Source: a virus (lineage: Duplodnaviria > Caudoviricetes). Taken from it: DNA of 28,879 nucleotides. Position 1 is the stretch's first letter. Each line of letters begins with the position of its first letter. Positions 1 through 28,879 of the stretch are shown in pieces. The stretch covers positions 1 through 28,879 of IMG/VR virus record IMGVR_UViG_3300025103_000114. One strand, written 5' to 3'. A program made the position numbers and the translations under genes. The notes beneath the pieces were generated by a model. That model worked only from the letters and a program-made list of their open reading frames with translations, was not told the DNA's origin and ran no database searches.

Positions 1-1
1 A

Positions 2-58
2 AAAGCTAAAACAAGATTTGAGAAATGGAGTGAAGACAATGGAATATTCGATAACTGA
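2..58 (+). CDS. 3' end of a gene truncated by the window edge
   Basis: Open frame KAKTRFEKWSEDNGIFDN* ending at TGA 56-58, overlapping the next start. Confidence 0.45.
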   Translation, partial: KAKTRFEKWSEDNGIFDN

Positions 59-176
59 TTGGGTATTACTCGAAGCAACTGTACTTTCTTTATTACTTGT
101 TGCACTCTTTTTCGCGTTAGGACATTACATTGAGTGGAATACCCGTAAACAAATTAGAAAAGATAAAGGAGAATAA
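39..176 (+). CDS. 45-aa single-pass membrane microprotein (not in ORF track)
   Basis: GGAG at 27-30, ATG 39, MEYSITDWVLLEATVLSLLLVALFFALGHYIEWNTRKQIRKDKGE*; hydrophobic helix then basic tail; stop 2 nt before next ATG. Confidence 0.7.
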   Translation: MEYSITDWVLLEATVLSLLLVALFFALGHYIEWNTRKQIRKDKGE

Positions 177-178
177 CA

Positions 179-466
179 ATGCCTAGAACTAATTTTGGAA
201 AGACCCGAACCCATGATAAACCATATGCTATTTACTCAGATGGTAGAGGGTGGGAATGGAGAGTACTCAAAACCTACAAACATTCTTCTGCTGAGAAAAA
301 TGATGGCTTTGCTAGATGGTTTGTATCTGCTACATCACCCATGATGCACGGTGGATCGTATGAGTATGGAGATACCTATTGTCGAGATATAAAGGACAAT
401 GGATTAGTAAAGTTAGTATTAGCTGATGACACATGGTTAGAGGAGTATGGTGATCAAAATGTTTGA
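179..466 (+). CDS. Hypothetical phage protein, 95 aa, aromatic-rich
   Basis: GGAG RBS at 168-171, tight gene packing. Confidence 0.85.
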   Translation: MPRTNFGKTRTHDKPYAIYSDGRGWEWRVLKTYKHSSAEKNDGFARWFVSATSPMMHGGSYEYGDTYCRDIKDNGLVKLVLADDTWLEEYGDQNV

Positions 467-539
467 ACTGGTAGCTACGGTGATAATGATAACAGTGTTT
501 ATTGTTATCGCCATAATGAGTGTAATAATATTTAGATGA
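459..539 (+). CDS. 26-aa hydrophobic microprotein (not in ORF track)
   Basis: ATG 459 overlaps upstream gene end; MFELVATVIMITVFIVIAIMSVIIFR*; fills the gap to the next RBS. Confidence 0.55.
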   Translation: MFELVATVIMITVFIVIAIMSVIIFR

Positions 540-551
540 GGAATTTGTAAT

Positions 552-812
552 ATGAGAACGATTGTTCATGTTAATCAGGGCAACATTCGGCAGAACATCA
601 AGCGTGATCCGAATGATCGACTGCCAGTGCTGAGAGCGCAGGGAGACTTTGATACTTTGTATGGGGATCATATTGATATTATTGATCCCGATACTAATGA
701 GGTTATAGCATCAGTAGTGTATCGCCCTGATGATCCTCTCTCTTGTGGAGCGAGAGTCTGGATCGAGACTGACAACGATGTAGTAGTAGGAGAAAATAAA
801 TGCAGCCACTAA
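552..812 (+). CDS. Conserved phage hypothetical protein
   Basis: GAGG RBS; HVNQ..IR.N and PLSCGARVWIET signature recalled from many phage hypotheticals. Confidence 0.85.
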   Translation: MRTIVHVNQGNIRQNIKRDPNDRLPVLRAQGDFDTLYGDHIDIIDPDTNEVIASVVYRPDDPLSCGARVWIETDNDVVVGENKCSH

Positions 813-1525
813 ATTACAATGAGTCCAAAGAGATTGTTGGATCATTCTCTAACACCAGTAAAATGCCAGGATCTTCTACAGGTTTGAGTGCATTATTGTG
901 TGGAGTTGGTAGCAAACTCAGGAAGATTGTAGGCTCTGTATGCTACGACTGTTATGCACTCAAGGGTATGTATAGGATGCCAAACGTGAAGAATGCTCAT
1001 GCTAAACGAGAGGCAGGTATCTCTCATCCTAGATGGGTTGAAGCGTTTGTAGTTATGCTCAATCATCACGCCAGTTTTGCAGTACCATACTTTAGATGGC
1101 ATGACTCTGGTGATATCAGGAGTGTCGAGCATTTCGCTAAGATCTGTGAGATATGCGTTATGAGTCCACATATTAGGCACTGGATACCTACCAGAGAGAA
1201 CAAGATCATCAGTGAGTATGTACGTCTAGGTGGATTGATCCCAGATAACTTATGTGTGAGATTGTCTGCTCCTATGGTTGATCAAGGTCCAGTTAAGACT
1301 GTGGACTACAATACTTCTACAGTGCATAATCCTCTTACAAAGTGGGTAGGTAAAGAGTGTCAGGCTTATCGTACTAGTAAGGATGGTAAGATCATGGCAA
1401 GAGAAGTATACTTAGAATTGACAGATGAAGAGAGGAAGGCGTATAAGAAGACTTCAGGATATTGCGGTTCATGCCGTGATTGTTGGAGCAAGGATGTTCC
1501 TAATGTTAGCTACCTCATACACTAG
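800..1525 (+). CDS. GP88-like Cys-rich protein (putative Fe-S / radical-SAM-like fold)
   Basis: AGGAG RBS; SKMPG, C34-x13-C48-x2-C51-YA, FRWHDSGD, N..VRLS, C-terminal CxxCxxCW and terminal His. Confidence 0.75.
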   Translation: MQPLNYNESKEIVGSFSNTSKMPGSSTGLSALLCGVGSKLRKIVGSVCYDCYALKGMYRMPNVKNAHAKREAGISHPRWVEAFVVMLNHHASFAVPYFRWHDSGDIRSVEHFAKICEICVMSPHIRHWIPTRENKIISEYVRLGGLIPDNLCVRLSAPMVDQGPVKTVDYNTSTVHNPLTKWVGKECQAYRTSKDGKIMAREVYLELTDEERKAYKKTSGYCGSCRDCWSKDVPNVSYLIH

Positions 1526-1537
1526 AAAGGAAATACA

Positions 1538-2488
1538 ATGAGTGTTGCGAGTTTATTAATGGCAGGTTTTCCTTGTCAGGATTTATCCATTGGCGGGAAA
1601 GGTGCGGGACTTTCAGGTGCAAGGTCAGGGCTTTTTTATGATGCTTTGCGTGTACATGAGATGCTTAACCCTGATTACTTTCTCTATGAGAATGTCGCTT
1701 CTATGAAGAGACAAGATAGAGACATCATCTCTAAAGAGATTGGAGTTGAGCCTATCGAGATCAACAGCAACCTAGTCAGCGCACAAAACAGGCGTAGGCT
1801 TTACTGGACTAACATACCGTATGCTGGATTACCAGAAGATCGTGGAGTGTTGCTCAAGCATATACTAGAGACTAACGTAGACCCAAAGTATCTAGCAGGA
1901 CAAAAGCTTCTGGATAATTATGCTGGAGGTAATCAGTTGAATCCTGACTACAAATCTCAGGCAAATACAATACACGATCATAATAAGAAAAGTCCTTGCA
2001 TAGCTGCTGGCACTCATGGGTATGCGATTGGTTATGTAGATGCTGAACACTTTAAGTATGGTGATATGGAAGAGGTGATGGTCAATTCTAAGAAGTGGCG
2101 TAAGCTATCTCCTCTTGAGTGTGAGAGATTGCAGACACTGCCAGACAACTATACCAATCATGTATCCAATACTCAGAGGTACAAGATGATTGGCAATGGA
2201 TATACAGTAGATGTTATAGGTCATATACTAAAAGGTCTTCCCGAAGATATCGATACAGTCTATAGTTTATTTGATGGTTGCTCGATGGGTCAAATGGCAT
2301 TGATCCGAATAGGGAAACTTACTGCTGACTACAGGTACTTTAGCAGTGAGGTAGACAAGTATGCCATAGCTGTAACCCAAGCTAACTTCCCTGAAACTAT
2401 ACAGCTTGGGAATATTCAAAACGTAACTTTATGTGACATAACTAAAAAAGGAAGATGGGATGAGGATTTCAGTGAGAACAGCGTCTAA
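1538..2488 (+). CDS. DNA (cytosine-5)-methyltransferase, circularly permuted
   Basis: AAAGGA RBS; motif IV GFPCQ (aa10-14), VI ENV (51-53), VIII QNRRR (83-87), IX RKLSPLECERLQ, X YKMIGNG, followed by motif I SLFDG (243-247), II SEVD (270-273), III GNI (291-293). Confidence 0.92.
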   Translation: MSVASLLMAGFPCQDLSIGGKGAGLSGARSGLFYDALRVHEMLNPDYFLYENVASMKRQDRDIISKEIGVEPIEINSNLVSAQNRRRLYWTNIPYAGLPEDRGVLLKHILETNVDPKYLAGQKLLDNYAGGNQLNPDYKSQANTIHDHNKKSPCIAAGTHGYAIGYVDAEHFKYGDMEEVMVNSKKWRKLSPLECERLQTLPDNYTNHVSNTQRYKMIGNGYTVDVIGHILKGLPEDIDTVYSLFDGCSMGQMALIRIGKLTADYRYFSSEVDKYAIAVTQANFPETIQLGNIQNVTLCDITKKGRWDEDFSENSV

Positions 2489-2657
2489 GTTTCTTAATAC
2501 TAATGAGGATCACATTCGTTTACTAGCGAGTGAGGGAGACATTAGTAAGGTAGTAGATGGTAAGATAGATTTACAAAGTATTGTAGACTATCAATGGGGT
2601 AAGATATTTGATAGAAGGATTATGCACGATGCTATACGGGATTATCATGGCTTCTAG
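2460..2657 (+). CDS. Small helix-turn-helix protein (excisionase/MerR-like)
   Basis: ISVRTASKFLNTNEDHIRLLASEG fits the winged-HTH pattern; GGAAG upstream; overlaps MTase end. Confidence 0.55.
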   Translation: MRISVRTASKFLNTNEDHIRLLASEGDISKVVDGKIDLQSIVDYQWGKIFDRRIMHDAIRDYHGF

Positions 2658-2856
2658 GAAATTATCTGATACTATATTTGAGTTAGTTTGGAAAGCTGCC
2701 CATAATAATCCTGGATATGGTATGAAGGAATTGAATTTAATCCAGAGTATGCACCCGACTCTTGATATGAATACTTTAAAAAAAGTGATGGGTCATGCGA
2801 AACGCACTCCTAAAAATGTGGAGTGGAATATTATTAAGGCAAGGTCAACTAACTAA
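2647..2856 (+). CDS. Hypothetical protein, 69 aa
   Basis: Start reassigned to ATG 2647 (GGGA at 2638-2641), in frame with the track ORF 2608..2856. Confidence 0.7.
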   Translation: MASRKLSDTIFELVWKAAHNNPGYGMKELNLIQSMHPTLDMNTLKKVMGHAKRTPKNVEWNIIKARSTN

Positions 2857-2870
2857 AAAGGACAACTAAC

Positions 2871-3065
2871 ATGGCTATAATGTGTGAAGTTTGTGGGAAA
2901 TCAAACCCTAATAGAGCAGTAATGATTGAAGAAGTTTTTACGACAGAAAACAGAACAGAAGGTATGCTGGATATTTGGGTAGGCATAGACTGTCGATGCT
3001 ACATTAACTTTTCAATTGATCAACTCTTAACTATAGCAGAAGGAAAGGAGGAAGAAGATGATTGA
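2871..3065 (+). CDS. Hypothetical protein with possible Zn site
   Basis: AAGGA RBS; CEVC and CRC cysteine pairs. Confidence 0.75.
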   Translation: MAIMCEVCGKSNPNRAVMIEEVFTTENRTEGMLDIWVGIDCRCYINFSIDQLLTIAEGKEEEDD

Positions 3066-3144
3066 GACAATAATGATAATAGTTGGAGGAATTTTAATAG
3101 TCGGTGTATTCGTTTATGTACACTGGGATGCGAGGAAGAAATGA
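3058..3144 (+). CDS. 28-aa membrane microprotein (not in ORF track)
   Basis: AGGAGG upstream; MIETIMIIVGGILIVGVFVYVHWDARKK*. Confidence 0.65.
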   Translation: MIETIMIIVGGILIVGVFVYVHWDARKK

Positions 3145-3200
3145 CCTTGATGTATATAGCAATCTATGTTACAATAACATTATTAGTAATATTAAAATGA
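3141..3200 (+). CDS. 19-aa hydrophobic microprotein (not in ORF track)
   Basis: ATGA overlap with previous stop, GAGG upstream; MTLMYIAIYVTITLLVILK*. Confidence 0.45.
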   Translation: MTLMYIAIYVTITLLVILK

Positions 3201-3214
3201 TGAGGAGTTAGCAA

Positions 3215-3415
3215 ATGTCTAACACAACTACAGTAATACAAAGAACAAACCGTTTCACTGGTAATAAAGAAGTGGTTGAGATTGATAACAAAGCTGCCTC
3301 AGTTGGCGGTGATGTAGGTGGTAGGGTATACAAGCAATACCTTACGAGATTAATAATGAATAAGTATAGAGTGCTTGGTATTCGTAACCTCTCTGATGGA
3401 AGGTTTGTAGCATGA
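3215..3415 (+). CDS. Hypothetical protein, 66 aa
   Basis: GAGGAG RBS; ATGA coupling to next gene. Confidence 0.8.
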   Translation: MSNTTTVIQRTNRFTGNKEVVEIDNKAASVGGDVGGRVYKQYLTRLIMNKYRVLGIRNLSDGRFVA

Positions 3416-3831
3416 AAATTACACAGATAAATAGAGAAGTTTGTAAGCAACTTAGAGTTGATATGAACGAAGCGATTAAAGCCAAGCTAGAAGAATATGG
3501 TTTGGAAGGAGAGTTTTTAAACGGTTCTTTCGATGATGAGTTGGTAACATTCAAAGTCGATATCAAGATTGCAGGTGCAATGGATAAACATGATAAACAA
3601 CTCTCAGGTAGTTTAAGTTGGTATGCTAAACATATGGCGAATACTTTTGAATTAGATGAGGAGTTGATACTCAATGAAGAATATCTACATGGTAGAGAAA
3701 AGTATAAGCTAGTTGGGTACAACTCTAAGGCTAAAAGATATCCATTGATTATGGAGAATATAGAAAGTAAAAAGAGATATAAGTTTGATGAGTCTATAGT
3801 TAGAAACAATCTATTAAGGAGAGTAGCATGA
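3412..3831 (+). CDS. Hypothetical protein, 139 aa
   Basis: ATGA overlaps at both ends; LVGYN.KAKRYP motif in the C-terminal half. Confidence 0.85.
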   Translation: MKITQINREVCKQLRVDMNEAIKAKLEEYGLEGEFLNGSFDDELVTFKVDIKIAGAMDKHDKQLSGSLSWYAKHMANTFELDEELILNEEYLHGREKYKLVGYNSKAKRYPLIMENIESKKRYKFDESIVRNNLLRRVA

Positions 3832-4019
3832 GTGTCGAAGAATTATTTACATACGGAGATGACGAGAAGATAGCTTATCTTGAGAAAGAAAATATCTCTC
3901 TCATGCAAGATAACCGTATATTAAATAGTATTATCCAGAAGCAGGATGAAACAATAGATTTGCTAACAGAGAGGGTAAACAAGGCTAATCGAGAGAAACT
4001 TAGGAGAATGGTAGTGTGA
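3828..4019 (+). CDS. Small coiled-coil protein
   Basis: AAGGAG RBS, ATGA overlap, heptad pattern LEKENISLMQDNRILNSII. Confidence 0.75.
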   Translation: MSVEELFTYGDDEKIAYLEKENISLMQDNRILNSIIQKQDETIDLLTERVNKANREKLRRMVV

Positions 4020-4165
4020 TAACTTATGTATACCTAGCTATACTTTGCAATATTGCACTGTTAGCATGGGTAATTTATTTATCTTATAAAATTCACATAC
4101 TCTCAATAAGGCTAAGAGAAGTTTTAGAAAACTACATAGACAAGGAGCAAAATAATGTCAGTTGA
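4016..4165 (+). CDS. 49-aa membrane microprotein (not in ORF track)
   Basis: AGGAG at 4002-4006, GTGA overlap; (M)ITYVYLAILCNIALLAWVIYLSYKIHILSIRLREVLENYIDKEQNNVS*. Confidence 0.65.
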   Translation: MITYVYLAILCNIALLAWVIYLSYKIHILSIRLREVLENYIDKEQNNVS

Positions 4166-4361
4166 TAGTGTAACCACAAGTTTATTTCATTACCCTGTTA
4201 TTGATATGGATGGTAACGTAATAGGATATGAGCAGAAGCGAGTAGGCTTTCATAAACAACAGTTAGATGCAGAGCATACTAGGCTAAAGGATCGGGCAGA
4301 CTACTTGCAGCCTAGCAGGTATCGCGTAGACCCAAGTAAAATAATAGATGTAGAGGTATAG
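4155..4361 (+). CDS. Hypothetical protein, 68 aa
   Basis: AAGGAG RBS. Confidence 0.75.
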   Translation: MSVDSVTTSLFHYPVIDMDGNVIGYEQKRVGFHKQQLDAEHTRLKDRADYLQPSRYRVDPSKIIDVEV

Positions 4362-4362
4362 T

Positions 4363-4548
4363 ATGAATAACTGGGATGCCTCGAAACAACTCCTATTTAG
4401 TTGGGTAAGCTCTTGTCCGAAAGGATGGGTTCCTCACTGGTATGAGAGCGAAGCAGGTAACGTAACACTGCATATAATTAGGGAAGAAAAGATAAAGGAA
4501 GCTCCCGAAGATGTGCAGGAACTATTAAGAAAAGCGAGAGGTAGATAA
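4363..4548 (+). CDS. Hypothetical protein, 61 aa
   Basis: GAGGT RBS; 1 nt after previous stop. Confidence 0.75.
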   Translation: MNNWDASKQLLFSWVSSCPKGWVPHWYESEAGNVTLHIIREEKIKEAPEDVQELLRKARGR

Positions 4549-4712
4549 TGTCTGAAAAAACGTATACTTTTAAGCGCATAGAAATCTATGTGGAAGAAGT
4601 AGTAGCAGTAAATGAAAGAGAGGCTTGGGATGTGATTGAAGCATTAGATGACGGAGAGTGGATATCACTTCCAGTTTCTTCAGATATTACTTTAGAGAAG
4701 GAGAATAAATAA
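4548..4712 (+). CDS. 54-aa acidic hypothetical protein (not in ORF track)
   Basis: TAATG overlap, GAGGT RBS; MSEKTYTFKRIEIYVEEVVAVNEREAWDVIEAL... Confidence 0.7.
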   Translation: MSEKTYTFKRIEIYVEEVVAVNEREAWDVIEALDDGEWISLPVSSDITLEKENK

Positions 4713-4713
4713 A

Positions 4714-5109
4714 ATGAAAAGAGTATTGACAAGAGCAGATTTTGATAAGCTACAACAGAGAAGAGAGAGAAGAAAGAAAGCAATGTATACTGACTTTAAA
4801 CACTACCAGAAGTGGACCAAGACTACTGCAATTTATAAGCAGGAGATTATTTATCCAGCCTTAGAGTTAGCAGGTGAAGCTGGAGAAGTATGTAACCAGG
4901 TCAAGAAAATATGGCGAGATGATGATGGAGTTGTATCACCACATAGACGAATAGACTTAGAGAAAGAACTAGGGGATTGTCTCTGGGCTTTAGCTAGACT
5001 AGTCGATGATCTTGGTTTAGACTTTAACAAGGTTGCAGAGAATAACGTAGCCAAGCTGGAAGATCGCAAGGCTAGGAATGTTATCGGTGGTTCAGGGGAT
5101 AAGAGATGA
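4714..5109 (+). CDS. mazG: MazG-like nucleoside triphosphate pyrophosphohydrolase
   Basis: LAGEAGEV..KK..RD and EKELGDCLW acidic motifs; C-terminal KL.DRK.R..I.GSGD.R typical of phage MazG. Confidence 0.92.
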   Translation: MKRVLTRADFDKLQQRRERRKKAMYTDFKHYQKWTKTTAIYKQEIIYPALELAGEAGEVCNQVKKIWRDDDGVVSPHRRIDLEKELGDCLWALARLVDDLGLDFNKVAENNVAKLEDRKARNVIGGSGDKR

Positions 5110-5204
5110 TAAAATGGGTATTGTCTTTTTTGTTTTTAGTTTTAATCTTTGCAGTATTAAATATGTATGAGTATTTAATGGAACAAAAAGATGACAAAAC
5201 ATAA
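5106..5204 (+). CDS. 32-aa membrane microprotein (not in ORF track)
   Basis: ATGA overlap with mazG stop; MIKWVLSFLFLVLIFAVLNMYEYLMEQKDDKT*. Confidence 0.55.
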   Translation: MIKWVLSFLFLVLIFAVLNMYEYLMEQKDDKT

Positions 5205-5340
5205 AAGATATATCTCAGATATCATAGACGAATGGGTGGAGACTTTTGATGAGTATGAAGAAGCAGAAACAATCTTATCGGAAGTCCAACCCTATCGCAA
5301 AAGATTTGAGGACACCAAAATATCAGACGAGAATGATTAG
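5191..5340 (+). CDS. 49-aa acidic hypothetical protein (not in ORF track)
   Basis: MTKHKRYISDIIDEWVETFDEYEEAETILSEV...; fills the gap before primase. Confidence 0.55.
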   Translation: MTKHKRYISDIIDEWVETFDEYEEAETILSEVQPYRKRFEDTKISDEND

Positions 5341-5363
5341 GAATAAAAAGAAAGAGGTGAAGC

Positions 5364-6107
5364 ATGATCCAGGATTTGATAGACGATCTTGGTTTGATGG
5401 ATGGAGAAACCAGAAGGATTAACTGTCCTCATTGCGCTGGACTAAAGACTTTTACCATCTCTATACTTGAAGGTGTAGCCGTATGGAATTGTTATAAAGC
5501 TAGTTGTCCTAGTAAAGGTGCAACCAAACAAACTTTATCTAGAGATGCTATATTTAATCGTGTTGTACCACTCGTAAAAATAAATAGATCAAATGTATAT
5601 AAAATACCAGATAGTTTCTCTTCATTCTTTCCTGAGAAGATGGTGAGATATATGGATAAGAATAATGTAACTAAGGCATGGCGAGATAATCATGTAGAAT
5701 TGTTTCACGATGTTTTACAGGATCGCGCAGTCTTTGCTATTAAGAAGGATGGTATTATAGTAGATGCTATCGGTAGGGCTTTGAAGTATGGTACGAAGTG
5801 GCATAGGTACGAAACAACTACCGAACCATTCATATCAGGTACAGGAGATGATCTATACCTAGTTGAAGATGCTGCATCAGCCTGTGCTATATCGTCATAC
5901 GGTACTGCAATGGCACTACTTGGTACTAACCTAACAGACAGAGCTTTAGAGATAGCTAAAGAGTATCCTAGATGTATTGTCTGCCTAGACAAAGATGCTA
6001 GTAAGAAAGCTTTATTATTGACAGTTAGATTAAAACAGTTTACTAAAACCACTATGAGATTATTAGAATTTGACCCTAAAGAATATCCAGAGGGAGTGCT
6101 TGCATGA
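5364..6107 (+). CDS. DNA primase (Zn ribbon + TOPRIM)
   Basis: GAGGTG RBS; CPHC...CYKASC; TOPRIM LVED, ALLGT, CLDKD. Confidence 0.9.
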   Translation: MIQDLIDDLGLMDGETRRINCPHCAGLKTFTISILEGVAVWNCYKASCPSKGATKQTLSRDAIFNRVVPLVKINRSNVYKIPDSFSSFFPEKMVRYMDKNNVTKAWRDNHVELFHDVLQDRAVFAIKKDGIIVDAIGRALKYGTKWHRYETTTEPFISGTGDDLYLVEDAASACAISSYGTAMALLGTNLTDRALEIAKEYPRCIVCLDKDASKKALLLTVRLKQFTKTTMRLLEFDPKEYPEGVLA

Positions 6108-7360
6108 ATAATATTGTGCCTATTGGAGTTAAACCAATGTCTGAAGGTAATGTATCTAACATATTGTTAGGATTGTTTTTAAATTATGAGTTCTGGAAAG
6201 ACCATCACTATATGGTTAGCGAGAACTACTTTGAAAAAGAAAGTAAAAAGATATTTCAAATCATTGGAATGTCGCACGAGAAGTATGAGAGGGATTTAGA
6301 TAGAGAAGAAGTGGAAGCACTACTTCTTGCTAACAATCCACTACTCACTGGTTCTCAACGAGCATCTATACTAGAAATAACTAGACGTATGGAGTCTAGG
6401 GTGCAGCCTGATGTAGCTAAAGACGTACTACGATCTGCGTTTAGAGAACATATAGGACAGACTGTAGCTAACATTGGTATTTCTATGATGGATGGTAGTG
6501 AAAAGGATTTGTCTAAGGTCCAAGAGTTAGTGGAGAGATATCAGGATGGCTTTCAACCTGATGAAATACTTGTCGAGTTATCTAATGAATATGATGATAT
6601 CTTCTCGGATGATGAAGACCTACCTTGGAAGTGGAACCTTTCTCAACTCAATGTACTGTGTCCAGGTATAGGACCAGGAACTTTAACCACTGTGTTTGCA
6701 TTAGTTGAAACTGGTAAGTCTGCATTTGTTGTTAGTACTGCATTCGGGCCTGATAGTTTTGTCGATCAGGGTGCAAAGGTAATGATGATATGCAACGAAG
6801 AACCAGCAAAGAGAACTCAGCAACGTGCAGTCATGTCATACTCAGGTTTAGATGCCAATAAAGCTAGGCAGAACAAGGAGTATGGTAAGAAAATGTGGAA
6901 TAAAATTAAAGACTATACAATAATAAAAGATGCTAATGACTATCCGACGATGGATGCAGTCGAGGCACTGGTGAGGAAGCAGAAGCCTGACATACTCGTA
7001 ATAGATCAGCTAGATAAGATGATGGTTAGCGGAACATTTACCAGAGATGATCTTAGGTTAAGTGAAATATACCGTAAGTCTAGGTACATAGCCAAGAAGC
7101 ATAACCTAGCTTTGATCGCAGTATCACAAGCAGACGCTTCAGCAGATGGGAGAACAGCATTAAGGTTTACTCAGATGGCTAACAGTAAGATAGGTAAGGC
7201 TGCTGAAGCTGATGTTATTATAGGTATAGGTAAGGAGCAAACAGATACAGGTGAAGATAACTTCTTAAGATACTTACACATTTCTAAAAACAAACTAGGA
7301 GGAAGACATGGGAGAGCTACAGTTCGTATCGAGCCTGAGATAAGTAGATACGTAGATTAA
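6104..7360 (+). CDS. Replicative DnaB-like (SF4) helicase
   Basis: Walker A ALVETGKS, NEE, Walker B ILVIDQL, VSQA, EAD.II, KNK; ATGA-coupled to primase. Confidence 0.92.
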   Translation: MNNIVPIGVKPMSEGNVSNILLGLFLNYEFWKDHHYMVSENYFEKESKKIFQIIGMSHEKYERDLDREEVEALLLANNPLLTGSQRASILEITRRMESRVQPDVAKDVLRSAFREHIGQTVANIGISMMDGSEKDLSKVQELVERYQDGFQPDEILVELSNEYDDIFSDDEDLPWKWNLSQLNVLCPGIGPGTLTTVFALVETGKSAFVVSTAFGPDSFVDQGAKVMMICNEEPAKRTQQRAVMSYSGLDANKARQNKEYGKKMWNKIKDYTIIKDANDYPTMDAVEALVRKQKPDILVIDQLDKMMVSGTFTRDDLRLSEIYRKSRYIAKKHNLALIAVSQADASADGRTALRFTQMANSKIGKAAEADVIIGIGKEQTDTGEDNFLRYLHISKNKLGGRHGRATVRIEPEISRYVD

Positions 7361-7368
7361 TTTTTTTC

Positions 7369-7397
7369 TTGACAGACTAAAAAAAGTATGTTATATG
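7369..7397 (+). promoter_or_regulatory. Sigma70-type promoter
   Basis: TTGACA (7369-7374), 17-nt spacer, TG-extended TATATG (7392-7397). Confidence 0.65.
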
Positions 7398-7422
7398 GTT
7401 GGTTTCAACTTTGGGAATACTC

Positions 7423-7483
7423 TAGTATACTATATAATATATATAATATTAATATAATATAATAATATATAAGGATATATAAT
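7423..7483. repeat. AT-only tract with repeated TATAAT; candidate origin/unwinding element
   Basis: Palindrome TAGTATACTA 7423-7432; 42 consecutive A/T at 7431-7472; TATAAT at 7433, 7442, 7453, 7458, 7478. Confidence 0.6.
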
Positions 7484-7919
7484 GTTATTAGAAAACTCTA
7501 TATTAAAAGTAGGTGCAGCATTAACTTGTCTAGCACAGAATATTTATTTCGAGTCGCGTGATCAATCTACAGTTGGTCAGATAGCTGTAGCAGAAGTTAC
7601 TTTAAATCGCGTGGCAGACCCACGTTGGCCTAATGATGTTTGCTCAGTTGTAAAGCAAGGACCAACCTACAGGTGGAAGAAGACCTATCCAATTAAACAT
7701 AAGTGTGAGTTCTCTTGGTACTGTGATGGTAAATCAGATGAACCAAAGAATGTAAATGCGTGGAAAAAATCTATGCAGGTAGCTAGATATGTTTATCATA
7801 GTGATGGGAAAATGAGGATAGTAGAAGACGCAAAATATTTCCATGCTAAATATATAGACCCAGGATGGACAAAATTAAAAAAGGTTATTACTATCGGCGA
7901 TCACATATTTTATAAGTGA
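7482..7919 (+). CDS. SleB/Hydrolase_2 family cell-wall hydrolase
   Basis: CLA.NIYFESR (catalytic Glu), AVA.V.LNRV, C.VV.Q, C.FSW.CDG, IG.HIFY. Confidence 0.92.
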   Translation: MLLENSILKVGAALTCLAQNIYFESRDQSTVGQIAVAEVTLNRVADPRWPNDVCSVVKQGPTYRWKKTYPIKHKCEFSWYCDGKSDEPKNVNAWKKSMQVARYVYHSDGKMRIVEDAKYFHAKYIDPGWTKLKKVITIGDHIFYK

Positions 7920-7925
7920 GGTGAC

Positions 7926-8153
7926 ATGACAAATTACAGAAAAAGATATATTGCAGCAGGTAAGATGTACGCATCAGACGATGTATATTATTGGGAGTGT
8001 CTATCGAAAAAACCTACGACTGAATTGAAAGCAGAGATAGAGTTATATGCAAGACTTTGGGGTGACGAATACGTTGAACTAGCAGTGCGTGAAGTAGATA
8101 AAAATTCTGATTATAAATTGTTTGATATGGTTGGGGTAACTTGCAATGACTGA
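7926..8153 (+). CDS. Hypothetical protein, 75 aa
   Basis: GAGGTG RBS; overlaps polymerase start. Confidence 0.75.
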   Translation: MTNYRKRYIAAGKMYASDDVYYWECLSKKPTTELKAEIELYARLWGDEYVELAVREVDKNSDYKLFDMVGVTCND

Positions 8154-10230
8154 TTATGCATTAGTTATAGACCTTGAAGTTGATCTTGGGGGTAATCGCA
8201 AAGACCCCTCACCGTATAACAAGGACAACACCTTAGTAGCTATAGGGTATACTTACAGAGCATTAGATGGTTCACCTATATGGGACAGCGGTGGGGTTGT
8301 AAAAATAAAGAAATTTCCTGTAGACAATCATTATCTTTATGAATTTCAAGAAGCAATAAATGAAGCTACATACATCGTAGCACACAACGCTAAGTTTGAC
8401 CTGGCATGGTTACGCGAGGTAGGCATAGAGTGTGACATAAAGATTATTGATACCATGATCAGTGAATATGTATTGAGCAAGGGTATACGAAATAAACTTT
8501 CGTTAGATGCTTTATCTACGAAATATAATGTTATTCGTAAACAAAGTTTACTTAGCGATGCACTGAGTAAAGGTTTGAACTACTCAGATATGTCTGAAGA
8601 AGATCAGAGAAAGTATTTATACTACGATGTAATGTCTACTGCTGAAGTATTTGAGAAGCAGCAAAAGAGATTTCAATTAGAAAAGAATAAATCTTTAGTT
8701 GCTATTCGTGATCTCATGTGTCAGTTCTGTTCTGTCTTAACTGATATAGAGAGGTCAGGCATGGCTATTGACCTTACTGTATTAGATCAAGTTGATCAGG
8801 AATATGAGAAAGAACAGGCTGACTTAAATTCATACCTAAGTCAGAAAGTTCGTTCTTTAATGGGTGATCTAGATGTTAATCTATCTTCCCCCGAACAGCT
8901 ATCTCAAGTAATCTATTCATGTAAGTTACTTGATAAGAATACTTGGAAGGATCAAATGAACATTGGTCTAGATGACAGAGGTAAACCTTTACTTAGACCC
9001 AACATGGATATTAAATCTTTTAGGGATGTTCTCTCTAAATGTTTTAAACGCGCACACAAAGTTAGGTCAATCAAATGTGTGTCCTGTTATGGTAAGGGTG
9101 GATACTTTAAGATTAAGAAAGATGGTACTAACTTTAAGAAGGAGACTAAATGCCCTGAATGTTTAGGCAAGGGTACAACATATCAGGATTTACCAGATAG
9201 AGGTGGTCTTAATCTATCTCCTAGAGTATCTCTAGCTTCTGCCGGAGGCTTCAAGACAGACAAGGGTACACTTACTACACTTCTTAATGAGGTTACTGAT
9301 CCTGAAGCTAAGAAATTCTTGGAATCCATAGTAAGACTGTCAGCAATCGAAACATATAGGTCTGCCTTTATTGAAGGTATACGGAAGGGTATTAAATCAG
9401 ATGGTTTACTTCATGCTAATTTTAATCAGTGTATTACTGCAACTGGTAGGCTAAGTAGTAGTAGTCCTAATCTACAGAATATGCCTAAAGGTAGGCTATT
9501 TCCTGTACGAAAAGCATTTGTTAGTAGATTTGATGGAGGTTCGCTTGTCGAAATTGATTACTCTCAACTTGAGTTTAGGATTGCAGGAATACTCGCAACT
9601 GATGAAACAGTTAAACGAGAAGTCGAATCTGGCTTTGACGTTCACGCCTACACTGCCAAAGTCCTCACAGACAATGGCGAACCTACTGAAAGAGGGGCAG
9701 CAAAAGCTTCCACCTTCCGTCCTTTGTATGGGGGAACCCAAGGTACACCTGCTCAGAGAACCTATTTTAAAGAGTTCTTCGGAAAGTATAGAGGTATATT
9801 TAAATGGCATGAACAGCTTCAGAATGAAGCCATAAAGTTTAAAGTAGTTAAGACTGCTACAGGCAGACAGTTTAGTTTCCCTGATTGTGAAAGAAACCTG
9901 TCAGGGTCTGCCACATTTAAAACACAAATAGTAAATTATCCAGTGCAGTCCGTAGCAACTGCTGAGATAGTTCCATTGGGAGTAATCATATTATTTAACA
10001 AGTTAAGGGAGATGAAATTAAACAGCATCGTTATAAATACAGTGCATGACAGTGTTCTAATTGACACACATCCAGATGAACTAGATATAGTCAAGTCAGT
10101 GGCACCAGGATGTTTAGTTGATGCCCAATCTGAAGCTAAGAGAAGATTTGGATTAAGTGACTATATACCACTTGAGGTTGAGATGTCTCAAGGGAAAGAT
10201 TGGATGCATCAGGAGGGTGTAGATGTATGA
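8146..10230 (+). CDS. Family A DNA polymerase with 3'-5' exonuclease and DnaJ-like zinc-finger insert (HMO-2011 type)
   Basis: Exo DLE, HNAKFD, YLYYD; TGRLSSSSPNLQN; motif A DYSQLEFR, motif B RGAAKASTFRPLYG, motif C VHDS; CVSCYGKG and CPECLGKG. Confidence 0.97.
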   Translation: MTDYALVIDLEVDLGGNRKDPSPYNKDNTLVAIGYTYRALDGSPIWDSGGVVKIKKFPVDNHYLYEFQEAINEATYIVAHNAKFDLAWLREVGIECDIKIIDTMISEYVLSKGIRNKLSLDALSTKYNVIRKQSLLSDALSKGLNYSDMSEEDQRKYLYYDVMSTAEVFEKQQKRFQLEKNKSLVAIRDLMCQFCSVLTDIERSGMAIDLTVLDQVDQEYEKEQADLNSYLSQKVRSLMGDLDVNLSSPEQLSQVIYSCKLLDKNTWKDQMNIGLDDRGKPLLRPNMDIKSFRDVLSKCFKRAHKVRSIKCVSCYGKGGYFKIKKDGTNFKKETKCPECLGKGTTYQDLPDRGGLNLSPRVSLASAGGFKTDKGTLTTLLNEVTDPEAKKFLESIVRLSAIETYRSAFIEGIRKGIKSDGLLHANFNQCITATGRLSSSSPNLQNMPKGRLFPVRKAFVSRFDGGSLVEIDYSQLEFRIAGILATDETVKREVESGFDVHAYTAKVLTDNGEPTERGAAKASTFRPLYGGTQGTPAQRTYFKEFFGKYRGIFKWHEQLQNEAIKFKVVKTATGRQFSFPDCERNLSGSATFKTQIVNYPVQSVATAEIVPLGVIILFNKLREMKLNSIVINTVHDSVLIDTHPDELDIVKSVAPGCLVDAQSEAKRRFGLSDYIPLEVEMSQGKDWMHQEGVDV

Positions 10231-10624
10231 GCAACTAAGTTTATTTAAAGTTGAAGTAACAAATGAAGAGGACACAATAGTATGCAGACATTGTAACGTA
10301 GAAAAACCTTTAATGATGTTTAGGTTATACAGGAGAGCAACAGGAGATCACAGGCAAAGTAGAAGCACATCTTGCAAAGAATGTCAAAAATCACATAGCA
10401 GGGTAGTTGATATTATAAGAAAGACCGCACCTCCTCAGACTACTTCTTGTGCTATATGTAAAAAGAAAGATATAAAAACTGTTTTGGATCACTGTTATGA
10501 AACTGAAACATTTAGAGGTTGGTTATGTCATCACTGTAATTTAGCGATTGGACTTTTAGGAGATGATATAGAGGGACTAACAAGAGCATTAAAATATTTA
10601 AAAAATGACTTGACAAATGAGTAA
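10223..10624 (+). CDS. Endonuclease VII-like HNH endonuclease
   Basis: CAIC...LDHCY.T..FRGWLCHHCNLAIG.LGDD; extra N-terminal CRHC...CKEC zinc site. Confidence 0.9.
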   Translation: MYEQLSLFKVEVTNEEDTIVCRHCNVEKPLMMFRLYRRATGDHRQSRSTSCKECQKSHSRVVDIIRKTAPPQTTSCAICKKKDIKTVLDHCYETETFRGWLCHHCNLAIGLLGDDIEGLTRALKYLKNDLTNE

Positions 10625-10638
10625 ATTTGTGGTATAAA
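10610..10638 (+). promoter_or_regulatory. Sigma70-type promoter for the SSB/nuclease/RNR genes
   Basis: TTGACA 10610-10615, 17-nt spacer, TG-extended TATAAA 10633-10638. Confidence 0.8.
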
Positions 10639-10665
10639 GGTTTCTTTTTTTAGAAAGGTTAGAAT

Positions 10666-11490
10666 ATGAGTAACTTAGCAACATTAGACTTAAATGCAGA
10701 TGATCTATCTGCTTTATATTCTACAATGGATTCAGGCCCATCATTAGCTAGGGCTAGAATAAACAAGGATAGTTCAATAGAGGTTGGGGAAGAACTAGTA
10801 GATGTACCTTCACCTTCTATTGCATTGTCTCATCCTGATTATGGTGAAGTATATTCAAAGAATAGTTACTTCAGAATATTCCTGGATACAATGCAGACTT
10901 CTGTGTTTGATGCAGATCAAGAAAAGTTCAGCAACATATCGCAGCACTTTAAGAACTTCTCTGAGACTGCCCTCGATTGGTTTGGGGGTGATAAGTGTGG
11001 GTGGATACCTGCCAGAGAGAAGGAGAAGCTACGAGGTATAGACCCTGTAGCATACGCTAATGCGACTAAGGTTAAGTTGTATCGACATATCTTTGGTCTA
11101 ATAAAAATGGATGATCCAGTTGTAGCAGGATCAGAAGAAAAGATAAAAATAGAAGATGTACCTTTTCGTATGAAGTTAGGCCCATCAAACTTTATGGAAG
11201 TAAGTAAGGTTATGGGTGGTATGATTAAACAGCAATACATGCCTCTTAACTTTGATATGAAGATATCTTTTAAGCAAGAGAAACGAGGCTCTAACAAATG
11301 GTTTGTACTGAAGTATCAGCCTATGTTAAATAAGATGCATCCTCTTACAGATGAATTAAGAGAATACCTATCTGGCTTTGTTGATTTAGTTAGGCGAGAG
11401 AACGAACAAGTTGCCACTAAGATGAGAGAAAACTCATCAGGCTTAGATATTAACGATGATGACTTTAGTGACATCATAGATGGCGACTAA
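10666..11490 (+). CDS. Probable ssDNA-binding / recombination protein
   Basis: Lies between polymerase and exonuclease; acidic tail DINDDDFSDIIDGD; function inferred from synteny and tail only. Confidence 0.55.
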   Translation: MSNLATLDLNADDLSALYSTMDSGPSLARARINKDSSIEVGEELVDVPSPSIALSHPDYGEVYSKNSYFRIFLDTMQTSVFDADQEKFSNISQHFKNFSETALDWFGGDKCGWIPAREKEKLRGIDPVAYANATKVKLYRHIFGLIKMDDPVVAGSEEKIKIEDVPFRMKLGPSNFMEVSKVMGGMIKQQYMPLNFDMKISFKQEKRGSNKWFVLKYQPMLNKMHPLTDELREYLSGFVDLVRRENEQVATKMRENSSGLDINDDDFSDIIDGD

Positions 11491-12346
11491 TCTTTCTGAG
11501 AAGATTGAAGATTTCCTAGCAAACGATCCGAAAATCCCTGATGATATTATATTCAGGGCTAGTCAGATGTTCAATAACAAACTAGGTAAATTCAACTTCA
11601 AGAGAAAAGGGGGAGCAAAGCTTCCCTCTATGTCTCAAGTAGGTAAACCATTTTGTCAGTTACATGCTGAGAAATTGGGATGGGAAAAACTACCAGAGGT
11701 AAATTCGTTTAAGATAAAGATGCTGTATGGTGATATGACTGAGGTTATTGCAGTCGCTTTGTTACTAGCAGCAGGTGTAGAAATAGTAGACTTAAATAAA
11801 AGAGTTATGCTACCAACAGAGCATGGTATAATAAATGGAGAGCTTGATTTAATCATACGTGACGGTAACTCCTACTCCCTTTGGGATATTAAGAGTGCTT
11901 CTAGGTTTGCATTTGATAAAAAGTTTGCATCTTATCAGGCGTTAAAAGACAATGATGACTTTGGTTATCTAGAACAGTTATTTGGATATACTAAAGCAGA
12001 ACGCGAAGAAACACCTGATATAAAGGCAGGTGGTTGGATAGCCATCAATAAAGAATCGGGAGAAATGAAGGTTGTACCTGCTGATCCTGATGATGAAGAA
12101 CTGTATACTAAGAAGATCAACAACACTCTTAATAAGTACATTGAAGCAGACGAGAATAACTTTAAACGATGTTTTGAAGATGAGCCTGAAACATTTTATA
12201 GAAAAACAACAGGTAATCGTAAGCTTCACAAGACTTGTGGGTATTGTAACTTTAGATACTCTTGTTGGTCTGGCTTAGTGTATGCCCGTAACCCTAAATC
12301 AAAGGCAGCTAATGCCTACAACTACTACACAGTCTTCAAGGATTAA
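11480..12346 (+). CDS. PD-(D/E)XK (Cas4/RecB-like) exonuclease
   Basis: MSQVGKPFCQL, GELD..I, WDIKS, GY..QL.GY, C-terminal CGYCNFRYSCW. Confidence 0.88.
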   Translation: MATNLSEKIEDFLANDPKIPDDIIFRASQMFNNKLGKFNFKRKGGAKLPSMSQVGKPFCQLHAEKLGWEKLPEVNSFKIKMLYGDMTEVIAVALLLAAGVEIVDLNKRVMLPTEHGIINGELDLIIRDGNSYSLWDIKSASRFAFDKKFASYQALKDNDDFGYLEQLFGYTKAEREETPDIKAGGWIAINKESGEMKVVPADPDDEELYTKKINNTLNKYIEADENNFKRCFEDEPETFYRKTTGNRKLHKTCGYCNFRYSCWSGLVYARNPKSKAANAYNYYTVFKD

Positions 12347-12701
12347 AGTTTCTTCCGCGAAGGCAAAGGGAAGAAGACTCCAACAGTGGGTGCGTAACTA
12401 TCTTCAACAACATCTTAAAGGTGTGGAAGAGGATGATGTTACGTCTACTCCTGGTGGAGTTAATGGACCTGATATAGGCTTGTCTCCACTGGCAAGGAAG
12501 TTATTTCCTTGGACCGTAGAGTGCAAGTCTAGGTCTTCCTTTTCTATATACTCTGCTCTTGAACAAGCAGAAAAGAATTTGATTAAAAGCACAAAGCCGA
12601 TTGCCATACTTAAAGGTGATCGTAAAAAGCCAATGGCATTACTATATGCTGAGGATTTATTGGAGATACTAATATGTTCGACGAAAAAGAACAAAAAATA
12701 G
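12312..12701 (+). CDS. Holliday-junction-resolvase-like endonuclease
   Basis: SAKAKGRRLQQWV, G..GPDI.LS, FPWTVECK, A..QA; start taken at ATG 12312 (AAGG upstream), track start 12282. Confidence 0.8.
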   Translation: MPTTTTQSSRIKVSSAKAKGRRLQQWVRNYLQQHLKGVEEDDVTSTPGGVNGPDIGLSPLARKLFPWTVECKSRSSFSIYSALEQAEKNLIKSTKPIAILKGDRKKPMALLYAEDLLEILICSTKKNKK

Positions 12702-12997
12702 TTCATCAGATAACAGTACCAGACAATACCTTTGGTATATTTTGTCATTATGATGATCAGAATAGAACAGTAGAAATATTTGTAGGGGATTTTGCATCAG
12801 AAAAGATGCAAGGCTCAGAACCACACCAGATGCTGTTAGATATAGGTGACAGTATAACGATGATGCTAGAAGCTACTATTCAAACTGCAATTTCTCAAGC
12901 CATAGATAAAACTAACGTAGAATTAAAACCAGTTAATCGTGTTAAGCAACGCGATGGTAATATAGTTTACGCAAACTTCTCTAAAAGGATACATTAA
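12674..12997 (+). CDS. Hypothetical protein, 107 aa
   Basis: GGAG RBS; C-terminal GNIVYANFSKRIH motif. Confidence 0.8.
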   Translation: MFDEKEQKIVHQITVPDNTFGIFCHYDDQNRTVEIFVGDFASEKMQGSEPHQMLLDIGDSITMMLEATIQTAISQAIDKTNVELKPVNRVKQRDGNIVYANFSKRIH

Positions 12998-13272
12998 TGA
13001 ACGATATGGTCAATAAACCACCTCACTATAATCAAAATGGTATCGAATGCATTACCGCAATTGAGGCCGCTACAGGTAAAAACTTCAAATACTATTTACA
13101 AGGTAATGTACTCAAGTATTTATGGAGATTTGACTATAAAGGTGATCCTGTAAATGATTTAAGGAAAGCTGAGTGGTATCTCAATAGGCTTATTAAAGAA
13201 GTTACTATAGATGAATTAGGACAAGAAGAGGTAGTAGTAGTAAATGAAGACACATACAGTAATTCAGGGTAA
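12997..13272 (+). CDS. DUF3310 family protein (T7 gp1.7 nucleotide-kinase-like)
   Basis: VNKPPHY, IECI.AI, GNVLKYLWR..YKG, DL.KAEWYL. Confidence 0.9.
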   Translation: MNDMVNKPPHYNQNGIECITAIEAATGKNFKYYLQGNVLKYLWRFDYKGDPVNDLRKAEWYLNRLIKEVTIDELGQEEVVVVNEDTYSNSG

Positions 13273-13277
13273 TCATT

Positions 13278-13454
13278 ATGGTAGTATTTGTTAGAATAGC
13301 TGCTAACGTAGACAGGGATGCTTCATGGATTCCTGCCGACGGAGCAAGGGGATTAGAGACTGAGCTAAAAGACTTAATCTCTTCATCAATTAAAGACTGC
13401 ATAGATGGTTTAGAAATTACACGTATAAAGGTTATAACAGATGACGACATTTAA
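13278..13454 (+). CDS. 58-aa hypothetical protein (not in ORF track)
   Basis: MVVFVRIAANVDRDASWIPADGARGLETELKDLISSSIKDCIDGLEITRIKVITDDDI*; fills the gap and overlaps the RNR start. Confidence 0.7.
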   Translation: MVVFVRIAANVDRDASWIPADGARGLETELKDLISSSIKDCIDGLEITRIKVITDDDI

Positions 13455-15147
13455 ATCTAATATGAATCCTATGTTTCGTTCTAAATTCTCTGAAGATATT
13501 TTTCATCTAAAGTATGCCCATACTGGTTGTGATACTTGGGAACAACTAGCTAGAGTACTAGTAGAAGATGTATGTGGAAAGCTACGCCCTGATGAAGAAG
13601 CTTTAATGCGTAAGGAAGAACGTAAAGAGTTACAAAGATATATTACTGAGTTAAAATTTGTTCCTGGTGGGCGTTATATTTATTATGCTGGTAGGGAAAG
13701 ACGTTTTTATAACAACTGTTTCTTGTTGTCTGCTGAAGAAGACACAAGGGAAGATTGGGCTAATCTTAGTTGGAAATCTGAATCCTGTCTTATGACGGGT
13801 GGTGGTATAGGAATTGACTACTCTATTTATAGAGAGTCAGGAAGATCATTGGGTGGCTCTGGTGGACTAGCGTCTGGCCCTATACCTAAAATGCAGATGA
13901 TTAACTCCATCGGAGCCAATGTCATGCAAGGTGGGTCACGTAGGTCTGCTATGTATGCATCTCTTAATTGGAAGCATAATGATATCCCTAGCTTCTTGAC
14001 TGCTAAAGATTGGGATACAATGCCTGTAGGTGATACAGGATTTACCCTTAAACAGATTAAAGAACAGGACTTTAACTTTCGCGCCCCTCTAGACATGACT
14101 AATATTAGTGTAAATTATGATACAGAGTGGTTGTTAAACTACTGGAAGACAGGAGATGTTGGTGAGGTATTTAAAAGCAATGTTAAGCAAGCACTTAGAT
14201 CAGCGGAACCTGGGTTTAGTTTTAATTTTATGGACAATGAAAAGGAAACCCTAAGAAATGCCTGTACTGAAGTTACTTCTGCTGATGACAGTGATGTGTG
14301 CAATTTGGGGAGTATTAATTTGGGACGTATTGACTCGATTTCAGAATTAGCAAGAGTAGTCGAGTTAGGAACCAAGTTTTTACTGTGTGGTACATTAAAA
14401 GCAGAGCTACCCTACGAGAAAGTGTATTCAATTAGGCAAAAAAATAGACGTTTAGGATTAGGTCTAATGGGTATGCATGAATGGTTAGTAAAGAGAGGAG
14501 AAAAATATGAAGTTACCCCAGAGTTACATAAATGGCTGTCGGTGTATAAAGGAATCAGTGATGACATCTCTAAGAAATTTTCTGATGAGTTGTCGATATC
14601 AAGACCCGTTGCAAACAGGGCTATTGCTCCTACTGGCTCTATTAGCATTCTCGCTGGTAGCTCCAGTGGGATAGAACCTATCTTTGCTGTAGCATATAAA
14701 CGTAGATACCTGACAGGTGGTACTAGGTGGAAGTATCAGTATGTTATTGATGCAGCCGCACAAGAATTAATAGATATGTATGGTGCTAATCCTGATAAGA
14801 TAGAGTCTGCATTAGATTTAGCAGATGACTACGAAAGAAGGATTAAGTTTCAAGCTGATGTTCAGGACTATGTGGACATGAGTATTAGCTCTACTATTAA
14901 TCTACCTTCTTGGGGGTCTAAATTTAACAATCAAGATACAGTAGATGAGTTTGCTAACACATTAGCTTCTTATGCTCACCGTTTAAGAGGGTTTACTGCT
15001 TATCCAGATGGATGCAGAGGTGGACAACCCCTCTCTGTAGTACCATATAGTGAAGCAATAGATAAGTTAGGAACAGAATTTGAAGAACACGTTGAGACAC
15101 ATGATATCTGTGATATTACCAACTCAGGAGGAGTATGTGGCGTATAA
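13441..15147 (+). CDS. nrdJ: Class II (adenosylcobalamin-dependent) ribonucleotide reductase
   Basis: PGGR, NNCF, GGGIG, RRSA, EPG, NACTE (radical Cys), CNLGSIN, RRLGLG, APTGSIS, GIEP, C-terminal Cys pair; no beta subunit adjacent. Confidence 0.88.
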   Translation: MTTFKSNMNPMFRSKFSEDIFHLKYAHTGCDTWEQLARVLVEDVCGKLRPDEEALMRKEERKELQRYITELKFVPGGRYIYYAGRERRFYNNCFLLSAEEDTREDWANLSWKSESCLMTGGGIGIDYSIYRESGRSLGGSGGLASGPIPKMQMINSIGANVMQGGSRRSAMYASLNWKHNDIPSFLTAKDWDTMPVGDTGFTLKQIKEQDFNFRAPLDMTNISVNYDTEWLLNYWKTGDVGEVFKSNVKQALRSAEPGFSFNFMDNEKETLRNACTEVTSADDSDVCNLGSINLGRIDSISELARVVELGTKFLLCGTLKAELPYEKVYSIRQKNRRLGLGLMGMHEWLVKRGEKYEVTPELHKWLSVYKGISDDISKKFSDELSISRPVANRAIAPTGSISILAGSSSGIEPIFAVAYKRRYLTGGTRWKYQYVIDAAAQELIDMYGANPDKIESALDLADDYERRIKFQADVQDYVDMSISSTINLPSWGSKFNNQDTVDEFANTLASYAHRLRGFTAYPDGCRGGQPLSVVPYSEAIDKLGTEFEEHVETHDICDITNSGGVCGV

Positions 15148-15337
15148 AAAACGTAGGAGATATCCTTTTCCTATGAGAGATATTGTTCATCAGGGTAGAT
15201 TAGGGTTTAGAAGAAATAGAAACAACCCTTTCCCTTCTAGTTCTGATCGCCATAAAGAATGGTTACGTGGATATAATTTAGAATACTCCTCTAACCTAAA
15301 AAAACTAGAAACTACAAGTGCAACAACTTTAATTTAA
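15137..15337 (+). CDS. Basic small protein with Rmf/CrpP-like signature
   Basis: AGGAGG at 15126-15131 then GTG 15137; QG..GF....NPF......KEWLRGY. Confidence 0.6.
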   Translation: MAYKKRRRYPFPMRDIVHQGRLGFRRNRNNPFPSSSDRHKEWLRGYNLEYSSNLKKLETTSATTLI

Positions 15338-15344
15338 GGAGGTT

Positions 15345-15782
15345 ATGATGAATAAAATAATAGGAGGTTACATTGCTTTATGTTTATCTATGTTCTATGT
15401 TTCCCCAACGTATGCACAAACAAAACCACCACCAGACCCAGACTCAACAAGTAATCCAGGAACGCAGTGTCGGCCTATGGAAGACGCTATTAAACATATT
15501 AAAGATACCTTCGGGGAACACTTAATCTTTAGGGGTTTGTCTGTTAGAGGACACGTAACTACTGTATACTATAATGCAACTACAGGTACGTGGACTGCGC
15601 TGATTTTATACCCCACGCTACAACATAAAATGTGTGTAGTTGATTCAGGATCAGTTGGAGAGGCCGTGGACGAAGACCCCGCTAACAAAATTAGTACCGA
15701 TCCACTAGAAGGAGTTCCTTGGTATCGTAGATTTTTTAATATTAACGTAGATAACGAATATTTTCTAAGATTTTTCCAGTAA
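15345..15782 (+). CDS. Secreted/periplasmic hypothetical protein
   Basis: AAGGAGG RBS; signal peptide ending TYA, Pro-rich linker, two Cys in mature domain, N..TGTWT motif. Confidence 0.8.
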   Translation: MMNKIIGGYIALCLSMFYVSPTYAQTKPPPDPDSTSNPGTQCRPMEDAIKHIKDTFGEHLIFRGLSVRGHVTTVYYNATTGTWTALILYPTLQHKMCVVDSGSVGEAVDEDPANKISTDPLEGVPWYRRFFNINVDNEYFLRFFQ

Positions 15783-15811
15783 AAATGCCTAAATTGAGTA
15801 TATGGCATTTT
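15782..15811. repeat. Inverted repeat (operator or weak terminator)
   Basis: AAAATGCC-N14-GGCATTTT. Confidence 0.5.
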
Positions 15812-15891
15812 AAGGTATGCTAGAGAGGATGTAGGTAAAATCTGGACTATACCCCCTACAGGTATTGCTTACACCCCTTTCTGGCCCCTTA
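15811..15891 (+). other. Long imperfect RNA hairpin (candidate RNase III site or small structured RNA)
   Basis: 15811-15844 pairs with 15859-15891 over about 29 bp including five G-U pairs. Confidence 0.6.
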
Positions 15892-15924
15892 TACGAAGCC
15901 GTTTTTTTAAAAATGGGACAAAAA

Positions 15925-16200
15925 ATGGAAGATGAACACGTTGGAGTTACGATTGTTACTAAGACACCACTATACACTATTGATTGGTACGTAAAATGGT
16001 TTTCATCAATTATCCTGATGATAGGAATGCTATTAACGTCTAATAATATCTTTCCCCTAAACTTGTATTTTCATTTTTTAGGAATAGGGGGATGGTTAAT
16101 AGTGGGCATGTTGTGGAATGACCGATCATTAATAGTAATAAATACTTTTGCATTAGCGACTTTAACAACTAGTCTATTTAGAATACATTTTGAAATGTAA
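15925..16200 (+). CDS. Small three-helix membrane protein (DUF6552-like)
   Basis: KW.SS..L..G.LLTS.NI.PLN...G..GW..VG.LW.DR; start taken at ATG 15925 (GGGA 6 nt upstream). Confidence 0.75.
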   Translation: MEDEHVGVTIVTKTPLYTIDWYVKWFSSIILMIGMLLTSNNIFPLNLYFHFLGIGGWLIVGMLWNDRSLIVINTFALATLTTSLFRIHFEM

Positions 16201-16211
16201 GGAGAAAGGAG

Positions 16212-16403
16212 ATGAACTTTAAAACAGTAGTAACTAAAACAGACGGAGGTAAAATAAGTAATACATTTAACCTCTTGCGTGATGCCAAGAAATATGTTAG
16301 AAAGATATCTGATCCTGGTGATCATGTAATTATAACTGAATCAGGTAACAAAGAAGTATTTACACTCTACGAGTATGACGTAGAAGATTGGAAAAAGAAA
16401 TGA
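16212..16403 (+). CDS. Hypothetical protein, 63 aa
   Basis: GGAG RBS; ATGA coupling downstream. Confidence 0.75.
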   Translation: MNFKTVVTKTDGGKISNTFNLLRDAKKYVRKISDPGDHVIITESGNKEVFTLYEYDVEDWKKK

Positions 16404-16528
16404 AAGAATCAGTATTAGACATTATGAAACGAAACAACGCAGAATGGCGTAAAGAGTGGGATAAATTACCAACCAAAGCAACTAAGAAAAAGGAAGTTAA
16501 AGATGATCAAAACATTAGCAGTAAGTAG
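16400..16528 (+). CDS. 42-aa charged hypothetical protein (not in ORF track)
   Basis: ATGA overlap; MKESVLDIMKRNNAEWRKEWDKLPTKATKKKEVKDDQNISSK*. Confidence 0.5.
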   Translation: MKESVLDIMKRNNAEWRKEWDKLPTKATKKKEVKDDQNISSK

Positions 16529-16796
16529 TATAGCATTAGCTGGATTAGTAATAGCGAGTATGTCTATTGCCTCAGACAAAATTCCAGCTTGTCCATATGA
16601 TAATGTGACAGGTGATTGGCACGATCCAGTTACAGGTCAGATATCTGCATACGGTACTATGGACGATGCAGCCGATTGTGCTTACCACGGTTTATTGCCT
16701 AAAGTAGTCAGGGATAGACTAGGTACTGTAGGTGATGCTAGAACTAAAAAAGATGCAAAGCTTATATTAAAGCTACATAAAAACGCATCTAAGTAA
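16503..16796 (+). CDS. Secreted hypothetical protein
   Basis: AAGGA RBS; signal peptide MIKTLAVSSIALAGLVIASMSIA; two Cys. Confidence 0.75.
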   Translation: MIKTLAVSSIALAGLVIASMSIASDKIPACPYDNVTGDWHDPVTGQISAYGTMDDAADCAYHGLLPKVVRDRLGTVGDARTKKDAKLILKLHKNASK

Positions 16797-16801
16797 ACTA
16801 G

Positions 16802-16827
16802 AGGGGGATTAATTTCCCCCTTTATCT
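16802..16827. terminator. Terminator-like hairpin, copy 1 of a 26-bp direct repeat
   Basis: AGGGGGA-TTAATT-TCCCCCT followed by TTATCT. Confidence 0.75.
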
Positions 16828-16840
16828 ATGGAGAATAATT

Positions 16841-17200
16841 ATGTCTCAACAAATTGAAAATAGTTTAAAAGTTAGTGTACCTGATTTATCTGATGTTGAT
16901 CCATTTACAACATATAGTGACACATTACATAAGATGCTTACAGGGAAGTTTAAGAAGTTTAAAGAACTTTTCAAAAAAGAATATAGTCATTCTGAAGCAT
17001 ACATTGTATGTGATGATGAAAAATTATTTCATTGTAGGTTTCCATCTAGAAATGAACCCCCTACGGAAGTTTATAATTCTTTATTACAAAAATTTCCTGA
17101 ACTAGAATTTTCATATCACTGGTATGATTGGGATGGTAATCCATCAGGTCCAGCCTTTGGTTACTATAATTATATAGATCCTAAAATATTTAAATCCTAA
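16841..17200 (+). CDS. Hypothetical protein with YubB/DUF1281 C-terminal-like ferredoxin fold
   Basis: GGAG RBS; F.S...PP..VY..L..KFP.L.F...W pattern. Confidence 0.6.
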   Translation: MSQQIENSLKVSVPDLSDVDPFTTYSDTLHKMLTGKFKKFKELFKKEYSHSEAYIVCDDEKLFHCRFPSRNEPPTEVYNSLLQKFPELEFSYHWYDWDGNPSGPAFGYYNYIDPKIFKS

Positions 17201-17210
17201 AATATTTTAA
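17178..17210. repeat. Tandem 16/17-bp duplication
   Basis: ATCCTAAAATATTTAA followed by ATCCTAAAATATTTTAA. Confidence 0.85.
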
Positions 17211-17215
17211 AGTGA

Positions 17216-17241
17216 AGGGGGATTAATTTCCCCCTTTATCT
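17216..17241. terminator. Probable bidirectional terminator at the convergence point, copy 2 of the 26-bp repeat
   Basis: Identical to 16802-16827; lies between convergent gene blocks and overlaps the - strand stop at 17236-17238. Confidence 0.85.
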
Positions 17242-17688
17242 TTTGGTGAAACCTGCACCGAAATACAAGCCAGTGATTGCAGCGACTAAGTTTGTATCAA
17301 GTGGCGTTATTACGAAACCTTGAAATGTTTTCCATTCCATAGCTTTTTCTGGACCAAACATCCAGTTCATAAATCCTCCTTGTAACTCCGTGTACCCTAC
17401 AGTAACTAACCAAGGGAACTCAGGATATATAAGGGGGATTACTTTTGGTAATACGATAATAGAGAATACAGCAGACAATGCTATTATTCTTCTAGTCCAA
17501 GCAAAGTGAACATCCTTTATACCGTGTTCTCTTGCAGAAGCAACGATCTTACTTTCTTCTGTTAAAGCAGCTATGTACATCTTGTTAGCTTCTTGCTTAG
17601 ACTTAATATTTTGCCCCCATATACTCATAACACCACCTAGTAAGGTTGATGCTAGTAGGGTAAATATTTCCATTGGGAAGCCACCCAT
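17236..17688 (-). CDS. Multi-pass membrane protein, holin candidate
   Basis: AGGAG RBS; three hydrophobic segments, WTRR motif, terminal GLYFG; last gene of the late block. Confidence 0.6.
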   Translation of the reverse strand: MGGFPMEIFTLLASTLLGGVMSIWGQNIKSKQEANKMYIAALTEESKIVASAREHGIKDVHFAWTRRIIALSAVFSIIVLPKVIPLIYPEFPWLVTVGYTELQGGFMNWMFGPEKAMEWKTFQGFVITPLDTNLVAAITGLYFGAGFTKR

Positions 17689-17689
17689 T

Positions 17690-18025
17690 TTATTTCTCCT
17701 TAACTTCGTTTGGTTCTTCTATTATTTTTTCTATCTTTAGGAATTTAATTCTTTCATTAGGAACAAATCTCCATACATGGCCTCTACCATTTTTTATAGA
17801 AAAGACGCTTTCGTATATTCCTACCTTAACTAGTATTGCTCTATCTCCATCGACAATACATCTATCTCCTTCATTAAAACTAGCATCAAACTTAAACTTA
17901 ATACCAGTGATAAAGTTTGTGATTAAGTCTTTAATGAAGAACCCAAGTCCTAAACTAAGGAATATAGCCATAAGAGGTACGAGAGCATTAGTAAGATCCA
18001 AGGATATACTATTTAACGAATCCAT
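17690..18025 (-). CDS. Miniature MscS-like membrane protein
   Basis: LGLGFFIKDLITNFITG (TM3-like), FNEGD..IVDG...LVKVG, VPN. Confidence 0.7.
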   Translation of the reverse strand: MDSLNSISLDLTNALVPLMAIFLSLGLGFFIKDLITNFITGIKFKFDASFNEGDRCIVDGDRAILVKVGIYESVFSIKNGRGHVWRFVPNERIKFLKIEKIIEEPNEVKEK

Positions 18026-21000
18026 TTAAAATCCTAGTTGATTCATTTGTGATACGTAACCACCTTTATTTCTTGGTAAACTTCTTGCTTTTTCACTAAC
18101 AAGATCAGATACTGCCTTATCAGCACTTTTTAAGTATGACCTAAGTACTTTTACGTCTTTTACTGCTCTTATTATTTTTTCTCGTTTTGATCCTGTAGCA
18201 TCTTTAACTCTTCCATTATATTTTAAATCAGGATCTCTTCCATGTTTTTTTCTAAATTTTTCTATTGCTCTACCTACATCTCTTCTTGGTGAATCTCTAA
18301 ATTTTTTTAAGTTAGTTAACTCTGGATAAGTCTCCTCCATCCTTTCATTAGCAATTTCTTTAATATTATTGTAATTACTATAACCTGCACCTTTAAATGC
18401 TTTTTTTACTCTAGGGCTTCGATCATATCCTTTTCCTGAAAACAAAGCTCTCATAAAATCTTTTTTAGACTCAAAAGGAGCATTTTGATAGTTAGGGTTT
18501 TGTAATGTTTCAGGATAAACGATGTCATCTACAAGGCGACCTAACTCTCTTTTGTATGCGTATGAATATTCATTTACGTTAGATCTAGGAACTAATTTCC
18601 AAATAGGGTAATTTAATCTATCTAACTCTTTTTCGACAGAACTTTGTGCTTTTGAAGCTACACCAAAAAAATGCTTACCAAACCTCATTTCATCTGTTTG
18701 TAAATCTAAAGTTGCTCCTGTAAGTTTAGGTAAATTTCTATCAAACACTTTATCTTCAAGTGGAGTACCGCTAAACATAGCTCTTAAAAATTCATCTGCT
18801 GCACCTTTTAAAAACTCACCTGGTCCACTGGAAGCTTCTCCAGGATTAAACACAGTTTGTAAACTTCTTTCTCTTTTAACTCTGTTTTCAGGACCAGCTA
18901 CAGTTGCACCTAAATCATAGAAAGCTTTTAGAGGAGTAGCATAACCAGTTATAGCATATCCAAAGAATCCACCAACTATAGCACCAAATTTATCTGCTGC
19001 CCTTTCTGTATTACCTGTCGTGACATAATAATTTGTTTCTTTAATTAAATTAGCTATTGCTCTTGGAAATGCACCTGCTCTATCTACTTGAACACCTGTT
19101 AAAACTTCTAAACCTTCTGCCATAAATCTACCATCTATCTCTTCGCCATTCATTAATTTTCTAACTGCTTCTCCCATATATAAGTAAGGAGTTAATGGAA
19201 ATAGAGGTCCAACATCATAAGTTTTACCATCAATTACAAGTTCATCATATCTAGCACCACCAAATTTTTCTCTTATACCCCAACCTACTGCAATAAGTGT
19301 AGCACCTTCTATTGTTTCTTGAATACCCTGTCTATACTGTTCTACATTTTTTAATCTTTTACCTGAGCGTTCTTGTAGTTGACCTAACTCTTCTTCTAAA
19401 ACTCTTAATCTATTACTATCTTCTGATGTAAGTTTTGCTTTGCCTTTTGTTATTGATTTTAAATCAAATATTTCTTTTTCTATATTTTTAGCTCTAGCTG
19501 CTTCTTCTTGAATTAAACCTTTACCTTTTTTTGTTCGTTGCCCTGCAAATCTAAAGCCAGAAGTAGCTAATTTAGCCAAACCAAGAGGAGTAGTTCTATT
19601 TAAAGTATAAACCATTGAATTCATAATAAAGTTAGGAAACGGTAAACCTAGTTTTATTACACTAACTCTATTTAAAGTAGATTGGAGAGAGTTTATAGCT
19701 CTACCACCAAATATTAGTTCATCACCTGCTCTTCTATTTTGATAAGTCATCTTGTAAGCAAATTTTAAAGATTCATCTACCATCTTATCGTTAATAAGAT
19801 CTAATCTGTTTTTAGCTATAACATCACGTATATTGTTAATATCGGCAGGTATTTCACCTCTATTAATAGCCTGTTTAATTTGATGGTCTAATTCAGTTAG
19901 AAATCCTACAGATTTAATAGTTCTGTCTTGCATTCTGTTAAGAACATTTACATATTGAGAACCTTTGTGTAATGTCTTTAATAATTTACCTGCATTAGCT
20001 TCTTTACCTAACGATGTTGAAAAATAATCATCAAATACTTTAAATATTCTTCTATCTGCTTCAGTAAAATTATCTGCTAATATTCTAGCTATTTCTACAG
20101 ACTCTTGTGGACGTAATAAATTCTTAGCTAATAAACCTATTTCTTGACCAACGATATTTTTTGGAGGTTCTATACCTAATGCTTCAGCTTCCATAGATTG
20201 AAAAAATCTACGTAGTGCTGTATTTAAAGTTTCACCAGGAACTCTTAAAACAGATCCTATTATGTTTCTAAGTGTTGTTGCAGGTTGACTAACTAAGTAA
20301 GATCTCCATACATCTACGCTGACACCAAATTTTCTGGCTGCTGCACGTTCAAGTTCAGTTTCTTTTTGTAATGCTTTTATAGCAGCATTTTGAGATTTAG
20401 TTAGATTTGCTGTTGCTTTGTTTAGTGCTTTACCTATGTCTGTAGATTTATTTAACAGTCTTTGAACTGCTGATGCATCTGCACCTTTGCTCATAGATAT
20501 ACTTGCTTCAGCACGTATTAAATTAGCTATTTGACTTGGTTCTAAATTATTTTTAGCCGCAGCTTTAGCTATAATATCTCCTAAAACATCTGGATTTTTT
20601 GCACTTAGTTCTAATAAGTCTCCTATTTTTTCAGTTATCCGTTTACTAGGATCATCTAGTATTACATTAATTTGTTTTCCTAACTTTCTTTCTGGAGCTA
20701 ATTTTTGTATCTCCATACCAGTATCAAAAGTAAATCTTACTAGATCTTCAAATGTTTCTTTAGACAATGCTACAGAAAAAATGTCATCTACTTCTGTTTG
20801 AGATATTTTACTCTGTTTAAGAAAATCTTTAGCTTGCTCTATTTTAGCCTTATCTAAAAACTTATCATAATTTTCTACATACAAAGATATGTAATCTTTT
20901 TTTCGTGCTTCACTCACGCCTTTTAGTTTACTTAACTCAATGTTAACTATTTTCTTTTCATCATACTTACCTGTTTTAGGATTAATTTTATTTTTATATG

Positions 21001-22189
21001 TAGTTGGTAGATACTCGATTTCTGCAACGTCACCCTTAAAGTCTGTAATTAAACCAAATTTACTATAGTCGTTATCGGTTATAGTGCTTTTAGTTATGAG
21101 ATCATCTGTTATACCTAATTCATTTGGGCTAGATTCTCTTATTCTATTTTTAATAAATTCTTTTGCTTCTGTTATTTTAGAGAAGTTTTCATCTCCTACA
21201 GAGTATCCTGTTGTTTTACCTTTATCATTAACTTGTTTTTTAATTGATAACTCATCACCTATTTTTAATTCTACACCTCTATATGATACTGTAGGTAAAT
21301 CTGCTTGTTTAGGGTAACTAATTTTAATATCTTGAGCAACAACATTTTCAGGTGCTACTGTTTCAAAACGCTCTACAAAAGAACCTATGATATCATTTTC
21401 ATCTGACAATATTCTACCAGTTTCAGGATCTACTTGTTTTTCTGCGGCTAATTTATCTCTATGCTCTAGCATATTATTTGATTTAGCAGATTGTCCTTGT
21501 GGTGTATTTTCAGCCACGGATTCCATTTGAGCTTTGATCTCATCTACATTTTTAGTAGTTTTTCTTCCTACAGCACCTGTTACACCACCTAACGCACCAC
21601 CAAATAAAGTTCCAATTCCTGCAGCCCTAGCAACATTACCATAGTTAATGTCATCTTGTATCCCTAAACCTTCTTTACCTTTGACTTCTTCAACTAAGTA
21701 TGCACCTGCACCGCTTATACCACCTTCAGTTAATCCACCAGCTACTCCACCAGCTACTATACGTTTAGCAAATGAATCTCGTATTAACTTACCAATTACT
21801 GCTCTACCTGCTGTAGCTGCAACTACTTTACCTGCACCAAAACCAAGTATATTCAAAGGATCTGCAATACCATACCTAATATAGTCGTATAATCCTCCTA
21901 ACATTCCTCCTTTTCCTGCAAACCATTCTAAATTGTTATCTACAGTTTCGTATAATTTACCTAACGCTTTTCTTTTACTATCGTCTCGCATATTTTCGAC
22001 GTAGTTTTTAAATTTTACAGCAGAATAAGTATTAGATTGTACGGCACGATAATCTTCTAAAAAAGTTTCAAGTGCTTCTTCTTTAGTTTTAGGGGTTTTA
22101 CCATATCTGTCTCTACTATGTTGTATTAAAGTATCAACAAGTTCATCATTTTTTAGTAATTCTTTAGCTGTTAAGTCTTCTTCAGCCAT
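18026..22189 (-). CDS. Large internal virion (ejection) protein, 1387 aa
   Basis: Size, position at end of virion block, Gly/Ala-rich amphipathic N-terminal region (DPLN..GFGAG...GA.GG), helical body. Confidence 0.75.
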   Translation of the reverse strand: MAEEDLTAKELLKNDELVDTLIQHSRDRYGKTPKTKEEALETFLEDYRAVQSNTYSAVKFKNYVENMRDDSKRKALGKLYETVDNNLEWFAGKGGMLGGLYDYIRYGIADPLNILGFGAGKVVAATAGRAVIGKLIRDSFAKRIVAGGVAGGLTEGGISGAGAYLVEEVKGKEGLGIQDDINYGNVARAAGIGTLFGGALGGVTGAVGRKTTKNVDEIKAQMESVAENTPQGQSAKSNNMLEHRDKLAAEKQVDPETGRILSDENDIIGSFVERFETVAPENVVAQDIKISYPKQADLPTVSYRGVELKIGDELSIKKQVNDKGKTTGYSVGDENFSKITEAKEFIKNRIRESSPNELGITDDLITKSTITDNDYSKFGLITDFKGDVAEIEYLPTTYKNKINPKTGKYDEKKIVNIELSKLKGVSEARKKDYISLYVENYDKFLDKAKIEQAKDFLKQSKISQTEVDDIFSVALSKETFEDLVRFTFDTGMEIQKLAPERKLGKQINVILDDPSKRITEKIGDLLELSAKNPDVLGDIIAKAAAKNNLEPSQIANLIRAEASISMSKGADASAVQRLLNKSTDIGKALNKATANLTKSQNAAIKALQKETELERAAARKFGVSVDVWRSYLVSQPATTLRNIIGSVLRVPGETLNTALRRFFQSMEAEALGIEPPKNIVGQEIGLLAKNLLRPQESVEIARILADNFTEADRRIFKVFDDYFSTSLGKEANAGKLLKTLHKGSQYVNVLNRMQDRTIKSVGFLTELDHQIKQAINRGEIPADINNIRDVIAKNRLDLINDKMVDESLKFAYKMTYQNRRAGDELIFGGRAINSLQSTLNRVSVIKLGLPFPNFIMNSMVYTLNRTTPLGLAKLATSGFRFAGQRTKKGKGLIQEEAARAKNIEKEIFDLKSITKGKAKLTSEDSNRLRVLEEELGQLQERSGKRLKNVEQYRQGIQETIEGATLIAVGWGIREKFGGARYDELVIDGKTYDVGPLFPLTPYLYMGEAVRKLMNGEEIDGRFMAEGLEVLTGVQVDRAGAFPRAIANLIKETNYYVTTGNTERAADKFGAIVGGFFGYAITGYATPLKAFYDLGATVAGPENRVKRERSLQTVFNPGEASSGPGEFLKGAADEFLRAMFSGTPLEDKVFDRNLPKLTGATLDLQTDEMRFGKHFFGVASKAQSSVEKELDRLNYPIWKLVPRSNVNEYSYAYKRELGRLVDDIVYPETLQNPNYQNAPFESKKDFMRALFSGKGYDRSPRVKKAFKGAGYSNYNNIKEIANERMEETYPELTNLKKFRDSPRRDVGRAIEKFRKKHGRDPDLKYNGRVKDATGSKREKIIRAVKDVKVLRSYLKSADKAVSDLVSEKARSLPRNKGGYVSQMNQLGF

Positions 22190-22191
22190 TA

Positions 22192-23736
22192 TTAATTACC
22201 TCCTAGTAACTTTGCAAAAGTATCATCTTCTGTCAGTTGTTTAATCATAACGCTAGGCTCATCTGAAATTTGATTAGTAGGTACTAATGATTTATTTTCT
22301 TCTTGGGTTATATCTATTGCATTTGGAGGTATAACAGCCCCTGATCTTAATCTTGCAGAAGGTAATCCTTTAGTACCTATACCTTTGCCTTTTTGCAAAT
22401 CTTCCTCATCAAATTTATAAACTTTAAAATTATCTATCTTATTTGTTCTAAGATTATATTCAAAATAGTATCTTGTTACTGTTCCATCATCTTCAATTAT
22501 ATCGTGAGTTAATATTTTTGGAATCTTAGGATGTTGAATAGATTTCTCTATAAATTCTTTAAATTTTTCATCCGTAGATATATCTACACCTTTTTTAGTT
22601 ATAGAAGATCTAAAAGATGCATCTTGAGTAACTTTACTACTCATACTAGCAGGAGTAAGTACTTCTATTTTTCCATCTCTTATAAGAGCTTTTTGTCTTT
22701 CTATATATGCAATTTTGTCAACATCTTTCATAGCCATTAATTTATCAACAAGTGATTGAGTTGCTTGATTATATTTCTCTTGAGGTGTACCATCTTCGAT
22801 AGTCATAGAAGATTCTATGGCAACTCTACTCAATATTTTAATGTCTTGATAAACCTGATCTGGTCTATTTTCATCATAGATACCTCCTGCAATTACACTA
22901 TCTGCTAATGCTCTTAAACCATTAGCTTCTGATATAACTCCTACTTTAGGTGACTTCTCTGATTCTACAATACGACCTGGTCCACCAGGAACATCTGATT
23001 GTGCATACTTATAATTTGGATCAGCATTAGCAATTAATTGAAGCACTTCATTTTTTACTCTACGTTGTCCAGATATATCAGATGCTACTTTGCCTTCTAA
23101 TACAGGTTTAAATTCAGGATCTATAGGCTCACCTCTTTTTCTAGCCTCCATTCTTTCCCGTACTTTAGGATCTATACTGCTATAAATTTGTTCTCTTTTC
23201 TTTTTACCCGCCGCTGTTGGTGCAAACATACCTACTGCCTTACTTAATAAAGTGTCAGTTTGTCTATCTTCTGGTGTAACTTCGCCTGGTTGATCATCAA
23301 CTTTCTTTTCATAAATATTTGCAAAAACATCACTACCTTTTTTAGCAGCAGACGAAACATTTCTTCTAAAAGATAATATAAGAGATTGTTCTGGATTAGC
23401 TACTCCGTTTTTTCCGTCTATAACCAATCTTCTTCCTAGTTGTTTTTGCAATCCTGGATCATTAATATTTATATTAACTAATCCGTTTGTTTTAGAAGCT
23501 ATATTAGCAACAATATTTTTAATAGGTTCTCTAGTTAAAAATACAGCCCCTCTATCTCTATACTCTTGATCTAATTTTTTATTGGAACTAAGTTCAGCAG
23601 CAGCTTCTTTTGCCTCACGATCCATTTTTGCTTTGAACTCATTAGTAAAATCTTGTTCATATTTAGCTTTTTCAATTAACGAATCCCCTAAACCCTGCCA
23701 CATACCTAACTCTCTTGCGCCGGACATAATACCCAT
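22192..23736 (-). CDS. Putative internal virion protein, 514 aa
   Basis: Gly-rich N-terminus then coiled coil; immediately upstream of the large virion protein. Confidence 0.6.
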   Translation of the reverse strand: MGIMSGARELGMWQGLGDSLIEKAKYEQDFTNEFKAKMDREAKEAAAELSSNKKLDQEYRDRGAVFLTREPIKNIVANIASKTNGLVNININDPGLQKQLGRRLVIDGKNGVANPEQSLILSFRRNVSSAAKKGSDVFANIYEKKVDDQPGEVTPEDRQTDTLLSKAVGMFAPTAAGKKKREQIYSSIDPKVRERMEARKRGEPIDPEFKPVLEGKVASDISGQRRVKNEVLQLIANADPNYKYAQSDVPGGPGRIVESEKSPKVGVISEANGLRALADSVIAGGIYDENRPDQVYQDIKILSRVAIESSMTIEDGTPQEKYNQATQSLVDKLMAMKDVDKIAYIERQKALIRDGKIEVLTPASMSSKVTQDASFRSSITKKGVDISTDEKFKEFIEKSIQHPKIPKILTHDIIEDDGTVTRYYFEYNLRTNKIDNFKVYKFDEEDLQKGKGIGTKGLPSARLRSGAVIPPNAIDITQEENKSLVPTNQISDEPSVMIKQLTEDDTFAKLLGGN

Positions 23737-24416
23737 TATTCTCTCCTCATACCCATTAACCCTGTATCGGGTACATCCTGTGACGTTTCTTCTATTGAAT
23801 TATCTATAGAGTCAACTTCACTTCCATCTTCTATATCTATATCTACATTCGTAGCGTCTTCAGCATTAAAATTAACAGGATCTTCTGATAAGTTCTCTAA
23901 TTCTGAAAGTTCTTTCATAGCATCTTCTAGTCTAACATCTTTAGCATCTTCAGCTAAAGGAACATATTCAACATTTGCATGGTCTAACATTTTCATCATT
24001 AAAGAAAATACTGGAGTGTAAATTAGTAACATTACATCTTGTGTATATTGCCCCATAGCCCAACCTGAAAAAACTAAAGAACGTGCAATTAATTCTACAG
24101 GAATACCTAATTTAGCTGCAACTGCTACTCTTTTAAATGCTTCTTTACTAGACATTCGAGAAGCTAAGTCATCATATGCTTCTTCTGGATCTACAATTGC
24201 AGGAGGTTTTTCATGTGTTTCTGCCCCCAGTTCACCTGTTAAAGACGCACCAGGAATAGGCCCGTTAAACTCTGGTGTATTTTCTTCCTCTACTACACTT
24301 TCTTCACTTTCTTCTTCCATTACAGGATCAGTTTCACCACCTACATCCATATTCCCCTCAAGTGGAGGTGCTTCTTCCATCTCAGGTGTAACGTCTTGTT
24401 CCATTTCCATTACCAT
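23736..24416 (-). CDS. Acidic virion-module protein, 226 aa
   Basis: AAGGA RBS; F.GPIPG.SLT.ELG..E.PP motif; terminal GLMG.R. Confidence 0.75.
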   Translation of the reverse strand: MVMEMEQDVTPEMEEAPPLEGNMDVGGETDPVMEEESEESVVEEENTPEFNGPIPGASLTGELGAETHEKPPAIVDPEEAYDDLASRMSSKEAFKRVAVAAKLGIPVELIARSLVFSGWAMGQYTQDVMLLIYTPVFSLMMKMLDHANVEYVPLAEDAKDVRLEDAMKELSELENLSEDPVNFNAEDATNVDIDIEDGSEVDSIDNSIEETSQDVPDTGLMGMRRE

Positions 24417-24434
24417 GTTAATTTCCTTTATAAT

Positions 24435-24791
24435 TTAAAATGATATTCCACGTTGAGTAGCGACTGTTTTAACTGCTCCTGCTGAAGCATCTATATACAT
24501 TTTTTCCCATGCTCTTGCTTTTGCAATTAATCTTTCTATAGATGTATTAGGTCCAAATGGATCTGTAGAAGCTGGTCTACTAGCTCTAGAAGCCTCAACC
24601 CTTCTTATACCTTTTTGATCAGGATCAATAACTCTACTTACATTTCCTTTTGAAAATTTTGTTGGTAATTTTTTAGAACTAGTTTTGTCTCCTGGACCAA
24701 ACGCAAGGTCTTTAATTTGTGAACCTACAAACGTAGCAAGAGTACTTTCTAAACTACCCCCAACTAAACTTTTTGCTAATAAATGAAACAT
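24435..24791 (-). CDS. Hypothetical virion-module protein, 118 aa
   Basis: AGGAG RBS, TAATG overlap with upstream stop. Confidence 0.75.
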   Translation of the reverse strand: MFHLLAKSLVGGSLESTLATFVGSQIKDLAFGPGDKTSSKKLPTKFSKGNVSRVIDPDQKGIRRVEASRASRPASTDPFGPNTSIERLIAKARAWEKMYIDASAGAVKTVATQRGISF

Positions 24792-26542
24792 TATTCTTCT
24801 CCTGTTGATTGTGCTGGCGAGGGACTACTAGGTGCAGAAAAACTACTAAATACAAAATCAGTTATATTGCCTAACACTCTACCTTCTAATTGTCCTTGAG
24901 CTATATCTGCGGCTAATTCAATGTCTTTATCAAAAGCAAACGAAGATAAAGCTAATTGATTTTGAAAAGCAGTCTCATTTAATGAAGTAACTCTAGAAAA
25001 ATTAACCTGATCACGATGTTCTTGTAGTAGATTGTTTTGTGCAGTCTGACTTATATTAAATAATGTACGAACATTATATTCATTCTCTGCATTAGCTATA
25101 GCAGTATTAGCTGTATTTATATTACGTCTATACACCGCATTAGCCTGATCTATTAAGATAGAGTTTTTTTGATTAAATTGTTCTCTAGTATTTCTTAATG
25201 TTGAATTAAATTGGGCAACAGTATTTTGTTGTCCAGCATTAAATTGGCTCATGGCGTTTTGTTGGGCAGCGTTAAACTGAGAAGTACTATTAAATAATGA
25301 TGCAAAGAATTGGTCATTCTGCTGTTCATTAGCAGCATTAAATTGTCTAGATGCATTTGTAGCAGCCTGATCATTAAATAATGATTGTACTCTATTAGTT
25401 GTATTAGTAACTCTAGCCTGTTGTTCATTGTTAAGATTAGCTAAATCTAGTTGCATTGTCATTTGGGCATTAACTACTTCTGCCTGTTGTCTGTTATTTA
25501 AATTTAATTCTTGCATACTACGATATGTCTGAGCATCAGCAGCCGCTATAGGTGTAGCAGCTTCCATAGCAGCCTGTAAGATAGCAGCCCCTGCCATACT
25601 AGATGCACCCATACCTCTAGAAGCCAGCATACTTTCCGCATTTCTAATAGCTCCAGCAGCCCACGCAGGTATTTTACCATCTTCAAACTGAGCCATTAGT
25701 CCTTCTAATTGACCCTGAACAGTAGCTTCTTTTTCTACTGTACCTGCTTGTGCTTGAACAGTATCTGTTAAACCTTGTTGTTTTGCAGCTTCCATAGCTT
25801 CAGCTTTAACGTCTTCAAAACTTTTTTCTGCTGTAAAAGAAGTAGGACCAGCTTTAGTTTGTTGGTCAGCAGTTTGAGCAGTACCAGTTTTTGTAGTAAT
25901 TTGTCCTGTAGTTTCATCTATATTATACTGAGTAGGGTCTAAAAATTCATTGGCTGCTGGTGCTATTCTACTTAATTCTAGTGTAGTACCTTCAGGTAGA
26001 GTAGGAGTTTCAGCTAACTGTCCTTGCTTACCCAGTGCAGTTAATTTACCATATTCATCTGTATATCCTGATTTAATTCCTACTGAAGTCTTAAAGTTAT
26101 CATAATCTTCACCGCCACCTAAAGAACTAAATTCACCTTTAAATCCTATTGACCTACCTGTTTTTCTATTTTTTAAACCTTCTAATGTACCTGTTAATGT
26201 TGCTAAATCCTGATTTCTAATATCTTCAATAGAAGGTAAATCACCACCGATTAACTCTTCACGTAACTGACCTGTTTCAGGATTTACGTATTCTTGTTCT
26301 AGTAATGCACGAAGATTACGTTCATGTACTTGAGTAGGATCAAGTGCAGGTTGAGGGGCAACTACTCCCCCACCAGGAAGCATTTCGCCAGGTGTAAGAT
26401 TAGGGGTAGTGGCCCCAGAAAACTTTAACCACTCTTGATTCTGTTGATTAGCATTAAATGCATCTGTTTGAGCTTGTAGATTAGTATTGAATGCATTTGC
26501 TTGAGCTTGTTGATTAGCATTAAATACAGGAGGTTCTGCCAT
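24791..26542 (-). CDS. Putative internal virion protein with QFNA repeats, 583 aa
   Basis: TVQGQL..L, PAWA.GA.R, RG.GASS.AG.A..QAAME, repeated QFNA/NxxQ coiled coil. Confidence 0.7.
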   Translation of the reverse strand: MAEPPVFNANQQAQANAFNTNLQAQTDAFNANQQNQEWLKFSGATTPNLTPGEMLPGGGVVAPQPALDPTQVHERNLRALLEQEYVNPETGQLREELIGGDLPSIEDIRNQDLATLTGTLEGLKNRKTGRSIGFKGEFSSLGGGEDYDNFKTSVGIKSGYTDEYGKLTALGKQGQLAETPTLPEGTTLELSRIAPAANEFLDPTQYNIDETTGQITTKTGTAQTADQQTKAGPTSFTAEKSFEDVKAEAMEAAKQQGLTDTVQAQAGTVEKEATVQGQLEGLMAQFEDGKIPAWAAGAIRNAESMLASRGMGASSMAGAAILQAAMEAATPIAAADAQTYRSMQELNLNNRQQAEVVNAQMTMQLDLANLNNEQQARVTNTTNRVQSLFNDQAATNASRQFNAANEQQNDQFFASLFNSTSQFNAAQQNAMSQFNAGQQNTVAQFNSTLRNTREQFNQKNSILIDQANAVYRRNINTANTAIANAENEYNVRTLFNISQTAQNNLLQEHRDQVNFSRVTSLNETAFQNQLALSSFAFDKDIELAADIAQGQLEGRVLGNITDFVFSSFSAPSSPSPAQSTGEE

Positions 26543-26558
26543 ATTCTTATTCCATTCC

Positions 26559-27896
26559 TTATGTTGGTCTTTGATTCATCAATGATGCATTTCTAGACAA
26601 TAATTGTTGAATCAACGCATCTCTAGGGTCATTAGCCATTGGACCCATTGGACCTACTTGCTGATTAGCAGGTGCGGCGGGTGCGTTTTGAGCAAATTGT
26701 GCTACTTGTTGTTGTAATGGAGCAGCGGCCTGTTGAAATTGTTGTGCTTCAGCCTGTCTTTGTTGAGTAAGTAATTCTGAAGCACGATTAGCCTGTTGTC
26801 CTACTCCTTGTAGTTGAGATTGCAAAGCAGCCTGATTAGATCTTTGATCACCCATAATATTACCACGTTGACCTGCCGCCTCACGTTGGTATTGTTCAGC
26901 CCCTGCTTGAAAGTCTCCAATTTGACTACCTAATTGAGAAGATACACTACCTAACTCTGCTGTCAAATCTCTACCTACGCCAGTTAATTGTGTCCCTAAT
27001 CCTGTTTGACCAGACATTAATCCAGCTTGATTTGCAGCCAATCCTGCTTGACCAGCAAATAAGGTAGAAGGTTGTTCTATCTCAGGATCAGCAGTTCCTA
27101 TAGCTGACTGAATATCTGTTTGACCTGCTGTTAATCCTGTTTGACCTGCTGTTAATCCTGCCTGACCAGCAAATAGGTCTGTCTGTCCTTCACCAGCAGT
27201 TCCAATACCAGCTTGTATACCAGCTTGGCCTGTAGTTAATCCTGCTTGACCAGCAAATAGGTCTGTTTGACCTGTTCCTGCTGTTCCTATACCAGCTTGT
27301 AGTCCTGCTTGACCTGCAAATAAATCTGTCTGACCTGTTCCTGCTGTTCCTATACCAGCTTGAATATCTGCTGTTTGACCCATTAAACTAGGAGCTTGAC
27401 CAGTTCCAGCAGTTCCTATACTTGTACCAATACCTGTTACTTGTCCTGCTAAAGGATCTACTACATCCCTTATACCTTGTTGACCTGTAGCTAATCCTGC
27501 TGTTTGACCCATTAAAGTAGTTTGATCTGCAGCAGTTTGAGCAGTAGTAGGTGTTCCTATACTACCTGCTACACCACTAATATCACTTTGTATAGGAGCA
27601 AGATCTACAGGAGCAGGTGGAGGTGGTGCAGTAAAAGAAAATGTTTGACTACCATCAGTAGAAGTACCAGCTTGAGCATTATTTTCTAAAGGACTGGTAA
27701 CTGCAACTGCTTCCGCTCCTATTCTATTTTCTCTAGTACCAAAATTTATGGCATGATCTACAGCAGCTTTTTGATAAGCTTGAATATACCCTGGAGTATT
27801 AAGAGCAAAACCTGTCGCTGCTGCTGTATTTGCTGCATGAAGTTGTACATCTGGATTTTGTGCAAGATACATACCTATTTCGTGATTAGTTGCCAT
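26559..27896 (-). CDS. Gly/Gln/Ala/Thr-rich repeat protein, 445 aa
   Basis: GGAGG RBS; repeats AGIGTAGTGQTDLFAGQAGL; Gln-rich C-terminus. Confidence 0.8.
   Translation of the reverse strand: MATNHEIGMYLAQNPDVQLHAANTAAATGFALNTPGYIQAYQKAAVDHAINFGTRENRIGAEAVAVTSPLENNAQAGTSTDGSQTFSFTAPPPPAPVDLAPIQSDISGVAGSIGTPTTAQTAADQTTLMGQTAGLATGQQGIRDVVDPLAGQVTGIGTSIGTAGTGQAPSLMGQTADIQAGIGTAGTGQTDLFAGQAGLQAGIGTAGTGQTDLFAGQAGLTTGQAGIQAGIGTAGEGQTDLFAGQAGLTAGQTGLTAGQTDIQSAIGTADPEIEQPSTLFAGQAGLAANQAGLMSGQTGLGTQLTGVGRDLTAELGSVSSQLGSQIGDFQAGAEQYQREAAGQRGNIMGDQRSNQAALQSQLQGVGQQANRASELLTQQRQAEAQQFQQAAAPLQQQVAQFAQNAPAAPANQQVGPMGPMANDPRDALIQQLLSRNASLMNQRPT
27040..27515 (-). repeat. Coding tandem repeats (21-nt and 63-nt periods)
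   Basis: 27241-27299 vs 27304-27362 near-identical; TGTTTGACCTGCTGTTAATCC twice at 27117-27158. Confidence 0.85.
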
Positions 27897-27897
27897 T

Positions 27898-28137
27898 TTA
27901 CTTTCCTCCTCTTTCTAATACTTTATCTAATTTATCCTCTAACCTGTATAATGCGTCTGATACCATTTTCATATCTTCACGCAACTCATGTTTAGTAGAG
28001 TAGTCTTCTCTAGTACGATTGAGGAGTATATCTATGCGCTTAACCTCTGCCATGAGATTTCTGAACATCCATATTGCAGGTGCAATCACCAGTGTTAGTA
28101 CTACATTCCAAAATATTACTGGTGATATTGCTTCCAT
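27898..28137 (-). CDS. Small TM + coiled-coil protein (holin-like candidate)
   Basis: VIFWNVVLTLVIAPAIWMF helix followed by EVKRI.ILLNRTRE...RLEDKLD. Confidence 0.75.
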   Translation of the reverse strand: MEAISPVIFWNVVLTLVIAPAIWMFRNLMAEVKRIDILLNRTREDYSTKHELREDMKMVSDALYRLEDKLDKVLERGGK

Positions 28138-28140
28138 AAA

Positions 28141-28488
28141 TCATTCCTTTACTATTAATTCTGTTGCAGATATGGCAGTACCTGCTACGACACTTGTGCT
28201 GTCTGCTGTTAATCCAAGTGTACCGTCTTCCTGCACAAAGTACTGTTGCCCTGCTGTTAAGCTAGACTGATCAGCATTTACTGTACCTATTGTATCTACA
28301 GTTACGCTCTGTCCATCTGCATAAGTACCGCCTGATGCTATACCTATATAGTTTTCTGTGGTGAGATTTGACCCATTAACCACACTCACAGTACCTGCAC
28401 TATTAACCACAACAGGCTTACCATTAGTTATAGCACCAGATGCAAACGCTTTGTATTTACCTTTTTCTGTTGGTGGTACTGTACGCAT
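28141..28488 (-). CDS. Short tail/virion-associated beta protein, 115 aa
   Basis: ASGAI.NG.PVVVNS.GTVS joined directly to NLT.ENYIG...LTAGQQYFVQ.DG.L...AGTAISAT.L.VK. Confidence 0.8.
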   Translation of the reverse strand: MRTVPPTEKGKYKAFASGAITNGKPVVVNSAGTVSVVNGSNLTTENYIGIASGGTYADGQSVTVDTIGTVNADQSSLTAGQQYFVQEDGTLGLTADSTSVVAGTAISATELIVKE

Positions 28489-28490
28489 CT

Positions 28491-28877
28491 TTACCCTTTC
28501 ACCAATAACTTAGTAGCAGACAGTGCTGTTCCTGCTGTTACAACATTTGCTGATAATGCGCCTGACAGATCGTTTGCACTTTGTTGTATTATAGCAGTAC
28601 CATGAGAACTGTTACCTTGATCCTGATACACCATAACCATTCTGTTTGCATTGCTATCAAAAGCTATACCTAAATCCTCAACAGCAGCCGCTTCAAATAC
28701 TATTTCGCTACCAAAACTTATAGATGTTCCACTGACAGTACCCACTGCATATGTTCCATAATCACTATTAGCATCGTCTTCATACATAATTATGACTTTA
28801 TTTACATTGCTGTCAAAAGCTACTTGTGGATGAAGAGTAGCACCACTATTAAAAGTTGCTTCTGATCCAAAACTTAT
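28491..28877 (-). CDS. C-terminal part of a tail-fibre-like beta-repeat protein (truncated by window edge)
   Basis: Frame open to the edge; repeats ISFGSE..F...AFDSN.N....Y.D..NS..GT; ends AGTALSATKLLVKG. Confidence 0.8.
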   Translation of the reverse strand: MSFGSEATFNSGATLHPQVAFDSNVNKVIIMYEDDANSDYGTYAVGTVSGTSISFGSEIVFEAAAVEDLGIAFDSNANRMVMVYQDQGNSSHGTAIIQQSANDLSGALSANVVTAGTALSATKLLVKG

Positions 28878-28879
28878 AC

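Follow-up and report, generated by a model that had tools for sequence, protein, structure and literature searches.

A predicted circularly permuted C5-cytosine DNA methyltransferase, opened between motifs III and IV, in an HMO-2011-like marine podovirus

Results

Organization of the methyltransferase gene

The window analysed in this study is the whole 28,879-nucleotide stretch of the IMG/VR record IMGVR_UViG_3300025103_000114, and its features of interest are collected in Table 1. It was found that a single open frame encodes a C5-cytosine DNA methyltransferase of 316 amino acids in which the motifs run in the order IV-VI-VIII-TRD-IX-X-linker-I-II-III. An earlier note on this DNA had described an uninterrupted frame with its own ribosome binding site, whose protein starts just before motif IV and ends with motifs I, II and III, and this description was borne out by the sequence and by block profiles. 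The upstream gene has its stop codon at 1523-1525, and 6 nt separate the AAGGA site from the ATG of the methylase. The PC, ENV and RxR signatures were all found together with the SAM-binding motifs I, II, III and X, and all catalytic residues are present. The chain does not follow the canonical I-to-X order (class C of Samokhina and Alexeevski).

Table 1. Features of the permuted methyltransferase gene and its upstream neighbour (positions in the window)
Feature	Position	Strand	Details and basis
Circularly permuted C5-cytosine DNA methyltransferase gene	1538..2488	+	Order IV-X then I-III; profiles, block scan, model
RBS-like site AAGGA, immediately 3' of the gp88-like gene stop	1527..1531	+	Sequence; DNA alignment with L002, L086
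Motif IV GFPC	1565..1576	+	Residues 10-13, catalytic Cys13; sequence
Motif VI YENV	1685..1696	+	Residues 50-53, Glu51; sequence
Motif VIII QNRRR	1784..1798	+	Residues 83-87, Arg85 and Arg87; sequence
Variable region, one putative target-recognition module	1817..2089	+	89 aa between blocks; low model confidence
Motif IX	2099..2134	+	Residues 188-199; sequence
Motif X GNGYT plus helix	2192..2230	+	Residues 219-223 (GNGYT); sequence, model
X-to-I linker, old C-terminus to old N-terminus	2231..2248	+	About residues 232-237; model
Motif I SLFDG	2264..2278	+	Residues 243-247, strand beta-1; sequence
Motif II SEVD	2345..2356	+	Residues 270-273, Glu271; sequence
Motif III GNI and following helix, last conserved element	2408..2452	+	Residues 291-293 (GNI), Asn292; sequence, model
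gp88-like gene (PF17338), upstream neighbour kept in the marine clade	800..1525	+	Pfam, relative loci

Two matches to PF00145 in swapped order had been predicted, and they were obtained: residues 6-233 correspond to profile positions 64-321 (E 1.7e-33, 116.8 bits with a cut-off of 22), and the C-terminal piece alone corresponds to profile positions 3-55 (E 0.0029, 17.5 bits, below the 22-bit cut-off). Since the match over IV-X clears the cut-off unaided, standard annotation conceals the motif order. The score with TIGR00675 was 112.3 bits, above its curated cut-off of 100.65. Block profiles built from 198 canonical relatives fell on the protein in the order IV-VIII, IX-X, I-III, and the motif I-III block scored the C-terminal piece at E 6e-25. 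In all six frames of the window these profiles revealed no further motif I-III block or methylase piece (best other E 3), confirming the earlier statement that no motif I lies upstream. The C-terminal 70 aa alone gave no match among PDB sequences at E 0.1. Two phage families of about 240 positions, phrog_16427 and phrog_17284, match the protein in one stretch across the X-to-I junction, which implies that split permuted forms are already present within public phage families.

The segment between motif X and motif I, HILKGLPEDIDTVY (residues 229-242), had been taken for the linker. A linker exists, but in the model it is shorter than claimed, with HIL forming the end of the motif X helix and IDTVY belonging to strand beta-1. 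The Asn at motif III in place of the usual Asp is likewise real but not notable: among 474 scored canonical relatives this position is occupied by Asn in 21 and by Ser in 46, which puts the residue within natural variation.

Integrity of the junction

The junction was checked on contigs, not raw reads, and four runs were compared with the window. Contig X1 is identical over 1300-2800, the whole gene included, but may be the window's own source. Contig X4, which comes from another study, is identical over 2175-2800 and thus bridges the region near 2230-2260, where the earlier note wanted spanning reads. Contigs X5 and X7 do not cross the X-to-I junction, and no joints or indels were seen there among the four contigs. 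The exact protein was found on eight contigs from three sources, and its sole full-length cluster variant differs by 1 residue.

Phage setting and gene neighbourhood

Sequence comparison identifies the window as part of a marine podovirus genome that is HMO-2011-like by its polymerase. Its family A DNA polymerase, whose best cultured matches are CRP-3, HTVC033P and HMO-2011 at 39-40% identity, carries an inserted DnaJ-type zinc finger (a weak PF00684 match at residues 307-348). Such an insertion is described as a hallmark of HMO-2011-type phages in the accessible text of PMC6918029. The window also encodes a ribonucleotide reductase (13441-15147), MazG (4714-5109) and a cell-wall hydrolase (7482-7919), which are typical of this phage group.

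The methylase lies among small early genes, upstream of the primase and helicase. Most flanking ORFs are small and unannotated, and no nuclease family was detected among them in Pfam or PHROGs. The slot is well kept in the marine clade to which the gene belongs, the same downstream neighbour being present in 7/7 relative loci tested and gp88 standing upstream in 5/7. The gp88-like gene, Cys-rich and functionally uncharacterised, stays beside the permuted methylase in relatives, where its identity is 83-88%. DNA comparison with two relatives (L002, L086) revealed that their gp88 gene is followed by two small ORFs and a motif-III-like leader before the strand that precedes motif IV is reached. 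The RBS-like site immediately 3' of the gp88 stop serves the methylase in the window and a different small ORF in the relatives. The start behind gp88 would represent a further trimming step, this direction being inferred.

Predicted structure

The AlphaFold model (pLDDT 82.6, pTM 0.84) was obtained on an alignment of 91 rows. This alignment was already in the permuted register, and the model is therefore not independent of the motif reading. Both conserved parts scored mostly near 90 and the variable region 40-67. The model closes an ordinary C5 fold with the motif I-III piece in its usual place, closure being the point that the earlier note wanted a structure prediction to check; it supports that reading and does not amount to proof. 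Residues 41-307 of the model, a stretch that includes the X-to-I junction, superpose unbroken on tobacco DRM (Z 18.9, rmsd 3.0, 213 aligned), and this one-piece superposition suggests that the motif I-III piece sits in its normal position. The Z scores were 17.2 for DNMT3 and 16.5 for M.HhaI. Model residues 1-264 correspond to DNMT3A 698-912, M.HhaI 69-327 and M.MpeI 123-393, and residues 1-237 to M.HaeIII 59-324; residue 1 aligns to M.HhaI 69, M.HaeIII 59 and M.MpeI 123. A Foldseek search against viral models returned C5 methylases only, with no named full-length permutant recognisable among them.

Distribution of the III/IV order

The pooled and de-duplicated census comprised 593 units, of which 76 are III/IV permutants. 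With the blocks re-ordered, these fall into clades of 30 (Clostridia), 29 and 13 (the marine clade of the window) and four singles. They occur in marine phage, in other phage and metagenome contigs and in Clostridia genomes including cultured isolates, among the carriers being Pseudoflavonifractor sp. 524-17, Flavonifractor sp. An92 and Robinsoniella peoriensis. The search for homologues with the same junction, proposed earlier for marine viromes, was thus successful in marine phage contigs and beyond, and the description of the class as rare was not borne out.

Two homology searches gave 235 proteins, namely 18 III/IV, 216 canonical and 1 partial duplication. When viral contigs were scanned with junction patterns, 101 loci were obtained, some of them overlapping. 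They include 12 III/IV permutants, 6 complete genes with the I/II cut and 4 with a variable-region cut, 4 truncated in-frame junctions and 1 partial fusion (TRD-IX-X plus a full enzyme). A further 61 loci carry separate canonical genes as tandem arrays with two to six members, 5 have no methylase, and a full in-frame fusion of two enzymes occurs on one contig. The metagenome scan (37/64 parts) yielded 139 loci with 93 tandem genes and 43 in-frame junction matches, the latter divided into 18 complete III/IV, 3 complete I/II, 1 false match and 21 truncated where the locus ends. One metagenome candidate for an I/II permutant (L280) was dropped as a false motif match. In the genome scan (23/64 parts) 20 of 70 loci had a complete III/IV gene, nearly all in Clostridia, besides 2 that are truncated where the locus ends and 1 that occupies two frames. 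The best 150 matches in a 50%-identity library included the window protein itself; the other 149 included 19 III/IV, 19 partial sequences with the junction, 3 variable-region cuts, 4 fusions and 1 I/II cut. Among cultured phages, none of the best 25 junction matches (357 more records were returned) was in one piece. Some Clostridia permutants (L186:2726-4831, P0365, P0334, P0270) have long C-terminal extensions after motif III.

The motifs are highly conserved among the 76 III/IV units: PC in 74, EN in 76, QxRxR in 74, F/YDG in 76, motif II in 75 and GN[GS] in 76. The pN/pS values among eight marine clade genes were 0.06, 0.14 and 0.18 for the three blocks. Between the window and its clade relatives dN was 0.07-0.29, with dS about 0.9 or more and saturated. 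These values indicate that the marine clade is under purifying selection.

Arrays, fusions and other permutants

The same family displays a variety of other arrangements. Canonical genes were observed head to tail in arrays that reach six or more members and in which stops and starts overlap (L097/L098/L169/L170, L122/L123, L151/L152/L179 and others). Two full methylases fused in frame were also observed, as were partial duplications in which TRD-IX-X precedes a full enzyme (L133:2348-4051; P0238, P0239; L225:3212-5014; L022:4950-6257, equivalent to P0044; P0236, P0242). Some marine phage C5 methylases are cut between motifs I and II, starting at motif II and ending just after motif I and its helix (L085, L088, L105, L106, L120, L137, L274, L313, L319), and these I/II-cut units form their own clade. 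Permutants of the variable-region type, with IX-X first, also occur in this phage family (L126, L131, L141, L150, L165; P0247, P0292, P0296). At one locus (L145:3043-4345) a separate motif I-III frame with an identical tail precedes a III/IV permutant, which may be a fresh duplication or an assembly repeat. The canonical sister group L011-L016, L020 has a degenerate motif I (SACDG for SLFDG) and is yet conserved. A canonical methylase at L133:4899-6863 (+) contains a long insertion that starts from the catalytic Cys and ends in His-Asn-Cys, presumably an intein.

Phylogeny of the permuted units

The sister of the marine clade is a canonical marine group (98 SH-aLRT; 99 in another tree), and the Clostridia III/IV clade has its own canonical sister group (100 SH-aLRT). 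The marine canonical sister genes end right after motif X, and their start corresponds to the C-terminal piece of the window protein (57% over 61 aa). Strict monophyly of the III/IV units was rejected, modestly (p-AU 0.031; LG+G4, 53-row subset). AU tests did not reject marine plus clade 2 (0.25), marine plus Clostridia (0.084) or all III/IV units plus five canonical sisters as one clade (p-AU 0.50). A Pro early in the linker is found in 69/76 III/IV, 5/5 I/II and 4/4 variable-region units (78/85 permutants) versus 63/496 canonical tails; it could reflect common descent or a structural need.

The putative recognition module of the window gene is also present in canonical-order relatives, occurring in 105 canonical units in a sample biased by the window query. 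Marine clade relatives carry this module with or without a second one. As VIII-TRD-IX is intact, permuted and canonical genes could still swap recognition modules. Two proteins (P0402, P0407) appear to be reciprocal hybrids of the marine permuted allele with a canonical sister, P0402 being without motifs I-III; both lie on short contigs and are possibly chimeric.

Discussion

The present study describes a methylase gene that is real and, as far as sequence and model indicate, probably functional. C5 enzymes bind SAM through motifs I, II, III and X and flip the target base; the Cys of motif IV attacks C6, the Glu of motif VI and the Arg residues of motif VIII assist, and the variable region reads the site. 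The permuted chain is predicted to fold into an ordinary C5 catalytic domain, and its chemistry is expected to be ordinary, with Cys13 attacking C6, help from Glu51 and Arg85/Arg87, and site recognition by the variable region. The enzyme would be expressed early in infection and would methylate the phage's own DNA, blunting host restriction enzymes. It is quite probable, judging from the conserved motifs and the model, that the window encodes a circularly permuted C5 methylase of an HMO-2011-like marine podovirus which is active, works as a monomer and protects phage DNA from host restriction. An attempt to read the target site from word depletion was abandoned. The window has a CG observed/expected ratio of 0.48 and few CCGG sites, but HTVC033P, in which no methylase is annotated within 1-30 kb, is more depleted (0.33, CCGG absent), so word depletion is not diagnostic of the target.

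Other explanations of the window gene have to be weighed against this. Methylase ends recur across many phages and draw chimeric joins, loose ends being seen at 1781-1815 and 2199, and the gene could in principle be an assembly chimera of two methylase genes. This reading is close to refuted by the second-study contig that crosses the junction without a difference, by the recurrence of the exact protein in three sources and by 12 diverged clade relatives that keep the junction with synonymous changes. It could also be that the clade is functional and the window copy is weakened or decaying after the loss of the leader and of one recognition module. No other clade member is as diverged as this copy (identity 61-64% in blocks I-III and IV-VIII), which forms the longest branch of the clade, has taken its start codon from the slot behind gp88, has lost the second module in frame relative to P0002 and has the Asn at motif III; since dS is saturated, room is left for a very recent decay. 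Every catalytic residue is nevertheless retained, and the start 12 residues before the Cys resembles that of other clades (9-10, from 13 units listed) and of active laboratory permutants. Moreover, 14 canonical relatives have the same module in an equally short variable region, and the only full-length cluster variant shows just the single-residue difference; decay is considered unlikely. More improbable still is the need for a partner, either in a dimer of the beta-class kind or through complementation by a host or phage methylase. Beta-class amino methyltransferases have the same IV-TRD-I order and are proposed, in the accessible text of PMC7544214, to need dimers. Against this, a single chain is enough to complete the fold in the model, which superposes on C5 enzymes that are monomeric, the TRD still lies between VIII and IX as in M.HhaI, and there is no second methylase piece in the window; the model gives no sign that a dimer is required.

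Regarding the origin of the permutation, the earlier proposal of tandem duplication followed by trimming is backed by the natural arrays, fusions and partial fusions of the same family. An in-frame fusion of two head-to-tail methylase genes would have created the X-to-I junction, and trimming would then have cut both ends back to the surface loop that separates motif III from motif IV. In clade relatives a motif-III-like N-terminal leader persists beside the C-terminal motif III, and the window gene, which lacks the leader, would be one trimming step further. From the trees, motif order has most likely changed more than once, either by repeated gain or by gain and reversal. The idea of several independent origins as an established fact was rejected, because the AU tests also fit one origin with reversals. 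A broader proposal, as apt to be right as wrong, is that motif order in the DNMT3-like phage methylase family has switched many times, perhaps in both directions, with arrays giving X-to-I fusions, trimming converging on 9-12 residues before the Cys in separate lineages, and permuted and canonical alleles continuing to recombine. It is also quite conceivable, though short of an even chance, that the X-to-I junction arose once long ago and then spread, was re-trimmed and partly reverted by recombination. The single clade of all III/IV units with five canonical sisters and the two clade pairs that the AU tests did not reject fit such a history, as do the Pro common to most permutants and to a minority of canonical tails and the apparent reciprocal hybrids. 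The modest rejection of strict monophyly, the separate canonical sisters of the marine and Clostridia clades and the varying length and sequence of the X-to-I linkers speak against it, and the hybrids may themselves be assembly chimeras. If repeated switching is true, array, full fusion, partial fusion, redundant ends and trimmed permutants of three cut types would all be natural in one family, and the permutation-by-duplication model would be directly testable on natural genes.

The window gene is one member of a recurring class, and the family-wide set of natural intermediates is the stronger result. In the accessible text of Albert et al. 2018 (PMC5944983), 27 natural permutants are reported among 20,677 REBASE entries, every one of them opened within the variable region, and it is concluded that intact domains are favoured in nature. 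The motif I pattern printed there matches 0/76 III/IV units and 6/505 canonical units; with the space read as a wildcard it matches 13/76 III/IV units, which are the marine clade. The 2018 REBASE survey was thus largely blind to this family. The portions available to us of Woodcock et al. 2020 (PMC7544214) mention one alternative 5mC permutation, and those of the December 2025 version of Samokhina and Alexeevski (bioRxiv 10.1101/2023.12.13.571470) give only canonical and variable-region m5C classes. The earlier note would have given way had this order been an already catalogued common class; it is recurrent, with 76 units, but absent from the 2018, 2020 and 2025 surveys as far as their accessible text goes. 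No report of a natural III/IV C5 enzyme was found in full-text literature searches that covered mainly journals outside subscription. A conserved and selected family cut inside the catalytic domain contradicts the 2018 generalisation about the variable region and supplies natural counterparts for enzymes so far known from directed evolution. Together, the arrays and fusions offer a natural test bed for a change of protein topology with function kept.

Comparison with known enzymes

The closest canonical relatives are the phage orphan C5 methylases with an SLFDG motif I (phrog_116; Roseobacter phage CRP-9 gp12, Pelagibacter phage HTVC309P, L011-L020). They have the same motifs, 45-65% identity, the same early-gene location and recognition modules in common with the window enzyme, but run from I to X. 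Plant DRM (NtDRM 4onj/4onq, DRM2 7l4c) is the best structural match and has in common with the window enzyme an X-to-I junction and the DNMT3-like subfamily. Plant DRM begins at motif VI, with the order VI-X then I-V and IV-V at the end. Model residues 1-40 fall outside the DRM alignment, consistent with this order; in the window enzyme motif IV is N-terminal, and the DRM alignment covers only model residues 41-307. DRM is also eukaryotic and much larger, and is treated as a permuted Dnmt3 in the accessible text of PMC3227630.

The order IV-TRD-I of the beta-class amino methyltransferases, as given in the available part of PMC7544214, is also that of the window enzyme, but the latter has GFPC rather than the (D/N/S)PP(Y/F/W) of DPPY chemistry, a C5 instead of an amino target and a different lineage. 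In M.BssHII, M.Alw26I, M2.Eco31I, M.Esp3I and M2.BsaI (type H; class F or zeta) the cut lies within the variable region and IX-X opens the chain, according to the accessible text of PMC5944983 and 10.1101/2023.12.13.571470. Like the window enzyme they are natural C5 permutants with an X-to-I junction. The window chain, in contrast, starts 12 residues before the catalytic Cys, and its cut splits the catalytic domain between the SAM-binding and catalytic halves, with the TRD embedded.

The earlier note had spoken of a rare or undescribed permutation class. That the enzyme is a true III/IV circular permutant, distinct from the M.BssHII and DRM types, stands; 'undescribed' holds, within the literature searched, only for the natural enzyme, and the topology itself is not unknown because the III/IV cut was engineered and active. 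As stated in the available portions of Albert et al. 2018 (PMC5944983), cp122M.MpeI starts 13 residues before the catalytic Cys and was weakly active ('+' versus '+++' for a II/III cut), and active evolved M.HaeIII permutants started at 44, 46, 51, 54 and 58. The 2018 study also suggested that a cut close to the SAM pocket lowers the affinity for the cofactor. The laboratory III/IV permutants (cp122M.MpeI, M.HaeIII 51-58), which appear to correspond to the label 'type C', have the new N-terminus between motifs III and IV like the window enzyme, and the distance to the Cys is 13 residues in cp122M.MpeI and 12 in the window. The evolved M.HaeIII variants carried redundant peptides, as the clade relatives of the window gene appear to do. 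What sets the window enzyme apart from these laboratory permutants is that it is natural, belongs to a DNMT3-like phage subfamily and is conserved under selection.
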